Shown here piece by piece: positions 1 to 64,000 of a DNA stretch of 64,000 nt. Every line of letters starts with the position of its first letter. Positions within the stretch are counted from its first letter, which is position 1. A program made the position numbers and the translations under genes. The notes beneath the pieces were generated by a model, which worked only from the letters and a program-made list of their open reading frames with translations, made no database searches and was not told the origin of the DNA. Origin of the DNA: Candidatus Methylacidiphilales bacterium. Lineage in GTDB: Bacteria > Verrucomicrobiota > Verrucomicrobiia > Methylacidiphilales > CAZTYG01. The stretch is taken from positions 64,467-128,466 of the forward strand of contig JANRJG010000041.1 in assembly GCA_033875315.1 (NCBI GenBank), read 5' to 3'.

Positions 1-1281
1 GGTACGGTTCCCCGAGCAGGTCTGTAGTGCCTGCTGGATGGAGTGTTTTTCAATCACTTGCAGGTTGAGCGTTTCCACGGACGGGGAATTGTGTTCCATC
101 ACGGCCGAACGCAGGTCGGGAGGCAGGTCACCGGGAAGGATTTCTCTTCCACGGCACATCACCACCCCATGTTCCACGGCGGCACGCAACTGGCGCACGT
201 TACCGGGCCAGGTGTATTGCACAAGCATATCTTCCACCCGGGGGCTGAAGTGCAGCCCGGGCTTCCCGTTCTCACGCGCGAATTCCTCCAGAAACGTCCT
301 GGCCAGGAGGGCGATGTCGCCGGTCCGTTCGCGCAAAGGCGGGAGGTCGATGCGGACGACATTGATGCGGTAATACAGGTCCTCCCGGAAGGTCCCTTCC
401 TTGACCATGGCCGCAAGGTCCCGGTTGGTCGCGGCAATCACCCGGACATCGACCTGGATGCGCTTGTTCCCACCGACCCTTTCAAAAGAACGCTCGCCCA
501 GGACCCGGAGCAACTTGACCTGGATCGTGGCGTCAATTTCCCCGATCTCATCCAGGAAGATCGTGCCACCGTCCGCCTCCTCGAAGCGCCCGGTCCTCCG
601 TTCCATCGCCCCGGTAAAGGCCCCTTTTTCGTGGCCAAAAAGCTCACTCTCCAGCAACTGGGCGGACAAGGCCGCGCAATGCACCGCCAGAAACGGGCGG
701 GCTTTGCGCGAGCTGAGTTGGTGGAGGGCCTGGGCCACCAATTCCTTGCCTGTGCCACTCTCGCCCTGCACCAGGACAGTGGCCCGGGTGTCGGCCACCT
801 GACGCAGGGTCTCAAAGATTTCCACCATCCGCGGCGAGCGTCCGACAAACCGTTCCAAACCGTGCTCTTTCTCGATCCGGTCGCGCAGGCGGCGGTTTTC
901 CACCTCCACACGGCGGCCGCGCAGGGCCCGCAAGAGCATCATTTCCAGTTTGTCGATGTTGACCGGCTTGGTCACATAATCCTGCGCTCCGCGTCGCATG
1001 GCCTCGACCGCATTCTCCACCGATCCGTAGGCGGTCATCATGAAACAGACCGGTTGGTGCGGCAGGTTCTGGCACCGCTTCAACACGTCCATGCCGCTGT
1101 CCGAACCCAGTCGCAGGTCGGTCAGGACCAGGTCCACCGTCTCGGTGGTGAGCACGTTCTCCGCACCCGCCAGGTCCGGGGCCAGATAAACCTCGAAGTG
1201 GTCCGCCAAGGCACGGCGCAGCCCCTCGCGGGTGTGTTTTTCATCCTCGACGATCAACAGGGTCGGCTTCAATCCACTCAT
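1..1281 (-). CDS. sigma-54-dependent response regulator (NtrC/AtoC family), C-terminus beyond window edge
   Basis: Not in the ORF track because it has no stop inside the window. The reverse complement from ATG at 1281 reads MSGLKPTLLIVEDEKHTREGLRRAL... (receiver domain). AAA+ sigma54-activator motifs follow: GESGTGKE, ESELFGHEKGAFTGA, GGTIFLDEIG, RVIAATN, WPGNVRQL. ATGA overlap with the upstream kinase stop (1278-1281). The listed + ORF 43..1488 is its antisense shadow. Confidence 0.9.
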   Translation of the reverse strand, partial: MSGLKPTLLIVEDEKHTREGLRRALADHFEVYLAPDLAGAENVLTTETVDLVLTDLRLGSDSGMDVLKRCQNLPHQPVCFMMTAYGSVENAVEAMRRGAQDYVTKPVNIDKLEMMLLRALRGRRVEVENRRLRDRIEKEHGLERFVGRSPRMVEIFETLRQVADTRATVLVQGESGTGKELVAQALHQLSSRKARPFLAVHCAALSAQLLESELFGHEKGAFTGAMERRTGRFEEADGGTIFLDEIGEIDATIQVKLLRVLGERSFERVGGNKRIQVDVRVIAATNRDLAAMVKEGTFREDLYYRINVVRIDLPPLRERTGDIALLARTFLEEFARENGKPGLHFSPRVEDMLVQYTWPGNVRQLRAAVEHGVVMCRGREILPGDLPPDLRSAVMEHNSPSVETLNLQVIEKHSIQQALQTCSGNRT

Positions 1282-2468
1282 CCGTTTTTGCCCTTTCTGC
1301 CTTCCGCACGGGCCTTGTCCGGGGTGCTTTCCAGCAACCGGACTTGTCGACCGCCGGCCGGGAACTTCAGTCGCACCGCCGTACCGCGGCCCGGATGGCT
1401 CTCGATTTCCATCTCACCCCCGTGCTCCCTGACAATCCGTTGGACAATCATCAACCCCAGCCCGGACCCACCCTCCTTGGTGGTGTAATAGGCCTCGGTC
1501 ACTCGCGGCAAGTCCTCGACCGAGATCCCACAGCCGTTGTCCCGGAAGACCACCACCACCCATTCATCCTGCCTGGCCACTGTGATGTTGAGCAGCCCCT
1601 GGGCTCCCATGGCCTGGAAAGCGTTTCGGGAAAGATTGTATATCACCTGCTTGACCTGCACCGGATCGAGCAAAAGATCGGGCAGGTCGGACGCAATGTC
1701 AGTTTCCACCAGAACGCCGCGGTCCCGGATCTCCGCATCCAAGGTTTCCAAGGTCTCGCGGATGAGCAGTCCGAGCTGCAGGGGCTGGAAATCCGGCACG
1801 GTGGGACGGATGGCCCTGAGAAATTGCTGGATGATGGCATCCAAGCGGTCGATTTCCCGACGGGCGATGCCGATCGACTCTTTCAAGGGGGCCGCCACGT
1901 CGGGTTCTAGGCGGCGCAAATCGCGCTGCATCAATTGGAGATGGATGTTCAGACTGTTGATCGGGTTGCCCAACTCATGCGCCACACCCGCCGCCAGCAA
2001 GGTCAGGGCCTGCATCCGCTCGGATTCGATCGCCTCACGGGCCGTCGACTCCCGTTCGGTGATGTCATGGAAAATCGCCACCCGCATCCCCTCCCATGCC
2101 CCCTCGGTCACTTCCATCGGCAACAGGACCAACTCGACCACCTTCGGCTCGGGGTAATGAATCGACAGCCGCCGGGTCACCCCTTGGGGCTCGTCCAGCC
2201 ATTCTTTCCATGGCACGTCGCGCAAATAGCGCTCCACGGGCTGGCCCGAGGCCGTTTCGCGCGGAAAAGGCAGGAGCCGCGTGGCTGCACGATTGGTGTA
2301 TTGGATCACGCCTTTCCCATCCAGGACCACGATGGCGTCCTGGAGCGTGTTGAAGAGGGTTTCCAAATAACCGTGCTCCCGGGCCAGGCGCACCAAATAG
2401 CGCTGCAGCTGTTCCGGCTCCAACTGGTCCACCCGTTCCAGCAATTTCCCTAGAAAAGACGCTTTCAC
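1278..2468 (-). CDS. PAS-domain sensor histidine kinase (NtrB-like, no obvious TM segments)
   Basis: PAS-like N-terminal part (LQDAIVVLDGKGVIQYTNRAA), H-box HELGNPINSL, ATPase motifs NLSRNAFQAM, FRDNGCGI, GGSGLGL. The first codon in the track is GTG. Coupled to the regulator downstream. Confidence 0.88.
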   Translation of the reverse strand: MKASFLGKLLERVDQLEPEQLQRYLVRLAREHGYLETLFNTLQDAIVVLDGKGVIQYTNRAATRLLPFPRETASGQPVERYLRDVPWKEWLDEPQGVTRRLSIHYPEPKVVELVLLPMEVTEGAWEGMRVAIFHDITERESTAREAIESERMQALTLLAAGVAHELGNPINSLNIHLQLMQRDLRRLEPDVAAPLKESIGIARREIDRLDAIIQQFLRAIRPTVPDFQPLQLGLLIRETLETLDAEIRDRGVLVETDIASDLPDLLLDPVQVKQVIYNLSRNAFQAMGAQGLLNITVARQDEWVVVVFRDNGCGISVEDLPRVTEAYYTTKEGGSGLGLMIVQRIVREHGGEMEIESHPGRGTAVRLKFPAGGRQVRLLESTPDKARAEGRKGKNG

Positions 2469-2569
2469 AGAGACAAAATGTCTCTTATCCCCTCATTTTC
2501 GACAAGAGCGAATTTTGCTGACAAAATGACGCAAATACCCTCGCCTGTCACGATGTCACTGCAGAGGCT

Positions 2570-3541
2570 TCAAAACCACTTCTTGCGCTTGAGCCAGATG
2601 GCCATTCCGATCACGCCCAGGATGTTGAGCAAAAAAGCCATCGGATAGGAAGACGCCCACTTCAACTCCGGCATCTGCTCGAAATTCATCCCGTACCAAC
2701 TCCCGATCACCACCGGGGGCAGGGTCAAGGCGGTCAGGGCGGTCAGAACTTTGATCCCCTCGTTGGACTGCTGGGCCGTGCGGTTCAGGTAAAGATCAAA
2801 CGAGGTCAACAACTGTTCGCTCGCCGACAGCGCCGTTTCATCGATCCGCACCAGATTGTCATGAATGTCGCGGAAGTAGGGCAGCAGATTCGGCCGGATG
2901 AGCTTGTATTCACCGCGGGCCAGACGGCCGATGATTTCCCGTTGGGGCCGGACGATGCGGCGGAGCAACCCGATGTCCTTCCGGCAGTCCAGGATCATCG
3001 GCACCATGTCCTGGGTGTGCGATTTCCCCAAAAGCAGATCTTCCAGTTCCTCCAATTCCTCGTGCAACTCATCCATCACCGGATTGTAATTATCCACCAT
3101 CAAATCGATGATGGTGTGGGCCAGGCGGTCGGGACCGCGGGCGATCGTGCCGATCTTGTTCACGGATCGTTCGATCGCCGTCTTGAGCGAGCGCAGGGGC
3201 AATTCATGGTAGGTGACGAGGTAATCCTTGCCCAAGAACAGGTTCAATTCGGTGGTGGTGAATTTTTCCTGACGGTTGAAATCCACCGCGTGCATGACCA
3301 TGAAGAGATAGTCCTCATAGTCCTCGATTTTGGGCAGTTGCGAAACCGCCACACAGTCCTCGATCGAGAGCGGGTGGAAATGAAAGAGCCCTTCCAGGAC
3401 CTCCCGGGTTTCTTCGTCGGTCGGATTGTCCAAGTCGATCCAGATGATCAATCCCTTGTCCGAGCGGACCAGACGCAGGGCGTCGAGGTCGAGATCCTGC
3501 GCCGCCAGCTTGCCCTCGTTGAATACAAACGTGCGGATCAT
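2570..3541 (-). CDS. corA: CorA-family magnesium/cobalt transporter
   Basis: 323 aa. C-terminal two-TM region carries the signature YGMNF (WYGMNFEQMPEL). Typical CorA length and acidic N-terminal domain. Confidence 0.92.
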   Translation of the reverse strand: MIRTFVFNEGKLAAQDLDLDALRLVRSDKGLIIWIDLDNPTDEETREVLEGLFHFHPLSIEDCVAVSQLPKIEDYEDYLFMVMHAVDFNRQEKFTTTELNLFLGKDYLVTYHELPLRSLKTAIERSVNKIGTIARGPDRLAHTIIDLMVDNYNPVMDELHEELEELEDLLLGKSHTQDMVPMILDCRKDIGLLRRIVRPQREIIGRLARGEYKLIRPNLLPYFRDIHDNLVRIDETALSASEQLLTSFDLYLNRTAQQSNEGIKVLTALTALTLPPVVIGSWYGMNFEQMPELKWASSYPMAFLLNILGVIGMAIWLKRKKWF

Positions 3542-3896
3542 CCCTGCTTCTTACGCTCTGGACCCGACCGGGCAAGCCCGATCTTGGCCCCGGGAAACCA
3601 ACGCCTCATGGCGGACTGCTTCTACCCATCCCTGAAATCAGGCCGGCAAAGCACACCGGAATAGACTCAAGAAATAAAAATCTGATCTCTCGGAAGATTC
3701 TGTCAAATTTAGCCAGGCAAATTTCGTTGAAACTACCGCCTCCCGAAAGGAGCTAAGAACCTATCCGGATAGGCTCTTGGTCTCCGAATCTACACCTTGA
3801 GGAATTACGGTTTGTCGCCGGCCGCCGTTACTGAATGCTCCAAAGGAAATTTTTTGCCGGATTGATACGTCTGTATGGGCTGCCTCTCGCTCGGCG

Positions 3897-4631
3897 TTAA
3901 GGCGATTCGCGTGGCAGAAGAAAGGAGGGAGCAATTTCCGACGTAAACGATTTCAACATGTCCAGAGTCTGGGCTTCATCTTTACCGTTGAGGACATACC
4001 CTTGGGTGACCACGCTCATGACACTGACGTAAGCCCAACGGTGGTTGATTTGGCGGAACACCCGATCCCAACTGGTCAAAAAGAGTCGCTTCCAATGGTG
4101 CGGAGTTGTCGTGTCCTTGCCAATGAACCAATAAAGAAAGACCGCGCGCATCTGGTTCTTGCGACCGTTCCCAAAATCGACTTCACGCTGCAGGTCCAGC
4201 TTCATTGCTTCGAGATTGCCGCCATCCTTCATCGGGATGTTCACGGTCTGGCCCTTGCGCATGTACCAACCTTGGGCAGGCAGACAGACTTCTGGGCGGT
4301 GGATGCTGCGCTTCTCCCCACCCGCCAGCACGATGGAAACCGTGATGCGGTCACCTTTGGTCGAAAAGTAGGCCTTGCGGACAATCTCGGTGTCGCTTGG
4401 CAGGAGGAGTTTTTCGCCAGGGGACATTTCCTGGGGTTCCGAGAGCATGCCCAGAGGGAAATCAGGCAAAACCATCCGCACTCCGGGTTGGGAGGCCGTG
4501 TTTGGGTTGGGTGTGATCCAGCATATCCCCACCGCCAGAATCGAGAGCCCGAGCAGGACCAGTCCGCGCCCGAGAGCGATGCGGATCGGCCCGGTCTTTG
4601 TGCCCGTGATGTCCAGTGTCAGCTCAGTCAT
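3897..4631 (-). CDS. epsI: exosortase-associated EpsI-family protein
   Basis: N-terminal TM anchor, then the EpsI-type motif HRPEVCLPAQGW. Lies directly downstream of the exosortase with a 1-nt TGATG overlap. Confidence 0.8.
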   Translation of the reverse strand: MTELTLDITGTKTGPIRIALGRGLVLLGLSILAVGICWITPNPNTASQPGVRMVLPDFPLGMLSEPQEMSPGEKLLLPSDTEIVRKAYFSTKGDRITVSIVLAGGEKRSIHRPEVCLPAQGWYMRKGQTVNIPMKDGGNLEAMKLDLQREVDFGNGRKNQMRAVFLYWFIGKDTTTPHHWKRLFLTSWDRVFRQINHRWAYVSVMSVVTQGYVLNGKDEAQTLDMLKSFTSEIAPSFLLPRESP

Positions 4632-5773
4632 CAGAACTCCTTTCCGGGCTGGGGAGGACTCTTTACCGCGCCGATCACTGCGTACAATCCCTTGCTCCTC
4701 TCGATCAGTGTTTTGCAGCCTTCATTCAGGAACCAACCCCACGTGAACATTCCTCCCAACGCCACCCCGAATACCAGAAATCCGGAAGCCATGTGGTACG
4801 TGCTTGGATGCTCCAAATCCCCGATGGCCACCTTGCTGCCCAATAGAAGAGTGCCGAAGGTGAGCATGAGGATGCGACAAAAGTTGCCCAGCACGGCAAA
4901 CGGGGCCGCCGAAAGAAAAACCAGCCAACCCCGCCAATGGTCGGTGAAAAAGGCCAGGAATTCGACGCACCCCCTCTGCCAAAACGGCCCCCCAGCCACC
5001 TGCTTGCGCCATCCGGCCAGGGTGTCGTCTTTGGTGGTACCGAAATAGGCGAAAAGGGCGGAAACCATGGTCAGGGCAAAGAGCGACCGGATACCGCTGC
5101 ACGGATCGGCCACATCCAGGGCGAATCGGGCCCCCTGGGCCAGCCCGCGCACCGGATCAGGAGCCGAAACAATCGACGTCCCCACCCGCAGAACGTCGAG
5201 GCCGATGAGATTCAGAAACCCATGCGAAAAACGGGCCATGATGTCACGCAGGGGAAATGCGATCGTCGCTTCCAGAAATGGCATCGGCCAGGCAAAAAAC
5301 AGAAAAGCATAGGGAAAAAAAACCGCCCGCAACAGCGGCCAACCAAACAGCCACACTGCCGTGGCCCCAATCATGAGATGAAAAACCAAAAAGCTGAAAA
5401 CCACGATGTCGATGAGGTAACCAACCCAGAAGAGCCCCATGCCTAACAGGAAAAGATACAATCCGGAAATCTGCCCCTCCCAAGGAACATCTCGCAATTT
5501 CTCACGATCCAACCAAATGATGAAAAGGGAAATCAGCGGCACCAATTGGCAGTGCTCCCATTCTTTTGCGTGCTTCCACATCCAGAGGAGGTTGGAGACC
5601 ACCGAAGTCGGCTGGTCACCCCAACCCGCCCCATAGGGGAACAAGGCAAACATCAGGGCCAAGCCGGCACCGGCCGCTGCCACAGAAGCCGAAGGCATGA
5701 GCCATACCGGAAATCGCGAATGGCTTCCGTTCTGCATGGCCAACAAAGTAGACACATCGCCCGAAGGTTCCAA
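4631..5773 (-). CDS. exosortase (Xrt family; subtype not assignable)
   Basis: Polytopic membrane protein with the exosortase catalytic-type motifs DPCSGIRS (Cys), LGNFCR (Arg) and a later conserved His (YHMASG). Partnered with EpsI. Confidence 0.85.
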   Translation of the reverse strand: MEPSGDVSTLLAMQNGSHSRFPVWLMPSASVAAAGAGLALMFALFPYGAGWGDQPTSVVSNLLWMWKHAKEWEHCQLVPLISLFIIWLDREKLRDVPWEGQISGLYLFLLGMGLFWVGYLIDIVVFSFLVFHLMIGATAVWLFGWPLLRAVFFPYAFLFFAWPMPFLEATIAFPLRDIMARFSHGFLNLIGLDVLRVGTSIVSAPDPVRGLAQGARFALDVADPCSGIRSLFALTMVSALFAYFGTTKDDTLAGWRKQVAGGPFWQRGCVEFLAFFTDHWRGWLVFLSAAPFAVLGNFCRILMLTFGTLLLGSKVAIGDLEHPSTYHMASGFLVFGVALGGMFTWGWFLNEGCKTLIERSKGLYAVIGAVKSPPQPGKEF

Positions 5774-5822
5774 ACGCTTTTTTCAATGTGGCACGCCCCT
5801 GCCTTGCCGGAAGTCTCCGCAA

Positions 5823-6866
5823 TCAACGATTGTCCGCCGAAGACGCCTTCACCGCCGCGACCACTTCATCCACTTCCAATTCGCGCAGCAGTGACAACCC
5901 CTTGGTCACATAATCCCGCAGGCACCCCTCGGTCATGGGCTTCTTCATGACACGGACATGCGGTCCGCGCGGGGCAAACCAGACATCGGGCATTTCGCCA
6001 AAAAGGACCACCGTGTCTTTACCCATGGAAGCCGAGAGATGGGCCGGAAACGAATCCAACCCGATCAACCCCCGGGCTCCCGCCACCAACTCCGCAAAAC
6101 CGCGCAGCCCGCCCGCTTCAAAGACTTCCTGCCCCGGAGGCAGCTCGACTTCATCATCCATCCCCTGACTCCGCACCCAGACCGTGGACACATCGAGCGC
6201 GCGCAAGCGGATTAAGAGCTCCCGCCATTTCTCCCCACTCCAACGCTTGGGCAACAATCTGCCCCCGGAATGCACCACCCAATAAGAGTTGCGGCGGCCC
6301 GCAGATTTAAGTCCTGGAGCAGGAACAACCGGCCATGAAAACAACTCATTGACAGAAAACCCCAGCATCCGCGCCATCTCGCCCCAGTTGTCCTGGTGGT
6401 GCAGGTCGCGGCGGGGTCGCAACCAGGCTTCGGTCAGCAGGGGACCGGCGAGACCATTCAACAAACGCCCGAAAGCCTGTGTCTCCCGCAGGCAGGGACG
6501 AAGGAAAGCAGCCTCGCGGGCGTAACAGTTGTTCGGCACCGCAGGCAGGCCGATGCGTCGATCAAAGCCCGCACGCTTCATCCAAAAATGTGTCCGCGGA
6601 TCACCCCAGGCACAAACCGCCGTATCCGCTCCATGCTTCTGCCTCCACCCCCCCCAATCGTCTCCCCTCCACCAGTTGTCCACATCCGGGCGGAAAATCC
6701 CCACAGCCAGATCCGGAAAAGCCAACTGGATGACAGACGCCGGCCCCGGCGTGGCACAGGCCGTGACCTCGATTCCCGCCTCGCGCGCCCCATGGATGAA
6801 GGGCAACGCCATGACCGCATCGCCCATCTGGTGCCATTCCACCACCGTTATCTTTGCAGGCCTCAC
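5823..6866 (-). CDS. glycosyltransferase family 9 (heptosyltransferase-like)
   Basis: N-terminal QMGDAVMALPF and C-terminal LIGLDSFPAHLSASMGKDTVVLFG resemble GT9 donor-binding motifs. Confidence 0.72.
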   Translation of the reverse strand: MRPAKITVVEWHQMGDAVMALPFIHGAREAGIEVTACATPGPASVIQLAFPDLAVGIFRPDVDNWWRGDDWGGWRQKHGADTAVCAWGDPRTHFWMKRAGFDRRIGLPAVPNNCYAREAAFLRPCLRETQAFGRLLNGLAGPLLTEAWLRPRRDLHHQDNWGEMARMLGFSVNELFSWPVVPAPGLKSAGRRNSYWVVHSGGRLLPKRWSGEKWRELLIRLRALDVSTVWVRSQGMDDEVELPPGQEVFEAGGLRGFAELVAGARGLIGLDSFPAHLSASMGKDTVVLFGEMPDVWFAPRGPHVRVMKKPMTEGCLRDYVTKGLSLLRELEVDEVVAAVKASSADNR

Positions 6867-6938
6867 GCGGTCAACTTATCGGCTCCCGAAGCTGATGTCA
6901 CCTTTCACCTACCAACGACCATCTCCCGATTCCAGCCA

Positions 6939-7646
6939 CTAGTCACAGACTCGGCAAAGTGCCACCACGGAAAGGCCCGCCAGCCTGTTTTGACAGGCCC
7001 AGGAAAGCTCCCACCGGCATACCCGCTCAAGGAGCACCCCCGCCCAGACCGGCAACGTTTTCATATCAGATGACGTGGGATTCCGGTTCAACCACCCGCG
7101 CATGCGCACCGGAACCGCCAGTGGCAGTATGCTGGCAAAAAAATAATGAGTCCTCAAGATTTCCAGCCGTCCCTCACTTTCCAGTAACCGCCTCAAACTG
7201 GCAATGGTGTAGCGCCGGTAATGACCCAAAAAGCGATCGTGAGAAGAATACAAAAAAGGCAGGGCAGGAACGGTGATAAAGACATAGCCGTTTTTTGACA
7301 CCCGCGAAACGGAATCCGATAGAACCTTTTGGTCGTCCGGCACGTGCTCAAGCACATCCATCATGATCGCGAGATCGTAAGTCTTTCCCGGCAAAAAAGA
7401 TGGATGGATTTCGATCCGGCTGTTGAGCGCCGTGGTTACCTGGGCATAGACCGGATCCACCCCGAGGGAGCGCGCGGGAGAAGCCAGACCCACTTGTTCC
7501 AGCTTGTGGAGAAACAGGCCCAACCCAGAGCCAACATCGACGCAAGTGAACCGCTCGGGATCGAGGGGCAGCGAACGCAAATGTTCGAGCAACAAGGCAA
7601 ATTTGGCTTTGTAGTACCAGTGAGCCAAAGCCTCCCCACCGATCAT
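6939..7646 (-). CDS. class I SAM-dependent methyltransferase
   Basis: SAM motif I VDVGSGLGLFL and DLAIMMDVLEHV. I prefer the ATG at 7646 because it forms an ATGA overlap with the upstream stop (7643-7646). Alternative starts are 7670 (MDVTEKE) and the track maximum 7763. Confidence 0.75.
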   Translation of the reverse strand: MIGGEALAHWYYKAKFALLLEHLRSLPLDPERFTCVDVGSGLGLFLHKLEQVGLASPARSLGVDPVYAQVTTALNSRIEIHPSFLPGKTYDLAIMMDVLEHVPDDQKVLSDSVSRVSKNGYVFITVPALPFLYSSHDRFLGHYRRYTIASLRRLLESEGRLEILRTHYFFASILPLAVPVRMRGWLNRNPTSSDMKTLPVWAGVLLERVCRWELSWACQNRLAGLSVVALCRVCD

Positions 7647-8404
7647 CTGTTCTTTCTCTGTGACATCCATGCCAGCCTTTCCTTCCGGATCTGCCACAGG
7701 GAAGTGACCATCCGAATTGTGTCCCTCATCAATCGAACCTTGCTGCCGGGAACATCCTCCCAATCAATGGGCACCTCCAGGACGGGCCAACCGGATGTTT
7801 TCAAGGCCGCCAGCAGTTCCACATCAAAGGCAAAACGGTGGCCACGAAGTCTGCCCCTGACCGCCTGGAATCCTGCTTGGGGAATAAATTTTAGACCACA
7901 CTGGCTGTCATATATCCCCGGGTCGATCATCACACCAACCAGAAAGGCAAAGAACCGCCCCATGAAGTGTCGTGCGGTCGTTCTGGTTATGGAACGCCCC
8001 AGCATTTTGATGCGAGAGCCAAAAAAAACCGGATCGCCATCACCACCGAGCAAAGACGCCACCCGACACACTTCTTCCGGAGATACCGCCCCGTCGGCAT
8101 CGACGAAGCCCAGATAAGGATAATCGTTGCCGCGGTCCCATGCCGTCAGCACGGCCCCGCCTTTGCCTTTGTTTTCTTCCAGCCAGATGGTCTCTAACAG
8201 ACAACTATACTGGGCTGCGATGGGCTTGATTTTTTCCCGCAGCAGGTTTTGCTCGGCCTCTCCGGATCCGTCATCGACAACCTGGATCCGCGCTCCGGGG
8301 AACTGCCTCTCCAAAGCCTCGGCCAACTTCCCCAAGTAAACCGGCAGCCGCCGGCTTTCCCGATAGGCAGGAATAGCCAACAGAAACTTCAAGGGCGCGG
8401 TCAT
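7643..8404 (-). CDS. GT2 glycosyltransferase, polyprenyl-phosphate hexosyltransferase-like
   Basis: LAIPAYRESRRLPVYL ... VVDDGSGE ... DADGAV: typical GT2 DxD architecture of dolichyl-/undecaprenyl-phosphate glycosyltransferases. Confidence 0.82.
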   Translation of the reverse strand: MTAPLKFLLAIPAYRESRRLPVYLGKLAEALERQFPGARIQVVDDGSGEAEQNLLREKIKPIAAQYSCLLETIWLEENKGKGGAVLTAWDRGNDYPYLGFVDADGAVSPEEVCRVASLLGGDGDPVFFGSRIKMLGRSITRTTARHFMGRFFAFLVGVMIDPGIYDSQCGLKFIPQAGFQAVRGRLRGHRFAFDVELLAALKTSGWPVLEVPIDWEDVPGSKVRLMRDTIRMVTSLWQIRKERLAWMSQRKNR

Positions 8405-8655
8405 AACCAGAAATAGAGGCGGCTTCGGCGGGCACTAGGCACCTACTTGGGAAAGGCTCGTCTCCTGCAAAGAGGAGGGGCAGCCCCTCCCTCCCGGGTT
8501 GCGAACCACCGCAAGCCCGATCAAACCCGAGCAGCGGCCCTTCCCCACACGTATGAGCAGTGATAACGCCATGTAGTCGCTTTGCACGGGCATCATGTCC
8601 GCAATAGACCGGAAAACAAGCATTCGGTATCCGGAAACCCCGCGGCTCACCAACC

Positions 8656-9627
8656 TCACTTCACCGCTTCCCCGCCGCTCGACTCCGCAAGCCTATTCCT
8701 CACCCGCACTCCGGCCCCGCACCCAGCAGGAATACCACAACAACCCGATAGAAAACAATCCCCCGCATCACGCAGCGCGGCCCAACCCCATCCCTCTGTT
8801 CTGAAAAAGCGGCGGTAATTCCCCGGCAGATACCTCCACAAATGCGCGCTGCCCCTGTTCCAATAGGCCAGGTAGGTCAAGTTCTGCAGCAGGGCACAAA
8901 ATTTGGCGTAACCCCTCCGGGAATTACTCCCGGGACTTTCTGGAGGAAGATGGGGAACGGCCACATCGCCCCTGAATACAGCCCCTTCAACTTGGGCCAC
9001 CCGCATGGAAAAATCCAAATCTTCGCCCAGCATCCAAAAATCTGTCCGGTGCAGTCCGGCTTTTGACACGGCGGCCACCGACACCAACTGACAGGCCCCG
9101 GTGGTCCACAAACAGGGATGCGCCGAGGATCCACATGCCCGGGCCACCGCCACAGGGTCACTCGTGCGGCGAAAAAGTCGCCGCAGCCCGAGTTGCCGTG
9201 GCTCGGGGAACCCCCAAATTTTCCCCTCGTGGTCCGTCAACAGCGGAACCGCCATGCCCGCCCCGGCCCCCGCCAGGGCCTCGAGTAAAAGGGCCAGGGT
9301 TTCCGGAGGTGGCGCCACATCATCATCCAGAATCCACCAGTGTGTCGGCGTGGGTTCAACAGACGCCGCCCTTTCCAACAAATGTTCCTCGGCCAACCTT
9401 AATCCCGCCCCACAACCCAGGTTCGATGCAGCCGCCAGATAAGTGGACTTGACCGGGAGCGTGGACACCGTTTCCCGTGTGGTGGGATCATTGGCATTGT
9501 CCACCACCACGATACCCGCCACTGGGTGGGTCTGTCTGGACAGACACTCTCCCAGTCTGCGGATTTCCTGTGGACGACGGTAAGTCGCCACCAATGCCAC
9601 CACCACCGCCGATCCTCCGGCTTTCAC
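8656..9627 (-). CDS. GT2 glycosyltransferase (rhamnosyltransferase-like)
   Basis: VVVALVATYRRPQEIRRLGECLSRQTHPVAGIVVVDNA... Start chosen at GTG 9627, which forms a GTGA overlap with the upstream stop. The track maximum is 9690. Confidence 0.75.
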   Translation of the reverse strand: MKAGGSAVVVALVATYRRPQEIRRLGECLSRQTHPVAGIVVVDNANDPTTRETVSTLPVKSTYLAAASNLGCGAGLRLAEEHLLERAASVEPTPTHWWILDDDVAPPPETLALLLEALAGAGAGMAVPLLTDHEGKIWGFPEPRQLGLRRLFRRTSDPVAVARACGSSAHPCLWTTGACQLVSVAAVSKAGLHRTDFWMLGEDLDFSMRVAQVEGAVFRGDVAVPHLPPESPGSNSRRGYAKFCALLQNLTYLAYWNRGSAHLWRYLPGNYRRFFRTEGWGWAALRDAGDCFLSGCCGIPAGCGAGVRVRNRLAESSGGEAVK

Positions 9628-10583
9628 CGCATCCACCTTCCCACACAGGCCCCTATCCGGCGACGTAGCGAATAAAGCCTTGCCCCGCACAAGCGCATCC
9701 AGCGTGCTCGTGCGCGGAAAAGCTCCCCCATGCCGTAACGTTCCGTCATTTCAGCCGTTTCATTCCACGCCCGCACCAATTGGGATCCTGTCTTCGAATC
9801 TGCATGCAGCCGTTGCACCGCCAAAACTTCGGCCAGATAAAACCAACGGGTATCTCGGGCAATCCTCAACCAGTATTCATGGTCCATGCAATATCGGAGG
9901 GCAGAATCCAAGGGACCGAAATGCTCATAAACCCGCCTCCGGATGAAAGTCGCCGGTTGGGAAACAAAATTGTCCCGCAGAAGGCGGGCGACCGAAAACG
10001 GTCCCGTCCGTTTTCTCCTCACCCAACCAGAATCCCCTTCCAAAAAAGCAAAGTCTCCGTAAACCACATCCACCTCGGGATTGGACTGGAAAACTTCCGC
10101 CACCCGGCCCAGGGCGCAAGGTTGCAGATAATCATCCGCACAAAGATACGATAGGAGGTCTCCTTTCGCCGCAGCGAAGCCCCGATTGATCGCATCCGTC
10201 TGCCCCCCATCCGGTTCGCTCACAAAACGGAATTCATATCGGTCCATTACGATGGAAGTCGGGTGATCCCGGAGCAAACCAGAATCCCGCCCCCTTTCAA
10301 CGCAAGGCGTTTCCCGCTTTTTTGTGTTTTCCTCCAACCACGCCACCGTCCCATCTGTGGAAACTCCGTCCTGAACCAGATGTTCCACGGAAAAATCCGA
10401 AACACTGGAACACTGAAATAAAGAGGGGGGCACCTCTCCCCCCTCTCCCCTTTTCAGCGTTTCAGTTTTCAATTTTTCAGCTTTTTCCAGAATCTGCCCC
10501 CGCACACTCTCCACACACTCCGGCAAATAAGCCACTTGGTTGAGGCTCGGGGTGATGATCGAAAACTTCAACATACCTTCCAC
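9624..10583 (-). CDS. GT2 glycosyltransferase with low-complexity insert
   Basis: MLKFSIITPSLNQ...VEHLVQDGVSTDGT...SEPDGGQTDAINRG...CADDY. A Lys/Glu/Gly-rich insert interrupts the N-terminal nucleotide-binding region (see findings). Confidence 0.8.
   Translation of the reverse strand: MEGMLKFSIITPSLNQVAYLPECVESVRGQILEKAEKLKTETLKRGEGGEVPPSLFQCSSVSDFSVEHLVQDGVSTDGTVAWLEENTKKRETPCVERGRDSGLLRDHPTSIVMDRYEFRFVSEPDGGQTDAINRGFAAAKGDLLSYLCADDYLQPCALGRVAEVFQSNPEVDVVYGDFAFLEGDSGWVRRKRTGPFSVARLLRDNFVSQPATFIRRRVYEHFGPLDSALRYCMDHEYWLRIARDTRWFYLAEVLAVQRLHADSKTGSQLVRAWNETAEMTERYGMGELFRARARWMRLCGARLYSLRRRIGACVGRWMR
10422..10446. other. perfect 9-bp GC-rich hairpin (agagggggg / cccccctct, 7-nt loop) inside the GT2 insert
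   Basis: Read directly. Followed on the + strand by cccc + tttcag-type T-rich octamers (10451-10490) and on the - strand by ttatttcag. Confidence 0.8.
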
Positions 10584-10713
10584 CTTCCGGACCCCACAAA
10601 ACCATCCACCCCAGCCCGATCAGGGCCTTCGAGCTTCGGCAGATGGCCGGGACCGCGAGTGGTGAAGTGAAAAGTCATGAACGCCCTCCAAATGGGGTTA
10701 ACCAATGCGCCTG

Positions 10714-12648
10714 TCAAGTGGAGCCCGCTTTCTCTGCTCGCTTGCTTTGTAGTTCGTGGAATAAATCGCGGTAAAGCCCTGCCACTCGCTCCCAAGAGTA
10801 TTGTGTCCGGGCGCGTTCCAGGGCGGCCTGGCCCAGTTGATGGCAGAGGACTTTCTGAGCTGCCAAGTGCCGCATTTTGTCCGAGAGATCGGCGCAAAGC
10901 GCGTCCGGACTCCCGCAATTTTCACCGCCGAAGGCCATGCCTGCATCGGCCACCACCTCGCGGGTCGCCTCACAATCCTGATAAAGGATGGCCTGCGCCA
11001 TCCCCATCTGGTCCAGAAGCACCAGCCGGGTGGCCTCAATGGCTGCTGGCATGACAAAGAACAGGGCATTCTGGCTCAGCTCCACGTAGGCTTCGGCATA
11101 GCGTCCCCCGGTGAAAATGACCCGGTCCGAAGCCAGATTGCGGAGCTCCCGTTCGTATGCTTTTTCATAGCCAGCCGACCCAACGATCACCAAGGGCGGC
11201 ACCTCATCCGGGGACAAGTTTCGGTGCGCCCGCAGGAGAAGATCGGTTTCATTTTCCGGACTCAGACGGGAAACATGCAATAGATAGCCCTTGGGAACCA
11301 AACCCCAGCGCTCCAATTCTCCCTGGCGGATGGGAACCGTCCGGATCGGGGCACCGTAGCTGATGTACTTCGGGGTATGCCCATACTCCCGTTGATAATG
11401 CCGGACGACCTGAAGATTGTCCGCGATGACCGCATCCCCAAGGGAAACGGCCCGCTTTTCCGAACGTCGCAGCCACCAACGGGCCACTGGGCCCCATTTT
11501 TTCCGCTTGAAATCTGCCCCATCCACATTGATGACCACCAAGCTGCCGGTCAGGCGGTTGAAGTATCGACCCCACGGGGTATTCCCCACCCCGCACACGT
11601 AGATGATGTCGTAACGCCGGAAGAAGGTATCGAGGTAGGACAATGAGGTGTGAACTATGCTTTCCAGATTTTTTGTAGGCAGAGTGGGATACCAACGCAG
11701 ATGCATCCCGAGATATTCCCGAAGCCGGTCCCGGTAGTGCTGCCAACGGTTGTAAACCACCACCTGGTAGCCGTCTGCTGCCAGACGCCGGCCCAACTCC
11801 TCGACCACGGTCTCGAAGCCGGAGTATCTAGCAGGCACCCCGCGCGAACCGATGAAGGCGATGCTCGGTTGGCCAGCCTGCGCAGCGGGCCGTCCGACTC
11901 CCAAGCAACCATCCCGGATGAGGTAGTAGACAAAGAGCGCATTGTAGCGCGCGTACCTGCGCCACAGGCGTCGCGGTTCCTGCATCAAGCGATAAAGCCA
12001 GGTCAGGGACATCGCCTGCATCCAATCCGGAGCAAAGGGCCGTTGCCCGGCCAACAAGGCAAAGGCGTCGCCTACCGCGAAGAAGACACCCCGGGTGTGG
12101 CGTCCCAAATTTTCGACGATCCATGCTTCTTGCCGTTCTCCTCCCAGGGCCACCCAAATGAAATCAGCCCCACACTGGCGGATTCTCCGAGCAAAGTCCT
12201 CTTGATCATCCCCGGTCCATGGGCGGAAGGGCGGGGAGCAGGTTCCGGCAATGACAATGTCCGGATTCAATTCGCGGGCTTTTTGTTGCAGAAGCGCGAG
12301 CGTTTCTTCCGTACCTCCGAAGAAAAAATGGCGTGTGCCAGGCGCTGCATTCTGGAGTGCGTAGCGCATGAAGTAGGGTCCATAGACACGGTCTTTGAGT
12401 CCCGCACCCAGAAAATTCAGGGCCCAAATCAGAGGCATCCCGTCAGGGAGGACCAGATCGAACCGGTCCATGACCTGTCGGAAAGAGGGGCTGTGGCGGG
12501 CTTGGGAAACAATATGTGTGTTGCAGGCCGATACCGCGCCCGGCTTCTCCCTGCGGACCATCTCCTGACAAGCCCGCAAGGCCTCCCGATAATCCACGCA
12601 GGCGATGCGCGTCCCCAACAAGGAAAGATATTTCACCCGTTCGGGCAT
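10714..12648 (-). CDS. fusion glycosyltransferase: N-terminal WecG/TagA/CpsF (GT26) domain + C-terminal DUF1972/GT4 domain
   Basis: Residues ~1-250: NTHIVSQA..., LVLPDGMPLIWA, VALGGERQEAWI (GT26). Residues ~265-640: IAFIGSRGVPARYSGFETVVEELGRRLAADGYQVVVY (DUF1972-type) followed by a GT1-type C-terminal domain. Confidence 0.8.
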   Translation of the reverse strand: MPERVKYLSLLGTRIACVDYREALRACQEMVRREKPGAVSACNTHIVSQARHSPSFRQVMDRFDLVLPDGMPLIWALNFLGAGLKDRVYGPYFMRYALQNAAPGTRHFFFGGTEETLALLQQKARELNPDIVIAGTCSPPFRPWTGDDQEDFARRIRQCGADFIWVALGGERQEAWIVENLGRHTRGVFFAVGDAFALLAGQRPFAPDWMQAMSLTWLYRLMQEPRRLWRRYARYNALFVYYLIRDGCLGVGRPAAQAGQPSIAFIGSRGVPARYSGFETVVEELGRRLAADGYQVVVYNRWQHYRDRLREYLGMHLRWYPTLPTKNLESIVHTSLSYLDTFFRRYDIIYVCGVGNTPWGRYFNRLTGSLVVINVDGADFKRKKWGPVARWWLRRSEKRAVSLGDAVIADNLQVVRHYQREYGHTPKYISYGAPIRTVPIRQGELERWGLVPKGYLLHVSRLSPENETDLLLRAHRNLSPDEVPPLVIVGSAGYEKAYERELRNLASDRVIFTGGRYAEAYVELSQNALFFVMPAAIEATRLVLLDQMGMAQAILYQDCEATREVVADAGMAFGGENCGSPDALCADLSDKMRHLAAQKVLCHQLGQAALERARTQYSWERVAGLYRDLFHELQSKRAEKAGST

Positions 12649-12841
12649 GATTCAAGAATGACCGGATTGCAAACCCTTGTCAGCGTCAATTTCCCCAATC
12701 CTCCCTGATCTTTTCCCCATGGGAGACACCGCTCATTTACGGGGAAAACGCCCCTCCGGGAACCTTCTCATCGAGACCACCCGGCGCTGGTCTTACAATT
12801 TAGAGCCATTCCGGTTTAACTAGATGCATTTCTTGTTCTGG

Positions 12842-12905
12842 GGTGGAGCGGGCTGCGTGAGGTCGCGTTCTGCTTCCAACGCGGTCACACGACTCTCCGA
12901 GCACG
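12842..12905. repeat. intergenic hairpin element, copy 1 (short-loop version)
   Basis: ggtggagcgggctgcgtgaggtcgcgtt-ctgcttcc-aacgcggtcacacga... The stem is gtga..cgcgtt / aacgcg..tcac with an 8-nt loop. Homologous to 47857-47960. Confidence 0.7.
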
Positions 12906-13017
12906 CTGGGATCAAGCAACGCTACTTTACCCCGCCCAGTTCCCCTAATTTGCATTACGCGGAATTCTGGACCGCCATAGTCCGGACCCGGCTCCAGGTT
13001 TCCTTCATTTTCCTATT

Positions 13018-13767
13018 TCAGCTTTTCCCTGCCACGTCCTTGGAAAGGGAAAAGGTCGTGAACACACTCATCAGAAATTTGCGGGACTCCAGGGTCACGG
13101 CAACCTGTCTGGCTTTGGCCTGGATACCCATATGCCGGATCAGGATCGCCGTCTCGATCGTCTGGCCCGATGGCTTGTCCAAAAAATCCAGATACGCGGC
13201 GATCGTCTTGCCCTGTTCGTGGGGATTGGAAAACAGATAAAAATAGGAAAGACTGTTGAGGTCCCCATCTTTTGCTCGTATCAACTCTTTGGCCGAATCA
13301 TTCATCATCACGATCATGCCGGCCGCATCGGAAAGGATCACCGGCAGGGGCATGGCCATCAGTAGATTGAAAATATCTTTCTTCTGTTGGATCAAAAAAA
13401 GCCGGTTGCGGGAAAGCAGGACCAACAACCCACAGGTGATGGCAAAGCCGGACAAGCGGACCGCGACCGTGGCCTTTTCTTCCATGGTGAAATCCGGGCC
13501 GTAGTGGGTCAGCAGCCCCCACAGCACCACCAAGACATAAACGAAAGCCCATGCCCGCACCACCCGGGGACGCGAATTCAAAGCCATCAGGCCCAAGAAA
13601 ATCAGGCACAGCAATGGGGCCATGAGCACTTTCGGCATCAGCCAATCCAACGCGTAGGAGAGGAAGATTGCACCCGCGGGCAGGAGCATGGTAAGGACTG
13701 GACGATCCCACATCGGATGGGTCTGGCTGCCTCCTATTTTGTCGATGGCGGTGCTTTGGGAATTCAT
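13018..13767 (-). CDS. membrane protein with C-terminal PAS-like domain, no output domain
   Basis: About 4 hydrophobic segments, then LPVILSDAAGMIVMMNDSAKELI (PAS-like). ATG 13767 forms an ATGA overlap with the upstream stop. Confidence 0.5.
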   Translation of the reverse strand: MNSQSTAIDKIGGSQTHPMWDRPVLTMLLPAGAIFLSYALDWLMPKVLMAPLLCLIFLGLMALNSRPRVVRAWAFVYVLVVLWGLLTHYGPDFTMEEKATVAVRLSGFAITCGLLVLLSRNRLFLIQQKKDIFNLLMAMPLPVILSDAAGMIVMMNDSAKELIRAKDGDLNSLSYFYLFSNPHEQGKTIAAYLDFLDKPSGQTIETAILIRHMGIQAKARQVAVTLESRKFLMSVFTTFSLSKDVAGKS

Positions 13768-14945
13768 GGCAGGATATCCTTGTAAATGGAATCCATCTGG
13801 CGCAGCCAGCATGCTTCGTTGAATTTTTCTTCCAAGCCTTTCCGGCCCATGAAACCCATGGTAGCGGCCTCTTCAGGATTGGAAAGGATGTGATCCAAAA
13901 CAGAAGCCCAGACTTCCGGGTCGCCCGCACGTGCCAGCCATCCCGTTTCCCCATGTTGGATCAGCTCGGGCAGGGCCCCGATGTGCGAGGCCAGCACCGC
14001 CCGGCCGCGGGCCCAGGATTCCAGCACGGTCATGCCAAATGGCTCCTCCCAAATCGAGGGAACCACGGAAAAAAGCGATTGCTGCCAGATTTCCTGAATA
14101 TCCGCAGGCTTTTTGAAGCCCTCGAAGATGACCCCCCGTATGCGCTCCTCTCGCACTTTATTGACCAATCCGGTCAATTCAGGGCCTTCGCCGACAATGC
14201 GCAGGCGCACCTTGTCCGTTGCCAACCGCTTCCACGCGTCCAAAAGAACACCCACACCTTTTTCCTGTGACAGCCTCCCCACATAAACCACATCTCGGGC
14301 CTGCTCGAAAGAAAGGGCGGGCCCCTTGGGCTCGAAGAAATGATGCACGACCCGGATGCGGTCGGAGGGCACGCCCATGCGGATGTGGATGTCTTTCTGG
14401 GCCTGGCTGATGGCAATCCAGTATTTCACATGCGAAAAAAGGTCCATCTGGCGGATGCTCGTCAGCACCAACCCCATGATCCCGCTCTTGATATGGCTGT
14501 CGTGCCAACAGGCCGTACTCGCCGCCGCGAAAAAGTTTCCCCGGATACACCGCTGGCAGGCTTCCCCATGGTTCAGAAACATGCCGTTGACGCACGACAT
14601 CCGGTAATTGTGCAAATAATGCACAATCGGAATCCCCCGCTTGAGCGCCTCTCGGTAGACGACAGGTGACATCGCGGGAAACACATTATGGATCTGCCAG
14701 ACGTGGAACTTGCCCGCCTCTTGGTAGCGCCGCAACGTCTCCAAGACCTGCCGGTTGTAGAATACCGAGGCCAGCCCGTTCAAGACAGAAGACCTCTGAT
14801 TGAGCAGTTCGGATGTGCTGTACAAAAGGTATTCCACATCGTGCAGTTTTTGCAGCGCATCGCCGATCCGATAAACACTCCCTTCCTCGCCACCGTATTG
14901 CAGGTAGCGGTTGAATACTTGGAGGATGCGAAGCCGTTTATTCAC
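13764..14945 (-). CDS. GT4 (group 1) glycosyltransferase
   Basis: RILQVFNRYLQYGGEEGSV... with C-terminal EEPFGMTVLESWARGRAVLASHIGALPELI. The first 139 aa of the track ORF overlap the upstream gene and look non-protein-like. GTG 14945 gives a GTGA overlap with the upstream stop. Confidence 0.8.
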   Translation of the reverse strand: MNKRLRILQVFNRYLQYGGEEGSVYRIGDALQKLHDVEYLLYSTSELLNQRSSVLNGLASVFYNRQVLETLRRYQEAGKFHVWQIHNVFPAMSPVVYREALKRGIPIVHYLHNYRMSCVNGMFLNHGEACQRCIRGNFFAAASTACWHDSHIKSGIMGLVLTSIRQMDLFSHVKYWIAISQAQKDIHIRMGVPSDRIRVVHHFFEPKGPALSFEQARDVVYVGRLSQEKGVGVLLDAWKRLATDKVRLRIVGEGPELTGLVNKVREERIRGVIFEGFKKPADIQEIWQQSLFSVVPSIWEEPFGMTVLESWARGRAVLASHIGALPELIQHGETGWLARAGDPEVWASVLDHILSNPEEAATMGFMGRKGLEEKFNEACWLRQMDSIYKDILP

Positions 14946-15985
14946 CTGCTCCCCTTCCAACGCCAGGAGACGTTTCGGCAGACGAAGGCACTCCGCTGGC
15001 CGGGTTTTAGCGGGGTGTAAAGCGCATAGTCGACATGGCGGCGCCGGTAGGCCCCGGCAAACCCCTTCTCCAGCCAGTGCGCGGCTTTGACGAAGGGACG
15101 CAGCAGCCCACCCCGCCAGCCCATTCCCGTCCGCCATTGGCGCGCCTCCGCCAGAGCTCCCGGAGTCTGGCCCAGGTTCCCTTCGCCCATGGCGAAAGTA
15201 GCCAATGGCTTGGGCAGGACGGCCACCCGGAAACCCGCATGCATTACCCCGTGGACAAAAACCGCATCCCCGATGGCCTTCCATTCCACGGGAAAGCGGT
15301 GACCGGCCTCGGCCACCTTCCTGCGGTAAAACATGGCGCAACTCCAAACCCCCAGATGGCACAGACGGATATGCAGTGCCCGCGGCGGCACCACGCGACG
15401 ATAAGACAAAAGGGACCCATCCTCCCGGGTCAGCAGGGCATCCCCGAAGAGGACATCCGTGGCGGCATCACCCGAAAAAAAGTCGGCCACAACAGCCAGC
15501 GTGTCCGGCAGATACTGTTCATCACAATTCAAGTAAGCCAGGATTGCCCCCTCCGCCCGGGAGATCCCCTTGTTGATCGCATCGTACATACCGGTATCCG
15601 GCTCTTTGAAAATACGAAGCGCGTAACCGCATCGGGTGCGAAAGTGTAAAAGTTCAAAAGGTTGAAGGCCGGTGATGGCCTCTCCTCCATATTGGGAACG
15701 CAGGGTTTCGCCAAGTTCTTGGGCAAATTCCTCAATTCCCGGCGTGCCCCCGTCCTGGATCAAATGCTCCACGGCAAAGCCGTGGGTAGGAAAGGGGGAA
15801 GGTAATAAAGTGGGAACGTCCCCCGGTCCAAACTTGTTTACATTCCCACCTTCGCACTTTTTTACCTGCGTACCTTTCGACTTTTCACCTGCGCACTCCC
15901 CCCCCCCCTGATCCGCCACACTGGCAATACAAAGCCTCAACTTGTCCAATTGACCGAACGAGGGCGTGATGATGGAAAAGGTCAT
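14942..15985 (-). CDS. GT2 glycosyltransferase (paralogue of 9624..10583) with low-complexity insert and G11 tract
   Basis: MTFSIITPSFGQ...VEHLIQDGGTPG...EPDTGMYDAINKG...NCDEQY. ATG 15985 is preferred over the track start 16021, which would run into the repeat arm. Confidence 0.8.
   Translation of the reverse strand: MTFSIITPSFGQLDKLRLCIASVADQGGGECAGEKSKGTQVKKCEGGNVNKFGPGDVPTLLPSPFPTHGFAVEHLIQDGGTPGIEEFAQELGETLRSQYGGEAITGLQPFELLHFRTRCGYALRIFKEPDTGMYDAINKGISRAEGAILAYLNCDEQYLPDTLAVVADFFSGDAATDVLFGDALLTREDGSLLSYRRVVPPRALHIRLCHLGVWSCAMFYRRKVAEAGHRFPVEWKAIGDAVFVHGVMHAGFRVAVLPKPLATFAMGEGNLGQTPGALAEARQWRTGMGWRGGLLRPFVKAAHWLEKGFAGAYRRRHVDYALYTPLKPGQRSAFVCRNVSWRWKGSR
15898..15908. repeat. C11 (coding-strand G11) homopolymer inside GT2 gene 14942..15985
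   Basis: 3 C at 15898-15900 plus 8 C at 15901-15908. The coding strand reads CAG GGG GGG GGG GAG (QGGGE). Confidence 0.9.
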
Positions 15986-16003
15986 GGGAATCAGGAAAGT
16001 GCT

Positions 16004-16022
16004 AAGGTGGAAAAGTAGCAAG
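16004..16022. repeat. inverted-repeat arm (stop-codon side) of four-helix-bundle cassette 1
   Basis: aaggtggaaaagtagcaag. The reverse complement of 16444-16463 is aaggtgtaaaagtaggaaag. About 16 of 19 positions match by hand alignment. Confidence 0.6.
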
Positions 16023-16032
16023 TCTTCTCGCT

Positions 16033-16389
16033 CTAATCACGCAAATGCTTGGTAAATGCGGCTATCCGCTTCGACAGTTTTTCAGAAAGCTCGCGCAATT
16101 CCACCGTTTTGCTTTCGGACAATACCCGTATGTCCTCTGCTGCGTAAGTCATGCTGCGCACCTCCCCACAGGACCCCTTGGCCATATCCAGAAAATGGGC
16201 AAAATCCCGAGAAGTGTGCCGCTCGAATCCTTCGGCGATGTTGTTCATGACGGAGAGGGCCGCCCTCCGCATCTGATCGCGAAAAGAAAAATCCCTGCAA
16301 GATTCCAATGCCACATACGCTTGGAAATGAAGTTGTCGCGCTTCCTGCCAAATTTCCAAGTCTTCAAAACGCTGGGCAAACCGCTTCAT
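16033..16389 (-). CDS. four-helix-bundle protein (23S rRNA intervening-sequence protein / Avd-like family)
   Basis: FEDLEIWQEARQL..., RRAALSVMNNIAEGFER, FLDMAKGSCGEVRS: the motifs of this family. Confidence 0.85.
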   Translation of the reverse strand: MKRFAQRFEDLEIWQEARQLHFQAYVALESCRDFSFRDQMRRAALSVMNNIAEGFERHTSRDFAHFLDMAKGSCGEVRSMTYAAEDIRVLSESKTVELRELSEKLSKRIAAFTKHLRD

Positions 16390-16443
16390 GCCTCGTAAAA
16401 ACTACCTAAACCCATTCAGCCTTCAACCTTTCCGATCTTTATT

Positions 16444-16463
16444 CTTTCCTACTTTTACACCTT
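16444..16463. repeat. inverted-repeat arm (start-codon side) of four-helix-bundle cassette 1
   Basis: ctttcctacttttacacctt, partner of 16004-16022. 16403-16429 (ctacctaaacccattcagccttcaacc) next to it resembles the 28-nt element family. Confidence 0.6.
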
Positions 16464-16478
16464 CTTACTTCGCTGCCT

Positions 16479-17492
16479 ATGAAACTCCTCTTCGACCACC
16501 CCAGCCCGTTTCTTCTGGCCCATGGGGGATTTCAAACCCAGATCGAACAGACCAAGGCCGCCTTGGAAGGACTGGGCGTCGAAGTCGAATACCTCCGATG
16601 GTGGGACGACCGCCAGACCGGCAATATCATCCACTACTTCGGCCGCCCCTCCGGCGGTTACATCGACTTCGCCCATGGCAAAGGCATGAAAGTCGTCGTG
16701 GGAGAGCTCCACACCGGCCTCGCCTCACGGCCGGGCTGGCAGCGCTTGCTGCAGAAGCAAATCATGCGGACCGCCCAGTTCGCCCTCCCCCATGCTTTCA
16801 CGGCCAAACTCGCTTGGGAAGCCTATCAAAAAGCAGACGCCTTCATCGCCCTCACCGACTGGGAAAAACATCTCATGGTCGCAATGTTCGATGCCGATCC
16901 CGCCAAGGTTCACGTCATCCCGAATGGCGTCGAGGAGGTCTTCTTCCTGCCACCATCCGTAGTCCGCCGTCCATCCTCCGACTATTTGGTAAGCACCGCC
17001 ACCATCACCCCGCGCAAGCGCGTTCTGGAACTGGCCCAAGCCGCCGTCCTCGCCCAAGTTCCCGTTTGGATCATCGGAAAGCCCTACGCCGAGTCCGACC
17101 CTTATCACCAGCGCTTCCTCGAAACCGTTCGCGCCTCTGCGGGAATCGTGAAGTATGAAGGCGGCATTTCGGACCGTAAACGCTTGGCGGAAATTTACCA
17201 GAAGGCCAGGGGCTTTGTCCTGTTGAGCAGCATGGAATCCCTGAGCCTGTCCGCGTTGGAAGCATCGGCCAGCGGCTGTCCCCTCCTGCTGGCCGATCTG
17301 CCCTGGGCACGGAGCAGCTTCGGAAACGCGGCCACCTACGTCCCGGCAAAGACCACCCCAGAAGCCACCGCCAAACACCTGCTAACCTTCTACCACGCCG
17401 CCCCCGACCACCATCACACACCCATCGCCCATTCCTGGCCAGTCATCGCCCAAAAGTTCAAATCCCTGTACGAACAGCTTCTTGTCGGCTGA
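16479..17492 (+). CDS. GT4 (group 1) glycosyltransferase
   Basis: LLSSMESLSLSALEASASGCPLLLADLPW... GT1-type C-terminal domain. One of the few + strand genes. Confidence 0.78.
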   Translation: MKLLFDHPSPFLLAHGGFQTQIEQTKAALEGLGVEVEYLRWWDDRQTGNIIHYFGRPSGGYIDFAHGKGMKVVVGELHTGLASRPGWQRLLQKQIMRTAQFALPHAFTAKLAWEAYQKADAFIALTDWEKHLMVAMFDADPAKVHVIPNGVEEVFFLPPSVVRRPSSDYLVSTATITPRKRVLELAQAAVLAQVPVWIIGKPYAESDPYHQRFLETVRASAGIVKYEGGISDRKRLAEIYQKARGFVLLSSMESLSLSALEASASGCPLLLADLPWARSSFGNAATYVPAKTTPEATAKHLLTFYHAAPDHHHTPIAHSWPVIAQKFKSLYEQLLVG

Positions 17493-17513
17493 CCCCCCAA
17501 CCTCTGGCCTGGT

Positions 17514-19037
17514 TCAGGATTTTCCAATTTCTGGATTTTCCAATTTTTGCCTCTCGTGTTCCGGCAGATCGTCCAGCGCCACATAAAGCACTCCACCATA
17601 ACAAGCAAGTTGCACAATAGTATTTTGCAGGGCCCCGAACGTGGTAAAGTATGTAATTACTTCAGCAATCACATAAGCGCAGGCCCAAATCTGCACCGGT
17701 TTAGCCTGTCTGGCCTTGAACATAAACACACCCGCCTTCAGGAGGAAGGCCAAGCAGAGCAGACAGAAAGCCACTGAACCCACAATCCCGGTCGTGTCAT
17801 ACACGCTGATCCATCCAATGTGGTAGTCCTTCCGCGTGATAAACTCGCGTGATTCGTCCGCAGCATTCAGTCCCACTTGTATACCCCGATTCATGAATTG
17901 ACTGGGATCAAATTGAAATCCTGTTCCGATCCAGGGGCTCCTCATGGCAAACTCCTCAAGGTAAATTGTCTTCATGCTTTCGCGGAAAGCATTGGAGGCC
18001 AGCGCGCTCTTCATGGCGGAATCATCCCACTCTCCAGGAAGAAAGCTGAGGCTTCGCTGGACCATGACGGGCAGGTTGAAGACTCTATTTTGCCCCATTG
18101 TTAAAAAAACCATGCCAACAAGACCGATCAATAAGAACGGCAACACCTTCCAACGCAAAGTCATAAAGGCGGCGACAGAATTGACCACAACGTACACAAA
18201 CAACGCACCGCGAAATCCACTTGCGAGCGTTCCATAAAGACAGAGCACGGATAACAACAGCACCCACAGTCGTCCGGGATGCCACCATGAGGTGATTTTG
18301 TAGCGGGTGATCAGCAGCACTTGTAGTGCTGTGGTAAAAGTGGCCAATTCACCCTGTCGCTTCGCCGCTTCGTCCCCCGAAAAACCTGAGACCATCTGCT
18401 CGTAGGCCGAAGCGTCGTACATGCCAAACAACTGATAAATCACTCCGGAAGTGGAAGGAAAAAAAGTGGTGATGTAGAGCGGCACAATGGCAACCAGCGT
18501 GCTCAGACAGTAAATCAACGGCAGCCTCTCGAGAGACATCATGTCCCCCTTGCGCAGGGTGAGGATCAGGCTAAAGGCCAAGAGTGCGAAGATAAAATTA
18601 AGGTTACGTCGCGCACCAAAAGTCTCTCCCCCCAGCAAATTCATTCCAATACCGCCCATGTACCAATGATAGAGAATGATGGAAAAAAGAATCGCGAAGG
18701 GAAGCCATATCCAGACCGGACCCACCCGCAGCATGCGCTTTTGGAATGAAAGGTAGGAGGTTAGATAAAAAGCCGTACCAGCCAATATAACAAACTCAAA
18801 AACGGTGAACCGCCCGGGAAGGAAGTTGAATTTCCATTTGATCACAATGGCTATGGGTATAAACACCCATGTGTTGTCTTTGACCAAACCGAATATTGCC
18901 AACACAACGCTCAACCCAACAAACAGAAGGATGCCCTTGTAATCTCCATCTCCCACATTGATGCCGAAATAAAAAGCCAAGAGAATCCCCGCCAACAGAA
19001 CGGCACCAATCACCAGTTTTTGCACGTAGTACTGCAT
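17514..19037 (-). CDS. polytopic membrane protein, O-antigen polymerase/ligase (Wzy)-like
   Basis: More than 10 hydrophobic segments, visibly more AT-rich than its neighbours, and located in a glycan locus. No diagnostic motif recognised. Confidence 0.5.
   Translation of the reverse strand: MQYYVQKLVIGAVLLAGILLAFYFGINVGDGDYKGILLFVGLSVVLAIFGLVKDNTWVFIPIAIVIKWKFNFLPGRFTVFEFVILAGTAFYLTSYLSFQKRMLRVGPVWIWLPFAILFSIILYHWYMGGIGMNLLGGETFGARRNLNFIFALLAFSLILTLRKGDMMSLERLPLIYCLSTLVAIVPLYITTFFPSTSGVIYQLFGMYDASAYEQMVSGFSGDEAAKRQGELATFTTALQVLLITRYKITSWWHPGRLWVLLLSVLCLYGTLASGFRGALFVYVVVNSVAAFMTLRWKVLPFLLIGLVGMVFLTMGQNRVFNLPVMVQRSLSFLPGEWDDSAMKSALASNAFRESMKTIYLEEFAMRSPWIGTGFQFDPSQFMNRGIQVGLNAADESREFITRKDYHIGWISVYDTTGIVGSVAFCLLCLAFLLKAGVFMFKARQAKPVQIWACAYVIAEVITYFTTFGALQNTIVQLACYGGVLYVALDDLPEHERQKLENPEIGKS
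17518..17549. repeat. 16-nt tandem duplication (ggattttccaatttct / ggattttccaattttt) at the 3' end of the Wzy-like gene
   Basis: Read directly. Encodes the C-terminal ...KLENPEIGKS. Confidence 0.8.
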
Positions 19038-19062
19038 GTTGTTTTATGGCGGTGATAAAATT

Positions 19063-20274
19063 CTAGTTCCCGACCGATCTGTTGGCCATTCCCAAATGCG
19101 CCACCCCTTTTTCCACAGGCGAAACGCTTTCCACCCAGGCCTGCAAACTCCCACTGGGCACTTCAAACGAACAATCCGGCCTAGACGGATGAATGTGAAA
19201 ATCGTGTCTTCCTCCCACACAGCGCATGATGCCCTCATAACAGCCATTGAGAAAGCCCTCCGCACACAATTCCAATACCGCGCAACCGGGCCCCGTCCAA
19301 ACCAAGTTGGTGAAGGCCGCCCCGTGTTCGCCCACCACAGCCCGCGCCCGGGCAAACCAACCCATCTGCTCGGCAAACGACAAGGTCTCCATATCGACAA
19401 CCCCCCATCCCTGCGCAGCGAGAGCCGTCCAAAGACTCTCCTGATTGCGGATACCACGTGTTTTACCCCTGCGCCGGATGCAAAAAAAAGGCGGCGATTC
19501 CCCGGGTGCGGCAAAGGGAAGAAACCGCCGCCGCAACCACCCGACCGCATAGGGATTGGTGCATCCGGTCATACCCACGGGAGAGGAAAAGAAATACTCC
19601 TCGACCAGAAGATGGTCTTCCACTGTCTCGCGGACCCTTTCCAAGAGACCCAGCATCTCCAAGCTCTCTTTCTGGTAGGAGCGCAGGGGACCACGCATCA
19701 GGATGCCCACATCAGAAGGCCATTCCTCCAGAGGTGCCAGGCGGGGCAGCGCGTCTGTGATCCAGTGATAGTATCCTTCGGACCAACTGTGGATCACACT
19801 GGTCCAACGTCCGGGGAGACGGACCGGTTTCCCCAGCCGGCTGTAGAGGTAGGAAGGGTCACGCCGACAGAATTCCTCGCCGTAGACAGATTCGATCATC
19901 AGTTTTTTATCCGGCCCCATGACTGCCAACGAAGGGCCGACCAAACGTGCAGATGGAAGGCGGGACCAGAACACCGGCCAGGGCTGGCGCCCGTTCTGAT
20001 CCATCCTTGCGCGTTCGATCAAAGAGACAGCCGGAAGCACTGGCAGGGACTGTCCCTCCAGAAGGACTCCACCTTCGGTCCGGCCTTCACGGATGTCAGC
20101 CAAACCCGAGTAAAATCCCCGTGCCGCACCCCAACAGGGACCGCAGCCGAAGCGGCGGAAGCTCTCAACCCACACCGTGGACAGGATTCGTCGCACGGCA
20201 CGCAAAAGCAAATACAGGCCGCCCCATCGCCGCAACCGGTTCAACCAACGGGTTTGAGGGTTGATTTCTGCCAT
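19063..20274 (-). CDS. glycosyltransferase family 61 / DUF563 protein
   Basis: YYHWITDALPRLAPLEE and VVGEHGAAFTNLVW resemble the GT61/DUF563 motifs. Confidence 0.68.
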   Translation of the reverse strand: MAEINPQTRWLNRLRRWGGLYLLLRAVRRILSTVWVESFRRFGCGPCWGAARGFYSGLADIREGRTEGGVLLEGQSLPVLPAVSLIERARMDQNGRQPWPVFWSRLPSARLVGPSLAVMGPDKKLMIESVYGEEFCRRDPSYLYSRLGKPVRLPGRWTSVIHSWSEGYYHWITDALPRLAPLEEWPSDVGILMRGPLRSYQKESLEMLGLLERVRETVEDHLLVEEYFFSSPVGMTGCTNPYAVGWLRRRFLPFAAPGESPPFFCIRRRGKTRGIRNQESLWTALAAQGWGVVDMETLSFAEQMGWFARARAVVGEHGAAFTNLVWTGPGCAVLELCAEGFLNGCYEGIMRCVGGRHDFHIHPSRPDCSFEVPSGSLQAWVESVSPVEKGVAHLGMANRSVGN

Positions 20275-20314
20275 GGATTTAAATGGAGGACGCCCGGCCC
20301 AATCTCAACTCGAT

Positions 20315-21670
20315 TCAAGTTGCACCCACCCTGGTCTCCGATGCAGGCAGGCTCCGAATCGATAAAGCCTGTCCGAAACAAGCGAATGTCAACGGCATGG
20401 CATACAACCAGAACATCCAGTTGTTGAGATGGAAATGATGTTGGTGCCCTTTGGCGAGGAACAACCAACTGAAGGAAAGTCCCCATGAAATCAACGCGGT
20501 CCAAAGAGCAGCATGCACTTTTTGATCCTGATACTTCCCGGAAAGATAGACCCCGGCAGTGTACAGACCCAACATAGCCAGGATCCCTTGGTAGGTGGCC
20601 TTAAAGAAGTAAAAATCCCCCCGACCAAAGGGAATCTTGATCCCCACATCCACCGCATCCACCACCAGATATTTCATGATCAGCATCGTATAGAGTTTGA
20701 CGCCGTGCATCTCTTGAAACATGGGGTGGGCAGGCATAATCGTATTGGAGCTGATGCGTTCCATCACGGCAGAGAAGCCCCCACCATCGGGAAGCACCAC
20801 CTTCGTCACAAAGACCAGATGGATGGCGAAGGCCACAAAGAACCCGGTGCAGGCCAGGGCGCAGACAAGAGCGCAACTGGGCACGATTTTTTTCCAGAAG
20901 GGCAACCCCTCCCTCATTCCCAGGTAAAGGAAAGGCACCGCACAACCCAGAACCAGATTGCTCAAGTATTCATAGCCGCACAAACATTTGACCAAAACAA
21001 ATAATGGCACGGCCAGCCAAACCCACCGACTACGCAATACGGATGCGAATGAGTCGGCGGATTGTTCATTCCGCAGCCACCTTGAAGCCCCGAAGCATGC
21101 GGCGAGTACAGGAAGATAAAACGTAAAAGGCACCCAGTAAAGATTACGCCCCATGCTGGCGGGCAGGGGAGCAAAGAAAATACCCAAGGCCATCAGCACA
21201 GCCGCAGCGGTATTGAATTCCAAACCGATCCATCTGACCCAGAGCGCCAAGGTCAGGCAGGTCAATGCGGCGACTATGATCTCATGATAGCGCACCCAAG
21301 CTACCGCCGGACCTATGCCAGCCTCCGTGATCCATGCCGTCACGAATCCCTGCAATCCGAACTGCGAGGTATACGGCTTGGTTAACTCATGATCGAGGAT
21401 GCCCCTGTGTTGGAAAAACGGGACGTTCTGCCTCAAATTGCCTCCCTGCAAGGGAGAAAGACCGCGCTCCGTGTCAATCATGCGGACTTCAACCAAGGAT
21501 TGGGAATCCTTCTGGAACCCATACCAATAACCCTGCTCGCTGATACGGAAGATATTCCAGCCAGCAGAAGCAAAAAACAATATCCCGAAAACCACGGAAA
21601 CACTAGTGGCAGAACAATGCCACCGGCGACAGGACCGAACCAAATGAGGTATGTATTTCATGAAAATCAT
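20315..21670 (-). CDS. hypothetical polytopic membrane protein
   Basis: 451 aa with many hydrophobic segments. Coding-like and in an operon, but no family recognised. Confidence 0.5.
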   Translation of the reverse strand: MIFMKYIPHLVRSCRRWHCSATSVSVVFGILFFASAGWNIFRISEQGYWYGFQKDSQSLVEVRMIDTERGLSPLQGGNLRQNVPFFQHRGILDHELTKPYTSQFGLQGFVTAWITEAGIGPAVAWVRYHEIIVAALTCLTLALWVRWIGLEFNTAAAVLMALGIFFAPLPASMGRNLYWVPFTFYLPVLAACFGASRWLRNEQSADSFASVLRSRWVWLAVPLFVLVKCLCGYEYLSNLVLGCAVPFLYLGMREGLPFWKKIVPSCALVCALACTGFFVAFAIHLVFVTKVVLPDGGGFSAVMERISSNTIMPAHPMFQEMHGVKLYTMLIMKYLVVDAVDVGIKIPFGRGDFYFFKATYQGILAMLGLYTAGVYLSGKYQDQKVHAALWTALISWGLSFSWLFLAKGHQHHFHLNNWMFWLYAMPLTFACFGQALSIRSLPASETRVGAT

Positions 21671-21682
21671 TGGGTCGTTTTA

Positions 21683-22828
21683 TTAAGCGAACGACGGACC
21701 TGATTGCAACACTTCACGGTAGATACTGACGTGTCGATCCGCCACCCCCCGAGGATGATAGCGCAGACGGGCCTGGGCACAGGCCCTTGCCGCCATCGCA
21801 TGTGAGTGCTCCGCGAACAAGGCCATGACGCCGCGAGCCATGGATGCCGCATCAAGCGGGTCGAAAAGGATGCCCGTTAGGTCGTTCTCAATCAAATCCG
21901 GCACCCCTCCCACGGACGCCGCCGCCACCGGGACTCCGGCTGCCATCGCCTCCAGAACCACCATCGGGCAATTGTCTTCCAACGATGGCAGCACCACGCC
22001 TGAGGCCCGCGAAAACCATTCCTTCAGCACCACACGATTGGCAAAGCCCTCATAACGACACCAGGGGCGCGTCTCGATGAGATTCAGGAACTCCCGTCCG
22101 TAGGGGTCTTGTCTTCCCACCCCGCCCAAGAAAACCAAATCGAAGTCCGGCTCGGCTCCATCCAAAGCGCGAATGAGCGCATTCTGGTTTTTGCGTGGGC
22201 AAATGTTCCCCACACAAAGGATCAAGGGCCGCTCCCCCGCATCTGCACCGGGCTCGATCTCGAAAAAAGAGGGATCAACAGCATTGGGCACAATCCAGGT
22301 TTTCCGGGCCAGACCAGCCACGGCCTGTTGCGTGTAGGAAGTGATACAGACCACCCCGTCCGCGCGCGGAAGCGTCCAACCTTCCAGACGGGCGGCCAGC
22401 CACTCGAAGCTCAGGGGACGGGCCCGGTTCAAGGCAGCCACCAGGCGCATGTTTCCATGCAAGGTCAGTACATTGGGGAAACCGGAGAGTACCGCACTGA
22501 TGGCACAATCGCGTTCGGTGCCCTGGCCGTGGACAATGTCCGGCTGTATTTCCCTCAGCTTCCTTCGTACCGCCCGAATGCAGCCTTGGTAGCCGGTTTT
22601 CAGCCAACCGATCGAGGAAACCGCCAACCCATGGTAATGGATGTTATCCGCCAGCTTGGGCGGAGACACCATAGGACGATGAAGACAAGAAAGGACGTGA
22701 ACTTCAACAGCTTCCATGCCCTTGAAACCCTCCAACAAGGCCTCTGGGGCAGTCCCAAAATAAGGGTCATTCCGGTCATACTGACCAAAGTGATCCCGGC
22801 TGTCGGTGGTCAGTATGGCGATGCGCAT
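21683..22828 (-). CDS. GT4 (group 1) glycosyltransferase
   Basis: MRIAILTTDSRDHFG..., LPSLEDNCPMVVLEAMAAGVPVAAASVGGVPDLI. ATG 22828 lies just after the upstream stop (22830). Confidence 0.85.
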   Translation of the reverse strand: MRIAILTTDSRDHFGQYDRNDPYFGTAPEALLEGFKGMEAVEVHVLSCLHRPMVSPPKLADNIHYHGLAVSSIGWLKTGYQGCIRAVRRKLREIQPDIVHGQGTERDCAISAVLSGFPNVLTLHGNMRLVAALNRARPLSFEWLAARLEGWTLPRADGVVCITSYTQQAVAGLARKTWIVPNAVDPSFFEIEPGADAGERPLILCVGNICPRKNQNALIRALDGAEPDFDLVFLGGVGRQDPYGREFLNLIETRPWCRYEGFANRVVLKEWFSRASGVVLPSLEDNCPMVVLEAMAAGVPVAAASVGGVPDLIENDLTGILFDPLDAASMARGVMALFAEHSHAMAARACAQARLRYHPRGVADRHVSIYREVLQSGPSFA

Positions 22829-22829
22829 G

Positions 22830-23651
22830 TCAGGCGATTTTCTGGAAAACCCGGTTGTGGCCGACTTGCAGGATTTCCTGGAAGCGAGTCCGATCCACTT
22901 CGGCCGCCAGACGCGAGGGCCCCGGATGACCGCCCGTGGCAAAGGCGGGGGGACGGTAGCTCGTCGTCAGCCCGGAATCATCCAGAACCACGATCCCTCC
23001 TTTCCTCAAGCTCACCGAACAATGCTCCCAATCCTGCAGGGCCACCTCGTAATCATGGTTGCCATCGATGTAAATGGCATCCCATTCCTGGGATCGAAGA
23101 CGGGCGATGGCCGCCGGATCGGTGGAGAAGGCTTGGACCAATTCCGGCTTGGACAAACCAAAATGACTGAAGTTCTTCAAGGTATCTTCAAGGTAATGGA
23201 TATCGGTTCGATAACGACTGACGGCGTCCCCAGCAGGGACGAAGGGGGAAATCCCGGTGACACTTCCTGATATGTCGTGTTGCTGCTGCAACATGGCAGC
23301 CAGCGAAAGGATCTGTCCCCGATAAACTCCGATTTCAAGGAAGCGCGCCGGGCGGAATTCCCGGAACAACATCCACCACAGAACATGGAAGGCATCCTCC
23401 CCAAAGCCCCTGCCCTCTTGTTGAAAATAATTCCGGTGGCTTACCAAACGTCGATCCAATTTCCGGTGAAAAAAGCGGAAACAATCCAAATAAAAGTCTG
23501 TAGAGGAATGAAGACTGTTTGCCCAACCCGCCAATAATGCTTCTGGATCGGGGGCAGGCGCCGCATTGAGGGCGCGCACTTTGTCCCGTCCTGCGAGAAA
23601 CTGCTTCAAACGGCCGCCAAGGACCGACCGGATTTTTTTAATCATGTTCAT
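22830..23651 (-). CDS. class I SAM-dependent methyltransferase (Methyltransf_24-like)
   Basis: FLEIGVYRGQILSLAA and AIYIDGNHDYEVALQDWE. Confidence 0.72.
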   Translation of the reverse strand: MNMIKKIRSVLGGRLKQFLAGRDKVRALNAAPAPDPEALLAGWANSLHSSTDFYLDCFRFFHRKLDRRLVSHRNYFQQEGRGFGEDAFHVLWWMLFREFRPARFLEIGVYRGQILSLAAMLQQQHDISGSVTGISPFVPAGDAVSRYRTDIHYLEDTLKNFSHFGLSKPELVQAFSTDPAAIARLRSQEWDAIYIDGNHDYEVALQDWEHCSVSLRKGGIVVLDDSGLTTSYRPPAFATGGHPGPSRLAAEVDRTRFQEILQVGHNRVFQKIA

Positions 23652-24817
23652 TTCAATGGATTGATGGTGAATCCGAGCGAAACAAAAACCGAGGCGAAGC
23701 GGTGCGCCCAGGTGTGTTGGTCCTTGGCCCGCAAATAGCCCGCTTCCGCAATTTTCCTGCAGAGTTCAGGACGTCTCCGATAATACGCGAAGATTTCACA
23801 AAAGTCATGCACATCGCGGTAACACAGGATTTCCTTTCCCACCTCGAAACAATCGGCAAGCTCCCAATCAAACGTCGTGAGGTAACATCCCCCGGAGCCC
23901 GGGCACTCAAAATCCCGGTTTTTAAGATTGGTGAACTGGCTGCCCGGCAGATTGTAACCGATCCCCAAATTGATCAGCGAACGCCGATAGACCGACGGCC
24001 CCTCGTCCGTGAATTCAGCACCCTCCCAACCTCCGCCGAAAAGTTTGACTTCAATCCCCATATCTTGAAGCGCACCAACAAACTTCCGACGTTCGTGCTT
24101 GCAACTGCCGACAAAACTCAGCTCATAGTCAAACGAGCCCTGCGGCTGGAAACGATGAACCTCCGGATTGAAATGAAACCCAGTCGGAAGATAGAGGCAC
24201 GGATGACCGTCGTCGTTGTAAATGTCAACCAAGGACCTGCTATTGCTTAGATTGCAATCAAAGTGTCGGGCCCAGTTCCGGTAATTCTGCGGGGACGTGC
24301 GAAAGGCCGTAAATTCAGAATAACTGGTTTTATCATCTAAATTCAAACCCAGAAGCAGCCCGTCCGTTTTTCTGCGCACCTCTTGCAATAAGTCCAAATT
24401 GAGTAGTGCGGCATTGAGATATACCACCGAAACATCGTAGCTCCTCTCTCCGGAGGACTTCCACGAATTTCGTAATGCTTCGAAATCCAACCGATCGTCG
24501 GCATTTACCTGGCCTTGAAGGATAAATGGACTGACATCCATGAAGTCGACCTCAGCCAATTTGCGCAGTTCCGGCAGCAGCTCTCTCTTCTCCCACATGT
24601 TTGCACAAAGAAATAGAATTCGTTTCAGACTGCGCACACTGGAAACACGCGCCTGGCAGGGGACGGGTTTGGCGCGCGATGATGCCGCCAGAACAAAGCA
24701 AGAGTATTCTGCAGCCAGACGACGGGTCTGTCTCCACAACCAAACGTCCATGACTTTACCCTTGAGAATAAAGTGGGCCGCCGTGCGACGGATGAAATAA
24801 AGAACGCGCTTGATCAT
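23648..24817 (-). CDS. CgeB-like / Glyco_trans_1_2-type glycosyltransferase
   Basis: C-terminal NLKNRDFECPGSGGCYLTTF...EILCYRD...AYYRRRPELCRKIAEAGYLRA resembles the CgeB/DUF3880 family. ATG 24817 forms an ATGA overlap. Confidence 0.62.
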   Translation of the reverse strand: MIKRVLYFIRRTAAHFILKGKVMDVWLWRQTRRLAAEYSCFVLAASSRAKPVPCQARVSSVRSLKRILFLCANMWEKRELLPELRKLAEVDFMDVSPFILQGQVNADDRLDFEALRNSWKSSGERSYDVSVVYLNAALLNLDLLQEVRRKTDGLLLGLNLDDKTSYSEFTAFRTSPQNYRNWARHFDCNLSNSRSLVDIYNDDGHPCLYLPTGFHFNPEVHRFQPQGSFDYELSFVGSCKHERRKFVGALQDMGIEVKLFGGGWEGAEFTDEGPSVYRRSLINLGIGYNLPGSQFTNLKNRDFECPGSGGCYLTTFDWELADCFEVGKEILCYRDVHDFCEIFAYYRRRPELCRKIAEAGYLRAKDQHTWAHRFASVFVSLGFTINPLK

Positions 24818-26004
24818 ATTTTGGCGGGGACCCGGGACTGTAGAGAAAGCAACAACTTTTCCTGGGCATCCAACACCCGGCCCCAGTTGTATTGTGCCTC
24901 GGCTGCCCGACGGCCCTGCCGTCCCAATTCCGCTGCCCAATCAGGTTTATCCAGCATCTGCCTCATCATCTCGGTCATTTCCGTCTCCCCTGAAACCACC
25001 ACCCCGCCCGGAAGATTGCGGACACACCCGGTGTCCGTGCTGATCCACGGCTTTCCTGCCGCCATACTTTCAATCAGGACAATAGGCTGGGTTTCCTCAC
25101 GCGCTGAAAGCAGGGTCATGTCGCATTCCAGATAAGCCTCCAAAACATCCTCTCGCGACAGCCTTTCCATCATAAACACACGTCTCCGCTCATTTCCCGG
25201 AAAGAGATCTCCCACTAACTTCAGCAAATACGATGAATACTCGTTGAATTCGCTTCCAACCAACACCAAGGAGGCTTCCGTCTGTTCCAGGCGATGGAAA
25301 GCACGGATAGCCACCTCTTGATTTTTGCGGGTGCTGAAATTCGCCACACATAAAAGCATCGGGCCCAAGCCTATCCCAAAGCGCTCTCGAAAGGAGGTTT
25401 TTTTTAGATCGAATGCCCTCAGGTCAGTGCCATTCGGAATCACCTCAACGCGTGGATGACAAAAAAGCCGGGCCAACGTGTGGTCAAAGAATCGATTCCA
25501 ATCCCTCTGTTGACTGAGAAATACCAGGGCGTCGAAACGCCATAAAATCAGCGGCAGGAACCAAACGAGGGGCTGAAATCTCAACCAGTAACCCAGCCCC
25601 CAAGGAAAAGTCCCAACGGGTTTCCAGCATTGCAATGAAAAGCCATGACTTATCTGGATCTTGACCGCCCGCATGCGGGGAAAAACGGACAGCGCCAGAC
25701 AAGTCGGCCAAGTGTCCGCACCACAGTGGCAAACGAGATAATCAGGATTCTCTTCCTCCAGAAGCCGTTTGTATTCTTCGACCTGTCCAGAGACTCCACC
25801 CTTGAGAAGGGGATGCCCTCCGACATGAAACTGCATGATCCGAAGATTGGGCATTGGTGAAAAATCAAGCCGACTTGGATCGTAGGAAGTGGCCACAACA
25901 ACATCCCAACCCCGTTCTGCCAGGCCTTCCGCCATAGCACGCGCAGCTTCCGAAACCCCATCTTTGCTGGGCGGAAAAGTGAATGTGGTGATGAGAATTT
26001 TCAT
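24814..26004 (-). CDS. GT4 (group 1) glycosyltransferase
   Basis: MKILITTFTFPPSKDGVSEAA..., LSAREETQPIVLIESMAAGKPWISTDTG. Start at ATG 26004. Confidence 0.8.
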   Translation of the reverse strand: MKILITTFTFPPSKDGVSEAARAMAEGLAERGWDVVVATSYDPSRLDFSPMPNLRIMQFHVGGHPLLKGGVSGQVEEYKRLLEEENPDYLVCHCGADTWPTCLALSVFPRMRAVKIQISHGFSLQCWKPVGTFPWGLGYWLRFQPLVWFLPLILWRFDALVFLSQQRDWNRFFDHTLARLFCHPRVEVIPNGTDLRAFDLKKTSFRERFGIGLGPMLLCVANFSTRKNQEVAIRAFHRLEQTEASLVLVGSEFNEYSSYLLKLVGDLFPGNERRRVFMMERLSREDVLEAYLECDMTLLSAREETQPIVLIESMAAGKPWISTDTGCVRNLPGGVVVSGETEMTEMMRQMLDKPDWAAELGRQGRRAAEAQYNWGRVLDAQEKLLLSLQSRVPAKI

Positions 26005-26125
26005 GAGCCCAACCTTATCAAACCACCCTTCCACTTGCACACATGGAAGCAACAGCACCTTGTCGAAGCGACGACGTATGCAGCCCCTCTTTGCGCGCCA
26101 CAACCATCAGAACGGCAATAGCAAG

Positions 26126-26866
26126 TTAGTTTCGAAGGGCATAGGCCAAGGCCGTGCCCTGCACTCTTTGTGGCATCCACCCACATTCCTTGACAAACTT
26201 GACCACCTCGGGATGACTGGGGACGCAGTCATGCCAGACGAGGATTCCACCCGGGCGAAGCATCTCCCAACCCTTTTTAGAATCGTTTTTGACATACTCG
26301 TAGCTGTGCGCCCCATCAACAAAGACCAGATCCATCGAACCCGCATATGGAGCCACCTCAAAAGAGGCCGAATCGCTTTTCAGAAAAGTCACTTTATGCC
26401 GCAGGTCCGCCGGGACCAGGACACCCTTGCCACCCTCGGCGGCGATCATCCTTTCTTCCTCCTTGGTGATGGCCAGGGAGTAGCAGGGATGATCCTCCGG
26501 AAGATCCAAGGTAATGATCTGACCATCTTCGGGTAAATTCAGGGCAAACTGGGTGGTGGACACTCCTTTGTACGTTCCGAATTCAAATATGCGCTTGGCC
26601 CGGACTGAACGACACAAAGCCGCCAGCGCGGCAGCTTCAGCCAGTGAGACGGAGGCTCCCACGCCGGGGAAGGTCTGGACCACGGTTCGACCGGGTGCGC
26701 CGGGAAGTTCCTGCATGTCCACAACCGGGATCGTGCGCGTGTCCGCAGCCGCATCAACAATCTGACCCGCTGCATGACGGGCAATACCCAGTACATGTCC
26801 GATGTCCGCCGGTTGTCGCAGGCCGATGATGAAGAGATCCCGAAGGAAGGTCGTCAGTTTTTTCAT
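26126..26866 (-). CDS. class I SAM-dependent (O-)methyltransferase (Methyltransf_24-like)
   Basis: IFEFGTYKGVSTTQFA and VFVDGAHSYEYVKNDS. Confidence 0.72.
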   Translation of the reverse strand: MKKLTTFLRDLFIIGLRQPADIGHVLGIARHAAGQIVDAAADTRTIPVVDMQELPGAPGRTVVQTFPGVGASVSLAEAAALAALCRSVRAKRIFEFGTYKGVSTTQFALNLPEDGQIITLDLPEDHPCYSLAITKEEERMIAAEGGKGVLVPADLRHKVTFLKSDSASFEVAPYAGSMDLVFVDGAHSYEYVKNDSKKGWEMLRPGGILVWHDCVPSHPEVVKFVKECGWMPQRVQGTALAYALRN

Positions 26867-26888
26867 AGGAAGATGTCAAACTTATCGT

Positions 26889-28406
26889 TCACTTGACGGG
26901 CGGGAACGGGAACCAGCGCCGCATTCGGCCGAGCAGGTCACCCCTTAGATTGTAGGGAAACAGATAAAACCAGGCAAGCAGGCAGGAAAGCATCGCTGTC
27001 AGAGGCAGCAGGAAGATCGTGCTCAGGGGTGAAATACCCGCCCTCAGGCCCAACCATCCGGCCACAGATCCCAGAGCCAGAATTCCCAGAGCCACGACAA
27101 ACGGCCGCCTGAGTGTCCGCAGACTTCCCAGGTACGGCACCGCCGCACGCATCGCATTCCATGCCGTGGTGGACAAATGGGCCAGAAGCATGGCCACCAG
27201 AATCCCCCACAGTCCAAAGCCGCGGCCCGCCAGAATTGCCAAGAGCACAAAAACGGAACCTTCCAGCAGGTAGAGGTAACGCACCGGCTGCAATTGGCCC
27301 ACGATGCCAAAAACCCCGACGAAACAGCGGCTGACGCCAATCACGAGGATGAGTGCGGCCAGGAAGACATCACCTCCCCATGTCCAGGAAACCGCCCCCG
27401 AAGTCCAAAGCGAGATCAAGGACCGGTTGCCCATGGCCAGACACGAGCCCCCGACCGCAGACAGTGCCAGTGTCAGCAGGATCACTTGTTCCAGACGTTC
27501 CCGGAAGCGGCTGGTTTCCCCACGCACGAACATCTCCGTCAGCGTGGGGGCGGCGCCTTCCAATACCTTGGCGACAAACTGCTGGCCCAGGGTATAAAAC
27601 TTCGTGGCCACGGCGAAAGTCCCCGCCGCTTCCAGACCGATAAAGCGGCCGATGATCAGGATCTGGCTGGCATTGACCAGCTGCGAGCCCAAAGTCATCA
27701 GGACCACGTCTTTACCAAATCCAAAAACTTTCCGGAACACGGCCCACTGAGGACGCCCCCAGCGTCCAGGGCGGGCGTAGTAACCATTCCTCCAGCAAAT
27801 GACAAGGGCGATGGCCGTTCCGGCGACAGTGCCCGGCACTCCGGCCGCCGCCAGACTGTAAATACCCCAGCCCCGGCCGAAGGCCCACCAGATCCATCCC
27901 AACGAGAGCAGGAGGGAAAGCGCGGCGCAGCCATTGACGACATCCAGCCGCTGGAAAGCCCAAAGCGGGGAACCGATGGAACGCAGCATCACCGATACAC
28001 CCGCCACGATTGAGAGCAAGGACAAGACCAGGGTGAAATCGAGACGCAACTCGGCCGGCACAGCAAAGAGGAACGGTGCAGCCCAAGACAGCCCCACTCC
28101 CACGAGGGCAATCACCATCCCCTGAATCAAAAAAACCAAGGAACCGGTGAGGAGCATGCTCCCATAGCGGTCTCCCTCGGCCTCGTCCTTGTGATCGGCA
28201 AGAAACCGGCTGAGGGCGGAAGACATCCCGAAATCCAAAAGCATCAAATATCCTGAAATTTGCTGGGCCAGGGCCCACAGGCCGAATTCTTCCTTGCCCA
28301 GATAGTGCAGCGCAAGGGGGATGCTGGCCATGGTGTAGCCGATATTGACCGCCATGGCCAGATAGCCCGTGGCCATGGAAGCGGCAAATTTCTTGACCCG
28401 GCCCAT
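26889..28406 (-). CDS. Wzx-like oligosaccharide flippase (polysaccharide biosynthesis protein family)
   Basis: 505 aa, about 12-14 TM segments. The N-terminus ASMATGYLAMAVNIGYTMASIPLALHYLGKEEFGLWAL is typical of MOP-superfamily flippases. Confidence 0.78.
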   Translation of the reverse strand: MGRVKKFAASMATGYLAMAVNIGYTMASIPLALHYLGKEEFGLWALAQQISGYLMLLDFGMSSALSRFLADHKDEAEGDRYGSMLLTGSLVFLIQGMVIALVGVGLSWAAPFLFAVPAELRLDFTLVLSLLSIVAGVSVMLRSIGSPLWAFQRLDVVNGCAALSLLLSLGWIWWAFGRGWGIYSLAAAGVPGTVAGTAIALVICWRNGYYARPGRWGRPQWAVFRKVFGFGKDVVLMTLGSQLVNASQILIIGRFIGLEAAGTFAVATKFYTLGQQFVAKVLEGAAPTLTEMFVRGETSRFRERLEQVILLTLALSAVGGSCLAMGNRSLISLWTSGAVSWTWGGDVFLAALILVIGVSRCFVGVFGIVGQLQPVRYLYLLEGSVFVLLAILAGRGFGLWGILVAMLLAHLSTTAWNAMRAAVPYLGSLRTLRRPFVVALGILALGSVAGWLGLRAGISPLSTIFLLPLTAMLSCLLAWFYLFPYNLRGDLLGRMRRWFPFPPVK

Positions 28407-28442
28407 AAGGAGATGAGCATAGCGTTCTTACATGAATACAAC

Positions 28443-29639
28443 ATGAAAAAGTCTTTTGAAATGGCGGTGATCGGCGGGGGAATCGTGGGTTTGGGCACCG
28501 CTCTGGCCCTGTTGAAGAAGCGACCTTCTTGCCGCCTGGTCCTCTTTGAAAAAGAAAAATCCTGCGGCACCCACCAAAGTACGCACAACAGCGGCGTCCT
28601 CCACGCCGGATTGTATTACAAACCCGGATCCCTCAAGGCCCGGCTGGCCGTGGAGGGCATACGTAGAATGACCGCATTCTGCGCTGAGCATGCCGTCCCC
28701 CACGAGATTTGTGGCAAAGTGGTGGTGGCGACGAATCCGGAGGAAATCATCCGACTCAACGCCCTCTATGACCGCGGGCAACAAAATGGTTTGTCCGGAC
28801 TCCGGTTGCTCTCCCAACCCGAGTTATTGCAACGCGAACCCCACGCAGCCGGCCAGGCCGCCCTCCTGGTTCCAGAGGAAGGCATTGTGGACTATGAATC
28901 CGTTTGCGCCGCCCTGGTCGCGGAGATCCGGCAACTCGGCGGTGAAATCGCGACTTCGTCACGGGTGCTAAAGGCCACGGAACATCACTCGGAATGGATA
29001 TTGCAAACCACCTCCGGGGACTACGCTGCCTCGTTTCTCATCAATTGCGCAGGCCTGCATTCGGATCGCGTGGCCACCCTCTCCGGAGAAAAACCGGATT
29101 CCCGGATCATTCCCTTCAGGGGCGAGTACTACAAACTTAAACCTTCGGCTTTCCACTTGGTCAACCACCTCATCTATCCGGTTCCCGACCCCACATTCCC
29201 TTTTTTGGGGGTTCACTTCACCCGGCTCATCCACGGAGGCATCGAAGCCGGACCCAATGCAGTCCTGGCCCTGGCCCGCGAAGGCTACCGCAAGACCGAC
29301 ATCCATCTCCGAGATCTGGCCGGGTCCCTGGCCTATAAGGGTCTTTGGAAGTTTTTATTCCGGCACCCATCCATGTGCTGGCAGGAATGGGCCCAATCGC
29401 TCAGCCCCACTCTTTTTGTCAGGGCTCTGCAAAAACTGGTTCCGAGTATCCAGCTTTCCGACATCGAACCGGGCGGCGCGGGCGTTCGGGCCCAAGCCAT
29501 GGGCGGAGACGGAACCCTGGTGCAGGATTTTGCCCTCATCGCACGTCCCCGAGCCCTCCACGTCCTGAACGCCCCCAGCCCGGCAGCCACCGCATCTTTG
29601 TCCATCGGAGAGGAAATCGCCCGCCGAGTTCTCGACTGA
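28443..29639 (+). CDS. lhgO: FAD-dependent L-2-hydroxyglutarate oxidase/dehydrogenase-like protein
   Basis: MAVIGGGIVGLGTA (FAD fold), SGVLHAGLYYKPGSLKA, IPFRGEYY, VLNAPSPAATASL. Start at ATG 28443. The track N-terminal extension overlaps the divergent flippase gene. Confidence 0.75.
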   Translation: MKKSFEMAVIGGGIVGLGTALALLKKRPSCRLVLFEKEKSCGTHQSTHNSGVLHAGLYYKPGSLKARLAVEGIRRMTAFCAEHAVPHEICGKVVVATNPEEIIRLNALYDRGQQNGLSGLRLLSQPELLQREPHAAGQAALLVPEEGIVDYESVCAALVAEIRQLGGEIATSSRVLKATEHHSEWILQTTSGDYAASFLINCAGLHSDRVATLSGEKPDSRIIPFRGEYYKLKPSAFHLVNHLIYPVPDPTFPFLGVHFTRLIHGGIEAGPNAVLALAREGYRKTDIHLRDLAGSLAYKGLWKFLFRHPSMCWQEWAQSLSPTLFVRALQKLVPSIQLSDIEPGGAGVRAQAMGGDGTLVQDFALIARPRALHVLNAPSPAATASLSIGEEIARRVLD

Positions 29640-29741
29640 TTTCTCCTGCTGGCCAGTTTCTTGTTTCCGCGTGATGGCGTGCCCGCCAAACGCGGCCTTC
29701 AGCCCTTCCCGGTTTACGCGTCACGGCACGGGCAAACTTTG

Positions 29742-29819
29742 GCTTTCCGCTTTCCGCTTTCCGCTTTTCGACTTTTCGACTTTTCGAAATTTCAGCTTTT
29801 CGCTATTTTAGAATCTTTC
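29742..29819. repeat. tandem array of ~10 units of 7-8 nt (gctttcc x3, gcttttc, gacttttc x2, gaaatttc, agcttttc ...)
   Basis: Read directly. Spans the last codons and stop (29792-29794) of the GT4 gene and the convergent intergenic space. Confidence 0.8.
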
Positions 29820-31060
29820 AACCCCAGCGCCATTTCGTAGCAGAGCCGGGTCTGTTCGCGATAGGTGGCTTCGTTGTAATTCTCGGCAATCCGTTTGCTC
29901 GCCTGGTTTCCCAATTGCATGAGCCGGACCCGATCCTGATCGAGATCCAGGATCGCCTCCGCGATCGCCGACGCCATGGTCTCGGGCCGGGTCACGGGAA
30001 TCTTGATGCCACAATCCTCCGTGACGATCTCCGAAGGCCCGCACCAATCCGCCACCACCGGGGCACAACCGGCCAGCATCGCTTCCATCATGGTTTGCCC
30101 CGCCCCTTCCCTCAGGCTGGGCAGAAGGTAAATGTCGGAGGATTGAAGGGTTTTGAAAAAATCCTCGCGGGACAGGGTGTTCCCGATCGACACCTCGCGC
30201 TCCAAACCCAATCGTGCGGCCAAGGCCACCAGATGCTCCAGTTCCGGACCGCGGCTGGTGATGGTATAAGAAAAACGCAGCCCCCGGGCTTTCAACTGGG
30301 CCAGGGCGTGGAGGGCAATGGCCACGCCTTTGCGCCCTTCGAGGTTGCCGCTGCCAAAAATTCGCAGCGGACCCAGGGGGGGAGATGATGTTCCCGGACG
30401 ACGCAATTGCGCGATATGCGCATCAGCAAAGAAAACATTGCAGAAGACAAACACGCCCTCCGCCCTTCCTCGCAGGGGGACCAAAGCCTCCAAGGCCTGT
30501 CCATGGGTCACCGGCACCACCGCGGCATGGCGGGCAGTGGCCCTCACCCCTGGGTTGAACCGGCTCCACACTCCGGACAGACGACGGAACTGCTCGAACA
30601 AGTACGCCGATGGACTGAGGATCCCATAGCAACTCGAAGGAAAAACTTCAGTTCCGCTGATCGGCCCCCAGACCAGTGGAACGGGCAACCGCCACAGGTC
30701 ACATCCCACCCTCCAGGTGGTGTACGTGACGAGGTGGGAAAGATCGAAACCCACCTCCGCGTGCCATCGGCTGGCCTCGGGAAGGATTGCGGCGTTGAAA
30801 TCCATGTAACCCTTCCAGCTTTGGAGCCGTGCCACCATCCGGTTCTCCGAACACTTGGCCTGTCGGCCGAGAAATCGGAAATGAAGGTTCGTCGGGATCA
30901 AGCCCTCACTGCGGGCCCGCTCCAGGGGTGCGGCGTTGTCGCCAGAAGTGATGACATAGATTTCATGATCTTCCGCCAAGGCCCGGCAGGCACGCCAACC
31001 ATAGGCCCCTTCGGAGCCCGCGTAGGGATTGCAGGCGATGGCCGAAACGAGGACTTTCAT
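29792..31060 (-). CDS. GT4 (group 1) glycosyltransferase
   Basis: MKVLVSAIACNPYAGSEGAYGW..., LPSLREGAGQTMMEAMLAGCAPVVADWCGPSEIV. Confidence 0.8.
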   Translation of the reverse strand: MKVLVSAIACNPYAGSEGAYGWRACRALAEDHEIYVITSGDNAAPLERARSEGLIPTNLHFRFLGRQAKCSENRMVARLQSWKGYMDFNAAILPEASRWHAEVGFDLSHLVTYTTWRVGCDLWRLPVPLVWGPISGTEVFPSSCYGILSPSAYLFEQFRRLSGVWSRFNPGVRATARHAAVVPVTHGQALEALVPLRGRAEGVFVFCNVFFADAHIAQLRRPGTSSPPLGPLRIFGSGNLEGRKGVAIALHALAQLKARGLRFSYTITSRGPELEHLVALAARLGLEREVSIGNTLSREDFFKTLQSSDIYLLPSLREGAGQTMMEAMLAGCAPVVADWCGPSEIVTEDCGIKIPVTRPETMASAIAEAILDLDQDRVRLMQLGNQASKRIAENYNEATYREQTRLCYEMALGLKDSKIAKS

Positions 31061-32046
31061 GACAATTGCAAATGAATGAGCCGGGTCCCGTCATCCTCAA
31101 AGGCCGCGCCAGCCACCACCAAGGGTTCGAGTGCCTTCGTCACGGCGGCATGACTCTCTGGCGGAGCCAGCACCAGCAGAAATCCGCCGCCACCCGCCCC
31201 CAGGAGTTTTCCGCCGTAAGCTCCGGCCTTTCTGGCCCGGTCATAGGCTTCATTGACAGAGGAATTGCTGATCTTGGAAGAAAGCCGCTGTTTGGACTCC
31301 CAAGCCTCATGCAGCAGCCGTCCAAAATCACGGACATGGAAAGCATTCCCGCATAGCATTTCGGAGGCTGCCGCCACTTGTTCCCGCATCGCCGCAAGGG
31401 TGGCCAAATTGACTTGGGTACGTTTCTTTTGTTCATCCAGCACATCCTCCGAAAAACGGGTGATGCCGGTGAAGAAGAGAAGCATGTGGCGTTGCAATTC
31501 CGCCTTGCGCTCCAAGGAGAGCGGAAGCGGATCGGCGCGGAAGACCGGTGAACGCGCAAAGGTGATCCGGCGGAAGCCCCCCAGTGCCGCGGCCACCTGA
31601 TCCTGGCTGCCCACTTTTTCCCCGATGACCTTTTGCTCCAAATGGATGGCGTCCAAGGCCAGTTGTTCCTGACTGACCAGCTTTCCCTTGAAGGCATAGA
31701 GTGCGTGAAGCAAGCCAACGGTGAAGGACGAGGAGGACCCCAGTCCACTGCGGGCCGGAAGATCGGTCGTGACTGAAATCTCAATGCCGGAATCGATACC
31801 GAGCCACTCAAGGGCGTTGCGCACACAGGGATGGGCGATCTCGGAAACGGTGCGGACCAATTCGGTTTTGGAATAAGCCACGCGGATTCGATGCTCAAAC
31901 AAAGGATTCAGGCGCGAAACCGTGACATACACGTACTGATTGATGCTGGTGCTCAACACCTCCCCACCGTGTTCCTCATAGTATTCCGGATAGTCGGTGC
32001 CACCCCCAAAAAAACTGACACGTAGGGGGGTTTTGGAGATCACCAT
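31057..32046 (-). CDS. GHMP-family sugar kinase (D-glycero-D-manno-heptose 7-phosphate kinase HddA-like)
   Basis: ISKTPLRVSFFGGGTDYPEYY and DLPARSGLGSSSSF (GHMP motif II). Confidence 0.78.
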   Translation of the reverse strand: MVISKTPLRVSFFGGGTDYPEYYEEHGGEVLSTSINQYVYVTVSRLNPLFEHRIRVAYSKTELVRTVSEIAHPCVRNALEWLGIDSGIEISVTTDLPARSGLGSSSSFTVGLLHALYAFKGKLVSQEQLALDAIHLEQKVIGEKVGSQDQVAAALGGFRRITFARSPVFRADPLPLSLERKAELQRHMLLFFTGITRFSEDVLDEQKKRTQVNLATLAAMREQVAAASEMLCGNAFHVRDFGRLLHEAWESKQRLSSKISNSSVNEAYDRARKAGAYGGKLLGAGGGGFLLVLAPPESHAAVTKALEPLVVAGAAFEDDGTRLIHLQLS

Positions 32047-32095
32047 GAGATGATCTTTACTATACCCACGGGTTCTTTTAGAAAAGTCGAAATTT

Positions 32096-33052
32096 ATGAG
32101 TTATAGCCTAGAGAAGAAACGGGTTCTCGTAACCGGAGCAAAGGGCTTCGTTGGACGCAACCTGGTCCCGCGATTGGCCGCATCGGGTTGCGAATTGATC
32201 ACCCCGGGCCGCAAAGATTACGACCTCTTGGAACAGGATCAGGTGCGCGCCTTGTTCCGCGATACCCGTCCCCAGGTGGTCTTCCATCTGGCCGCTTATG
32301 TGGGCGGGATTCTGGCCAACCGCGATTACCCGGCGGATTTCTGCTACCGCAACATGGCCTTGGCGGCCCATCCCCTTCATGAAGCTTGGAAGAGCGGAGT
32401 GGAAAAGTTTGTCGGGCTCATGGGCGGATGCAGTTATCCGGCGACCGCCCCCAGTCCCATCCGCGAGGACCAGTTGTGGAATGGCTATCCGCAACCGGAA
32501 AGCGCCCCTTACTCCCTGGCCAAGGCCATGGGCCACGAACTGGCAAAGGCCTACCGACGGCAATACGGCTTCGATGCCATTGTCCTCGTGCCGGGCAACA
32601 TCTACGGACCGTGGGACAACTTTGATCTCAACGCTTCCCATGTCATCCCCGCGCTCATCCGCAAATATGTGGAGGCCCGTGAATCCGGCACAAATGAGAT
32701 CACGGCCTGGGGAACCGGGGCACCCAAGCGCGATTTCGTTTACATCGAGGACGTCTGTCGCGCCGTGGTCCATGCCGCGCAGGTTTACAGCGGCCCTGAA
32801 ATCATCAACATTTCCTCCGGCACCCGGGTGACCATCCGCGAATTGGTCGAACTCATCTCAAATTTGGCCGGCTACCAGGGAAAAATCCTCTGGGACAGCA
32901 CCAAGCCGGACGGACAGATGGACAAGGGCTTCGATGTCGGACGGATGCGTGATATCCTCGGCTTCGAATGCACCACCCCGTTGCGTGAGGGCCTTGAAAA
33001 AACGTTCGCCTGGTTCACCCAAAACCGCAAAGCCGCCCTCCGACTATCCTGA
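32096..33052 (+). CDS. GDP-L-fucose synthase-like NAD(P)-dependent epimerase/reductase (second copy; may act on a GDP-heptose/6-deoxyhexose)
   Basis: VLVTGAKGFVGRNL, YPADFCYRNM, APYSLAKAMG, PGNIYGPWDNFDLNASHVIPALIRKY. Paralogous to 59087..60016. Confidence 0.72.
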   Translation: MSYSLEKKRVLVTGAKGFVGRNLVPRLAASGCELITPGRKDYDLLEQDQVRALFRDTRPQVVFHLAAYVGGILANRDYPADFCYRNMALAAHPLHEAWKSGVEKFVGLMGGCSYPATAPSPIREDQLWNGYPQPESAPYSLAKAMGHELAKAYRRQYGFDAIVLVPGNIYGPWDNFDLNASHVIPALIRKYVEARESGTNEITAWGTGAPKRDFVYIEDVCRAVVHAAQVYSGPEIINISSGTRVTIRELVELISNLAGYQGKILWDSTKPDGQMDKGFDVGRMRDILGFECTTPLREGLEKTFAWFTQNRKAALRLS

Positions 33053-33182
33053 AAGCCCGACCAGATATCGGCGTATCTAGTTTCTAGTTTCCGTTCGGGT
33101 ATTCACCCATCCAGCTTTTCCCCTGCCCGCTTTGCGACAATTGAGGGTTCGAAGTTTTGGCTTTCTCCAAAAAACCGATTCT

Positions 33183-33959
33183 TCAGATTTTCCGAGCAAT
33201 AAATTCAGCGACGGTATCCACGGAGCGGGGAACCGGAAGGATTCCGAGGAGTTTATCCACCGAAACGTCGACGATCCGGGGTTTGGCATCGGGGGGCAGT
33301 GCGGAAAGGTCCATGGTTCTGCCTGCCATTTCGGCAACCCGCCTGGGGGTCACGGTGCCCTGACCACAGATATTCACCACTTCACCGGCTGCTCCTTTCT
33401 CGAAAAGCGTCCAAGAAAGACGGGCGGCATCCTCCGTCGAAAGGAACTGATAACGCGAGTCCGGATGGATGCGGAGCGGTAGACCGTGGAGGATGTCATA
33501 GACCGGGTTCTTGCGCAGGCCCGGGCCGACCATGCCGGCGAGGCGGACGATCAACCATCCCTTGGCGTATTTTCGAACCAATTCTTCGGCCATCCATTTG
33601 TGCAACCCATAGTAGGAAGTTTGTTCCGCGGGTATGACCGTGCTTTCCCGGGTGGTTGAGGGGGAAGTGAGATCGGCGTAAACATCGACACTGGAAACAT
33701 GGAGATGGAAGGCGGCGGGGAAATCACGGAGGGTGCGGAGCCGGTGTCCCACCGAGGTATCGAATTCTTCGAAAGGTTTTTCCTCGGCGAAAAATTTCTT
33801 CGAGTTACAGGCCGCCTCAATGACCAAGTCAGCCGGGGTGCCGACGTGAGCGGCGTAATTCGCGCGGGTGACGGGAATCAATTCATGTGCACCGCTGGCA
33901 AGCAGCCGATGGAATGCCGAGCCGACAAAGCCATTTGCACCGATTAGGATGATTTTCAT
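33183..33959 (-). CDS. NAD-dependent epimerase/dehydratase family protein
   Basis: MKIILIGANGFVGSAF..., YYGLHKWMAE (YxxxK). Confidence 0.7.
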   Translation of the reverse strand: MKIILIGANGFVGSAFHRLLASGAHELIPVTRANYAAHVGTPADLVIEAACNSKKFFAEEKPFEEFDTSVGHRLRTLRDFPAAFHLHVSSVDVYADLTSPSTTRESTVIPAEQTSYYGLHKWMAEELVRKYAKGWLIVRLAGMVGPGLRKNPVYDILHGLPLRIHPDSRYQFLSTEDAARLSWTLFEKGAAGEVVNICGQGTVTPRRVAEMAGRTMDLSALPPDAKPRIVDVSVDKLLGILPVPRSVDTVAEFIARKI

Positions 33960-34702
33960 GCGAGCACACTCCGGTTCCGTTGGATAAATGCTCCGGCCCG
34001 GGCCAAGCTTTCCGGCAGTCCGATGTCGAGAAACTCCCCTTCGACGCGGGCTACCCGGATATTTTTTCCGGAGGCGATCAATCCGGGAAATACTTCCGTT
34101 TCAAAACTCAGGGGATTTTTGGTGGGGAATTCCATCAATAGAGCGCTTCTAAAAAGATACACCCCGGCGTTGATCCAAGCCGCACCAGGTTTCTTTTCGC
34201 GGAAACCCCGCAACCGCCCCTCGGTGTCGGTGTCCAGGCTGCCATAGCGCGAAGCATCTTCCTGCCACAAAGCCAGCACTCCCGCGTCCACTTCAGGATC
34301 TGCAAACAGGGAAAGGAGCGGATCCAGAGGGGCAGCGACGAGGGAATCTCCATTACAGACCAGCCAACTCCCCGGATGGAATCCTGATTGGGCCGCGGCG
34401 TGCAGAAATCCACCGGCCGTTCCAAGCGGAGAGGACTCGGCCACACAAACGAAGCGGGCTTGGGGAAGGATTCCATCGTGGAAATGTTCCTCCACTTTGT
34501 GGGCCAAATAGCCGGTTGACAGGACGAAGTCGCGGATGCCCTGATGGTGGAGCGCCCGCGCTATCCACTCAACAAATGGACGACCTTCCACGGGAGCCAT
34601 CGGTTTGGGCAGATCTTTCAAAACACCTTGCAGACGCGTGCCAAAACCACCCGCCAGAATGACGGTAGCAAACATCGGAAATTTTTTAGGATCAGATGAC
34701 AT
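33956..34702 (-). CDS. sugar-1-phosphate nucleotidyltransferase (HddC-like guanylyltransferase)
   Basis: ILAGGFGTRLQGVLKDLPKPMAPV. ATGA overlap with the downstream gene. Confidence 0.78.
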   Translation of the reverse strand: MSSDPKKFPMFATVILAGGFGTRLQGVLKDLPKPMAPVEGRPFVEWIARALHHQGIRDFVLSTGYLAHKVEEHFHDGILPQARFVCVAESSPLGTAGGFLHAAAQSGFHPGSWLVCNGDSLVAAPLDPLLSLFADPEVDAGVLALWQEDASRYGSLDTDTEGRLRGFREKKPGAAWINAGVYLFRSALLMEFPTKNPLSFETEVFPGLIASGKNIRVARVEGEFLDIGLPESLARAGAFIQRNRSVLA

Positions 34703-34871
34703 GTTCAGGCGACGGGAGAAGAAAACGGGGGTTGGATGAATGACGGCAGGCGACAGGCCAATATGAAGGCAACCGATGGCAACAGCCCAGAATAGTCCAT
34801 AGATCGGAAAATGAAGTCAAACCGATCGGAACCCCGCCAAAATGCAACCCAAGCATTGATCCCGACGGGCT

Positions 34872-35768
34872 TCACCATGAGGAATTTTGCATCCTGATAT
34901 TCCGGTCCTCCGTCAAACGGGATGTATGGACAGCAATGTAGTCGCCACATTCTGGAATCGCAGGGATCATTTTGTTTCCCGAGAAGGCAAAAAATGTATA
35001 CCCGGCGTCGCGAAGCAGATCGATCAATGCTCCAACTGTATGACCGGCCCGTTCACAGGACGGAGGGATCAGCTCAAAAATGATCGTGGGAGTGGCCGCA
35101 GAAAGTGTTTTCAGCGCCCCGAGTAAAATGCTCCGCTCATGCCCCTCCACGTCCAGTTTGATCACCGTGGGAAGGGGGAATCGATGCTGGGCCCATAAAT
35201 CGTCTAGCCTCTTTTTCTCCACTTTTACTGTGGCAATCGTCTCGCTGGCATCCAAGGCCAGCGAATTGCGGCCAGGGTCATCATGGACCCCCAACCGGGC
35301 TTCCCCGTTTTCATCTGAGAGAGCCACTTGAAAAAGCTCCACGTTATCCAAGCGATTACGGTCGATATTTTTGACAACCAGTTCGTGGGATTCAGGAAAT
35401 GGCTCAAACGCGAAAACGCGGCCAGCACTTCCCAGGTGGCGTGCCGCCATGATCGTGTACAGTCCAAAGTTTGCCCCTCCATCGACAAAGACATCTCCCT
35501 CCCTGAGATAAGATTCCAAGAATTTGATCTCAGGTTCATAGTCCCGCCCGAAAACATAGAAAACCTTGGCGGGGCTTCGAAAGACACTCGGCAACAGATA
35601 GGAAGCGTTCCAAGCCCCAACTTTCATCGTTGGATTCCTTCCGGTCAACACCAGGAGATACCAGGCAAAAACCCGCCAGACACACCGCAAGGGGTGTGAG
35701 GAAAAGCCTTCATGCCCGACGAGGAACCGGAAACTGGATTCCAGTCCGCTGAATAGCTTACGGCTCAT
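34872..35768 (-). CDS. FkbM-family methyltransferase
   Basis: VFVDGGANFGLYT..., VIKLDVEGHE. Confidence 0.8.
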   Translation of the reverse strand: MSRKLFSGLESSFRFLVGHEGFSSHPLRCVWRVFAWYLLVLTGRNPTMKVGAWNASYLLPSVFRSPAKVFYVFGRDYEPEIKFLESYLREGDVFVDGGANFGLYTIMAARHLGSAGRVFAFEPFPESHELVVKNIDRNRLDNVELFQVALSDENGEARLGVHDDPGRNSLALDASETIATVKVEKKRLDDLWAQHRFPLPTVIKLDVEGHERSILLGALKTLSAATPTIIFELIPPSCERAGHTVGALIDLLRDAGYTFFAFSGNKMIPAIPECGDYIAVHTSRLTEDRNIRMQNSSW

Positions 35769-35773
35769 TGGGT

Positions 35774-36709
35774 CTACACGTTACCGAATTTATTGTTTCG
35801 GATGATCGTGTAGGCTTTGATCAACTCTTGGATGCCCCGGTCCAACGACCACTCCGGCTTGAAGCCCGTGGACGCAATGCGCGCATTGGAAACAATGTAG
35901 TCGCGTTTGTCCGGGTCCTCGCCAATGGGGGCTTCCAGATAGACAAATTGGGGCAGGTATTCCTGGATTTTCGCGCACAATTCCAGTTTGGAAAGATTGG
36001 CATCGTCCAAGCCCACGTTGTACGGCTTGCCCTTCATGGCCTCAAAATTCCGGATGGCATGGGAAAAGACCTTGGCCACATCACGAATGTGGATGTAATT
36101 GCGCTTGAAATGGCCTTCAAAGATCACCACCGCCCGGTCATTCACCGCCCGGTGGACAAAGTCATTCACCAAGAGGTCCAACCGCATCCGGGGCGACGCC
36201 CCGAAAACGGTCGCCAGGCGGAAGCTCAAACCGTTCGGCCGTTCCAAGACCGCAGCCTCGGCCTCACATTTGCTGGTGCCGTAGAGTGAAATCGGACGCA
36301 GGGGTGTTTCTTCCGTGCAGAATTTCCCTTTTTCTCCAATGCCATAACCGCTGTTGGTGACAGGGACAAGGATCCACTGCGATGGGCTGGCCAGACGGCA
36401 CAACATTTTCACCGCATCGGCATTGGTGGATTGGGCCGCCAGCTTGTCCAGCTTGCACATGGGCGCCCCCACCAAGGCGGCAAGAGGAATGACGATGTCT
36501 GCCTTGGCCAGGAGAGGCTTGACGATGGATTCGTCGCGACAATCGCCACGGACGACCTCGAAAATCGGATTCTGAACACAATCAAGCAGGGGAGCCTGAC
36601 CGAACAGGAAGCTGTCCAGAACGGTCACATGGTGACCTTCGGACAAGAGCGAGGGAACGAGAACGGAACCGATGTAACCGGCTCCACCGGTGATGAGAAT
36701 ATGAGCCAT
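35774..36709 (-). CDS. NAD-dependent epimerase/dehydratase (SDR)
   Basis: ILITGGAGYIGSVLVPSLL, YGTSKCEAE. Confidence 0.8.
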   Translation of the reverse strand: MAHILITGGAGYIGSVLVPSLLSEGHHVTVLDSFLFGQAPLLDCVQNPIFEVVRGDCRDESIVKPLLAKADIVIPLAALVGAPMCKLDKLAAQSTNADAVKMLCRLASPSQWILVPVTNSGYGIGEKGKFCTEETPLRPISLYGTSKCEAEAAVLERPNGLSFRLATVFGASPRMRLDLLVNDFVHRAVNDRAVVIFEGHFKRNYIHIRDVAKVFSHAIRNFEAMKGKPYNVGLDDANLSKLELCAKIQEYLPQFVYLEAPIGEDPDKRDYIVSNARIASTGFKPEWSLDRGIQELIKAYTIIRNNKFGNV

Positions 36710-36864
36710 GGCGGGCTTAAAAATACCCGGGATGATGAAGCCTCGGCAAGGATCGTTTTATCCCAAGGCTTGCTCTACTCTTCCAAATTATACATTCCCG
36801 ATGTAAGAAGTTGTTTGTTTTCAGGACTGGTGTGTGACACGGAAATAACAGAAACCCACATTTT

Positions 36865-39006
36865 ATGCCCAGCTTAACTATTCCCAAAAAAACCCTTCAA
36901 CTGGCCTGGGTGCCCTGGGTGCTTATGTCCGCCCTCCTATTGCTGGCCGTCTCGCTGCAACGGGGGATCGTATTGGATTTTCTGGGCACAGACGGAGATC
37001 TCCAAAACTGGAATCCGGTCCACCGGTTGATCCAAGGTCAAAGGATCGGTGCTGATTTCGATCCCTACTTGGGCTGGCTGCTCAGTTACGTCATGTTCCT
37101 CGTCACACTAGTCTTCGGCCCAAACTTCGCCGGATCGAAGATTGCCGCGTATTTGTTGAGTAGCGGAAGCTTTGTCTTTATCGCTGCACTCGGTCTCTAT
37201 TGGGGCGGAATGCGCCTGCGGACGAGCTTGTTTTATCCCACGCTTTTGGTCTTTCTCTATTCGCTGCCGGACGTACAAATCATCATCTACCGATTGCTTG
37301 AAATGTCCCCAGCGCCTTCAGGTGCGAAACCCCTGCGCCTTCTTTTATCCCATCTGACCTACATTGACCCGGGAACTTCACTCCGCACCGTGCGACCCGT
37401 CTGTTTGTTTGTATCGTTCGCCCTGCTGATTGGTTTGGAATCGCACCTGCATCGGTCAAACGGGAAGAGCAGACCTCTGATGGTCGCGCTTGCGGGAGGA
37501 GTGCTGGCCGGGTTCTGTGCGCTCTGGTCAACGGATTACGGTCTACCCGCCTCATTGGCCACCCTCGCACTTACAGTATTGCTTGCACAATACCGGAGCC
37601 CGATCTTCCCGGACTTCAAGTCCGTTTTCCTAACAGGAATCCTGGGCGCATCAACGGCTTTCACGACCTTCTATCTGGCATCCTTCAGCTTATCCGGACG
37701 ATGGGATGCTCCATTGATTTATTTCGGCTATCTCAAGGACATCTCCGAGACATCATACTGGTATTTCGATGTGTCTGCCAAAAAAGCTTACTCTTGGAAC
37801 ACGCTCCATTGGGCGCGTATCACTTTGGAATGCGGGGCCTGCGCGCTTTCGCTCTACTTATTTCTTAAGAAGAAAAAAATTACTTTCCTGGCCACGTCAC
37901 TGGCTCTGGCCTGCTTGGTTACATCCGGCACCCTTGCCTCTATCGTCAATGTCAACCAAGTGGACAATTTCAGGGACAGCATCCTATTCGGTTTTTTTTG
38001 GGTAGCCGGCCTGGGAATTCATCATTTTACCACCGCGCTCCAAAAGCGCCTCCCAGTTCATCCTGCCCCCGAATGGCCCCATCGGATTATGGCTATTGTT
38101 ATGGCAGTAATCGTCTCCCTTTCCTGGACGGAATGGTGGCACCTGCACAAGGGAGTCGATGCCAGACTGCTTTTGGCGAACAGCAGCCCGGCCCCCACCC
38201 ATCCCGCAAAAATGACCGAATTCTGGCATTCCCGATACCGGGCCCCCCTTATCAGCGTGCCGGAATTGGGCGGCTACCTTTCGACGGCTTTCACCTCTGA
38301 CGTCAAAATTGCCCGCTCTCTTCGGGATACTGAAAATGTGAAGTCCCTTTGGTGCAGTTACGGAGGATTTTATGATACCCTGATCGGCACGCGCAATTCA
38401 TTGCGGACCGATTACCTCATCCATGCCTTGGGCCCAAAAAATGAGGAGAGGGTCATTTCACACCTCATCCAACATCCCCCCGATCGCATCATTACGATCA
38501 ATCCCGCTTATATTGCCTTCGAAAGCTGGCTGCGTGCGCAGAACTGGCACGTCTACGAAACCCTCCTGCTGGAGGGTTATGAAAAAGTTAAGGAAACCGG
38601 CATGGTCTTTGTTTGGAAAAAAAACAATGTTTCCCAGGCTGAGATTATTCCGGGCGGAGAAGCTGCCGTGCGGCAGATTTCACCAACCGAATCGCTTGTC
38701 AACATGCCCCAAGCCGACCGCGAGCGCCTCATGTTGAGGCGAACTCCGCTCTCGAAACCCTTTTACATACTCTTCGATATTGAATACAGCGCACTACCTA
38801 AACACCATCTACTCCTCAAAACCCACGCCCAAGTAGAACCGACTGAAAGCAACATGGGTTTCGGACTCGAAACCGGATCACACGTGAAGCGAAGAATACC
38901 CTTTCTTTACCACGAACTGACAAACCCGGAAATCAGGCTGAAAGTCCGGCCTTCGGACTCAAAACTTACCATACACTCGGCAACGTGGTCCTTACTGACT
39001 TATTGA
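36865..39006 (+). CDS. large hypothetical membrane protein (polytopic N-terminal ~420 aa + soluble C-terminal domain)
   Basis: 713 aa, coding-like, more AT-rich than its neighbours. No family recognised. The topology is compatible with a GT-C-type or polymerase-type enzyme. Confidence 0.5.
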   Translation: MPSLTIPKKTLQLAWVPWVLMSALLLLAVSLQRGIVLDFLGTDGDLQNWNPVHRLIQGQRIGADFDPYLGWLLSYVMFLVTLVFGPNFAGSKIAAYLLSSGSFVFIAALGLYWGGMRLRTSLFYPTLLVFLYSLPDVQIIIYRLLEMSPAPSGAKPLRLLLSHLTYIDPGTSLRTVRPVCLFVSFALLIGLESHLHRSNGKSRPLMVALAGGVLAGFCALWSTDYGLPASLATLALTVLLAQYRSPIFPDFKSVFLTGILGASTAFTTFYLASFSLSGRWDAPLIYFGYLKDISETSYWYFDVSAKKAYSWNTLHWARITLECGACALSLYLFLKKKKITFLATSLALACLVTSGTLASIVNVNQVDNFRDSILFGFFWVAGLGIHHFTTALQKRLPVHPAPEWPHRIMAIVMAVIVSLSWTEWWHLHKGVDARLLLANSSPAPTHPAKMTEFWHSRYRAPLISVPELGGYLSTAFTSDVKIARSLRDTENVKSLWCSYGGFYDTLIGTRNSLRTDYLIHALGPKNEERVISHLIQHPPDRIITINPAYIAFESWLRAQNWHVYETLLLEGYEKVKETGMVFVWKKNNVSQAEIIPGGEAAVRQISPTESLVNMPQADRERLMLRRTPLSKPFYILFDIEYSALPKHHLLLKTHAQVEPTESNMGFGLETGSHVKRRIPFLYHELTNPEIRLKVRPSDSKLTIHSATWSLLTY

Positions 39007-39019
39007 TCCACCGAACCCT

Positions 39020-40165
39020 TCATGGACACGCATGTTGTTTTTTTAGAAAAGACAAATACTGCGAAAGTGAGGAAGCCGGGTTTACCGCCGCCAACAAACC
39101 TTCGCGTGCACTGAAAAACTCCTTCCAGTCCAAGTCGCTCCAGGCACATATTCGGGCGATGGCCGCGGACAGTGTTCCCCTGTCCCCATAGTCGAACAAT
39201 TCTCCCAGTTTGCCAAATCTGGCGAAACACTCAATGCCGTCCGGGAAGCGCGAGGACACCACTGGCAGTCCACACGCAATTGATTGCAAAAAAAGCGCAC
39301 TCATTGCCGGGAATGTCCCCGCGTAAGCGATCAGACTGGCATCAGCCCGGGCGAACAGCTCAAGCCAAGCCCCACCAGTGAAGTATCCGGATATGCCCGT
39401 CAACTTGACCGATGGGCATGTCGCCAATCGATCCCGCAATGGCTGGAGCTTTTCAGCATTGAGTTCGGGATCATGGATGATGATCTCGTTGAGACCGGCA
39501 AAATCCTCCAAACGTTCCAAATGGCCCACCGGTGAGCGCCTCGCATTGTCCCATCCCGTGGCCAATAATCTGCGAATTTTTCGCTCAGTAATCTTTTCAG
39601 GGCCGGGCAAGGCGATGAATTCAGGAATGCAGACCGTAGCCCCAGGACCCACTGACTGATCAAATGTCGTTTGCATCAATTCATTAAAGCAAACCAATCG
39701 CCCTCCATTACGCACCAAGCATTTCCATGCAAGAGCTCGCCTCCGAACAATCCCCCATCCCCCGGAAACAGGGAAAAGTCCCGGGTGGATCATGCGCTGT
39801 AGGTAGGCAGCCGGAGGATGACAAAAAAAGGAGGCGAATACGGGACCGTAAGGTCCGGATGAAGTCATGCCGATGACCCCCATTTTTCCGCTACGAGAAG
39901 CGATAAATGCCGTGAGATAGACCCAAAACTCAATATACAAAGTGGTGAGTTTTCGAGGTATCCATCCGGCCACGTGCCGCACAAAAGACGGAGGACACAC
40001 GTAATCATCGAGAACAACATCCGGTGGCGGTGTTTCCGCCCAACCCACCAAGGTCACGCCGACTCCAAGCTCACGCAGACTTACCGCAGCAAGGAGTATT
40101 TTTTCCCGCATATGTCCGGACAAATGATGTCCGCCCGGCTCCACAAGGATCAGTTTCACCAACAC
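39020..40165 (-). CDS. GT1/GT4-like glycosyltransferase (divergent)
   Basis: C-terminal AYAGTFPAMSALFLQSIACGLPVVSSRFPDGIECF resembles the GT1 donor-binding region. The N-terminal half is divergent. Confidence 0.5.
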   Translation of the reverse strand: MLVKLILVEPGGHHLSGHMREKILLAAVSLRELGVGVTLVGWAETPPPDVVLDDYVCPPSFVRHVAGWIPRKLTTLYIEFWVYLTAFIASRSGKMGVIGMTSSGPYGPVFASFFCHPPAAYLQRMIHPGLFPVSGGWGIVRRRALAWKCLVRNGGRLVCFNELMQTTFDQSVGPGATVCIPEFIALPGPEKITERKIRRLLATGWDNARRSPVGHLERLEDFAGLNEIIIHDPELNAEKLQPLRDRLATCPSVKLTGISGYFTGGAWLELFARADASLIAYAGTFPAMSALFLQSIACGLPVVSSRFPDGIECFARFGKLGELFDYGDRGTLSAAIARICAWSDLDWKEFFSAREGLLAAVNPASSLSQYLSFLKKQHACP

Positions 40166-40207
40166 TCCCGCTTGCCTTCCGAAGCCGACAAGTCGCTTGC
40201 CACTTTA

Positions 40208-40993
40208 TCACAGGAGAGGATCATATTTACCCCTAACTGCATCAAAGAGCGTCTTCAAGACCAACCAATTCCCTTTCAGTCCGCTTATTTTGGTGGGGGT
40301 TTTCCCGTGCCGGGGATAAACCCGGCTGACGGGCGTTTCCACGCACCGGAACCCCAATCTTGCCGCACGGATGGCCAGGTAGTAGTGCAGTTCATACGAG
40401 ACAAAACAGTCCCGGAAAGGCCGCACCCGCTCATCCACCAAGAACTTCCGGCTGTAGGCTCGGAAGCCATTGGTGGTGTCGGTGTAACGAAACCTTGCGG
40501 CCAGGCTGATCAATGGGGCATGGAGCAGTTGGACCCCCCAGTGCCGCAGGAATGGTGTGTTCTCATGATGTCCCCCGGCAATGTACCGCGATCCCTGGAC
40601 GTGGTCATATCCGGCTTCCAATAATTTGATAAATTGGGGGATGGCCCCGATCCCATCCTTTCCATTCCCATCAATGGTCACCACGCCCTCATAACCCTGC
40701 TGCAGGCACCAAGCCAAGCCCATCCGCATTTGGGCGCTCAATCTCCCCGGGCCGGTTTTGACCAAAAGCGCCGTCACGCCGGCCTCCTCCAGGATGTCTC
40801 CGTCAAAGGACCCGTCCGTGCTCCCCCCATCGGCAATCACGACATCCACCCCGTCGGTCAGGGGCTTCATGCGCTGAAGCTGCGCCCTCACACGTTCACC
40901 TTCATTGATGACAAAGACACACACCGCATAGCGGTTGCGCCCGGGCTTCCCCCACGCCACCTGGTAGGTCGGCACTTGCCAGGCGGGGTTCAT
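40208..40993 (-). CDS. GT2 glycosyltransferase
   Basis: VCVFVINEGERVRAQL..., VVIADGGSTDGS, IDGNGKD. Confidence 0.75.
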   Translation of the reverse strand: MNPAWQVPTYQVAWGKPGRNRYAVCVFVINEGERVRAQLQRMKPLTDGVDVVIADGGSTDGSFDGDILEEAGVTALLVKTGPGRLSAQMRMGLAWCLQQGYEGVVTIDGNGKDGIGAIPQFIKLLEAGYDHVQGSRYIAGGHHENTPFLRHWGVQLLHAPLISLAARFRYTDTTNGFRAYSRKFLVDERVRPFRDCFVSYELHYYLAIRAARLGFRCVETPVSRVYPRHGKTPTKISGLKGNWLVLKTLFDAVRGKYDPLL

Positions 40994-41976
40994 ATTGCCT
41001 TGGCCTCGTTCAGGATATTCTTTTCGATCGAAGTTTCCAGGAGCACGGAGCTGGTCTGCTCGGCGGCCACGTAATACAGGGGCCGCTCCTGGGTTTCTTC
41101 CAAAATCCGTCCCACATATTCACACAGCACGGCGAGGATCAGGAACAGGAAAAAAAACATCCCGGTCATCTGCATGGAGAGCGTGGTCCATCCCCGGGCC
41201 ACATCGGGTTTCAAAAAATAGATGGCCACAATGTATCCCGCATAGAGGACATTCAATACGCTCATGAGCAGACCCAACCGGCTTACCACGCGCAGGGGAT
41301 GGCGGGATTGGGCAATGACAATCTCTATGGCGTGTTCCACCCGTTCCTGCAACCCGCCCCGGCTTTGGTTGACTGCCGTCCTCGGCTGGTAGGTGAAGCA
41401 CTCCTGCTGGTACCCCAAGGTGGCGGCAAAAATCCGCAGGTATCGCCGACGATCCCGGATGCGGGTGACGGCATTGACCGCCTGGCGGCTGAGGACGCGG
41501 AAATCGGTGGAGTTTTCCCGATAATCGATATCCAACACCTTCCGACAATAGGTGTGAAAGAGTCGCGTGGCCCAGGCGGTCAGCAGACCGGACTTTTCAG
41601 GCTCACTGGATATCCCGCAGAGCACACCGCTGCCCAAACGACAGCGCGCCACCAGGTCCGGAATCATGGCCGGCGGATCGGTCAGGGCATCCATGACCAC
41701 GACAAAATCCCCAATGGCGGTTTCCAAGCCGGCCGCCGTGGCAATCTCCCGCCCGTAGGGCCGCGAAAGCTGGAGGAAGCGGACGCGCTCCTGCACGCGC
41801 AGCAATTCCGCCACCACCCTGGGCGTGCGATCGGTGGAGCCATCGTCCACCAGGATGATTTCGTAGAAGTAATAGGCCTCTTTCAGAACCCCGGCCAACT
41901 CCCCGAGAAAGGCAGGCAGTATCTCCGCCCCATTTCTCAGGGGCACAACCACCGAAACAACCAGGCTTTTATCCAT
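40990..41976 (-). CDS. GT2 polyprenyl-phosphate glycosyltransferase (GtrB/ArnC-like, C-terminal TM helices)
   Basis: VSVVVPLRNGAEIL..., IILVDDGSTDRT, two C-terminal hydrophobic helices. Confidence 0.8.
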   Translation of the reverse strand: MDKSLVVSVVVPLRNGAEILPAFLGELAGVLKEAYYFYEIILVDDGSTDRTPRVVAELLRVQERVRFLQLSRPYGREIATAAGLETAIGDFVVVMDALTDPPAMIPDLVARCRLGSGVLCGISSEPEKSGLLTAWATRLFHTYCRKVLDIDYRENSTDFRVLSRQAVNAVTRIRDRRRYLRIFAATLGYQQECFTYQPRTAVNQSRGGLQERVEHAIEIVIAQSRHPLRVVSRLGLLMSVLNVLYAGYIVAIYFLKPDVARGWTTLSMQMTGMFFFLFLILAVLCEYVGRILEETQERPLYYVAAEQTSSVLLETSIEKNILNEAKAI

Positions 41977-41997
41977 AATCCGTTTCTTTCTCTCTGT

Positions 41998-43146
41998 TTA
42001 CATTCCCAACCCCAAGGCCGCCAGTTCTTGGGGGATGTCGTAGATGTTGTCCAATTTCCCCCCCATGAGGCTCACCAAACCGCGCATTTCCGGATCCCTA
42101 TGAAAGAGGATCGGCCGACCATCGTCGAGTTCGCTTTGCGGGAGGACGGTCTTCACCTCCCACAACGACCCCTCCTGACGACACTTGGACATGGCAGGAA
42201 GGTAGCGGGCGGCATCGCGGATCATGAGGGGACCGTCGGTGCTTTTGACTGCACGGTCAAAATGTTCATACGCGTCCTGCCAGGCTTCCGTTCCGCTTTG
42301 CGAGCCTCCTTCCTTCCAAGCATGGTGCGGGGTGTAGCGCACGTGGCTCAGGGTCCAAAGTCCGCGGTCGGGAAAAGGCATCAAGGAAAAAAACGGACCA
42401 CACATGACCGTGACCGCCAGATTTTGCAATTCCTGCGGAGGCTGGACCAGTGCCATCTCGGTCAATTCGTGTTTGAGGGGAAGGAGGGGCAGTCCGGAAT
42501 GGTACCGCAGCCGATTCAGTCCGCTGTAGGTGCAATTGAATACCCAAGGGGTTCCGTACAAACGCCGACCCCCATTGGTTTCCACGGCCAATTCCATCGC
42601 CCCATCAGCTCTATGGGTCAGGCACCGGGCGTCGGCCTCAAAATAAAACTCGACCCCCGCCTCCTCCAAGCGCTTCCGCATGGTGAGGCGTAGCTTGCCG
42701 GCATCAAAGGCCACTTCCCGGACTTTCCAGACTTTCTCAATCAACGGCGAGCTGAACAAGCGGGAGACGCGTTCTGGGGCTGGTTGTAGGGGAGCCCCGA
42801 CCCGGGCCATGAAGGTTTCAAACTGGTCCGCCGTCACCTTTCCGAGCACGCGGCCCACGGCGTAGTATTTGTCGAAATCCTCGACAATTGATTCCGGGAA
42901 ATCCTGGAGGAAGTGGGGAAAGTTGACCCGGGAGCGGACGGCGGTCATGAGGCTGCGCGGATAATGGTAGCCATTGTGAACGCGTGCTTGGTTGTGGTAG
43001 GAGGCCCGGAGCATGAAATCCGGACCACGCTCCAGGATCACCGGCGAAAGACCCCGCGCCTTGAGCAACAAGGCCAGATACATGCCAAAAAATCCCCCGC
43101 CCACAACCACGGCATCGGCAGACTGCGTCATACGGGGAGTTTCCAT
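41998..43146 (-). CDS. FAD-dependent oxidoreductase (DAO-type)
   Basis: DAVVVGGGFFGMYLALLLKARG (dinucleotide fold). Confidence 0.72.
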   Translation of the reverse strand: METPRMTQSADAVVVGGGFFGMYLALLLKARGLSPVILERGPDFMLRASYHNQARVHNGYHYPRSLMTAVRSRVNFPHFLQDFPESIVEDFDKYYAVGRVLGKVTADQFETFMARVGAPLQPAPERVSRLFSSPLIEKVWKVREVAFDAGKLRLTMRKRLEEAGVEFYFEADARCLTHRADGAMELAVETNGGRRLYGTPWVFNCTYSGLNRLRYHSGLPLLPLKHELTEMALVQPPQELQNLAVTVMCGPFFSLMPFPDRGLWTLSHVRYTPHHAWKEGGSQSGTEAWQDAYEHFDRAVKSTDGPLMIRDAARYLPAMSKCRQEGSLWEVKTVLPQSELDDGRPILFHRDPEMRGLVSLMGGKLDNIYDIPQELAALGLGM

Positions 43147-43164
43147 GAAAAGGGCCTGGCTGGT

Positions 43165-43986
43165 TCAGGGCAGGTAGATACGGCTCACGTGTTCCACGGC
43201 CTCCCGCACGGATTCCAAGCCGGCCGGCTGTCGCTTCATTTCAATCGAAAGGGTGCCCGCGTAACCGATCTGTTCCAGGCAACGCGCCACTTTGGCATGC
43301 CCCTCCCAAGGAGATGCAAATCCATCCAGGTTGGCCTCACTGACGTGAACCGATCCGACCCAGGGCGCGTGTTCAAGGATGGTTTCGGGAAGCTTTTCCG
43401 CATTCATCGCCAGTTCACCGGCATCGAGATGCCATCGGAAACCCGGTGAATCCACTTCGCGCACCAACCCCACCGTGTCTGCGACATGGGTGCAGAAATT
43501 GCAGCCGTAGGAAGCGGGATTGGCTTCCATCCCGAATACCACCCCCAGGCCGGCGGCCTCACGGCCCAACTCACGGAAAAAATCCACCGCCTCCCGTCGG
43601 GCCGAAGACGCGTCCAACGAATCGGGAACCCAACGATTCTTGGGGGCACCAAATACCAGATAACGCCCTCCCACCATGGCACACACCCGTGCCAATCCCT
43701 TCAAGTGTTCCATCAGCCTGGGTCGTGTTTGATCATCAAAAAGCAATAGTTCGCTTTTTTGATAGAGGATGGCTTGGAATCCAGAAACCGAAAGCCCACG
43801 CGCGACAATTGGCCCCAGGGCTTGGCGCACCTCCACATCCGTGGCCTCCGCTGGCTGCGGCCAAAGACGCCCGGGGGCACATTCCACCTGGCTTACTCCG
43901 AGTTTCCCCAAAAGGTCATAGGCCGGAAGATCCTCCTCCGGAGACCAGGCGATATTGGAAAAGGCCAGACAGGGCTGGGGTTTCAT
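43165..43986 (-). CDS. sugar phosphate isomerase/epimerase (xylose-isomerase-like TIM barrel)
   Basis: General fold-level resemblance (FSNIAW..., LVFGAPKNR, HLDAGE). ATG 43986 forms an ATGA overlap. Confidence 0.65.
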   Translation of the reverse strand: MKPQPCLAFSNIAWSPEEDLPAYDLLGKLGVSQVECAPGRLWPQPAEATDVEVRQALGPIVARGLSVSGFQAILYQKSELLLFDDQTRPRLMEHLKGLARVCAMVGGRYLVFGAPKNRWVPDSLDASSARREAVDFFRELGREAAGLGVVFGMEANPASYGCNFCTHVADTVGLVREVDSPGFRWHLDAGELAMNAEKLPETILEHAPWVGSVHVSEANLDGFASPWEGHAKVARCLEQIGYAGTLSIEMKRQPAGLESVREAVEHVSRIYLP

Positions 43987-44771
43987 GAGTTTGAAGACAC
44001 AGAACGCACGCCGTGCCGTCCCAGAAAAACTTCCAACTGACCGAGCACATCCCCACGGCTGAAAAGATACCCCGGCCGCTTCGATCCCCAAGCGTCGGCA
44101 TACTTGCTGTGCATGTCGTAAGACGCCTTGAACGCGGTTTCCGGCCCCACCTGCTTGTCGGGGAAAAAGCGCCCGATAATTTCACGGGTGCTGACGGGCT
44201 CAGCGGAAAAATTCACCAAAGGAATGCCCATGGCGACAGCTTTGTCGATGTCCGCTTGGATGCGGTCGAGGCTGTAATACTGGTATACCCCGGCGGGGTT
44301 GATCTTGTGCAATTCATGATCGTGAAGGAGATCATGAATGACATTCTTTTTGATCCCCTCTCCGAAAAGGCCGGGAAGACGGACCACCACGTGGGAGGGG
44401 AAAAGGGCGCGGATGGATTGCTCCGCCTCGAAGCGATTCCGTCCATAGGCGTGATTGATCCCGGGGTCGATGGGGGAATCTTCATCAACCCCGGAAGGCT
44501 GGGGGTAGACATCGACCGTCGAAATGAGGACCATGCAACCGGCACGCACCGTGGCCAGAACGTCCAACAAGCGGCGGATGCCTTGGCGGTCTTCTTCGGC
44601 ATGGTCGTTGGCCCACCACTTTTTGGCCTGGATGCCGGCACAGACGACGAGGTCGTAGGACTGACCGGCCATGTCTTCGATGTTCCGGCTGCGAAAAAAG
44701 GCGTCATAGGAACCCTGGGCGGCGAGGTTCGATCCGACGAAGCCGGTGTGTCCGATGAGAGCTCGTTTCAT
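43983..44771 (-). CDS. NAD(P)-dependent oxidoreductase (RmlD/SDR-like)
   Basis: MKRALIGHTGFVGSNL..., YGRNRFEAE. Start at ATG 44771. Confidence 0.62.
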   Translation of the reverse strand: MKRALIGHTGFVGSNLAAQGSYDAFFRSRNIEDMAGQSYDLVVCAGIQAKKWWANDHAEEDRQGIRRLLDVLATVRAGCMVLISTVDVYPQPSGVDEDSPIDPGINHAYGRNRFEAEQSIRALFPSHVVVRLPGLFGEGIKKNVIHDLLHDHELHKINPAGVYQYYSLDRIQADIDKAVAMGIPLVNFSAEPVSTREIIGRFFPDKQVGPETAFKASYDMHSKYADAWGSKRPGYLFSRGDVLGQLEVFLGRHGVRSVSSNS

Positions 44772-44876
44772 GAGGGACACAATTTTTCCACGATGCCCGT
44801 AGAGGGTCACGAGTAATTCTCGGGTAATTTTTCGGAAACAACTATCCGACAGGCCAGAGGCCTTTGAGCAGGCGGG

Positions 44877-46814
44877 TCAAGGAAGCCGTTCCCAGATATC
44901 CCACCAACACGATCCTTCCCTGATTTTGCTCACGACAGGCACCGAAGACCGTAACCGGTAGCGGCCCGAACCGACAGGAGGAGACGCCTCGGACGCATCG
45001 GGTTTTCTCTTGAGCACGACCCAGTCCAACCCATCCATCCCGTCCGAATGGAACCGCACCTGGCGTCTGCCAAAAGGTCGCCAAAGGGATACTTCCGAAT
45101 CATCGCCCGAACCGGCAAAACCGACCACCCGGACCCCGCTTGGCAGGGCTTCGCGCACGGGCGCAAGCGCATCCCACCTCCGCGAGTACACCTCATAGAC
45201 TTGCTTCACTCTCTCCCAGGTTTTCCCTTCGGCGCGGTTCCCCAAGCATTCCCTCACAATGACCTCCACTGGCACGAGGGGACGCGACGGGGTCAGGGCA
45301 AGCGGAATCCAGGCGGTGGCGGCGACCCCCACTCCGCACCAGGAAATCCACCGGCAGTCAGGAACAGGACCGGACAAACGCAACACCGCCGCAATCAGAA
45401 GGGGGTAATAGGGCGCCAGAAGCCTGGCCGTGCATTCGCTCCCCATCTTGGCGGCATAGACCGCAGCCGCCAAAAACCCAGTTAGGCAAACCCCTATCAC
45501 CAGCCAGTCCAGCAGGCCCTTCGATGTCCCGGGCTGTTCCGCCTTCCCGAACCGCCTCCACAATCGAAGACGGGTGGCCATCGCGGTGGCACCAGAAAGC
45601 CCCAGAAACAGGGTCAATCCCAGTCCCAGTCCGGCTCCTTCTTCGTTGGGCAATTCCCCCATGTTCAGGCTCAGGCGGGGAAAGTCCGTTTTCAGTTGCC
45701 CCACCCCCAAAGAGTCCGCCAACCGGTTCACGGGTCCGTTCCACCATGCAGGCAGGGGTAGGAGCGGAGGCTGAAGGCTCCCCACAGCCAGTTGGAGGAC
45801 ATTGCCCGCCACTCCCGCTGCGGGATTATCCAGTTTCATTTTGCCGTTGTTGTCGGGATCTCCACTCCAGTCGCCGACATGAAGATGATTGAGAACAGCC
45901 AGGGGCAGGAATGACACCCCTGCCGCGACCACTCCTAGGCTGACCCAGCGAAGGGGTTGCCGAAATGGTTCTTTCCACAGAGGCAAAAGGGGGAGAAGAC
46001 AGGGCAGAAGCAACGGCAGGTTCGAGGCCTTTGCCCCGGTCAGCAGGGCGGCAGAAAGAACCGACAAGGCCGCGGGAAGAAACACTCCCGGACCCGGGCC
46101 TGCACTCCAGAGATCCCGGGCCATGAATCCGAAATGCAGCGCCGCCAGAACATAGACGACCGCGTAGCTGTCATTTCCCGCGCTCCCGGCCTGCATGGCA
46201 TAGCAATAGCCGGAGGGCAGGAGCCACATCCAAACCCAGGCGGTTTTCCGGCCCAATCCCAAACGCTTGAAAACGGAATAAACCAATCCCGGCATCAGGA
46301 GGTAGGGAATCCAGTTGAGGAGAAAGAATAGGCGGTCGCTCCGGGTGAACTGGAAGAGGGGCATGACCATCCATTCAAAACCGGTTCCACTGTAGTTGAG
46401 GCGGTCGTTCCCGGTCACAATCCAATGCCACCCCCCCTCCCACCACCAATGAAGTATCCGGGGAAAGCGGTAGGTCAGAAAATCGTAGTTGTTGGGATGG
46501 TACAACAGACCTCCCGCCAGTGCGAACAAGGAAGTCACCAACCAAATAAATGGCAGCCAGTTCGGCAACGTACCTGGATTTTTGAGTGCCCGTAAAAAAC
46601 GAAGGCGCCTTGGAAACCAGTCCGCCCCTCCTGCCAAACCCAGATCACGCCGTCTCCAAATGCAACATCCGACGAACCCAGCCAGGAAGCAGGCATACCC
46701 CGGTCGGCTCATCCAACCCGGCAGAGAAAGCAACCAGCCCGTCAGCGTGGCCCAAGCCGAGAAGAGCAACCAGCAAACAGACCCCTTCTCCGTGCCGCCA
46801 AAGACTCGGGTCAT
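44877..46814 (-). CDS. polytopic membrane protein, GT-C (GT39/GT83-like) candidate
   Basis: More than 12 hydrophobic segments. Lies directly downstream of, and ATGA-coupled to, a Ppm1-like GT2 (46811-46814), the usual donor-synthase/GT-C pairing. Confidence 0.55.
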
Positions 46815-47527
46815 CGGAAAAGGTTGTAGCGGACGATGCACCACAAGGCCCTCACCCCGTCTTTCCAGCCGATTTTTTTCCCCTCTTCGTAGGTACGCCC
46901 GTAGTAAGAGATGGGAACCTCGTAAATGCGCAGCCTGGGTTGGTGGCGCGCCACTTTGGCGGTGATCTCAGGCTCAAATCCAAATCGCTCTTCCTCGATC
47001 TTCATCCCTTGGATGATTTCCCGTTTGAAGACTTTGTAGCACGTTTCCATATCGGTGAGGTTGAGATTGGTGAACATGTTCGAAAGCAGGGTGAGGAACG
47101 TATTCCCCACGTAGTGCCAAAAATACAGCACCCGGTGGGTACCCGATCCCATGAAACGCGACCCGAAAACCACATCGGCCCGGTCATCCCAGAGGGGACG
47201 CAAGAGGGTGGGATAATCCTCCGGGGTGTATTCCAAATCGGCATCCTGAATCAACACATAGGGTGCCGTGGCGTGTCCGAAGCCGCTCCGCAGGGCGGCA
47301 CCCTTTCCCCGGTTCACCTCGTGCCGGAAAATCCGAATACGGCGATCGCCCTCGGCCAGTTTCTCCATCACCCTCCAAGTCCCGTCCCGCGAGCAATCAT
47401 CCACCAGAATCAGTTCCGCCACTTCGGGACGGACCAAAACGGCTTCCACCACCCGGGAAAGGGTGGATTCCTCATTGAACACAGGCATGACGACAGAAAC
47501 AGTTCTCTGGACATCTTCAGGTGTCAT
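46811..47527 (-). CDS. GT2 polyprenol-monophosphate hexose synthase (Ppm1/DPM1-like)
   Basis: [34 protein letters not shown]. Confidence 0.85.
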
Positions 47528-47856
47528 CTTGCCGGGAATTTATCGGATTCTTGTTCCATTGCCAACGAAAGCTTCCCACTTCGCGGCATCTTCATTCTCC
47601 CCTTCGTAACGCCCGGAACATAGCGCTTCGCCCCGTTCTTGACTCTGGCGTGTTACACAACACGGAACAAACTGGACCTGTGAAGTTTGGGGGTAGTGTC
47701 AAAAGGCAATTGATGGCCACTTCCTCCTGCTTGTCTGGTCCGATCAGGCTTATACCAAGTTGAATGGATTAAGCGGAAAATGAGGCAAACGCGCTCGGCT
47801 TGTCCCGCCATAGGCCCGGCGACGGCGGAAGTGCGCGTTCCGCCTTGGATGCCTTT

Positions 47857-47960
47857 GGTGGAGCGGGCCGTGTGAGGTCGCGTTCTCCCGTGACCACGTC
47901 ACCGTGGAACGGGACACGTGGCGCTTCCAACGCGGTCACGCGAACCTCCGCGTGAGCGGC
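47857..47960. repeat. intergenic hairpin element, copy 2 (44-nt structured loop)
   Basis: Same flanks and stem (47872-47884 / 47929-47939). A 36-nt insertion is confined to the loop, and it is itself self-complementary (cccg..ccacg tcac cgtgg..cggg). Confidence 0.7.
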
Positions 47961-48107
47961 ACGTTGCCGCAACGGGGCTCACAGTGCCGGGCACGTTGGG
48001 TTCCCGCCCATTCAGTTAGATTTGATATTAGAGCCTGCGGAACCTTCTGATCGGCTCAAATTCCCAATCCCTCCTATTGAAAAACCACTCTCTGAACCTT
48101 CCTTCAT

Positions 48108-48146
48108 AAAAAGACTCCCCGGCCATATCCTCTCATGGGCCGGCTC
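48108..48146 (-). terminator. possible intrinsic terminator downstream of 48270..49418
   Basis: The minus strand reads gagCCGGCCcatgagaggatatGGCCGGggagtcttttta: a GC stem followed by a T-run after a 4-nt gap. Imperfect geometry. Confidence 0.35.
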
Positions 48147-48269
48147 TGAACATCGTATGTGTTTGCCGCGCCTTGAACACCGGGACCTCAATGCCTTCCA
48201 CCGACTACTGCAAGATTGACCATGAAAAGGATCGGCATGGATTTACTTTCCATTTTTTGGCGCAGGATC

Positions 48270-49418
48270 TCAATCCAAGGGCAGATGAAAGGGCAGCCAT
48301 TTCACGCGATAAAAGAGACGTCCAGCGCCGGCGGGGTCATGGTCCGTCAGGACTTCGGCCCCTGCCCCTTGGATGACAGAACCCAGCGAAGTCCAAGTCA
48401 CCAGGTCCGGTGATGACTCTACCTGATAACCATTTTTATTCACTCCAGGAAAACGCAGACGGACTTGCAAGCCCGGAAGGATTTCCAAAGAAGGCTTAAG
48501 TTCGGGGAGGGAGGGATTGAATACCACGGTGCCATGATTAAAGACGACCGGCGAATCCATCAACACAGGCGCGTTCCAGTTTGCCCAATCATTGGTCGAT
48601 TCAACGTAAGACATTCTACTGTAAATAGCATCGGCAAAGTAAAACCGCCAATTCGTGCCGCCCAGGTGGACCATGGTGCCGCCTTCCTTATAAGCACCAA
48701 TGCCCTGCCAATTCCCGCCACGGACCACTGCATAGGGACCGGTCAGGGCATTAGACTTGGCCCATTGGATACAACTTGTCGATACATCAAAGTAAAACAA
48801 GTGGTACTCTCCTCCCCGCTTCACCACATAGGCATCATAATACCCCACGAATGTGGTGCTCCCCGGGGGATGGGTGAATGAGGGGAAAGCACTTCCAGTC
48901 AATTCCGTCGGAGCAGACCAGGAGGACCATTGCCCGGATGATGTGGGATGGATCTCATACAAACGATGCTCGCGGGTTATCAGCGGTGAAACACTGAATA
49001 ATATGTGCAGCGATCCATCGTCGTCGCGAAACCACTCCGGAGCCCAGGTGTAGTTTGTGTTCGGAATACCTGCGGTACTGACATCGATCACCTTGGTCCA
49101 GTTGACCAAGTCGGTAGACCTTAGGATGGTGAAGTAGGCCGCGTTCCCCAAATTACTCCCAGCGGTGTGGCAGACATACCAAGCATCCGGCAATTTGATA
49201 ATCGAAGGGTCGCGCAGGGTTTCGGGTGAAGTCGTTGTAAAAACCGGCCCCCCGGTGAGCGGATCAAAGCGCCTGCCATCAAATGAGGAAGCGAGATAAA
49301 GTTGTGTCTGAGCCGAATTGGAAAACGTGGCAAAGTAATAGCGCGGCGTTGTTGCGTCGAGAGACCAAGCCCGCGTCATGCCGCAAAAAACCGCCGTGCC
49401 GGCAGCCGCACAGCGCAT
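48270..49418 (-). CDS. secreted beta-propeller glycoside-hydrolase-like protein (GH43-like) with C-terminal beta-sandwich
   Basis: Signal-like start MRCAAAGTAVFCGMTRAWS. LRDPSII, WAPEWF and AYKEGGTMV resemble 5-bladed propeller hydrolases. Weak call. The track start is 49553. Confidence 0.42.
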   Translation of the reverse strand: MRCAAAGTAVFCGMTRAWSLDATTPRYYFATFSNSAQTQLYLASSFDGRRFDPLTGGPVFTTTSPETLRDPSIIKLPDAWYVCHTAGSNLGNAAYFTILRSTDLVNWTKVIDVSTAGIPNTNYTWAPEWFRDDDGSLHILFSVSPLITREHRLYEIHPTSSGQWSSWSAPTELTGSAFPSFTHPPGSTTFVGYYDAYVVKRGGEYHLFYFDVSTSCIQWAKSNALTGPYAVVRGGNWQGIGAYKEGGTMVHLGGTNWRFYFADAIYSRMSYVESTNDWANWNAPVLMDSPVVFNHGTVVFNPSLPELKPSLEILPGLQVRLRFPGVNKNGYQVESSPDLVTWTSLGSVIQGAGAEVLTDHDPAGAGRLFYRVKWLPFHLPLD

Positions 49419-49777
49419 CAAAGACTTGATGTCCAGATGAATCACTCTGCCATGGTATCCAAGCCCGGGATCGCCTTCAATACTTATTATTGCTAAGTTA
49501 GGTGTCTCTTTCCCCCATTCTTTTAGAGAAACAAGCAACCAGGACCAAGACATGCCGGCCCCTGATGTCCCTCACGAGGAGACCCAAGAGAACTTGCGTC
49601 AAAAGAACCGTTCTCACACATGTCCAACTGCGCGTTCCCGCCTCGTTTCGCTCGAGGTGTAAACGCACACCAATCAACCAGACAGGGCGGATCAATCAAA
49701 CAAAGAAAAAACACGAGAGCCCCATTGCAGAAGCGTCCGTGGCCATCCCGCCCTACGTCCCCGCATTTGGATTAGAA

Positions 49778-51775
49778 TCAACCGCTCACTTGTCGCTCTG
49801 TACCAACAAAACCCCTGATCACCCTCACCATGCGGTCGATCTGGGCCGGGGTCAGGCCGGGATAGACTCCGATGAAGATCGCCTCATTCATGATTCTATC
49901 CGCACCCGGGAGAAGGCTTGTTGCTCCTTGTTTGCCCCGGCTTCCCCCGACGACGCGGAACGCGTCCGGGTTGTCATGACGCAACTGGACGAATGCCGGC
50001 TGGCGGACGAGGTTGCCACCAAAGAGCATGCGGTTGCCGATCTTGTGTTCGTCCAAATGCCGGGCCAGATCTGTGCGGGAAAAAGGAGCCCCGGGCTTCA
50101 CCAGCATCATGAAGCCGAACCAGGACGGACTGCAGCGCAGCCCGTGTTCATGTGACATGTCTGAGTTTAAGGGAGAAAGACCGTCGGATTTCCATCCGAA
50201 TGAGGCCTCCTGCCATTCGTCTTTTCTTGAACTTAAACCTTCAACTTCAACTCCCAACCATGCGGATGCATGGGTGGGCAGGGCAAACTCCAGCACATCC
50301 TCCAGCCCGGCCAATCCCCGGCGCAACAATTCCCAGTTGCGTTTGCGGGCCTCGATGAAGGCGGGCATCTTCTTCAATTGGGCCCGGCCGATGGCCGCCT
50401 GCGGATCGAGCGGCTTCAGGTTGTAGCCGATGTGGCTGTAGATGTATTTGTGGTCGTAGCCCTCGGGCAGTTCACCCAGTTGCCAGCCGAACCGTTTCCG
50501 GCAGGTGTTATCGACCCCGCTGGCGCACCAGCAATCCCGGCCCCAGTCCCGGAAGCTCTCCACCAGCACCTTGAGCTTCATGTCCTTGACGATGTTGATG
50601 GCCCCACCCTCGCCCATGGTCAGGTGGTGCGGCGGGTAGAAGGACTGTGTGCTGAGGTCACCGAAAGTGCCGGTGTAGGCGGTCAAAATCCCGTCCACGA
50701 TACGGGGGATTTTGAGTGCCTGGTTCTGTGTGTTTGATTCTGGGTTGGCTCTCGCGCGCTGGAGAAGATGCTGCAATCCCAAGGATTCGGCCAACGCGAC
50801 GGGAAGCGAATATGTGCAACCCAGGGCATCACAATTGTCCTCGATCAGCCAGAGGTCGTGTTTTTTGCAGAAGGCCAGCACGGTGGCCAGATCGAAGGGG
50901 TTGCCCAGGGCGTGGGCCATCATGACGGCCTTGGTTTTCCCGGGGACAAAGGCTTCCTCCAAGCGGGAGAGATCGGCGTTGCCGGTCGTGGGGTCATTGT
51001 CGAGGAAAACGGGCACCGCGCCATTTTGCAGGATCGGGGCCACGGTGGTGGGGAATCCGGCCGCGCAGGTGATGATTTCGTCGCTGGGACGGATGCGTTT
51101 CTCCGGTGGCAGTTTGTGGCTGGTCAGGGCGGTGAAGGCCAGCAGGTTGGCCGAAGAGCCGGAATTGGTCAGGATACAGCGGCGCACCCCGAGGAATTCC
51201 GCCAGTTCGGATTCAAAAGCCTCACCCTCCTTGCCCAGGGTGAGCCAAAAATCGAGGGTGGCGGAAACCGCCGCCGTCACTTCGTCTTCATCAAAGACAC
51301 GACCGGCGTAGGGAATGGCTTCCGGCTTCAAGTTTCCGGCTTCAAGTTTCCGGTGGGTTTCAGCCTCCGTTTCCAAGCGGACCTCATCATCCCCGGGCCT
51401 TTGCGCCAAGTGGGTCAGGCGGGAGAAGGAACGGGAATTGGACAAGGCCAAGGCTTTGTGACAATCCTTCAAACGAGAGGGCTTCAGTGACGCGCCCCAA
51501 TCCCGAAGCTCGGATTCATGAACGGTCAGAAAGCGGTCTGTGCGGATATAACTCGTCTTCAGCAAACGACCGCTGGCCAGATCTTCCTGGGTAAAGGCGA
51601 TCGCATGAGGATAGTGCGGCGCACCGGTGACTTTGAGAAGAGTGACGTCACCCTGTTTATCAGCGCCCGTGATCGCCAATGCAGGCCTGCTTTTCGAAGA
51701 AAAGGATGCCGACCCCTTGCGGTCGGAATCCGTATGTGGCCAGTCAAGGTAGTAAAAGCGGCCGGGTTGGATCAT
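49778..51775 (-). CDS. rfbH: RfbH/DdhC-type CDP-6-deoxy-4-hexulose 3-dehydrase with an N-terminal PemK/MazF-like domain fused in frame
   Basis: Residues ~150-665 match RfbH-family motifs from memory: YAGRVFDEDEV, NSGSSANLLA, AAGFPTTVAP, SFYPPHHLTMGEGG (His replaces the PLP Lys), DWGRDCWCASGVDNTCRKRFG (Cys cluster), GYDHKYIYSHIGYNLKP, SWFGF, RMLFGGNL. Residues 1-~110 look like a PemK/MazF toxin: GRFYYLDW, SKSRPALAIT, LLKTSYIRTDRFLTV. Confidence 0.8.
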   Translation of the reverse strand: MIQPGRFYYLDWPHTDSDRKGSASFSSKSRPALAITGADKQGDVTLLKVTGAPHYPHAIAFTQEDLASGRLLKTSYIRTDRFLTVHESELRDWGASLKPSRLKDCHKALALSNSRSFSRLTHLAQRPGDDEVRLETEAETHRKLEAGNLKPEAIPYAGRVFDEDEVTAAVSATLDFWLTLGKEGEAFESELAEFLGVRRCILTNSGSSANLLAFTALTSHKLPPEKRIRPSDEIITCAAGFPTTVAPILQNGAVPVFLDNDPTTGNADLSRLEEAFVPGKTKAVMMAHALGNPFDLATVLAFCKKHDLWLIEDNCDALGCTYSLPVALAESLGLQHLLQRARANPESNTQNQALKIPRIVDGILTAYTGTFGDLSTQSFYPPHHLTMGEGGAINIVKDMKLKVLVESFRDWGRDCWCASGVDNTCRKRFGWQLGELPEGYDHKYIYSHIGYNLKPLDPQAAIGRAQLKKMPAFIEARKRNWELLRRGLAGLEDVLEFALPTHASAWLGVEVEGLSSRKDEWQEASFGWKSDGLSPLNSDMSHEHGLRCSPSWFGFMMLVKPGAPFSRTDLARHLDEHKIGNRMLFGGNLVRQPAFVQLRHDNPDAFRVVGGSRGKQGATSLLPGADRIMNEAIFIGVYPGLTPAQIDRMVRVIRGFVGTERQVSG
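50226..50253. repeat. solo copy of the ~28-nt cassette-arm element, in frame inside rfbH
   Basis: cttgaacttaaaccttcaacttcaactc. Its reverse complement shares the first 12 nt (gagttgaagttg) and an 8-nt block (tttaagtt) with 53187-53216. About 20 of 26 positions match 53594-53619 in the same orientation. Confidence 0.65.
51322..51349. repeat. perfect 14-nt tandem duplication (ccggcttcaagttt x2) inside the PemK-RfbH linker
   Basis: Read directly from the sequence. Encodes ...KLEAGNLKPEA... Confidence 0.8.
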
Positions 51776-51987
51776 TTGCCGGGGATTTCAAAGAGTTCTT
51801 CCGCAGATTCATCTTCATCCCCTCGGATGAAGGAAGGCATTTGCAGGTCCAGCATCGCTTTTCGTTCGAGCGAGATACTCAGAAGCTCATTTTCGGTATA
51901 AAGTTCTAAGTGTGCCCCCTCGGGAATGGGTTCGCTCGAGTCTATGACCCGCAACACGCCACCCTCCTTGACGACAGTGATACTCAT
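51772..51987 (-). CDS. small antitoxin-like protein (DUF104/AF2212-like N-terminus)
   Basis: 71 aa MSITVVKEGGVLRVIDSSEPIPEGAHLEL... with an acidic tail. ATGA overlaps at both ends: with the rfbG stop (51984-51987) and the toxin-domain start (51772-51775). The track's longer 145-aa version overlaps rfbG. Confidence 0.5.
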   Translation of the reverse strand: MSITVVKEGGVLRVIDSSEPIPEGAHLELYTENELLSISLERKAMLDLQMPSFIRGDEDESAEELFEIPGK

Positions 51988-53225
51988 AATGGTGCATGAT
52001 ACTCCCTGATCTGTCTCCGGGTCAATTCTCCCGGATTGCCCCCCTCGTGAACTCCACGATACCACGCCACGGTTTGTGACAACGTGGTGGCAAAATCCCA
52101 TCGCGGTGACCAGCCCAACAGATGATGGGCCTTGTCCCAGACGAGATTGAGCTTCCCGGCCTCGTGGGGGGCGTTCGGGTCGGAGCGGTCCTCCCAGGTG
52201 CCTGGCCAATGTTTGAGTATTTCCTCGACCAGCTCTTCGACCGTCTTGTTGGATTCCAGATGGGGACCGAAGTTGAAGGCGGCGCAGAGCTCTGCCGTTG
52301 AAGGGTTGAAGGGTTGAGAGGTCGAGGGGATTCCACCTTTAAATCCTTCAACGCCGCCTGCGGCGGCATTCACCCCATCAACACTTGCGGCGAGACGAGC
52401 CGCAAGGAGGAGATAACCGGACAGAGGCTCCAACACGTGCTGCCAGGGACGGGTGGAGATTTTGTTGCGCACGGGCACCGGATGTCCGGAAGCAAGGGCG
52501 CGGATGGCGTCGGGCACAATACGGTCCATAGCCCAATCCCCGCCCCCGATGACATTGCCCGCCCGGGCCGAGGCAACGAAGCACGATGCACGAAGCCCTT
52601 CATCTTCGAAAAACGAATTCCGCCAGGAAGCAATGGCGATCTCCGCCGCGCCTTTGCTCGAACTGTAGGGATCGTGGCCGCCGAGCGGATCCACTTCCCG
52701 GTAGCCGTGCAACCACTCACGGTTTTCGTACACTTTGTCGGTGGTGATGAGGACCGCGACGGTCGTCACCTTGCTCAAGTTTGAGTCGGAAGTTGAAACT
52801 CCCCTTAAACTTGCGGCTTTGGCTTCTTGAAGTGCCCTCAGCGCTTCAAGAACATGGATGGTGCCCATGACGTTGGTTTCCCAGGTCTCCACCGGGGTGC
52901 TGTAGGACAAGCGGACCAAGGGTTGGGCGGCCAGGTGGAAGACGAAGTCGGGCGAAATTTCCAATACGGTCTTTTTCACCGAAGCCCCGTCGCGGATGTC
53001 ACCTCGGCGGTCATTCATTCGGGAGGCGAGTCCCAGTTGATCGAAGAGACAGGGCGAGGACACGGGCTCCGGCAGGCTGAAGCCATGGACCTTGGCCCCG
53101 AGGGAGAGGAGCCACTCACAGAGCCAGGCCCCTTTGAATCCGGTGTGGCCGGTCACGAAAACGTTCTTTCCAAGGAACGTTTTCGTGAGTTGAAGTTGTG
53201 AATTTAAGTTTAAGAGGGAACTCAT
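51984..53225 (-). CDS. rfbG: CDP-glucose 4,6-dehydratase
   Basis: VFVTGHTGFKGAWL, FHLAAQPLVRLSY, DKVYENREW, DPYSSSKGAAE, RAGNVIGGGDW, RPWQHVLEPLSGY. Carries in-frame inserts (see findings). Confidence 0.9.
   Translation of the reverse strand: MSSLLNLNSQLQLTKTFLGKNVFVTGHTGFKGAWLCEWLLSLGAKVHGFSLPEPVSSPCLFDQLGLASRMNDRRGDIRDGASVKKTVLEISPDFVFHLAAQPLVRLSYSTPVETWETNVMGTIHVLEALRALQEAKAASLRGVSTSDSNLSKVTTVAVLITTDKVYENREWLHGYREVDPLGGHDPYSSSKGAAEIAIASWRNSFFEDEGLRASCFVASARAGNVIGGGDWAMDRIVPDAIRALASGHPVPVRNKISTRPWQHVLEPLSGYLLLAARLAASVDGVNAAAGGVEGFKGGIPSTSQPFNPSTAELCAAFNFGPHLESNKTVEELVEEILKHWPGTWEDRSDPNAPHEAGKLNLVWDKAHHLLGWSPRWDFATTLSQTVAWYRGVHEGGNPGELTRRQIREYHAPL
52297..52328. repeat. tandem octamer array (gttgaagg x2, gttgagag, gtcgaggg) inside rfbG
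   Basis: Four consecutive 8-nt units. A further gttgaagg lies at 52272-52279 and an inverted copy ccttcaac at 52345-52352. Confidence 0.75.
52824..52852. other. perfect 9-bp hairpin (ttcttgaag / cttcaagaa, 11-nt loop) inside rfbG; neighbouring 9/10 hairpin 52776-52785 / 52804-52813
   Basis: Read directly. Both lie in the segment encoding the rfbG insert ...QEAKAASLRGVSTSDSNLSKVTT... Confidence 0.75.
53187..53216. repeat. inverted-repeat arm (stop-codon side) of four-helix-bundle cassette 2; also encodes the rfbG N-terminal extension
   Basis: gagttgaagttgtgaatttaagtttaagag. The reverse complement of 53594-53619 is cttgaagttgtaattttaagttagag. Matched blocks of 10+5+5+4 nt separated by small bulges. 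Confidence 0.7.
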
Positions 53226-53584
53226 TTTAAGACATCCGGGGTTTTCAGGCTTCTGGTAAACGCATAAAGTATGTGCGAAAAATCCGCACGTTCACGCAGA
53301 TAAGTTTCCAACTCGGCACCGGTTGCGACCGCCAACTCCCAGGCAATCATCAACTGCGATCTAAGTTCACCAAGTGGGCCCCGGGCGATGCCCACAAAAC
53401 GGGCAAATTCCGCAGGAAAGTTTCGTTCCGCCCGTTCTGCGATTTTGGAGGGCACACTGATGGCGGTTCGTAAAATCCGGCCTCGTAGTGCAAAGAAACG
53501 GCAATCAATGAACACACGACAAACGTAGACGGTCGGTTTGTGGGCTCTTTCCCAAATTTCCAGATCCTCAAAGCCTCTGCTCAT
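53222..53584 (-). CDS. four-helix-bundle protein (23S rRNA IVS protein / Avd-like family), divergent copy
   Basis: FEDLEIWERAHK..., RTAISVPSKIAERAER, IARGPLGELRSQL. ATGA overlap with the rfbG start. Confidence 0.75.
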   Translation of the reverse strand: MSRGFEDLEIWERAHKPTVYVCRVFIDCRFFALRGRILRTAISVPSKIAERAERNFPAEFARFVGIARGPLGELRSQLMIAWELAVATGAELETYLRERADFSHILYAFTRSLKTPDVLK

Positions 53585-53593
53585 GACAATCCG

Positions 53594-53619
53594 CTCTAAC
53601 TTAAAATTACAACTTCAAG
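53594..53619. repeat. inverted-repeat arm (start-codon side) of four-helix-bundle cassette 2
   Basis: ctctaacttaaaattacaacttcaag, 9 nt upstream of the ATG at 53584. Confidence 0.7.
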
Positions 53620-53635
53620 ACGCGACAGAGCCGCG

Positions 53636-54403
53636 TCACCAAACCTTCCAAGGCGCTTTCCCGCTGTTCCAAAGTTCTTCAAGGTGATTCTTATCCCGGA
53701 GGGTATCCATCGGCTGCCAGAATCCTTCGTGCTTGAAGGCCCTCATCTGGCCTTCGGCGGCCAATCGCTCCATGGGCTCCTTTTCCCAAAGCGTTCCATC
53801 ACCCTCCACATGCCCGAGAACCGAGGGATCGAGGACAAAAAAACCACCGTTGATCCAGGAGCCGTCTCCCTTGGGTTTCTCTTGGAAGGCAACCATTTCG
53901 TCCCCGTCTAGTTGCAGCGCACCGAATCTCCCGCTGGGCTGCACGGCGGTCAAAGTGGCCTTTTTCCCATGGGCCTTGTGGAAGGCGATAAGCGCCTTGA
54001 TGTCAACATCCCCCACACCATCTCCATAGGTCATACAGAAGGCACCGTCCTGCACATAAGGAGCGATCCGCTTCAGCCGCCCACCGGTCATCGTGTCTTC
54101 ACCCGTGTCGACGATGGTGACCCGCCAAGGCTCGGTGCGTTTTTCATGTACTTCCATTTTATTGTCCCGCATGTCAAAGGTTACATCGGATTGGTGGAGA
54201 AAATAATTGGCGAAATATTCTTTGATCAGGTATCCCCGGTAACCCGCGCAAATGACAAAGTCATGGATGCCGTGGGCCGAGTAAATCTTCATGATGTGCC
54301 AAAGGATGGGATAATTCCCGATCTGGACCATGGGCTTGGGCTTGAGGGAGGTTTCTTCGCTGAGTCGGGTGCCCAAACCTCCGGCCAAAAGAACTGCTTT
54401 CAT
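53636..54403 (-). CDS. rfbF: glucose-1-phosphate cytidylyltransferase
   Basis: MKAVLLAGGLGTRLSEETSLKPKPMVQIGNYPILWHIMKIYSAHGIHDFVICAGYRGYLIKEYFANY is nearly canonical RfbF. Confidence 0.92.
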   Translation of the reverse strand: MKAVLLAGGLGTRLSEETSLKPKPMVQIGNYPILWHIMKIYSAHGIHDFVICAGYRGYLIKEYFANYFLHQSDVTFDMRDNKMEVHEKRTEPWRVTIVDTGEDTMTGGRLKRIAPYVQDGAFCMTYGDGVGDVDIKALIAFHKAHGKKATLTAVQPSGRFGALQLDGDEMVAFQEKPKGDGSWINGGFFVLDPSVLGHVEGDGTLWEKEPMERLAAEGQMRAFKHEGFWQPMDTLRDKNHLEELWNSGKAPWKVW

Positions 54404-54650
54404 ATCTACAACCTATTGAAGAAAGCGAAATCTGGAAACCGGAAACTTAATGGCCCGCTCCGGGCCATACGTCGACCCGGTCCAGAGCCGCTTCGGAGGG
54501 GATTCGCCAGCTCATTGGTGAAGTCACGGCACGCCGTCCGGGCGATTCTTAACGGGATGCCCGGGGACCATGCGTTTTCGTTCATCAGCCACTTCCACCC
54601 TGTCGGCTTCGGGGTTGTCATTCCTTGGAAACCCCTATTAGTCTAAGCAG

Positions 54651-55526
54651 ATGATATTGCTTTTGGGAGCTTCCGGTTACATAGGTTCGGCATTCCAAAC
54701 GCACTACCGTTCCAGGAACCTTGATTTCAAGGCTGTTTCCCTGACCCATTCACCTGACCCAAGGGAATCACTGGCCAAAGCCATCCGGGAGCTCCGCCCC
54801 ACTTTCTTGGTCAATTGCGCGGGCTTTACAGGGAAACCCAATGTGGACGCAGCAGAAGACCGCAAGGCCGAGTGCCTGGAGGTCAACACCCATCTCCCAA
54901 GCATGATTGCCCAAATATGCGCCGATCACCAATTGCCCTGGGGTCACGTTTCTTCGGGCTGCATTTATACCGGCAGCAAATCCTGCGGCTCGGGATTTTC
55001 CGAGGAAGACCCACCCAACTTCGATTTCCGCCACAACAACTGCAGTTTCTACAGCGGCTCCAAAGCCCTGGCCGAAGAAGTTCTCAAAGAAGCCCCCAAC
55101 TGTTTCCTCTGGCGACTCCGCATTCCCTTCAATGAGTTCGACCATCCTCGCAATTACCTCACCAAACTCATGCGCTACTCCCGTCTCCTCGATGTGCGCA
55201 ACTCCATTTCCCAGGTAGACGATTTCGTCCGGGCCTGTTGTGAAACCTGGTCCAAACGGCTTCCCTATGGCACCTACAATATGACCAATCCCGGCTCGGT
55301 CACCACCCGCGAGGTGGCCGCCCTCATTGAAAAATACGGTCTTGGACGCCCCGGAGGCTTCCAGTTTTTCGAGTCCGAGGATGAATTCATGCAACTGGCC
55401 GCGACCACACCGCGGGCCAGTTGCGTTCTTGACTCATCCAAGTTGGCTACGCATGGCATCGTTCTCAGGGAAGTACATGACTCCATCGAATGGTGTTTGA
55501 AGAACTGGCGCCCGGCCGCCCCTTGA
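54651..55526 (+). CDS. NAD(P)-dependent sugar nucleotide reductase, NRS/ER-like (4-keto-6-deoxyhexose epimerase/reductase type)
   Basis: ILLLGASGYIGSAF, SFYSGSKALAE, HPRNYLTKLMRYSRLLDVRNSIS resembles the plant/viral NRS/ER (UER1) C-terminal motif. Paralogue of 60018..60890. Could instead be the terminal reductase of the CDP-dideoxyhexose route. Confidence 0.65.
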   Translation: MILLLGASGYIGSAFQTHYRSRNLDFKAVSLTHSPDPRESLAKAIRELRPTFLVNCAGFTGKPNVDAAEDRKAECLEVNTHLPSMIAQICADHQLPWGHVSSGCIYTGSKSCGSGFSEEDPPNFDFRHNNCSFYSGSKALAEEVLKEAPNCFLWRLRIPFNEFDHPRNYLTKLMRYSRLLDVRNSISQVDDFVRACCETWSKRLPYGTYNMTNPGSVTTREVAALIEKYGLGRPGGFQFFESEDEFMQLAATTPRASCVLDSSKLATHGIVLREVHDSIEWCLKNWRPAAP

Positions 55527-55883
55527 CCAGCGCCACGTCCCTGCCCTTATGCCACCGGGCACGGAACGAGAACCGACAGACACGACAAAACAAAGGCTAC
55601 ACCCTGACGGGTCTTGTTCGGTATCCAAATCTTCCCCGAAGCCCCTCTCCAACCCATACAAGGAATTGCATCCAGTTAAACCGGAATGGCTCCAAGCAAG
55701 GAGACCCGGTGAAGACGATGGTTGATGGCCATTGCGGTTCAGCGCCCGAAGGTTCGGTCGCATACGCTCAACATCCAAGTGGATTGATTTTCTGAACCCG
55801 CGTGAATCCGGGCTCAAGACGCCCGCACCTTGATTGATGGCCACACCAGCATTCAAGGTGCGTCCTGCATGTCCACCCGCCTG

Positions 55884-56990
55884 TCATACACCCCGGTGTA
55901 CTGATGCGGGCCCGGCGTCCCCAGCCTTCTGGGGAAACGAGGAATGACCGGGCAGATCCAGCAAATCCTTCAGCCAAGCATCCAGCAAATCCATTTCCTC
56001 TGGACCAATCCACCCCTTCGCGATGAGTTCTCCATAGCAGGCCCGAATATTGGCCGTAATGGCCGCAGGCCCCTGGGGTAAATCCAAACGCTCCAAAGCC
56101 TCGGCGATGTGGCGATTATGCAGATAACCCGGCACTTCATCCCGGAAATCCACGATCAGGCTGTGCTCATTCCGTTCCTGCCAGACGGTGGCCGAGTGGA
56201 AAGAAAGCCCCCATCCACAGGTCCACAGGATGCGTTGGGCGACAAAGCTGCGCCAGATATCCGTCATCCGGAAGCTGCAATGGGCCGGGAGGTAGAGGAG
56301 GGGATAGACTTCGGGGAAGAACGTCGTGTTCTGGCTGTTGAACGGGCACCACTGGTTTTTTTGCAAAACCATGGGCCGGTCCTTGCGGAAGTTGAAGGGC
56401 AGGGGATAAAGCATGCGGTAGACGGCATCCACATCGGGATTTTCATCCGCCAAACCCTGTTGGATGGGACAAGCCCCGGAGAACGCGTTCGGCAGACGAG
56501 GCGGAACCGAGCCGGCCGAGCGAACGCCGTCCAGCGGATACCCCCTGGGATAAATAAAATCATCCGCGAAATGGCCATAGACATTGACCCATCCCGAGGC
56601 TTCCACCGCATCCCCATTCACCAAGCGGTTGCGCGGTGCCCAAAAATCAGGACGAGGAAAATTATCATCGTCGGTCTCGACAATAAACCGCGCCCCGCCC
56701 GCAATGGCCGCGAGGTAGGCAATGTTCTTCCGGGTATAGGAGCGGGTCGGACAAAGCCCGGCGTATTGGAACGGCATTTGCCTCTGCTGGTCAACGGAAA
56801 GGAACTCACAACCCGGCAGCAGAAAATGATCCGGGCTTTTGGTGTCACCCGCGACGATGAACCGGCAACCCGCACCCGCCGCACCCTGGGCCAGGGCGCG
56901 CAAAACGGGATTGGGCGCCGAAATCGAGGTGACGACCAGGGCCCCCTGCCCGAAAGGAATCGGATCCATGTTGCAACCAAGCTCAGTCAT
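55884..56990 (-). CDS. STELLO/DUF288-like glycosyltransferase
   Basis: FIVAGDTKSP..., SYTRKNIAYLAAIAGGARFIVETDDDNFP resembles the STELLO family core. Confidence 0.55.
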   Translation of the reverse strand: MTELGCNMDPIPFGQGALVVTSISAPNPVLRALAQGAAGAGCRFIVAGDTKSPDHFLLPGCEFLSVDQQRQMPFQYAGLCPTRSYTRKNIAYLAAIAGGARFIVETDDDNFPRPDFWAPRNRLVNGDAVEASGWVNVYGHFADDFIYPRGYPLDGVRSAGSVPPRLPNAFSGACPIQQGLADENPDVDAVYRMLYPLPFNFRKDRPMVLQKNQWCPFNSQNTTFFPEVYPLLYLPAHCSFRMTDIWRSFVAQRILWTCGWGLSFHSATVWQERNEHSLIVDFRDEVPGYLHNRHIAEALERLDLPQGPAAITANIRACYGELIAKGWIGPEEMDLLDAWLKDLLDLPGHSSFPQKAGDAGPASVHRGV

Positions 56991-56996
56991 GATGTT

Positions 56997-57734
56997 TCAT
57001 TCGATTTGGGGGCTCTTCCCCATCAGCCGCAACAGGAAGTAATGCCACAGGACCAGGAGGGAATTCTTGATGGCATTTTCGGAAACCCGCGGAGAAGGGG
57101 CGCGGTAGTGGATCGGCACCTCGATCAACCGGTGGTGCCGAAGCAAGTGGCGCACTTCCGTCTGATAAAAATGCGCCCGGGAGAGCAACGGATAGTCCAC
57201 CAGTTTTTGCAGTACATTGCGATGGAAACCTTGGAAGCCCGAAGTCATATCGGCCAGCCTGGCCCCGAGCAGGATCTGTGCGGCCAGCGTGCCGCCCTTG
57301 GAAAGCAATCTCCTGCTCCAGGGGGAATCCGCCATCGATCCCCCGTTGATGTAACGGCTGCCGAAGGCGCATTCGTTGCCTTCGTTCAACACCCGGAGAA
57401 ACATAGGCAGGGCCCGTGGGTCGTGCGCAAGGCCGGCATCCATCTCGATCACGATCTGATGACCGCGGGCCAAGGCCTCGCGGAAACCATGCAGGTAGGC
57501 ATCCACCACATTCCTGTTGTCGGGTGCCCAGCAGGTGCGGAAACGGGGGTCTTTTTGTTCCCATTCGCGGCAGAGCTCCAGTGTCCGGTCTTTCGATACA
57601 TGGTCCACGATGAAATAGACCACCCCACTGCCGATCTGGTCCAGCGTGCCACGGAGAACGGCGGCAAATGCTTCGAAGTCCGCCTCCTCATTGGCCATGG
57701 GCACAATCACACACCAATCGATCGATGAATACAT
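56997..57734 (-). CDS. GT2 polyprenyl-phosphate glycosyltransferase-like
   Basis: WCVIVPMANEEADF, YFIVDHVSKDRT, IVIEMDAGLAHDP. Confidence 0.75.
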   Translation of the reverse strand: MYSSIDWCVIVPMANEEADFEAFAAVLRGTLDQIGSGVVYFIVDHVSKDRTLELCREWEQKDPRFRTCWAPDNRNVVDAYLHGFREALARGHQIVIEMDAGLAHDPRALPMFLRVLNEGNECAFGSRYINGGSMADSPWSRRLLSKGGTLAAQILLGARLADMTSGFQGFHRNVLQKLVDYPLLSRAHFYQTEVRHLLRHHRLIEVPIHYRAPSPRVSENAIKNSLLVLWHYFLLRLMGKSPQIE

Positions 57735-57877
57735 AGCTGCGGCTTTCCGTTCAATTTACAGGTCCTATTGATACGAGGGTTTTTATAAATGACGCGAAAC
57801 GTTTAGCCGAACCAAAATCAATGAACCGGCCCAAGCTGCCCATCAACTGCTTTTTCGACCCCCGAAGCGATTGGCCA

Positions 57878-57908
57878 AATTTCAAACTAAACCCCTTTTC
57901 AAGCCGGC
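57878..57908. repeat. related element in the gmd upstream region
   Basis: aaatttcaaactaaaccccttttcaagccgg shares the AACT(T/A)AAACC...TTCAAG pattern. Weaker match. Confidence 0.4.
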
Positions 57909-58057
57909 TCAATATCCTCCTTGTAATCACCTGCGGAAGATATCCACCAAACAGCGGGGACAATCTTGCTTCTGCAGGCGCAGGACGACGCCCCAGTTTT
58001 TCCTCTGTCATTCTACTCCTTCTCGACAGCCCCTCGATGTTTCGATAAAACCCTCGG

Positions 58058-59065
58058 ATGCCCACTGCACTCATCACCGGCATCACCGGCCAAGACGGTT
58101 CCTACCTCGCAGAGCTGCTTCTACAAAAAGGATACACCGTCCATGGCATCATGCGCCGGTCCTCCAGCTTCAACACCGACCGCATCGAACCCATCTACCA
58201 ATCCCCGCAGGACGGGAGTCGCAGGCTTTTCCTCCACTATGGCGACCTTTCCGATTCCAGTTCGACGCTCTCCCTCGTGGGGGACATCAAGCCGGACGAG
58301 ATTTACCACCTCGGCGCCCAAAGCCATGTCCGGGTCAGCTTCGATATCCCGGAATACACCGGCGACGTCACCGGCCTGGGCACCACTCGCCTCCTCGAGG
58401 CCATGCGCCGATCCTGTCCGAAGAGCCGCTTCTACCAGGCCTCCAGCAGCGAGATGTATGGACTGGTCCAGGAAGTGCCCCAGAAGGAAACCACCCCTTT
58501 CTATCCCCGCAGCCCCTACGGCGCCGCCAAGGTCTACGCCTACTGGCTAACTGTCAATTACCGCGAAAGCTACGGCCTCCATGCCACCAATGGCATCCTC
58601 TTCAACCACGAATCCCCGCGGCGCGGGGAAACCTTCGTCACACGCAAGATCACCCGCGCGGTCGCCCGCATCAAGAAAGGTCTCCAGAAAAAGCTCCACA
58701 TGGGCAACCTTGAGGCCAAGCGGGACTGGGGCTACGCCCCCGATTACGTCGAGGCCATGTGGATGATGCTCCAACAGGAAAAGGGCGACGACTATGTGGT
58801 CGCCACCGGGGAGACACACAGTGTGCGTGAGTTTCTAGAATTGGCCTTTGGTCGTGCCGGGATGGACTACCGCGATTATGTCGAACACGACGCCCGTTAC
58901 GAACGCCCGGCAGAAGTCGATCTGCTCATCGGCGACCCCTCCAAGGCCCGCCGCCAGCTCGGCTGGGAACCCCGGGTCAAGTTCAAGGAACTGGTCGAAA
59001 TCATGGTCGACGCTGATATCCACCTTCTCGACGAGGAACTGGCCGGTCAGCATGTGCGGGCCTGA
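58058..59065 (+). CDS. gmd: GDP-mannose 4,6-dehydratase
   Basis: [79 protein letters not shown]. Confidence 0.95.
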
Positions 59066-59086
59066 GGAGCCACACCACCCCAGGAC

Positions 59087-60016
59087 ATGAGCACCCTTCA
59101 GGGAAAATTGTTCATCGCCGGCCACCGCGGCCTCGTCGGCCGCGCCCTCTGCCGTGCCGCCGGTCATCATCCCGGACTGGAACTGGTGACACGCACCCGC
59201 CAAGAGGTCAATCTTGAGGACGAGGCCGCCGTTCGCGCTTTTTTCATCCAGGAAAAGCCGGATTACGTCATCGATGCCGCGGCCAAGGTCGGCGGCATAA
59301 AGGCCAACAACGACTTCCCTGTCGATTTCCTCCTGACCAACCTGCGTATCCAGAACAACATCATATCCGCCGCCCACACGGCCGGGGTGCGTAAATTGCT
59401 TTTCCTCGGCAGTTCGTGCATCTATCCGAAGCTGGCGCCCCAGCCCATCCGCGAGGACGCCCTCCTCACCGGGCCGCTCGAACCGACCAACGAGTGGTAT
59501 GCCGTGGCCAAGATCACCGGGATCAAACTCTGCCAGGCCTACCGCAAACAGTACGGCGCCTCCTTCATCAGCGCCATGCCCACCAACCTTTACGGACCCC
59601 ATGACAACTTCGACCTCCAGTCGTCACATGTGCTCCCCGCCCTCATCCGCAAATTTCACGAAGCCAAATCCTCCGGAGGCAAAGTCACCCTCTGGGGCAC
59701 CGGCAGCCCCCGCCGGGAGTTCCTCCACGTCGACGACCTGGCCGCCGCCTGTTTCCTGCTTCTGGAGGTTTACGACGGAGGGGAACCGGTGAACCTGGGC
59801 TGCGGCGAGGATGTCACCATCAAAGAACTGGCAGAAACCGTTGCCCGGGTCACCGGGTTCGCAGGCGGACTCGAGTGGGACACCCGCATGCCGGACGGCA
59901 CGCCACGCAAGCTCCTCGATATTTCCCGCATCCGGGCCATGGGCTGGAGCCCGCAGATCTCTCTGGAGGAAGGCATCCGCCAGACCTATTCTTGGTATCT
60001 GAACACCAGCGCTTGA
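59087..60016 (+). CDS. fcl: GDP-L-fucose synthase
   Basis: IAGHRGLVGRAL, NNDFPVDFLLTNLRIQNN, LGSSCIYPK, NEWYAVAKITG, PTNLYGPHDNFDLQSSHVLPALIRKF. Confidence 0.92.
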   Translation: MSTLQGKLFIAGHRGLVGRALCRAAGHHPGLELVTRTRQEVNLEDEAAVRAFFIQEKPDYVIDAAAKVGGIKANNDFPVDFLLTNLRIQNNIISAAHTAGVRKLLFLGSSCIYPKLAPQPIREDALLTGPLEPTNEWYAVAKITGIKLCQAYRKQYGASFISAMPTNLYGPHDNFDLQSSHVLPALIRKFHEAKSSGGKVTLWGTGSPRREFLHVDDLAAACFLLLEVYDGGEPVNLGCGEDVTIKELAETVARVTGFAGGLEWDTRMPDGTPRKLLDISRIRAMGWSPQISLEEGIRQTYSWYLNTSA

Positions 60017-60017
60017 G

Positions 60018-60890
60018 TCAGGAGCCGGTCCGCCGTTCACGCACCGAGCGCTCCAGCGCTTCGTGTATCTCCGTGAACCTTACCCCTTGGGCCAATGCTT
60101 TGGAGGAATCGAGAACACATTCCGATCGCGGGGTGCGGCCGGCCACCGAGACAAATTCCTGGGAATCGGCAAAGAAGCGCACGGGCCCGGCAATCAAGCC
60201 CGCCCGAACGAGCAGGGCAGTCAGTTCCGAGGTGCGCACCACTCCCGGATTGGTCATGTTGTAAATCCCGAAAGGCGCCCGGTTCATGGCCAAATCCAGA
60301 CATCCGGCCGTGAACTCATCGATTTGGCTGATCGAATTTTCCGATTCCAGATGGCAGGGGTAACCCATGATTTTTGACAGATAATTGCGCGGTTCTGCAT
60401 CCCCGTTGAACGGGCGGCGCAGACGCCAGATCCAAACCTGTTCCTTCAATCGCAGCATCTCCTCCGCCAATGCCTTGCAGCCGCTGTAGAAACTGGAGTT
60501 GTTGTGACGGAAATCAAAGTTGGGCAAATCGCTTTCACACCAACCCTGTCCCTCCTTTTTGCATCCACTGTAAATGCAACCACTGGAGACGTGCCCCAAA
60601 GGAATGCCCCTGGCGGCACAGGCCTCACTCAAGCGGACTGGAAAGGCCAGATTGGCTTCCAGGCAGCGTATTTTTTGCCGTTCCGCGGCCTCGACGTTGG
60701 GGATACCCGTAAAACCGGCCGCACATATCACCAGCGTGGGTTGGATTTCATCCAGCAATTGCCCCAAGACCCACGGAATACCATAGTCCCGCTGACCGCG
60801 CACGGGACCATAAAAGGAGATCCCCCTCTGCCCAAGCGCACGCTGGAAGGCTTTCCCGACATATCCCGTGGCACCCAACAACAAAACCAT
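60018..60890 (-). CDS. NAD(P)-dependent sugar nucleotide reductase, NRS/ER-like (paralogue of 54651..55526)
   Basis: VLLLGATGYVGKAF, SFYSGCKALAE, EPRNYLSKIMGYPCHLESENSIS. Roughly half the positions match the paralogue by eye. Confidence 0.65.
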   Translation of the reverse strand: MVLLLGATGYVGKAFQRALGQRGISFYGPVRGQRDYGIPWVLGQLLDEIQPTLVICAAGFTGIPNVEAAERQKIRCLEANLAFPVRLSEACAARGIPLGHVSSGCIYSGCKKEGQGWCESDLPNFDFRHNNSSFYSGCKALAEEMLRLKEQVWIWRLRRPFNGDAEPRNYLSKIMGYPCHLESENSISQIDEFTAGCLDLAMNRAPFGIYNMTNPGVVRTSELTALLVRAGLIAGPVRFFADSQEFVSVAGRTPRSECVLDSSKALAQGVRFTEIHEALERSVRERRTGS

Positions 60891-60933
60891 AATGCAAGCT
60901 AGAAAGACCCCAACGGGTGTCGAGTATGTTGAA

Positions 60934-62049
60934 TCAACTTTTCAGTGACGGGGCGATGCGGTCGAATTCCGCCAAAGCCATGCCCACCACTTGGTCCATG
61001 TTGTAGTAGCGGTAGGTGGCCAGGCGTCCGATGAAACTGGTATTCGGCTCGGCCTCGGCCATCAAACGGTATTTTTCGTACAAGGCCCGGGCGTCAGGGG
61101 CCGGGATGGGGTAATAGGCCTCTTTGCCCGGCCCGTAGTCCTCGGGGTATTCGCGCACAATGGTCGTCACCGGGAGCTTCTGGCCGGTGGCGTGTTTCAA
61201 TTCAACAATGCGGGTGAAGGCCTCGTCGTTGGGGTAGTTGACCTGCATGGCCGGCTGGAAGTATTCCCGGGCCAGGGTTTCGGGCTCGAAACGCAGGGAA
61301 CGATAGGGTAGCGGCCCGTGGCAACAGTCGAAATACTCATCCACGGCCCCGGTATATACCAGATGACGGTGACCGGTTTCGCCTTGGATGGAACGGTAGT
61401 CGGTCCCCAACCGGACCTCGATGAGCGGATGGTCGAGGATCTTCTCAAACATGCGGGTGTATCCTTCTTTGGGCAGGGCTTGGAATTTTTCCGAAAAATA
61501 ACGATCGTCGCGGTTGGTGCGGATGGGGATGCGACCACAGACACTGGCGTCCAGTTCCTTGGGATCGCGCCGCCACTGCTTGCCGGTGTAGTTCTTGAAA
61601 AACATCTCATAAAGCTTCCAACCCACCTGGGAGACGATCACCTCCTCGGAATTCTTCGGCTCGGCAATATCCACCCGCCACTCTTCCAGGGTGGCCTGCA
61701 TTTCCTCGGGAGTGGAGGATCGTCCGATGAGTTGCTCGAAGGTGTTGAGGTTGATCGGGAACTGCCAGTAACGCCCGTCCACCCGCGAGAGGATCTTGTA
61801 CTCGACGGCATGCCATTCGGTGAACTGCCCGAGGTAGGCGACGATCCGTTCGGAATTGCTGCGGAAATAATGCGGACCATAGGTGTGGAGCAGAACCCCG
61901 GCGGCATCGGTGTGGTCATGGGCGTTTCCACCGATATGGGTGCGCCGGTCAACCACCAGACATCGCAGGCCCAACTGCGAGGCCAGACGTTCCGCGATGA
62001 CGGCCCCGGCGAAACCCGCGCCGGCGATGAGGATATCACAGCGACTCAT
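60934..62049 (-). CDS. glf: UDP-galactopyranose mutase
   Basis: ILIAGAGFAGAVIAERL, VVDRRTHIGGNA, HTYGPHYFRSN, YTGKQWR, GRLATYRYYNMDQ. Confidence 0.92.
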   Translation of the reverse strand: MSRCDILIAGAGFAGAVIAERLASQLGLRCLVVDRRTHIGGNAHDHTDAAGVLLHTYGPHYFRSNSERIVAYLGQFTEWHAVEYKILSRVDGRYWQFPINLNTFEQLIGRSSTPEEMQATLEEWRVDIAEPKNSEEVIVSQVGWKLYEMFFKNYTGKQWRRDPKELDASVCGRIPIRTNRDDRYFSEKFQALPKEGYTRMFEKILDHPLIEVRLGTDYRSIQGETGHRHLVYTGAVDEYFDCCHGPLPYRSLRFEPETLAREYFQPAMQVNYPNDEAFTRIVELKHATGQKLPVTTIVREYPEDYGPGKEAYYPIPAPDARALYEKYRLMAEAEPNTSFIGRLATYRYYNMDQVVGMALAEFDRIAPSLKS

Positions 62050-62071
62050 GACTCAATGGTCTCGGACCCCA

Positions 62072-62953
62072 TTATTTAAGGCCGGTTGCCGATAGTTTGC
62101 GAAGATAGTCCGCGTAGGTGCTACGGCCCATTCGGACCACTGATTGCTCCAAGGCCGCCGCATCCAACCAGCCCTGACGCCAACCGATTTCCTCCAAGCA
62201 GGCGATTTGCAGGCCTTGCCGCTCCTGCACGGCCTGGACAAACTGGCCCGCTTGCAGGAGCGATTCGTGGGTGCCGGTGTCCAGCCAAGCCACCCCGCGC
62301 CCCATGATACGAACGTGGAGAGCGCCCTCCCGCAGATAGGTTTCATTAAGGGCGGTGATTTCCAGTTCCCCGCGGGCGCTGGGCTTGAGCTGCCGGGCTT
62401 TCTCCGGGGCGCGCCCATCATAAAAATACAATCCGGGCACGGCAAAACTCGACTTGGGCTGTGCCGGTTTCTCTTCCAGCGAAACGGCCCGCCCTTCCGG
62501 ACCGAACTCCACCACTCCATAGCGTTGGGGATCGGCGACATGATAGGCAAAAATGGTCGCCCCCTGTTCCAGACTGGAAACTTCAAGAAGGGTCTCCCCC
62601 AGGGCATGCCCGTAGAAAAGGTTGTCGCCGAGCACCAGGCAGGAAGGCGCGCCGTCCAAGAACTTCTCCCCGATCAGGAAGGCCTGCGCCAGACCATCGG
62701 GCCTGGCTTGTTCGGCGTATTGGAGGGAAATACCGAAGGCACTGCCATCTCCGAGCAGCCGCCGGAAGAGGGGGAGGTCTTCCGGGGTGGAGATGACCAG
62801 AATCTCCCGGATGCCCGCGAGCATGAGCACGGACAACGGGTAATAGACCATGGGCTTGTCATATATGGGGAGCAGTTGCTTGCTCACCGCCTTGGTCAGG
62901 GGGAAAAGACGGGTGCCGCTGCCTCCGGCGAGGATGATGCCTTTGCGTTGCAT
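62072..62953 (-). CDS. rfbA: glucose-1-phosphate thymidylyltransferase
   Basis: [54 protein letters not shown] is canonical RmlA. Confidence 0.95.
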
Positions 62954-62974
62954 GGACGGGTCTCCGGGAAGAAT

Positions 62975-64000
62975 TCAATTCCGGGAACCGAGGCGCTCCC
63001 GGGCATACTTCTTAGCCGTGATGTTGTCGCACCACTGGCGGTTCTGCAAATACCATTGCACGGTTTCGCGCAGGCCGGTTTCCAATGTCCAGCGGGGCGA
63101 CCAACCCAGCTCGCGCTGGATTTTGCGGATGTCCATGGCGTAGCGGCGGTCATGGCCCGGCCGGTCGGGAACAAAGCTTTTCAATACGGCATAAGAGCCT
63201 CCTCCAGCCCGCGGTGCCAGTTCGTCGAGCAGACGGATGAGGGCGTCGATCAGCACCAGGTTGGTGCGCTCGGATGCTCCGCCGATGTTGTAGGATTCCC
63301 CGGGAACTCCAGCCTCCAGGACACGGGCGATGGCGGTGCAATGGTCCTCGACATAGAGCCAATCGCGGATGTTGGCCCCATCACCATAAATGGGCAGGGG
63401 CTTGCCCTCAAGAGCGTTGAGGATCATCAGGGGGATCAGCTTCTCCGGGAACTGGCGCGGACCGTAATTATTGGAACAGTTGGTCAGAAGAACCGGGAGT
63501 CCATAAGTGTGGTGCGCCGCGCGCACCAAGTGGTCACTCCCGGCCTTGGACGCAGCGTAGGGACTGTTGGGAGCGTAGGGCGTGGTCTCGGAGAAGGCCG
63601 GGTCCTCAAGTCCGAGTGAACCAAAGACCTCATCGGTGGAAATATGCAGGAACCGCATCGCGGCACGGGCCGCCTCCGGGGCGGCCTTCCAATGACGACG
63701 GAAGACATCCAGCAGCCGCAGCGTGCCCACCACGTTCGTTTGTACAAACGGCTCCGGGGTGTCGATGGAACGGTCGACGTGCGATTCAGCGGCAAAATGG
63801 ACCAGCCGTCCGATACCGTGCACGCGGAGCAGGCCGGATACGAGGTCCGCATCCAGGATATCGCCGTGGACAAAGACCACACGCGGATCGTCGGGCACAT
63901 TCGTCCGAACGCCGGCATAGGTCAGCGCGTCGAGGACCACCAAGCGGTCCACAGGCCGGGCTGTGGAGCCCAGGACATGGCGGACAAAATGGGAACCTAT
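62975..64000 (-). CDS. rfbB: dTDP-glucose 4,6-dehydratase, N-terminus beyond window edge
   Basis: HFAAESHVDRS, ISTDEVFG, PNSPYAASKAGSDHLV, CSNNYGPRQFPEKLIP. The frame stays open to position 64000 (..IGSHFVRHVLGS..), so the real start lies outside the window. The track ORF begins at an internal Met (63952). Confidence 0.92.
   Translation of the reverse strand: MGSHFVRHVLGSTARPVDRLVVLDALTYAGVRTNVPDDPRVVFVHGDILDADLVSGLLRVHGIGRLVHFAAESHVDRSIDTPEPFVQTNVVGTLRLLDVFRRHWKAAPEAARAAMRFLHISTDEVFGSLGLEDPAFSETTPYAPNSPYAASKAGSDHLVRAAHHTYGLPVLLTNCSNNYGPRQFPEKLIPLMILNALEGKPLPIYGDGANIRDWLYVEDHCTAIARVLEAGVPGESYNIGGASERTNLVLIDALIRLLDELAPRAGGGSYAVLKSFVPDRPGHDRRYAMDIRKIQRELGWSPRWTLETGLRETVQWYLQNRQWCDNITAKKYARERLGSRN

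Follow-up and report, generated by a model that had tools for sequence, protein, structure and literature searches.

The closest described relatives of the element analyzed here are the IVSs found in the 23S rRNA of Coxiella burnetii and Leptospira (PMC4990558), which encode a protein of the PF05635/S23p family within their loop. In Coxiella, the S23p ORF is enclosed by a 28-bp terminal stem, tandem heptamers in variable copy number precede its ATG, and the stem was shown in vitro to be cut internally by RNase III (PMC4990558). The evidence for RNase III cleavage so far comes from rRNA IVSs only. A similar four-helix-bundle fold is found in Avd of DGRs (4DWL, 8UB7), which forms a pentameric barrel; in the DGR RNA, stem-loops that bind Avd have been described, as has a long-range duplex on the flanks of the template (TR). 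Tandem heptamers are also known in Xanthomonas, where GGGAATC repeats, some in convergent pairs, were interpreted as G-quadruplex formers (PMC4692102).

Within the 64,000-nt stretch of DNA examined (the window), two PF05635 genes are bracketed by inverted repeats. The first of these, cassette 1, is probably an IVS-type hairpin cassette residing in an mRNA operon and a member of an element class that spans several phyla. The class shares with the 23S rRNA IVSs the loop protein family, terminal inverted repeats forming an ∼25- to 28-bp stem around the ORF, short (heptameric) start-side tandem repeats of variable copy number, co-orientation of the ORF with the host transcript, a patchy distribution, and ORF-less variants. 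It differs in its host, which here is a protein-coding operon rather than helix 25 or 45 of 23S rRNA: cassette 1 is flanked by GT2 and GT4 genes, and a search of the window against Rfam at gathering thresholds returned no matches and no rRNA. The literature searched, which covered few subscription journals, yielded no account of PF05635 genes bracketed by inverted repeats other than in rRNA, and a prior report is possible.

Anatomy of cassette 1

Cassette 1 (15986-16478, minus strand; ∼490 bp) occupies an otherwise short intergenic region between divergent GT4 and GT2 genes of a polysaccharide locus. Downstream and co-directional is a GT2 glycosyltransferase gene (14942-15985, minus strand), identified by Pfam, translation, and homolog alignment (A4, P0121), with its true ATG at 15985 and an N-terminus reading MTFSIITPSFGQ... 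A divergent GT4 glycosyltransferase gene (16479-17492, plus strand; Pfam; ATG at 16479) bounds the insertion site on its upstream side, so that the placement between a GT2 and a divergent GT4 gene given in an earlier note on this DNA was correct. On the sense strand, the cassette opens with the start-side (5′) arm (16446-16475, minus strand; repeat search and RNA fold), which is rich in G, A, and T, almost lacks C, and ends 4 nt from the GT4 ATG. A leader read from the sequence (16390-16445, minus strand) connects this arm to the ATG of the PF05635/TIGR02436 ORF (16033-16389, minus strand), which encodes 118 amino acids and ends in TAG. The pyrimidine-rich stop-side (3′) arm (15992-16021, minus strand; repeat search) begins 11 nt past the stop codon, and the GT2 ATG follows 6 nt beyond its end. 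The two arms were originally recognized as 16004-16022 (aaggtggaaaagtagcaag) and 16444-16463 (reverse complement, aaggtgtaaaagtaggaaag); coordinates and strings were confirmed, and a repeat search extended the pair to 15992-16021 and 16446-16475, giving 30 nt with 77% complementarity at a distance of 424 nt. The stop-side arm has a better partner inside GT2, at 15839-15860 (22 nt, 86%).

The leader holds a second, unpaired arm-like module at 16403-16429 (sense, GGTTGAAGGCTGAATGGGTTTAGGTAG). Its resemblance to the start-side arm of cassette 2, pointed out previously, was apparent on reading the sequence and extended to a hairpin at 52296-52353. An 8/16-nt periodicity was detected in the leader flank (P = 0.01), and the tandem-unit period of cassette 1 was 8/16 and weak (P = 0.01 to 0.04). 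A scan of 15700-16700 identified no σ70-like promoter.

The PF05635 protein

Membership of the cassette 1 ORF in the four-helix-bundle/IVS-protein family, proposed from its translation, was borne out by profile matches to PF05635 (E value, 6e−30; 104 bits against a cut-off of 33.8) and TIGR02436 (93.6 bits against a cut-off of 24). The protein is identical to an NCBI protein of a "Candidatus Methylacidiphilales" MAG. An AF2 monomer model (pLDDT, 93.6) aligned in Foldseek with 2GSC (2gsc_B; XCC0516) at a TM score of 0.87 and an rmsd of 1.2 Å, and phmmer matched the sequence to 2gsc_A (E value, 5.9e−9). The model also resembled Avd (4DWL; TM score, 0.76) at a sequence identity of ∼9%. Unlike in DGRs, no reverse transcriptase or template/variable repeat pair was present among the genes scanned beside the cassettes: of seven ORFs scanned around cassette 1 (9.6 to 19 kb), six encode glycosyltransferases or Wzy, one has no Pfam family, and none encodes a reverse transcriptase, nor does either of the two neighbors of cassette 2. 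Neither PF05635 protein of the window was matched by PADLOC.

Strong purifying selection acts on the PF05635 ORF (dN/dS = 0.065 across 78 pairs), whereas the Coxiella IVS ORF is reportedly decaying and probably untranslated. The family is large, with 7,867 proteins reaching an E value of ≤1e−5 among the candidates scored in one family search, and in thousands of genomes its members are labeled "four helix bundle protein" and nothing more.

Specificity of the bracketing inverted repeat

The inverted repeat of cassette 1 exceeds chance. Against dinucleotide shuffles, its flanks scored z = 4.8 in gapped comparison, with 0 of 60 shuffles reaching the observed score, and z = 5.1 in ungapped comparison (100 shuffles). 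Two 120-nt flanks placed 357 nt apart were also slid over the whole window (4,227 positions); only 0.17% of positions reached the cassette 1 score, and these corresponded to cassette 1, cassette 2, and one further site. Among inverted repeats within 700 nt anywhere in the window, the two longest are those that bracket the PF05635 genes. The match is thus greater than local composition would predict, the comparison that the earlier note had named as a possible refutation.

That note had also argued from orientation, holding that the stop-side arm is flipped relative to the other nearby copies of its repeat family, as a stem closing around the ORF needs. The flip is real, although the arm is not the only flipped copy, as others lie within 200 nt; 15785-15819, for example, is flipped too and pairs with 15848-15867.

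Cassette 2 and ORF-less hairpins in the window

Cassette 2 (53183-53625, minus strand) consists of a PF05635 ORF (53222-53584) between arms at 53591-53625 and 53183-53217. That it repeats the architecture of cassette 1 had been suggested, and its bracket is real, with 35-nt arms of 77% complementarity (z = 6.3 to 7.5). Its neighbors encode an NTP-transferase (RfbF-like) and a CDP-glucose 4,6-dehydratase, all on one strand. The arms of the two cassettes are unrelated in sequence.

Rickettsia palindromic elements are in-frame palindromic inserts within protein-coding genes. Three ORF-less hairpins in the window (15785-15900, 10425-10505, and 52296-52353, all minus strand) are similarly palindromic and frame preserving; they differ from the Rickettsia elements in belonging to another phylum, in being unrelated in sequence, and in sharing their units with adjacent cassette arms. 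The first, found by repeat search, lies in frame within GT2 after an ASVADQ motif, with arms at 15839-15897 and 15785-15819 whose 8-nt units belong to the family seen in the cassette arms, and with an 8-nt periodicity (P < 0.005); a G11 run (15898-15908) adjoins it, and alignment showed the segment to be absent from about half of GT2 homologs. The second, supported by alignment, fold, and periodicity, is a repeat/hairpin insert that a second GT2 gene carries at the corresponding site (after SVRGQ). The third was identified within the CDP-glucose 4,6-dehydratase gene by repeat search (fold z = −2.4) and forms part of a 25-amino-acid insert relative to PDB 1RKX, where the HMMER alignment of the dehydratase to 1rkx_A is interrupted at residues 285/311.

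PF05635 loci in other genomes

The bracket generalizes, as shown by a survey of 77 homologous loci drawn from Verrucomicrobiota and Bacteroidota as well as other phyla. Flank complementarity exceeded z = 3 for 77% of the 77 PF05635 genes (62/77 in one of two counts; median, 5.7), compared with 3.4% of 264 control genes from the same loci (Mann-Whitney P = 3e−25), and direct-orientation flank matches did so in only 21%. Verrucomicrobial loci outside the window behaved alike (9/11 at z > 3). The proposal that arm-flanked IVS-protein genes constitute a real element class is therefore supported, as arm complementarity recurs both in other copies and in the orthologous locus L082.

The arms themselves vary by lineage and copy, with units such as GTTTCAR, AGTCNAA, GGTGNGAA, and GAGTCTG, yet the two arms of a locus still pair; unit sequence differs even between loci whose proteins are ∼70% identical. 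The covariance model of the arms envisaged in the earlier note is unworkable because only pairing, and not arm sequence, is conserved between copies. A period of 7 or 14 nt dominated in 55 of the 78 loci, and one of 8 nt in a further 11. These features recall the Xanthomonas heptamers (PMC4692102) and cyanobacterial STRR, which are likewise intergenic tandem heptamers, often in inverted stem-loop pairs, located just past the upstream gene of co-directional pairs and variable in length among close relatives; the Xanthomonas study, however, makes no connection to PF05635 genes (PMC4692102).

The ORF was co-oriented with both neighbors in 56 loci and opposed to both in 2, the flanking genes were co-directional in 56 of 66 loci, and the gaps between the PF05635 gene and its neighbors were mostly 25 to 100 nt. 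Neighbors elsewhere include sufC/sufD and genes for DNA polymerase III delta, CysRS, and GTP cyclohydrolase I; an enrichment in polysaccharide loci, which had been suggested, is not general, given neighbors such as sufC/sufD and CysRS. Outside rRNA, then, the family shows the same hairpin architecture, co-oriented at stop/start junctions of housekeeping and polysaccharide operons alike.

Gain and loss at orthologous sites

The GT4(-)/GT2(+)->GT4 synteny was retained in L081, L082, L166, and the P0142 locus. The GT4/GT2 site is filled, with arms, in one other lineage (L082/L083), where L082 carries its own complementary arms. A comparison of L082 with L083 for the left boundary was dropped, as the two are the same locus, 96% identical throughout. 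The site is empty and without arms in L081, L084, L166, L167, and L168, and the cassette gene is absent from the P0142 locus, as known from genes alone.

A finer view was obtained from the sufC/sufD junction in 79 Flavobacterium metagenome loci. Twenty-one were bare (gap of ∼1 to 11 nt), 34 carried short inserts, 31 of which fold as hairpins, and 24 carried long inserts, the majority with a PF05635 ORF. Inserts were located exactly between stop codon and ATG, and bare, hairpin-only, and hairpin-plus-ORF states coexist among relatives whose SufD proteins share at least 95% identity, so that PF05635 cassettes are gained or lost between near-identical relatives. At this one junction, ORF subtype and arm unit were perfectly linked (17/17 and 8/8), which indicates that ORF and arms move as one unit. 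In L140, ∼90 nt from the 3′ terminus of a cassette of the L151 type remain but the ORF is gone, so that this locus represents a deletion derivative. Several unrelated inserts were found at the same junction. In filled compared with empty junctions, a few nucleotides between stop and ATG are replaced by the insert; no target-site duplication was discernible in this comparison, and no insertion mechanism was identified.

Predicted folding and proposed mechanism

Folding of the cassette 1 RNA (15986-16478, minus strand) gave MFE and centroid structures that were both closed by the arms, with 23 pairs at P > 0.5 and an arm duplex of −24.5 kcal/mol, although the total folding energy was not below that of shuffles (z = +0.8). 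When the 5′ region of GT2 was included (15760-16478), the stop-side arm paired instead with 15839-15860 (15.9 expected bp), and pairing between the stop-side and start-side arms fell to 0.0 bp. Co-transcriptional order would be predicted to favor the cassette stem. With its end 4 nt from the divergent GT4 ATG, the start-side arm may not be transcribed, and would be only if transcription starts within the GT4 coding region.

We propose that each cassette is a promoterless-looking PF05635 gene carried with its own inverted arms of short tandem units, and that elements of this class would insert between stop and start codons in operons, co-oriented with host genes, would turn over fast, and would decay to ORF-less hairpins. 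In the host transcript, the arms would pair as an interrupted helix of ∼23 bp with the ORF looped out; we infer that this stem forms in vivo. By analogy with experiments on rRNA IVSs, RNase III is predicted to accept the 23-bp closing stem as a substrate and could cut the cassette RNA out of, or away from, the operon transcript. A possible role for the protein, suggested by the DGR system, is binding to the arm RNA, much like that of Avd to stem-loops of DGR RNA. Among members of the hairpin-cassette class, 23S rRNA IVSs with an ORF may be the ones described first; rRNA would be one landing site of the class, and the IVSs would no longer be an rRNA curiosity. RNase III processing of operon mRNAs, binding between the Avd-like protein and the arms, and the origin of intergenic heptamer hairpins are now directly testable.

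A broader reading, which we hold only tentatively and consider unlikely, is that PF05635 cassettes and the ORF-less hairpins of 7- to 8-nt repeats form one RAYT/REP-like mobile system in several phyla. An Avd-like pentamer would bind its own arms and promote hairpin copying, alone or with RNase III, reverse transcriptase, or the replication machinery, and its targets would be operon stop/start junctions, rRNA helices (the classical IVSs), and in-frame coding sequence. If true, one of the most abundant uncharacterized small protein families of bacteria would thereby gain a function. REP/RAYT elements (REPtrons) and MITEs resemble the cassettes in placing a gene between inverted copies of a short structured repeat and in the many dispersed ORF-less hairpins between operon genes. 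However, the likeness is one of analogy only: the cassette protein is a 118-amino-acid four-helix bundle with no known catalytic motif rather than a Y1 transposase, and the cassette arms are tandem 7- to 8-nt arrays that are not conserved within a genome.

Alternative explanations

The elements could instead act at the DNA level, the arms being terminal inverted repeats, or a cruciform or single-stranded-DNA hairpin, that serve transposition or recombination as in MITEs, IS200/IS605-type hairpin ends, and REP/RAYT, with the RNA stem as a by-product. Presence/absence polymorphism at identical junctions, several unrelated inserts at one site, and common ORF-less derivatives speak for this. Arm mismatches, compared as a way of separating RNA-level from DNA-level selection, showed no asymmetry (58 G·U against 55 A·C) and do not discriminate between the two; they carry nothing specific to RNA, and pairing as DNA, or one arm newly copied from the other, accounts for them equally well. 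Arm polarity had been considered a sign of sense transcription, as the 5′ arm is GT rich (56 versus 3 and 20 versus 1), but this was rejected since a GT-rich 5′ arm appears identically on either strand; the polarity is therefore not tied to transcription and suits the DNA-level explanation. Against it, the arms differ wholly between cassettes 1 and 2 and between subtypes within a genus, which makes a trans-acting transposase that recognizes the ends unlikely; unlike in MITEs, no terminal sequence is common to the two cassettes, and two subtypes in one genus use different units. Furthermore, no transposase or recombinase adjoins the cassettes, no target-site duplication is visible, and the ORF shows a strong co-orientation bias. 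We consider a DNA-level element improbable.

A similarly low probability is given to the arms being candidate binding-site arrays for a pentameric PF05635 protein, with about one 7- to 8-nt unit per subunit. Autoregulation or a ribonucleoprotein would be implied, and the pairing of the arms would be either a secondary matter or a means of offering the protein a duplex. The number of units per arm (3 to 5) is compatible with the five chains in each of 2GSC, 2RLD, and 4DWL, and the Xanthomonas protein was described as a homopentamer (PMC4990558); the described Avd-binding stem-loops of DGR RNA and the perfect linkage of ORF subtype to arm unit point the same way. The linkage is, however, equally expected from simple joint inheritance of ORF and arms, ORF-less hairpins persist, and unit sequence varies even at ∼70% protein identity.

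That the arms are host cis-regulatory hairpins, either intercistronic stabilizer/processing hairpins or leader motifs shared by GT2 and GT4 with the PF05635 gene merely sitting in the loop, is very unlikely. Each cassette 1 arm, read in the sense direction, directly precedes a gene start, the motif CTACTTTTNCACCTT occurs 16 to 19 nt upstream of the GT2 and GT4 ATGs, sense at both, and ORF-less hairpins fill intercistronic gaps elsewhere. Empty orthologous sites, however, wholly lack arms, and bare junctions with gaps of a few nucleotides are functional in close relatives. A leader or promoter motif shared by divergent GT2 and GT4 genes was also rejected as a general explanation, as the divergent-leader geometry is inapplicable to the 56 of 66 loci with co-directional flanking genes.

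Finally, two copies of an abundant local low-complexity repeat facing each other by chance, as might be supposed from an arm unit family with at least four further occurrences within 6 kb, a stop-side arm that fits the copy at 15839-15860 better, and a repeat of only modest length and identity, is refuted as far as statistics can by the shuffles, the sliding test, and the window-wide repeat ranking, and is made extremely improbable by a bracket architecture that 77% of homologous loci share, compared with 3% of controls.

The in-frame hairpins also have a consequence for annotation. The NCBI entry for GT2 covers a 276-amino-acid part only, downstream of the in-frame insert, the annotation pipeline having cut the gene short at the hairpin.

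The cassette 1 gene and its inverted repeat

Cassette 1 comprises a PF05635 ORF at 16033-16389 (−) with a start-side (5′) arm at 16446-16475 and a stop-side (3′) arm at 15992-16021. The sequence strings and coordinates given for it in an earlier note were correct on re-reading, and the reading of the ORF as a four-helix-bundle protein of the type found in intervening sequences (IVS) of 23S rRNA genes was borne out: its 118-amino-acid product matched PF05635 (E value, 6e−30; 104 bits against a cutoff of 33.8) and also TIGR02436 ("four helix bundle protein"). An identical protein occurs in a Candidatus Methylacidiphilales MAG (phylum Verrucomicrobiota). The AlphaFold2 model (pLDDT 93.6) could be superposed on XCC0516 (2GSC; TM 0.87), BT_0352 (2RLD; 0.80), and Avd, a protein of diversity-generating retroelements (DGRs) (4DWL; 0.76). 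Downstream and co-directional lies a GT2 glycosyltransferase gene (14942-15985, −), whose true N terminus (MTFSIITPSFGQ...) begins at 15985, while a GT4 glycosyltransferase gene starting at 16479 (+) is the divergent neighbor. A second PF05635 gene, 53222-53584 (−), encodes a protein 36% identical to that of cassette 1; with arms at 53591-53625 and 53183-53217 it forms cassette 2, flanked on one side by an NTP-transferase (RfbF-like) gene and on the other by a CDP-glucose 4,6-dehydratase gene.

The inverted repeat of cassette 1 could be extended to 30 nt with 77% complementarity. Against dinucleotide-preserving shuffles, its flanks scored z values of 4.8 (gapped) and 5.1 (ungapped), and when the cassette 1 geometry was slid along the whole 64-kb window (4,227 positions), the observed score was reached at only 0.17% of positions, belonging to cassette 1, cassette 2, and one other site. 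The match thus exceeds what local composition would give by chance, as had been claimed. Both PF05635 genes were also picked out by an unbiased search of the window: its two longest inverted repeats (within 700 nt) coincided exactly with the brackets of these genes. The sole further site with the cassette 1 score was an 18-nt inverted repeat near cassette 2 (54243-54260 and 54806-54823; 89% complementary, 545 nt apart).

Bracketed PF05635 genes in other genomes

PF05635 relatives were sampled at 80 loci, one genome per species, from Verrucomicrobiota, Bacteroidota, Balneolaceae, Deltaproteobacteria, Chloroflexi, Acidobacteria, and Ignavibacteria, and a 120-nt flank was taken from each side of the gene, the one upstream of the ATG being compared with the reverse complement of the one that follows the stop codon. 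Gapped comparison gave z > 3 in 62 of 77 testable loci (median, 5.3); for verrucomicrobial loci other than those of the window, the figure was 9 of 11. Ungapped scoring against 100 shuffles put z above 3 in 77% of loci in the inverted orientation versus 21% in the direct orientation. Among 264 other genes of the same loci, only 3.4% had z > 3 (Mann-Whitney p = 3e−25), several of these being second PF05635 copies. The proposal in the earlier note that the bracketed four-helix-bundle gene represents a real element class is therefore supported (77% of loci against 3.4% of controls), and the class is far broader than was visible from the window alone.

The arms consist of short units repeated in tandem. 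When the upstream flank was matched against itself, the best period was 7 or 14 nt at 55 of the 78 loci and 8 nt at a further 11; cassette 1 has a weakly significant period of 8/16 nt. Units vary by lineage (GTTTCAR, GTTTAAA, AGTCNAA, GGTGNGAA, GAGTCTG, GGGTTGC, and others), and the conserved feature is pairing, not sequence. The 5′ arm carried more G than C and the 3′ arm more C than G in 56 loci, with the reverse in 3; both strands show this same polarity, which is therefore intrinsic to the hairpin and gives no evidence on transcription direction.

PF05635 cassettes reside within ordinary operons. Of 66 loci, 56 had the gene co-directional with both neighbors and 2 had it opposed to both; gaps were mostly of 25 to 100 nt. 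A Pfam census of 142 neighboring proteins identified ABC_tran/SufC (18), SufBD (10), epimerases and dehydratases (7 to 8), DNA polymerase III delta (7), Wza/Wzc-type proteins (4 to 6), CysRS (4), and GTP cyclohydrolase I (4). Polysaccharide loci, for which the earlier note had proposed a check of enrichment, are frequent hosts, alongside others such as those with SufC, CysRS, and GTP cyclohydrolase I.

Occupied and empty insertion sites

To compare the cassette 1 site, GT2 homologues were located in their own contigs. The GT4(−)|GT2(+)→GT4(+) synteny was kept in four lineages. At the cassette 1 position, two loci (L082 and L083) have a PF05635 gene (117 amino acids) flanked by complementary arms of its own, whereas neither cassette nor periodic arms were found at the GT4|GT2 site of L081 (62-nt gap), L084 (137 nt), L166 (177 nt), L168 (258 nt), and L167; the P0142 locus (86-nt gap), for which gene content only was compared, has no cassette gene. 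As orthologous sites are either filled or empty, the 493-nt GT4|GT2 spacer of the window is the cassette.

Relatives of a Flavobacterium sufD were taken from 80 metagenome loci, 79 of them scorable at the sufC|sufD junction. Twenty-one were bare (gap of about 1 to 11 nt), 34 held short inserts of about 30 to 140 nt, 31 of which fold as hairpins (z < −2), and 24 held long inserts, most with a PF05635 ORF in the hairpin loop. Relatives sharing at least 95% SufD identity include examples of all three states. One and the same SufC C-terminal tail is found with each state, and therefore the insert lies exactly between stop codon and ATG. The junction hosts two PF05635 subtypes with about 40% identity, each always with its own arm unit (GTTTCAR in 17/17, AGTCNAA in 8/8), which indicates that ORF and arms travel as one unit. 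In one locus (L140), the final ∼90 nt of an L151-type cassette remain but the ORF is gone; thus, ORF-less forms can arise through deletion. Across 78 pairs, the median dN/dS of the ORF was 0.065, indicating strong purifying selection.

Across L086 to L165, relatives at this level of SufD identity are bare, carry a PF05635 cassette, or carry hairpins that are unrelated and differ in unit type; judged from sequence, this one stop|start junction appears to have been struck repeatedly and independently. In L142 and L143, a 651-nt insert with two small ORFs takes the place of the cassette; the second (ending ...LVTNDAHF...) resembles, by eye, a PIN-domain (VapC-like) toxin preceded by an antitoxin-like small ORF. 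In L098, L102, L135, and L147, AGTCNAA-type arm units extend into the last sufC codons (tails such as ...ESQKS), and L102 retains this tail with the remainder of the cassette missing.

Predicted RNA structure and relation to known elements

An IVS-type hairpin cassette is the best-supported reading of cassette 1. When 15986-16478 (−) was folded, the two arms closed both the MFE and centroid structures, with 23 pairs at p > 0.5, most above 0.9, and an arm duplex of −24.5 kcal/mol, although total folding energy was unexceptional against shuffles (z = +0.8). Cassette 2 RNA gave 33 pairs at p > 0.5 and a total-energy z of −2.8. The arms would pair within the operon transcript, and RNase III would be likely to accept the resulting helix as a substrate. 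Because the start-side arm ends 4 nt from the divergent GT4 ATG, it is transcribed only with a start site inside GT4; a promoter scan around cassette 1 identified no σ70-like promoter. Arm mismatches showed no G·U bias (58 versus 55), so pairing could also occur at the DNA level.

The stop-side arm pairs better with 15839-15860 inside the GT2 coding region (22 nt, 86% complementary), and when 15760-16478 was folded, this pairing displaced the cassette stem from the ensemble (15.9 versus 0.0 expected pairs). The segment closed by this alternative stem would contain the start codon of GT2 together with its first 26 codons. The pairing could reflect an alternative-pairing switch or simple cross-pairing within one repeat family.

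Cassette 1 shares its anatomy with the 23S rRNA IVS of Coxiella burnetii, in which terminal inverted repeats give rise to a 28-bp stem that is cut by RNase III in vitro, the loop holds the S23p ORF of the same protein family, and two to four strain-variable tandem heptamers (GACAGAT) lie directly upstream of the ATG (PMC4990558). Unlike that element, it lies outside an rRNA gene: Rfam gave no hits in the window. Being IVS-like but not inserted in 23S rRNA, it is classed as a variant of the IVS-type element; the literature searched yielded no account of PF05635 genes bracketed by inverted repeats in mRNA operons. A paper on a Xanthomonas GGGAATC heptamer reports 70 to 75 convergent pairs and makes no link to PF05635. 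For DGRs, whose Avd is a structural relative of the cassette 1 protein, Avd-binding stem-loops have been described in the RNA, and a long-range duplex flanks the template; the ORFs scanned beside cassettes 1 and 2 gave no reverse transcriptase match.

Repeats and hairpins within neighboring genes

Directly after the conserved ASVADQ motif of GT2, an in-frame, ORF-less hairpin (15785-15900, −) is made of the same 8-nt units as the cassette arms. The NCBI annotation begins GT2 downstream of it (276 amino acids, "hypothetical protein"). Among the aligned GT2 homologues, about half have a variable low-complexity insert of 30 to 70 amino acids at exactly this position, and the rest have none. Adjoining the hairpin, in the 5′ part of the GT2 frame, is an 11-C run (15898-15908; G11 in sense), the longest G/C run in the window. 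Homopolymer tracts of such length in glycosyltransferase genes are classic sites of slipped-strand phase variation.

A comparable in-frame repeat and hairpin insert (10425-10505, −), with CTGAAAA-type units followed by a G6/C6 stem, occupies the equivalent position after SVRGQ in a second GT2 paralogue (9624-10576). The CDP-glucose 4,6-dehydratase gene (51984-53225) carries an in-frame hairpin (52296-52353, −) of GTTGAAGG-type units resembling the cassette 2 arms, situated in a stretch of 25 amino acids that the Yersinia enzyme 1RKX lacks; the protein is otherwise highly conserved (E value, 6e−96), and in a second insert of 19 amino acids (residues ∼138 to 156) a hairpin was not clear. At the convergent GT4/Wzy-like junction, a 16-nt periodic repeat (17510-17555; sense GGAAAATCC(A/T)GAAATT; self-identity, 0.70), for which no inverted partner was found, encodes the final residues of the Wzy-like ORF. 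Lastly, the conserved GT2-family peptide ...LQTFELLHFRT... (alignment columns ∼135 to 180; L082 2860-2900; L168) is encoded by 3′-arm-type periodic sequence (CTTCAAACTTTTGAACTTTTGAAC...) and is missing in GT2 homologues without the first insert; it may represent a former repeat arm fixed as coding sequence.

Follow-up and report, generated by a model that had tools for sequence, protein, structure and literature searches.

The window analysed here, a 64-kb stretch of verrucomicrobial DNA, contains on its reverse strand (49778-51775) an rfbH gene, which encodes a CDP-6-deoxy-L-threo-D-glycero-4-hexulose-3-dehydrase with an N-terminal PemK-like domain. The gene was assigned by Pfam PF01041 and by the NCBIfam RfbH equivalog model (615 bits, against a cut-off of 423), and its open reading frame is intact. 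As a preliminary description of the locus had stated, positions 50226-50253 (the 28 letters CTTGAACTTAAACCTTCAACTTCAACTC) lie inside this 665-codon frame and are translated as part of LGVEVEGLSSRKDEWQEASFGWKSDGLSPLNSDMSHEHG. On the coding (reverse) strand the stretch reads GAGTTGAAGTTGAAGGTTTAAGTTCAAG, translated (G)VEVEGLSSR, and it matches a phylum consensus derived from other genomes, AGTTGAAGTTGRRAGTTTAAGTTKAAG, at 25 of 27 positions. The same description had related these letters to the two arms of a neighboring gene cassette, and both comparisons were reproduced: the reverse complement shares with the arm at 53187-53216 one block of 12 nt (GAGTTGAAGTTG) and another of 8 nt (TTTAAGTT), the pair being returned by an inverted-repeat search as 29 nt with 83% complementarity, and the rfbH copy agrees with the second arm, at 53594-53619 and in the same orientation, at 20 of 26 positions by hand count.

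The description of this copy as ‘solo’ was only approximately right: a decayed partner arm is found, as the gene is read, some 50 nt further downstream (50145-50179, reverse strand), where it retains the core CTTAAACT at 50164-50171 and is translated LSPLNSDMSHE. In the window only 8 nt of this partner survive, and it is barely detectable (p about 0.025); at the corresponding site in two relatives, with the frame unchanged, the arm is clear, reading CAACCATTAAACCCATCAAC in L052 and CAACTCGAACTCAAAACTCGAAC in L054. The rfbH copy is one half of a paired element, and not strictly solitary. Between the two arms lies a host-like segment, F-G-W-K-S-D (50183-50200, reverse strand), in which the F-x-W pattern is also found in armless RfbH proteins and for which the structural model predicts a beta-strand at residues 526-528. 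Because the arms flank this host-like F-x-W strand in three genomes, two inserts of approximately 40 nt (50201-50257 and 50135-50182) are likelier at rfbH than a single event. Each arm is bordered on its outer side by a hairpin, both read on the reverse strand: that on the partner-arm side (50125-50145; ACGGGCTGC/GCT/GCAGTCCGT, with a predicted 9-bp stem) consists of the host codons C-S-P-S and an inverted copy of them (H-G-L-R), and that on the preserved-arm side (50258-50273; CCATGC/ATCC/GCATGG, a predicted fold) falls within the host codons T-H-A-S-A-W. The former is missing from the empty site of the relative L057, and the flanks of the PurL copies described below display a like architecture.

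That the residues preceding the SWFGF motif represent an insertion relative to characterized enzymes had also been proposed, and structural comparison bore this out: 48 residues (500-547, encoded at 50135-50278 on the reverse strand) are without counterpart in the solved E1/RfbH enzymes, and stand unaligned to that of Yersinia (3bcx) between its chain residues 335 and 340. An AlphaFold2 model of the window’s RfbH superposes on 3bcx with a TM score of 0.87 per target, and has two stretches of pLDDT under 50, residues 510-521 and 532-543, which lie between predicted strands; in the model, the arm-encoded residues are low-confidence loops in a position that is compatible with the fold. Among 29 verrucomicrobial RfbH proteins, four hypervariable insertion hot spots were recognized, one of which holds the window’s insert; inserts within one RfbH protein have motifs in common, and the loop at the insert site is variable in all relatives compared. 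In-frame elements explain the large length variation of these proteins (the RfbH proteins, for instance, measure 495 to 767 residues). Comparison with close relatives further demonstrated that the insert is absent from P0005/L057, which reads GWNPDGSFTWDGSGNQTDCSWFGF and which combines this empty rfbH site with the lack of a cassette and an rfbG of 373 aa. The expectation set against the proposal, that of an ordinary and conserved RfbH segment, failed on three counts: the segment is absent from solved E1, sits in a hypervariable hot spot, and is absent from L057.

Approximately 3 kb from the rfbH arm, between rfbF and rfbG and inside the conserved rfb operon, lies a cassette of about 430 nt (cassette 2, 53187-53619), the sole cargo of which is a gene for a four-helix-bundle protein of the type encoded by 23S rRNA intervening sequences (IVSs) (53222-53584, reverse strand; PF05635 / TIGR02436). 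The arm downstream of this gene (53187-53216, forward strand) matches the consensus at 25 of 27 positions and is translated as the rfbG N-terminus, MSSLLNLNSQLQL, the stop codon of the IVS-protein gene and the start codon of rfbG overlapping as ATGA; the upstream arm (53594-53619, reverse strand) matches at 21 of 27, and a short outer hairpin follows at 53619-53637. The predicted fold pairs these arms with each other (z = -3.0), and the inverted-repeat search recovered them as a pair too. Since the exact 28-mer, allowing up to three mismatches, found only itself in the whole window, the gapped core TTGAAGTTG-N4-TTTAAGTT was used as the search pattern, and exactly three copies were found in the 64 kb (in rfbH and in the two cassette-2 arms); likewise, three stretches of the window agree with the 23 fixed consensus bases at 17 or more positions, versus one in total over 20 shuffles. 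The term ‘dispersed’, as originally applied to the element, therefore holds for other genomes but not for the window, where the three canonical copies all fall within 3.4 kb. The weaker relatives that had been listed at 16403, 57878, 52333, 52799 and 54438 did not stand as such, none of the five reaching 17 of 23 consensus bases.

Two of those stretches (16403-16429 and 52333-52352) belong instead to another arm variant, GGTTGAAGG, which occurs in the window in three copies only, namely both arms of cassette 1 and a palindrome in frame in rfbG. Cassette 1 (15640-16464, reverse strand) carries an IVS-protein gene (16036-16401) between inverted arms of that variant (15640-15672 and 16419-16464), which the inverted-repeat search returned as two pairs, and its protein product matches both the cassette-2 protein (phmmer, E = 8.5e-17) and TIGR02436. 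The rfbG palindrome (52300-52358, reverse strand) reads GGVEGFKGGIPSTSQPFNPS, and is absent from the rfbG genes of L051 and L057. The link between an in-gene insert and a cassette arm recurs in the window, then, for a second variant. It also extends to three other genomes: in these, as in the window, the rfbH insert matches the cassette-arm variant of its own genome, and the four variants are different (AAGTTK in the window, GTTGAAGGG in L052, GTTCGAG in L054 and TCAAGTCTCAGG in L056).

A scan of one genome per species with a 19-base pattern returned 50 loci, 38 of which belong to Verrucomicrobiota (31 assemblies, counted by accession prefix). The verrucomicrobial loci contain 83 arms in 249 kb, 45 of them beyond the seed matches, versus none in ten shuffles, and the suggestion that the element might not be found elsewhere beyond chance failed on these counts; the 12 loci from other phyla harbor no arm besides the seed match. 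The rfbH stretch is a member of this family. Positions left unconstrained in the scan pattern are conserved all the same (A at 86%, G at 94%, AAG at 91-94%), and the resulting arm of approximately 27 nt comprises roughly 4.5 AAGTTK hexamers in a fixed organization, with a non-repeat TTGG/TGAA at its center. In the short form of the element, about 75-90 nt in length, inverted arms lie 40-61 nt apart around a variable spacer, whereas in the long form, about 430 nt overall, arms some 400 nt apart enclose an IVS-protein ORF. Spacers are conserved in some subfamilies (for example, ACGGATGCAGACGGAACCG in L001, L003 and L019), and some 12 arms were counted within 8 kb of one locus, L001. Arm pairs appear in predicted folds with z from -3 to -7.6, and their stem is interrupted by a single mismatch about every 6 nt.

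All five IVS-protein ORFs of the scan loci adjoin an arm, and the only gene found between arms, in those five cases as well as in the window, L052, L054 and L056, encodes an IVS protein; no transposase was seen in the DNA between the arms of any pair. Proteins that share AAGTTK arms are 32-54% identical, and their identity is without relation to the arm variant; on this comparison the IVS protein is no more than a possible arm-specific factor. Rfam searches returned neither a family nor rRNA in positions 49000-55000 of the window or in six loci with canonical elements, and a 61-aa synthetic protein query representing the translated element retrieved no candidates in a protein search. In the literature, the 12-mers TTTAAGTTGAAG and CTTCAACTTAAA were not found in print, none of the papers listed paired Verrucomicrobia with the term ‘miniature inverted-repeat’, and no description of an in-frame element was found for Verrucomicrobiota.

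In-frame insertion of the element is general. Its canonical form lies in frame in PurL (identified by Pfam) at three places in two Opitutaceae genomes (L025, L026 and L044), where it is translated VEVE(S/G)LSL(R/S)(K/E)...NLN in the frame used in rfbH, the residues after LSL being RK in L026 and L044 and SE in L025; the codons that follow the arm in rfbH (AGA AAA GAC, or RKD), and their frame, are as in the PurL copies. Of the possible frames of the rfbH arm, the only open one is used (GTT GAA GTT ..., giving VEVEGLSS), and C stands in for the consensus G, which at that point would produce a TGA. T or C occupies this position in each of the four canonical in-frame arms, sampled from ORFs called intact (a sample that frame-breaking copies would escape); in arms overall, G is found there in 59%. 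Between L026 and L044, PurL is 76% identical in nucleotide sequence, and 63.5% identical at third codon positions, versus 27 of 27 identical positions in the arms; the arms are conserved beyond the host gene. Split PurL ORFs were considered as possible examples of genes broken by the element, and were rejected as such, PurL being also split, or represented by its C-terminal half alone, in element-free genomes. Metatranscriptome contigs aligned with PurL derived from other organisms and did not cover the element, and of the sequencing runs screened for the window, none contained more than 7% of its words.

The flanks of these copies carry a recurrent signature. Inspection of 21 short forms revealed no direct repeat in the flanks of the kind left by target-site duplication, and where filled sites in PurL and rfbH were set against empty ones, inverted copies of host sequence appeared rather than a direct duplication. 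The outer flanks of 80 arms fold at -12.3 kcal/mol, versus -6.3 for random 32-mers (p = 5e-18), and the flank hairpins are built from host sequence together with its inverted copy.

Among the closest known counterparts are the IVSs of 23S rRNA that carry an S23p ORF, as in Coxiella and Leptospira; an element of 428-444 nt with such an ORF and a 28-bp terminal stem has been described (PMC4990558). Cassette 2 is an IVS-type element: it is about 430 nt long, possesses terminal inverted repeats of roughly 27-35 nt that pair with one another, carries a single PF05635 / TIGR02436 ORF, and is more A+T-rich than the host genome, its length, stem and ORF being in keeping with the definition of an IVS as a terminal-repeat stem around an optional S23p ORF with a length of about 100-750 nt. 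The short forms without an ORF similarly have their equivalents among the IVSs of Salmonella and Yersinia. Unlike IVSs, which are found in helix 9, 25 or 45 of 23S rRNA, cassette 2 is inserted between rfbF and rfbG, with an arm copy in rfbH; moreover, there are many copies per genome, and those within genes would, judging from their reading frames, be retained and read through.

The preliminary description had instead drawn a parallel to the RPEs of Rickettsia, which, as presented in a later article (Ogata et al. 2000, via PMC10969869), are short palindromes in many copies that are found in frame in unrelated metabolic genes, are translated, and are compatible with the fold of the host protein. 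This parallel is supported, with corrections: the verrucomicrobial palindrome is a paired one of the IVS type, and in-frame miniature inverted-repeat elements (MITEs) are found outside Rickettsia as well, including QMITE1 of Coxiella and the Correia, ERIC and BOX elements (PMC10969869, PMC5896051). The element described here is also multi-copy, palindromic in its full forms, in frame, fold-compatible and, by its reading frame, presumably translated, but it measures about 80 nt with 27-nt hexamer-repeat arms (against about 150 bp for RPEs in that account), resides in free-living, GC-rich Verrucomicrobiota, and has both a gene-bearing long form and flank hairpins that are partly host-made. Given its hexamer-repeat arms, homology to RPE-1 to RPE-10 is not expected.

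With MITEs the element shares its small size (75-90 nt), its 27-nt terminal inverted repeats, its mostly intergenic and occasionally in-gene, in-frame location, and the presence or absence of sites between relatives; it differs in that no target-site duplication, parent insertion sequence or transposase was found, in that its arm consensus is conserved over a phylum and not one genus, and in the mismatch that recurs about every 6 nt in its stem. REP, REPIN-RAYT and BIME systems (PMC3733652) resemble it in their paired inverted repeats with a spacer, in a repeat population that is specific to each genome, in the single small gene flanked by repeats and, for BIMEs, in GC hairpins beside an AT-rich conserved linker. 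Nonetheless, neither a GTAG/CGTC tag nor a RAYT (Y1 transposase) was seen, the flanked gene encodes a four-helix-bundle protein, and the hairpins beside the arms are variable and partly host DNA. The arms contain no C, and so cannot fold on themselves; a REP identity was ruled out on this anatomy (arms that are not palindromic singly, no tag and no RAYT). Integron attC sites (RYYYAAC ... GTTRRRY) were likewise rejected: CTTCAAC and GTTGAAG are each one position off, the arms lie outside variable hairpins and not at their base, and the cassette, instead of forming part of an array beside an integrase, sits in the conserved rfb operon.

Together these comparisons make it probable that a small palindromic repeat element has its better-preserved arm at 50226-50253, in frame within a surface loop of RfbH, and that it belongs to a family spread over Verrucomicrobiota. 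Arms in inverted orientation enclose either a short spacer (the short form) or an IVS-protein gene (the long form), and in the proposed scheme the rfbH copy would be transcribed and translated along with its host gene rather than removed. The additional residues would then be disordered loops that flank a beta-strand of the C-terminal domain, as the model predicts, and for that reason the enzyme fold would be retained. The element presumably is, or recently was, mobile, or may be kept uniform by gene conversion; its rfbH insert is probably neutral for the enzyme, and is most likely tolerated selfish DNA without function for RfbH. Several observations fit this reading less readily: there is no target duplication and no transposase between the arms, the arm variant is not tracked by the IVS protein, the element carries no cargo but a helical protein of 120 aa, for which no role in DNA movement is known, the canonical copies in the window are all clustered within 3.4 kb, the rfbH site has the look of two inserts and not one, and the partner arm in rfbH is barely discernible.

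It is unlikely that the repeat is a cis-acting signal of the host, that is, an RNA processing or stability module (an RNase III or RNase E site, or operon punctuation), an unstructured translation leader lacking a Shine-Dalgarno sequence, or a protein-binding site, and that its coding copies are by-products. Such a role would accord with a 27-nt consensus that is kept over Opitutales, Verrucomicrobiales and Chthoniobacterales, with arms better conserved than the host gene, and with adjoining GC hairpins whose sequence varies while base changes preserve their pairing; in addition, ten or more probable gene starts follow an arm at a distance of 2-16 nt without an intervening Shine-Dalgarno sequence, in three genomes the 5' end of rfbG is itself arm sequence, and the stems of 23S rRNA IVSs are RNase III substrates (PMC4990558). 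Full elements with a predicted folding energy of -73.6 kcal/mol, however, lie within purL, a location in which a terminator or processing site would be expected to do harm; sites are present in some close relatives and absent from others, and no Rfam family matched. Gene starts within 25 nt were found at 16.7% of arms versus 15.2% in the control, a crude test that displays no enrichment and on which the translation leader was set aside; a terminator was ruled out on anatomy.

It is very unlikely that the copies are scars of break repair or templated addition, in which hexamers were added to both ends of a break that was then joined, possibly through an Avd-like IVS protein working with a polymerase or reverse transcriptase. 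This would explain the inverted arrangement of tandem hexamers about a spacer of variable length and sequence, the lack of a visible target duplication, and flank hairpins of host sequence plus inverted copy (as expected from fold-back of broken ends); the IVS protein and Avd, a DGR accessory protein, are members of one family, a relationship for which a bioRxiv preprint (10.1101/2023.10.23.563531) gives support. Open-ended repeats would be expected from such a process, yet the arm is a fixed unit of 27 nt with a non-repeat TTGG/TGAA center; furthermore, spacers are conserved in some subfamilies, and the vicinity of the copies showed no reverse transcriptase.

Still less credible is removal of the insert from the rfbH transcript in the manner of a 23S rRNA IVS, with the two halves rejoined or working apart and the insert never translated. 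The architecture is that of an IVS, RNase III excises IVSs (PMC4990558), and the arms are able to pair; but every in-gene copy seen, among ORFs called intact, is in frame and stop-free, the arm is always in the single frame that is open, another base standing where G would form a TGA, excision of rRNA IVSs is not followed by ligation (PMC4990558), and in rfbH the decay of the partner arm has gone too far for a stem to form. An ordinary, lineage-specific RfbH loop that resembles a cassette arm through coincidence or low-complexity bias can be dismissed as next to impossible: although the window does contain another 29-nt pair with 83% complementarity and all relatives have a variable loop in this region, that view was refuted by the genome scan, by the conservation of a consensus from other genomes that the arm matches at 25 of 27 positions, by the arm counts versus shuffles, by the same DNA in the same frame in the unrelated enzyme PurL, and by the recurrence of the insert and cassette-arm pairing in four genomes with four variants.

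Beyond the preferred reading, that of an in-frame arm of a palindromic element, we tentatively raise the possibility of a broader class of palindromic elements, so far undescribed, of which the intervening sequences of 23S rRNA are one manifestation. Within Verrucomicrobiota, such elements would reside in intergenic DNA, in operons and in the frames of housekeeping enzymes, with arms more constant than the host genes; their entry would leave a host-derived hairpin on each side and no direct duplication, and the four-helix-bundle (Avd-like) protein would be their own factor.

For annotation, arms and hairpins within genes can mislead start-codon calls, ‘conserved indel’ markers and homology models. 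The origin of IVSs, for which a transposon-remnant and a mobile-element hypothesis have both been left unresolved (PMC4990558), and the role of the S23p, or four-helix-bundle, family have been open questions for about 30 years. The hundreds of copies of the present element, its short and long forms, its filled and empty sites, and its genome-specific variants render these questions testable by comparative genomics and by genetic work on culturable Opitutaceae. While repeat DNA that is read as protein has been studied mostly in Rickettsia and a few pathogens, the in-frame repeats described here are found in free-living, GC-rich bacteria, and in the core enzymes RfbH, RfbG and PurL.

The rfbH gene of the window is a 665-codon open reading frame (49778-51775(-)) with a DegT/RfbH aminotransferase-fold domain, and passed the NCBI equivalog model for RfbH at 615 bits (cut-off 423). 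The sequence reported at 50226-50253 within this gene in the preliminary description was confirmed as written; it had been given on the non-coding strand, and its coding strand reads GAGTTGAAGTTGAAGGTTTAAGTTCAAG, with the translation (G)VEVEGLSSR. Its resemblance to the arm pair of cassette 2, an inverted repeat (53187-53216 and 53594-53619) enclosing a 120-codon gene (53222-53584(-)) for a four-helix-bundle protein of the family PF05635/TIGR02436, named after 23S rRNA intervening sequences (IVS), was likewise reproduced: 12 and 8 nucleotides are common to the copy and the first arm (29 nucleotides at 83% complementarity in a repeat search), and 20 of 26 positions are identical to the second. 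The window contains three instances of the core TTGAAGTTG-N4-TTTAAGTT, namely in the rfbH copy and in both cassette-2 arms, and shuffled windows contain approximately none. Five further 'weaker relatives' that had been listed in the window were not recovered, none of them reaching 17 of the 23 consensus bases.

The proposal that this part of RfbH represents an insertion relative to characterised enzymes was supported both by a solved structure and by a close relative. Residues 500-547 have no counterpart in Yersinia E1/RfbH (3bcx), the gap lying between its chain residues 335 and 340, directly before SWFGF, and the corresponding site is empty (GWNPDGSFTWDGSGNQTDCSWFGF) in the RfbH protein of a close relative (P0005, locus L057) that is 74% identical to that of the window. 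Comparison with L057 separates the segment into two inserts of approximately 40 nucleotides flanking a host-like F-G-W strand, one of which (50201-50257) holds the well-preserved arm and the other (50135-50182) a decayed partner. The copy had been described as solo, which is accurate in that only one arm is well preserved, and inaccurate in that a partner arm is present: in the window CTTAAACT alone survives of it (p ~0.025), and loci L052 and L054 of other genomes show it clearly, at the equivalent position and with the reading frame unchanged. In an AlphaFold2 model, which still matches E1 (TM 0.87 per target), residues 510-521 and 532-543 show pLDDT values below 50, and a strand is predicted at 526-528. 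Four hypervariable insertion hot spots emerged when 29 verrucomicrobial RfbH proteins (495-767 amino acids) were aligned, and the inserts of one protein have motifs in common, as in P0018, another verrucomicrobial RfbH, where SSSSSGEK...SNSKLEL is found four times.

Several other features of the window protein were observed. Residues 324-367 (50675-50806(-)), partly conserved in the phylum around a variable centre, and a stretch at approximately 610-621 (GGSRGKQGATS; 49913-49948(-)) are also absent from the solved E1; neither contains a recognisable arm, and both correspond to hot spots of arm-derived inserts in relatives. The N-terminus harbors a PemK/MazF-like domain (51416-51775(-); Pfam E = 6e-4, below the gathering score) modelled by AlphaFold2 at a pLDDT of about 90, and a 71-codon reading frame (51772-51987(-)), which overlaps the rfbG stop and rfbH start codons, precedes rfbH in the place that an antitoxin gene would occupy; the fusion of PF02452 and PF01041 accompanied by a small reading frame recurs in many verrucomicrobial loci.

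A scan of one genome per species, spanning 185,579 species, with the pattern AGTTGAAGTTG-N4-TTTAAGTT yielded 50 loci, 38 of which came from 31 Verrucomicrobiota assemblies (Opitutaceae, Akkermansiaceae, Verrucomicrobiaceae and Chthoniobacterales; GC 45-68%). The other 12 comprised 11 from low-GC organisms (28-40%), in which a chance match is expected, and a Pirellulaceae tandem repeat (GC 55%), and no arm besides the seed match was found at any of them. Across the 38 loci the free positions of the pattern are conserved as well, giving the consensus AGTTGAAGTTG-RRAG-TTTAAGTT-KAAG, or approximately 4.5 AAGTTK hexamers, and 83 arms matching at 21 or more of the 27 positions were counted, compared with none in ten shuffles. 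The arms occur inverted either 40-61 nucleotides apart (start to start), in a short form of approximately 75-90 nucleotides, or approximately 400 nucleotides apart, in a long form that encloses an IVS-protein reading frame; all five such frames in the scan loci adjoin an arm, and pairing of arm with arm is present in the predicted folds. No Rfam family matches the element, and a literature search found neither the motif in print nor a description of such elements for Verrucomicrobiota.

Additional arrangements were seen among these repeats. A 1.1-kb stretch of L001 (4600-5700) contains about eight arms separated by GC hairpins, resembling a mosaic of repeats, and a subfamily in L001, L003 and L019 has the conserved spacer ACGGATGCAGACGGAACCG-GAT-TGCTGA. 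At 10 or more loci the G-free arm strand ends 2-16 nucleotides upstream of a plausible start codon, and the interval lacks a Shine-Dalgarno sequence (start-codon-adjacent arms were seen in L016, L030, L040, L041, L042, L045 and L049), and a crude test for enrichment of gene starts beside arms was negative. The window also contains a separate repeat family, unrelated to the arms, at 12800-12899, 47857-47950 and 55643-55695 (GAGCCATTCCGGTTTAACTNGATGCA... and GGTGGAGCGGGC...GCTTCCAACGCGGTCAC), with pairs of 53 nucleotides at 83% and 30 nucleotides at 93% identity.

The long form has a known counterpart. Cassette 2, of approximately 430 nucleotides, contains one S23p-family reading frame between terminal inverted repeats of about 27-35 nucleotides that pair in the predicted fold, and it agrees with the published description of the IVS of Coxiella, which measures 428-444 nucleotides, has a 28-bp terminal stem and an S23p reading frame and is lower in GC than its genome; the same source records the origin of IVSs in general and the role of the reading frame as unresolved (PMC4990558). 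The Coxiella element resides in rRNA, whereas cassette 2 lies inside an operon. There its downstream arm encodes the RfbG N-terminus, in the window (53187-53225) as in L051 and L052; the IVS-protein stop and rfbG start overlap as ATGA in the window and L052, and this overlap is absent in L051, where 54 codons of the decayed IVS-protein gene remain. The site is empty in L057, whose rfbF-rfbG gap holds no cassette and whose rfbG encodes only 373 amino acids. No genes other than that of the IVS protein were found between arms, and the identity of this protein does not track the arm variant. The RfbG protein of the window is 413 amino acids long (371-373 in L051 and L057), and further variable inserts are seen in rfbG around 52770-52815.

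The inserts of several genomes resemble the cassette of the same genome. In L052 the cassette arms GTTGAAGGGTTGAGGGG / CCAACCATTCAACC accompany an in-frame rfbH insert GAGTTGAAGGGTTGAAGGG ... CAACCATTAAACCC, and in L054 the arms AGTTCGAGTTTAGAGTTCGAG / ACTCGAACTCGAAC accompany four in-frame rfbH inserts, all reading AGTTCGAGTTCGAGTGG ... CTCGAACTC; in both, the cassette occupies the rfbF-rfbG interval, as it does in the window. In L056 a cassette 9 kb away ends in ...GGCCTCAAGTCTCAGGTC and the in-frame rfbH insert reads GGTCTCAAGTCTCAGGATCTC. A second variant in the window, GGTTGAAGG, is found at three places only, namely both arms of cassette 1 (15640-16464(-), around a second IVS-protein gene at 16036-16401) and an in-frame palindrome in rfbG (52300-52358(-); GGVEGFKGGIPSTSQPFNPS). 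This repeated match indicates that copies take the arm variant of the genome in which they lie, a pattern that simple vertical decay of a single old insertion does not predict.

Full canonical elements also occupy three places in purL (L025, L026 and L044, from two Opitutaceae genomes), between Pfam domains. Their translation, (P/S/A)VEVE(S/G)LSL(R/S)(K/E)...(S/T)xNLN, with RK in L026 and L044 and SE in L025, is in the frame of GVEVEGLSSRKD...SPLNS in the window rfbH, and the three codons that follow the arm are identical between the L026 purL and that gene. A G at the last K position, the base present in 59% of all arms, would create a TGA stop when read in this frame; all four canonical in-frame arms have T or C instead. 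This avoidance of the stop-forming base argues that the inserts may be read by ribosomes. PurL of L026 and that of L044 share 73% identity in protein (76% in DNA, 63.5% at third codon positions), and their arms, as read from the sequences, are identical at 27 of 27 positions, which points to a constraint on the arms other than that of the host protein. In one verrucomicrobial genome the large PurL is split into two reading frames with an 8-nucleotide overlap (L058, 1846-5746), and in another genome its C-terminal half stands alone (L059, 4001-5659); no element was found near either.

The 32 nucleotides directly outside the arms fold at -12.3 kcal/mol, compared with -6.3 for random 32-mers (p = 5e-18), and the inner flank folds no better than random 32-mers. 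The sequence of these flank hairpins varies from copy to copy. Comparison of filled and empty sites demonstrated that each PurL hairpin consists of host codons paired with an inverted copy borne by the insert (CCAGCAGGAGCAGGAC/ACC/GTCCTGCTCCTGCTGG in L025 and GATCAGGAGCAGGAC/ACC/GTCTTGCTCCTGATC in L060), such that where the host codons differ, the outer pairs differ with them; the partner-arm side of the window rfbH has a hairpin of the same make-up (ACGGGCTGC/GCT/GCAGTCCGT). At each of the three G/T positions, the two arms of a pair differ more often than they agree, with agreement in 7, 8 and 4 of 21 pairs, respectively, and the stem formed by the arms consequently contains a single mismatch approximately every 6 nucleotides. 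No direct target duplication was seen at the flanks of the elements.

The main rival to a reading of these sequences as selfish inserted DNA assigns them a role for the host, in which arms and hairpins would act as a signal in RNA or DNA. The comparison made in the preliminary description with Rickettsia, where palindrome-forming repeats are likewise inserted into genes without breaking the frame, was supported. An IVS-type palindrome that exists in short and long forms is the more fitting description of the element as a whole.

Follow-up and report, generated by a model that had tools for sequence, protein, structure and literature searches.

The 64,000-nucleotide stretch of Candidatus Methylacidiphilales DNA analysed here (the window) contains a 665-aa open reading frame (ORF) in which a MazF-like domain is fused to the dehydrase RfbH (49,778–51,775; reverse strand, as for all features below). 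It is directly preceded by a 71-aa ORF for a putative antitoxin (51,772–51,987). In our best reading, this locus is one member of a widespread, undescribed family, and it probably represents a type II toxin–antitoxin (TA) cassette placed between rfbG and rfbH, with the toxin anchored to RfbH. An NCBI protein of 100% identity (P0169) comes from a Candidatus Methylacidiphilales metagenome-assembled genome (MAG), where it is annotated as RfbH only; the full-length AlphaFold2 model of the 665-aa protein has a pLDDT of 86.1 and a pTM of 0.87.

A coupled pair of ORFs follows rfbG

The CDP-sugar block opens with an rfbF-like nucleotidyltransferase gene (53,636–54,403; PF00483 NTP_transferase, 63.7 bits), the product of which is a putative glucose-1-phosphate cytidylyltransferase, its substrate being suggested by this general family match. 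There follows a guest gene for a four-helix-bundle protein ('23S rRNA intervening sequence protein'; 53,222–53,584; PF05635, 63.4 bits; TIGR02436, 63.3 bits), which has a GC3 of 0.50 and is joined by ATGA coupling to rfbG, the gene for CDP-glucose 4,6-dehydratase (51,984–53,225; TIGR02622, 446.6 bits). The rfbG stop codon TGA (51,986–51,984) overlaps the ATG of the small ORF (51,987–51,985), and the TGA of the small ORF (51,774–51,772) in turn overlaps the ATG of the 665-aa ORF (51,775–51,773), exactly as the initial annotation had described. GC3 is 0.56 in the small ORF and 0.60 in the N-terminal domain of the fusion, compared with 0.68 in rfbG and 0.74 in the rfbH body. The gene order rfbF–rfbG–small ORF–fusion is seen again in the loci of relatives, so that the comparison of synteny proposed in the initial annotation finds the rfbG–small ORF–fusion arrangement to be a recurrent one.

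The N-terminal domain has a MazF/PemK fold

Residues 1–98 of the fusion (51,482–51,775) form a MazF/PemK-fold core of seven beta strands. The motifs from which a PemK/MazF-like toxin had been proposed for the first ~110 residues (PGRFYYLDW, SKSRPALAIT, VTLLKVTG and LLKTSYIRTDRFLTVHESEL) are all found in the 665-aa ORF, and a family profile, AlphaFold2 and Foldseek agree on this fold for about 100 residues. Against Pfam PemK (PF02452, gathering cut-off 23.1 bits), the domain scores below the threshold, both as residues 1–130 alone (20.8 bits, covering profile positions 16–107 of 109) and within the full protein (16.3 bits), and a single-sequence search with it retrieved no relative in the PDB. 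An exhaustive HMMER search ties it to fused and stand-alone proteins which themselves match PemK at 27.6–52.3 bits, and fused homologues P0009, P0016 and P0017 exceed the cut-off at 37.0, 36.8 and 29.7 bits, respectively. The family profile (A1) matches S. aureus MazF in the PDB (4of1/4mzm, E = 1.7e-6 to 7e-6, the lower value for 4of1) and also Mtb MazF6 (E = 2.8e-5). The AlphaFold2 model of the domain (pLDDT 88.2, pTM 0.79) contains seven strands and a helix, arranged as the SH3-like beta-barrel with C-terminal helix of the MazF/Kid/CcdB fold, and its top 50 Foldseek matches in the PDB are all MazF-family (MazF/PemK-type) toxin structures (probability 1.00, TM(target) 0.58–0.79; 4mzp, E = 5.9e-6; 5hk0, TM 0.78). 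Of the profile and structure checks that the initial annotation had suggested, the MazF fold was thus borne out, the PemK match stayed under its cut-off and the DUF104 search drew a blank on the small ORF.

The residues at the two catalytic positions of MazF, whose roles are described in PMC7354611, are largely retained. Arg30 (codon 51,686–51,688) corresponds in the alignment to the Arg that S. aureus MazF has within GGVRPVVII, and 91 of the 102 fused relatives have Arg there. Thr50 (codon 51,626–51,628) is invariant in alignment A1; of the 102 fused relatives, 84 have Thr and 17 have Ser there (Thr or Ser in 101), and a Ser variant is reported for an active MazF (PMC7354611). Other positions are conserved to a similar degree in the 102 proteins (K28 in 93, P31 in 95 and D43 in 99). 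The N-terminal domain may well be an active RNase.

The MazF helix continues as the first helix of RfbH

The C-terminal helix of the MazF domain continues directly as the native N-terminal helix of RfbH (residues 99–125, SRLKDCHKALALSNSRSFSRLTH; 51,401–51,481). It is a single helix in both AlphaFold2 models, spanning either residues 99–125 or 99–121; unfused RfbH proteins begin at about query residue 101, with M..S.LK.EILRLTREYS.L.H; and the helix has an omega of 0.02. It is followed by an RPGDD motif (residues 126–130), which marks the 3' edge of an exchangeable cassette (see below), and by a variable loop (residues 131–154; motif and loop together 51,314–51,400) that is 23 aa long in the window and 21 aa in locus L001, against 11 aa in most relatives. 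What had been taken for a ~40-aa linker is therefore native enzyme over residues ~99–130 (N-terminal helix and RPGDD), and only residues 131–154 are a variable loop.

Within this loop lies a perfect 14-nt tandem duplication (GGAAACTTGAAGCC twice; 51,324–51,351). The initial annotation had noted it, and Tandem Repeats Finder (TRF) reports it at 51,320–51,353 (period 14, 2.4 copies, 100% match, score 68). Although its unit is not divisible by three, the RfbH-homologous frame is kept on either side; the duplication therefore did not create the fusion and must be offset by another indel.

The remainder of the protein (residues 155–665 and the stop codon; 49,778–51,313) is an RfbH/E1 dehydrase body. 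It matches the NCBIfam equivalog model for RfbH (NF011936) at 615.2 bits against a cut-off of 423, with residues 147–659 covering model positions 30–438 of 440, and Foldseek pairs it with the E1 dehydrase 3bcx_A (E = 4.2e-42, TM(target) 0.90, 38% identity). The pair H383–H384 and the motif C415-x-C417-x7-C425 are invariant among 111 aligned relatives; we take these to be the His that replaces the PLP lysine in E1 and the Fe–S cysteines. Model match, fold and invariant residues together agree with the earlier description of a complete RfbH, with HH and C-x-C-x7-C retained, fused in frame.

The fusion is widespread and its N-terminal part is exchanged as a cassette

The same in-frame N-terminal domain is present in 102 of the 120 nearest relatives (90%-identity clusters). 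Another 21 loci share it; they come from six phylum-level lineages (Verrucomicrobiota, Cyanobium, Desulfobacterota, Magnetococcales, Dehalococcoidales and Bacillota), and two of their records do not carry a MAG label. The fusion point is always the same and the frame is open throughout in all 22 fused loci. An HMM of the N-terminal core, run on 93 loci, gave matches only within 540–790-aa frames continuous with RfbH, and found no stand-alone copy of the domain in them. One reading in the initial annotation, in which a TA pair had inserted locally and the toxin had lost its stop codon, does not fit these data; the domain is a conserved part of RfbH across many lineages, the outcome that was named there as speaking against it. 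Plain RfbH proteins up to 88% identical also exist without the domain. The nearest stand-alone relatives of the domain are toxins of 100–147 aa, and in 37 of 69 examined cases the ORF upstream of such a toxin ends in a shared W-D-N-x-x-D-E-x-W-N tail. Representative upstream ORFs match MazE/AbrB, Phd/YefM or DUF2281 in Pfam (the DUF2281 match falling just under the cut-off), while some have no match.

Mean pairwise identity is 33% for the N-terminal domain versus 72% for the RfbH body, and the two identities are uncorrelated (Spearman 0.08). RfbH bodies that are ~95% identical can carry N-terminal domains just 25–30% identical; in one such case the bodies are 95.7% and the N-terminal domains 29.9% identical. 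The breakpoint of this exchange is H-x-ANRPGDD, at which P0188 and P0258 go from about 27% identity to about 97%. On its 5' side the cassette is bounded by the 3' end of rfbG: when the DNA of loci L081 and L083 is compared, rfbG is 87.7% and the rfbH body 86.7% identical, similarity stops at the end of rfbG and nothing is alignable between the two. The small ORF is exchanged together with the N-terminal domain, its type changing with the type of the domain. Degenerate N-terminal domains are kept in place rather than deleted.

The small ORF varies, and is lost, together with the N-terminal domain

The small ORF (MSITVVKEGG...EELFEIPGK) has a beta-rich N-terminal half, MSITVVKEGGVLRVIDSSEPIPEGAHLEL, and an acidic, aromatic C-terminal tail, QMPSFIRGDEDESAEELF. 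In the ORF listing it appears as a 145-aa TTG-started frame; homologues begin at the ATG. L002 (66% identity), L020, L001, L004, L083, L092 and L093 each have such a homologue directly before the fusion gene, and across 17 loci the small ORF is always immediately 5' of the fusion gene, overlapping or abutting it. It is under strong purifying selection (omega 0.03 at dS 0.67). Its C-terminal half co-varies with the N-domain cluster, and its N-terminal half can be common to different clusters. A small ORF is present in 17/17 loci with a recognisable N-terminal domain versus 0/5 with a degenerate one (Fisher p ~4e-5, calculated by hand on loci that are not independent). The antitoxin-like ORF of the initial annotation is thus translationally coupled to the toxin-like domain and behaves as its cognate partner in co-variation, joint exchange and co-loss.

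By family, the small ORF is harder to place. That of the window has no Pfam, NCBIfam or PADLOC match, no antitoxin family of Pfam or NCBIfam is matched by eight further variants, and an HMM made from bona fide antitoxin tails fails to detect the small ORFs (best E = 3.4). Members in which Arg30 is substituted (P0200, Ser; P0175, Met) retain the small ORF, so its role may not be only RNase neutralisation. The ATGA overlap between the rfbG stop codon and the small ORF leaves no intergenic space in the window for a promoter or operator of the cassette's own, which makes classic TA autoregulation unlikely here; some relatives do have a gap upstream, for example about 270 nt in L087.

A probable anchored toxin–antitoxin cassette and its alternatives

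If the locus is an anchored TA cassette, as we think probable, the operon transcript would give rise to the small acidic-tailed protein and the toxin–RfbH fusion by translation coupled through the ATGA overlaps. The aromatic/acidic C-terminal tail of the small protein would bind the MazF domain of the fusion, presumably a dimer, and keep that domain inactive. The small protein would thereby neutralise the toxin, and would be the more labile of the two. Should its supply stop, whether by loss or replacement of the locus or by shut-off of expression, the enzyme-tethered MazF domain would cut RNA and arrest growth. The toxin shares a helix with RfbH and so could not be deleted without damage to the enzyme, which would leave the cassette entrenched. 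It would then either be replaced whole, by recombination in its conserved flanks (the 3' end of rfbG and H-x-ANRPGDD), or decay in place, with the toxin degenerating first and the antitoxin being lost next. The selective reason for such a cassette may be addiction, in the sense of selfish entrenchment, or else defence.

A possible but rather less likely explanation is that the MazF fold is no longer a toxin but a domesticated accessory domain, acting as a structural or regulatory part of an RfbH subfamily (e.g. for dimerisation or RNA/ligand binding), with the small ORF product as its partner, chaperone or regulator. The age and stability of the fusion and the helix common to domain and enzyme would suit this explanation, as would the retention of the small ORF in Arg30-substituted members, its lack of a recognised antitoxin family and the lack of promoter space in the window. 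So would the persistence of degenerate domains without a small ORF, which also fits a structural role in RfbH. However, a housekeeping domain should co-evolve with its enzyme, whereas the identities of domain and body are uncorrelated and near-identical bodies carry divergent domains with matching changes in the small ORF. Moreover, about 90% of members retain Arg and Thr at the catalytic positions, closely similar plain RfbH proteins work without the domain, and no non-toxin role is known for the MazF superfamily (PMC2701414). The anchored pair might alternatively serve phage defence (abortive infection) or strain conflict as a module tied to the surface-glycan operon, which we consider improbable. 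The turnover of cassette types between near-identical backbones resembles that of conflict systems, other TA/defence-like genes (PIN/Phd, MNT/HEPN, SLFN_AlbA_2 and ORF6N) lie beside the fusion in the rfb clusters of relatives, and surface glycans are phage receptors. On the other hand, PADLOC returned no match, no copy of the cassette was found on plasmids or phages, no trigger is identifiable in the sequence, and a neutral or selfish element would account just as well for the decay series of degenerate toxin and lost antitoxin.

The two remaining alternatives would separate the toxin frame from the enzyme. In one, RfbH is made separately from an internal start and the upstream frame is only incidentally open, its product being a free toxin-like peptide or nothing functional. 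The TTG at 51,376–51,374 proposed for this role in the initial annotation does exist, as does the GAGG (51,385–51,382) five bases upstream of it, and a second product would be compatible with the sequence. Yet the upstream frame already encodes the conserved N-terminal helix of RfbH and the RPGDD motif before this TTG is reached, and the codon itself lies within a variable loop absent from most relatives. No Met occurs between query residues 96 and 154 in 77 of 99 fused proteins (at most 6/99 have one in any alignment column), the helix is under the strong constraint given above and the frame is open in every fused locus; we therefore regard separate initiation, at this TTG or at another internal codon, as very improbable. 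In the other, the fusion is an accident or artefact of this genome, arising from recent stop loss, a frameshift by the 14-nt duplication or mis-assembly. Deletion of one repeat copy does put the two parts in different frames and expose an ATGATG start, but with both flanks in the RfbH-homologous frame a single-copy version would break RfbH rather than restore it. More than 100 independent sequences share the fusion point, as do 22 loci taken from many assemblies, two of the records not being labelled as MAGs, and this conservation in the alignment, the database clusters and the loci refutes a one-off event.

Comparison with known systems

We found no published description of a MazF–RfbH fusion or of cassette swapping at such a locus, in line with the initial annotation, which knew of no equivalent. 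The closest known systems on the toxin side are MazEF and PemIK (Kis–Kid), with which the locus shares the toxin fold, the Arg and Thr at catalytic positions, and a translationally coupled small upstream gene whose product is acidic/aromatic in its C-terminal part and which varies in step with the toxin. In addition, the nearest stand-alone relatives belong to canonical pairs in which the antitoxin is MazE/AbrB, Phd or DUF2281. In those systems, however, the toxin is a free protein of ~110 aa, whereas here a 665-aa enzyme carries it as its N-terminal domain and shares its last helix. As expected of type II systems, the small gene is adjacent, co-directional and coupled (ATGA overlap; 17 loci) and behaves as a cognate antitoxin (co-variation, joint exchange, 17/17 versus 0/5); a recognised antitoxin family, a free-standing toxin and an autoregulated promoter/operator of its own are absent from the window pair. 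On the enzyme side, the body corresponds to RfbH/AscC/DdhC (E1, CDP-6-deoxy-D-xylo-4-hexulose-3-dehydrase; 3BCX/3BB8) in equivalog match, fold, HH and C-x-C-x7-C motifs and in coming after rfbF and rfbG. It differs in three ways: the usual N-terminus lacks its own start codon, about 100 residues of MazF fold are added in front of it, and the variable loop between RPGDD and IPYAG is longer.

AF2212-like proteins (DUF104, COG2880) are predicted antitoxins of the AbrB superfamily that occur mostly with PIN toxins (PMC2701414; PMC3879964), and DUF104 has also been named among the putative antitoxins accompanying MazF-family toxins (PMC3879964). The N-terminal pattern of the small ORF recalls them by eye, and the positional equivalent in the Bacillota locus L078 is AF2212-like, being the sole variant to pass PF01954 (23.8 bits versus a cut-off of 21.6). 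The small ORF of the window, however, does not match PF01954 even at E ≤ 10, so that the resemblance claimed for it in the initial annotation is visual only, and hhalign comparison between small-ORF types is not significant.

In CDI and Rhs systems, polymorphic toxin/immunity cassettes are exchanged on a conserved carrier. The present locus differs from these in that its variable module is N-terminal and intracellular and that its carrier is a cytoplasmic metabolic enzyme, neither secreted nor delivered, with no secretion signal or delivery apparatus. The analogy would lie in the arrangement itself, in which a conserved carrier bears a variable toxin module with a linked, co-varying and putatively protective small gene, the modules being swapped through recombination, with H-x-ANRPGDD as the conserved junction motif here.

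Operon context of the fusion gene

The window forms a cluster for glycan synthesis that includes several GT2 genes and one encoding an RmlD-like reductase. Within it, a gene for a four-helix-bundle protein ('23S rRNA intervening sequence protein', 120 aa; 53222-53584, reverse strand; PF05635 63.4 bits, TIGR02436), rfbG (51984-53225, reverse strand; TIGR02622 446.6 bits), a small ORF of 71 aa (51987-51772, reverse strand) and the 665-aa fusion gene (51775-49778, reverse strand) form one translationally coupled string. The genes are chained by three ATGA stop/start overlaps (53225-53222, 51987-51984 and 51775-51772), such that the TGA of rfbG overlaps the ATG of the small ORF, whose own TGA overlaps the ATG of the fusion gene. 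The small ORF, the fusion ORF and the last two overlaps are present as the initial annotation described them, as are the motifs it quoted, the HH pair and the cysteine motif. GC3 is 0.56 in the small ORF, 0.60 in the N-terminal domain of the fusion and 0.50 in the four-helix-bundle gene, all below the values for rfbG (0.68) and for the rfbH body (0.74).

The four-helix-bundle gene, an insertion separating rfbF from rfbG whose stop forms the ATGA with the rfbG start, is a second 'guest' gene of the operon. A similar gene is found in a related verrucomicrobial locus (L001, 3004-3519), but there it lies between rfbG and the small ORF. Downstream of the fusion gene, a 427-aa ORF (48270-49553, reverse strand) with weak N-terminal matches to GH43/GH32 (38.7 and 30.6 bits) stands where most relatives have an epimerase or reductase gene after rfbH.

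The N-terminal domain has a MazF/PemK fold

The N-terminal part of the fusion had been read as PemK/MazF-like from its sequence, and this is borne out by a family profile compared with MazF structures, by an AlphaFold2 model and by Foldseek. Taken alone, the window N-domain scores 20.8 bits against Pfam PemK (cut-off 23.1) with the profile covered almost end to end, and three fused homologues lie above the cut-off (37.0, 36.8 and 29.7 bits). A word-indexed homology search with residues 1-130 found no relatives, and a single-sequence search of the PDB with the N-domain gave chance matches only (E>1). An exhaustive HMMER search of 1.84 billion representatives returned 52 matches, the best having the same fused architecture and the remainder being proteins of ~110 aa which pass the PemK cut-off (27.6-52.3 bits). 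The profile of these relatives matches S. aureus MazF (E 1.7e-6) and M. tuberculosis MazF6.

The AlphaFold2 model of residues 1-130 (pLDDT 88.2, pTM 0.79) contains seven strands and a single long helix at residues 99-125. When this model was compared with the PDB by Foldseek, every one of the 50 best matches was a MazF/PemK-type toxin structure, the source species being S. aureus, M. tuberculosis, B. subtilis, B. cereus, B. anthracis (MoxT) and E. coli. In the alignment, Arg30 and Thr50 fall at the catalytic Arg and Thr of MazF, where mutation of either residue severely reduces RNase activity, and active MazFs with Ser or Lys variants at the catalytic positions exist (PMC7354611). Conservation across 102 fused proteins is 93 for K28, 91 for R30, 95 for P31, 96 for G42, 99 for D43, 92 for G69 and 87 for S75, with 84 for T50 and a further 17 with Ser at this position.

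The toxin-like domain and RfbH share a helix

The enzyme part of the fusion looks intact. Residues 147-659 match the RfbH equivalog model with 615 bits (cut-off 423), the model of the full-length fusion (pLDDT 86.1, pTM 0.87) superposes on the E1 dehydrase 3BCX with a TM score of 0.90 at 38% identity, and all five residues of the H383-H384 pair and the C415-x-C417-x7-C425 motif are invariant among 111 aligned relatives. Plain RfbH proteins of close relatives start M..S.LK.EILRLTREYS.L.H..NRPGDD....G.TIPYAGRVF, and unfused RfbH proteins begin at the equivalent of residue ~101. What had been taken for a ~40-aa linker is instead enzyme sequence, in that SRLKDCHKALALSNSRSFSRLTHLAQRPGDD aligns with this very N-terminus of unfused RfbH. 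The C-terminal helix of the MazF fold continues as the N-terminal helix of RfbH, forming one helix in both models, and the junction is identical throughout.

The perfect 14-nt tandem duplication noted earlier was confirmed at 51351-51324 (TRF score 68). It sits in the loop that separates RPGDD from IPYAG. The length of this loop varies, with 23 aa in the window, 21 in L001 and mostly 11 among relatives. Loss of one repeat copy in silico shifts the RfbH body out of the frame of the toxin-like part and uncovers an ATGATG start. The duplication is nevertheless ruled out as the origin of the fusion, because in relatives the RfbH-homologous frame is found on both repeat flanks. As 14 nt is not a multiple of three, yet both flanks are in the RfbH frame, a compensating indel nearby (residues 131-154) is implied; among the relatives, none is close enough to reconstruct the event.

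The fusion is widespread

The exact 665-aa protein is present in NCBI, named 'RfbH', from a Candidatus Methylacidiphilales MAG. The fused state, called where 120 or more residues precede the PYAGRVF motif, was found in 102 of the best 120 90%-identity clusters, and the extra residues align as the same N-domain. In a set with one genome per species, fused loci (L numbers denote loci from other genomes and metagenomes) occur within the Verrucomicrobiota (L001-L004 and L015) and outside it in Cyanobium sp. Morenito 9A2 (L020), Desulfobacterota bacterium M19 (L064), Magnetococcales (L067), Dehalococcoidales (L075) and a Bacillota MAG (L078). The Cyanobium and M19 genome records carry no MAG label. 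The family comprises at least about 100 distinct sequences in six phylum-level lineages, of which the window's copy is a typical member. Across 93 loci, an HMM of the N-domain core matched solely in frames of 540-790 aa continuous with RfbH, and a tblastn search of plasmid and phage collections with residues 1-135 found no copy of the domain.

Two other accounts of the window's gene were considered. A one-off accident is excluded by the recurrence of the same fusion in 102 of 120 clusters, together with the RfbH frame flanking the repeat on either side. The other account, raised in the initial annotation, is that rfbH has an internal start and the toxin frame merely reads through. The proposed TTG at 51376 and its GAGG at 51385 are both present, but the TTG lies past the conserved RfbH helix, in the variable loop. 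Moreover, 77 of the 99 fused proteins lack any Met between residues 96 and 154, and Met occurs at most 6 times out of 99 in any alignment column of this interval, such that no internal Met is conserved and an internal-start artefact is unlikely.

Cassettes turn over independently of the enzyme

Clustering of the N-domains at 45% identity gives at least seven groups and five degenerate singletons. On average, two proteins are 33% identical in the N-domain and 72% identical in the RfbH body, with no correlation between the two values (Spearman 0.08); RfbH bodies that are 95.7% identical can carry N-domains just 29.9% identical. Between two database relatives (P0188 and P0258), H-x-ANRPGDD marks a step in identity from about 27% to about 97%. 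A DNA comparison of L081 with L083 gives 87.7% identity in rfbG and 86.7% in the rfbH body, with the intervening 650-1030 nt not alignable. Identity between plain and fused RfbH bodies reaches 88%, indicating that fused and unfused forms are interleaved. In L083, an orphan small ORF of 105 aa (5455-5772) with a C-terminal half of the type found with N-domain cluster cl2 lies upstream of a small ORF and toxin pair of cluster cl0; it may be what remains of an earlier cassette after replacement.

The small ORF behaves as a partner of the N-domain

In 17 loci (the window, L001-L004, L020, L064, L078, L081, L083, L085-L087 and L090-L093), the fusion gene is immediately preceded by an ORF of 66-93 aa that overlaps it or ends no more than 25 nt away, and the sequence type of this ORF tracks the N-domain cluster. 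The N-terminal half can be nearly identical in cl0 and cl2 (MSIEVIKEGNVLRV...), whereas the C-terminal half differs (QMPSFIRGDEDE..ELF versus SYREWLDDSSWDEAI), and this combination of a shared N-half with a type-specific C-half matches the modular construction usual for type II antitoxins. Five loci (L089, L088, L075, L015 and L067) have N-domains lacking K-x-R-P, with the Thr mostly gone too; these have no small ORF and are still fused to RfbH (for example L089 3001-4911 and L088 3001-5091). In L088, about 570 nt separate rfbG from the likely start, with no convincing ORF inside. A small ORF thus accompanies 17/17 recognisable and 0/5 degenerate N-domains (Fisher p ~4e-5, calculated by hand for loci that are not phylogenetically independent). 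Two members in which Arg30 alone is replaced (by Ser or Met) retain it.

Neither the window small ORF nor eight variants had a match in Pfam, NCBIfam or PADLOC, the exception being the L078 variant, which is AF2212-like (23.8 bits, cut-off 21.6). For the window ORF, the suggested DUF104/AF2212 resemblance is therefore a lead rather than demonstrated membership. Aligning two small-ORF groups against each other with hhalign gave no significant match (probability 0.4%, E 0.14).

Selection was estimated by the Nei-Gojobori method for two pairs of loci. For L083 versus L092, omega was 0.23 in the N-domain, 0.02 in the shared helix, 0.07 in the RfbH body and 0.03 in the small ORF (dS 0.67); for L081 versus L003 it was 0.125 in the N-domain, 0.07 in the RfbH body and 0.27 in the small ORF, the latter based on few changes. 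These values indicate that both the N-domain and the small ORF are maintained as coding sequence.

Stand-alone relatives reside in ordinary TA pairs

A metagenome scan with an alignment of six closer stand-alone sequences retrieved 80 loci (L094-L173), and in the 69 loci examined the toxins are 100-147 aa long. An upstream ORF with the common tail W-[DN]-N-x-x-[DE]-[DE]-x-W-[ND]-x-[VA] is present in 37/69 of these, joined to different N-terminal domains; representatives matched MazE/AbrB (46.2 bits) and Phd/YefM (34.8 bits) in Pfam, and a further one matched DUF2281 just under the cut-off (25.3 bits). Pfam gave no match for the groups of upstream ORFs that look RHH-like or AF2212-like. Judged from sequence, the stand-alone loci present a clear case of antitoxin domains shuffling around a fixed, predicted toxin-binding peptide. 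That these kin sit in ordinary TA pairs argues that the fused domain descends from ordinary TA toxins. On the question of whether the fused N-domains are monophyletic relative to stand-alone toxins, BLAST gave similar scores to the fused and stand-alone groups, the stand-alone set containing fragments of fused proteins. An HMM of the W-D-N-x-x-D-E-x-W-N tail, run against the small ORFs of fused loci, gave no significant match (best E 3.4), and the aromatic-acidic-aromatic likeness of their tails hence stays qualitative.

Further TA- or defence-like genes sit next to the fusion in relatives (L081 602-1224 and 8498-9670; L085 4932-6085; L091 5009-5771; L086 7510-7923). They include PIN with Phd/YefM, ORF6N, SLFN_AlbA_2, RHH with nucleotidyltransferase/HEPN (MNT/HEPN) and HepT-like/NTase_sub_bind genes, and the relatives' glycan clusters seem to accumulate such modules.

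Discussion

The best-supported interpretation is a type II TA cassette in which a MazF-type toxin is anchored to RfbH via a shared helix and the small protein is its cognate inhibitor. It accounts at once for the conserved residues at catalytic positions, the co-variation and co-exchange of the two components, the strong constraint under which the small ORF evolves and the disappearance of that ORF after toxin decay; RNase activity, neutralisation and the selective purpose of the cassette are inferred. With a helix common to toxin and enzyme, excision of the toxin would damage RfbH, such that the cassette would either be swapped whole by recombination in its flanks or decay in place. The conserved flanks could serve as the recombination sites for such whole-cassette replacement. 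The main rival is that the N-domain is a domesticated, non-toxic accessory domain, which is favoured by the retention of degenerate N-domains and by the small ORF kept beside the Arg30 mutants, but domestication leaves the turnover of cassettes unexplained.

Beyond the anchored TA cassette itself, we suggest tentatively, and consider it rather unlikely, that the rfbG-rfbH junction is a dedicated exchange site for enzyme-anchored TA cassettes, in which an active MazF RNase is held by the RfbH dimer and relieved of its inhibition upon disturbed expression of the surface-glycan operon. Release could be triggered by phage takeover or by replacement or loss of the gene cluster. If true, glycan identity would be coupled to a strain-specific growth-arrest switch, and TA or defence systems would gain a new class, with a metabolic enzyme carrying a polymorphic intracellular toxin. 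Exchange and phage selection are concentrated in polysaccharide gene clusters, and the family offers a test case for whether TA modules stabilise or police them. The available series, from at least seven intact cassette types through Arg mutants with the antidote-like gene and degenerate domains without it to plain RfbH, could be used to trace the fixation of a selfish TA module in a host gene and its subsequent decay. Experiments look feasible given the records for Cyanobium sp. Morenito 9A2 and Desulfobacterota bacterium M19.

Some database entries carry precomputed Pfam tags for both PF02452 and PF01041, meaning that the fusion architecture is visible to pipelines, yet the protein is named only RfbH; the toxin domain and the small ORF are both missed by automatic annotation. 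The initial annotation knew of no described equivalent, and our full-text literature searches likewise found no description of a fusion between MazF/PemK and RfbH (DegT). The MazF superfamily seems confined to toxin roles, with adjacent small genes treated as antitoxins (Makarova et al., PMC2701414), and a survey of MazF-family operons gives antitoxin types and no enzyme fusion (PMC3879964). MazF/PemK toxins are regarded as free single-domain proteins (PMC2701414), whereas here the toxin domain is a helix-sharing part of a sugar-nucleotide enzyme.
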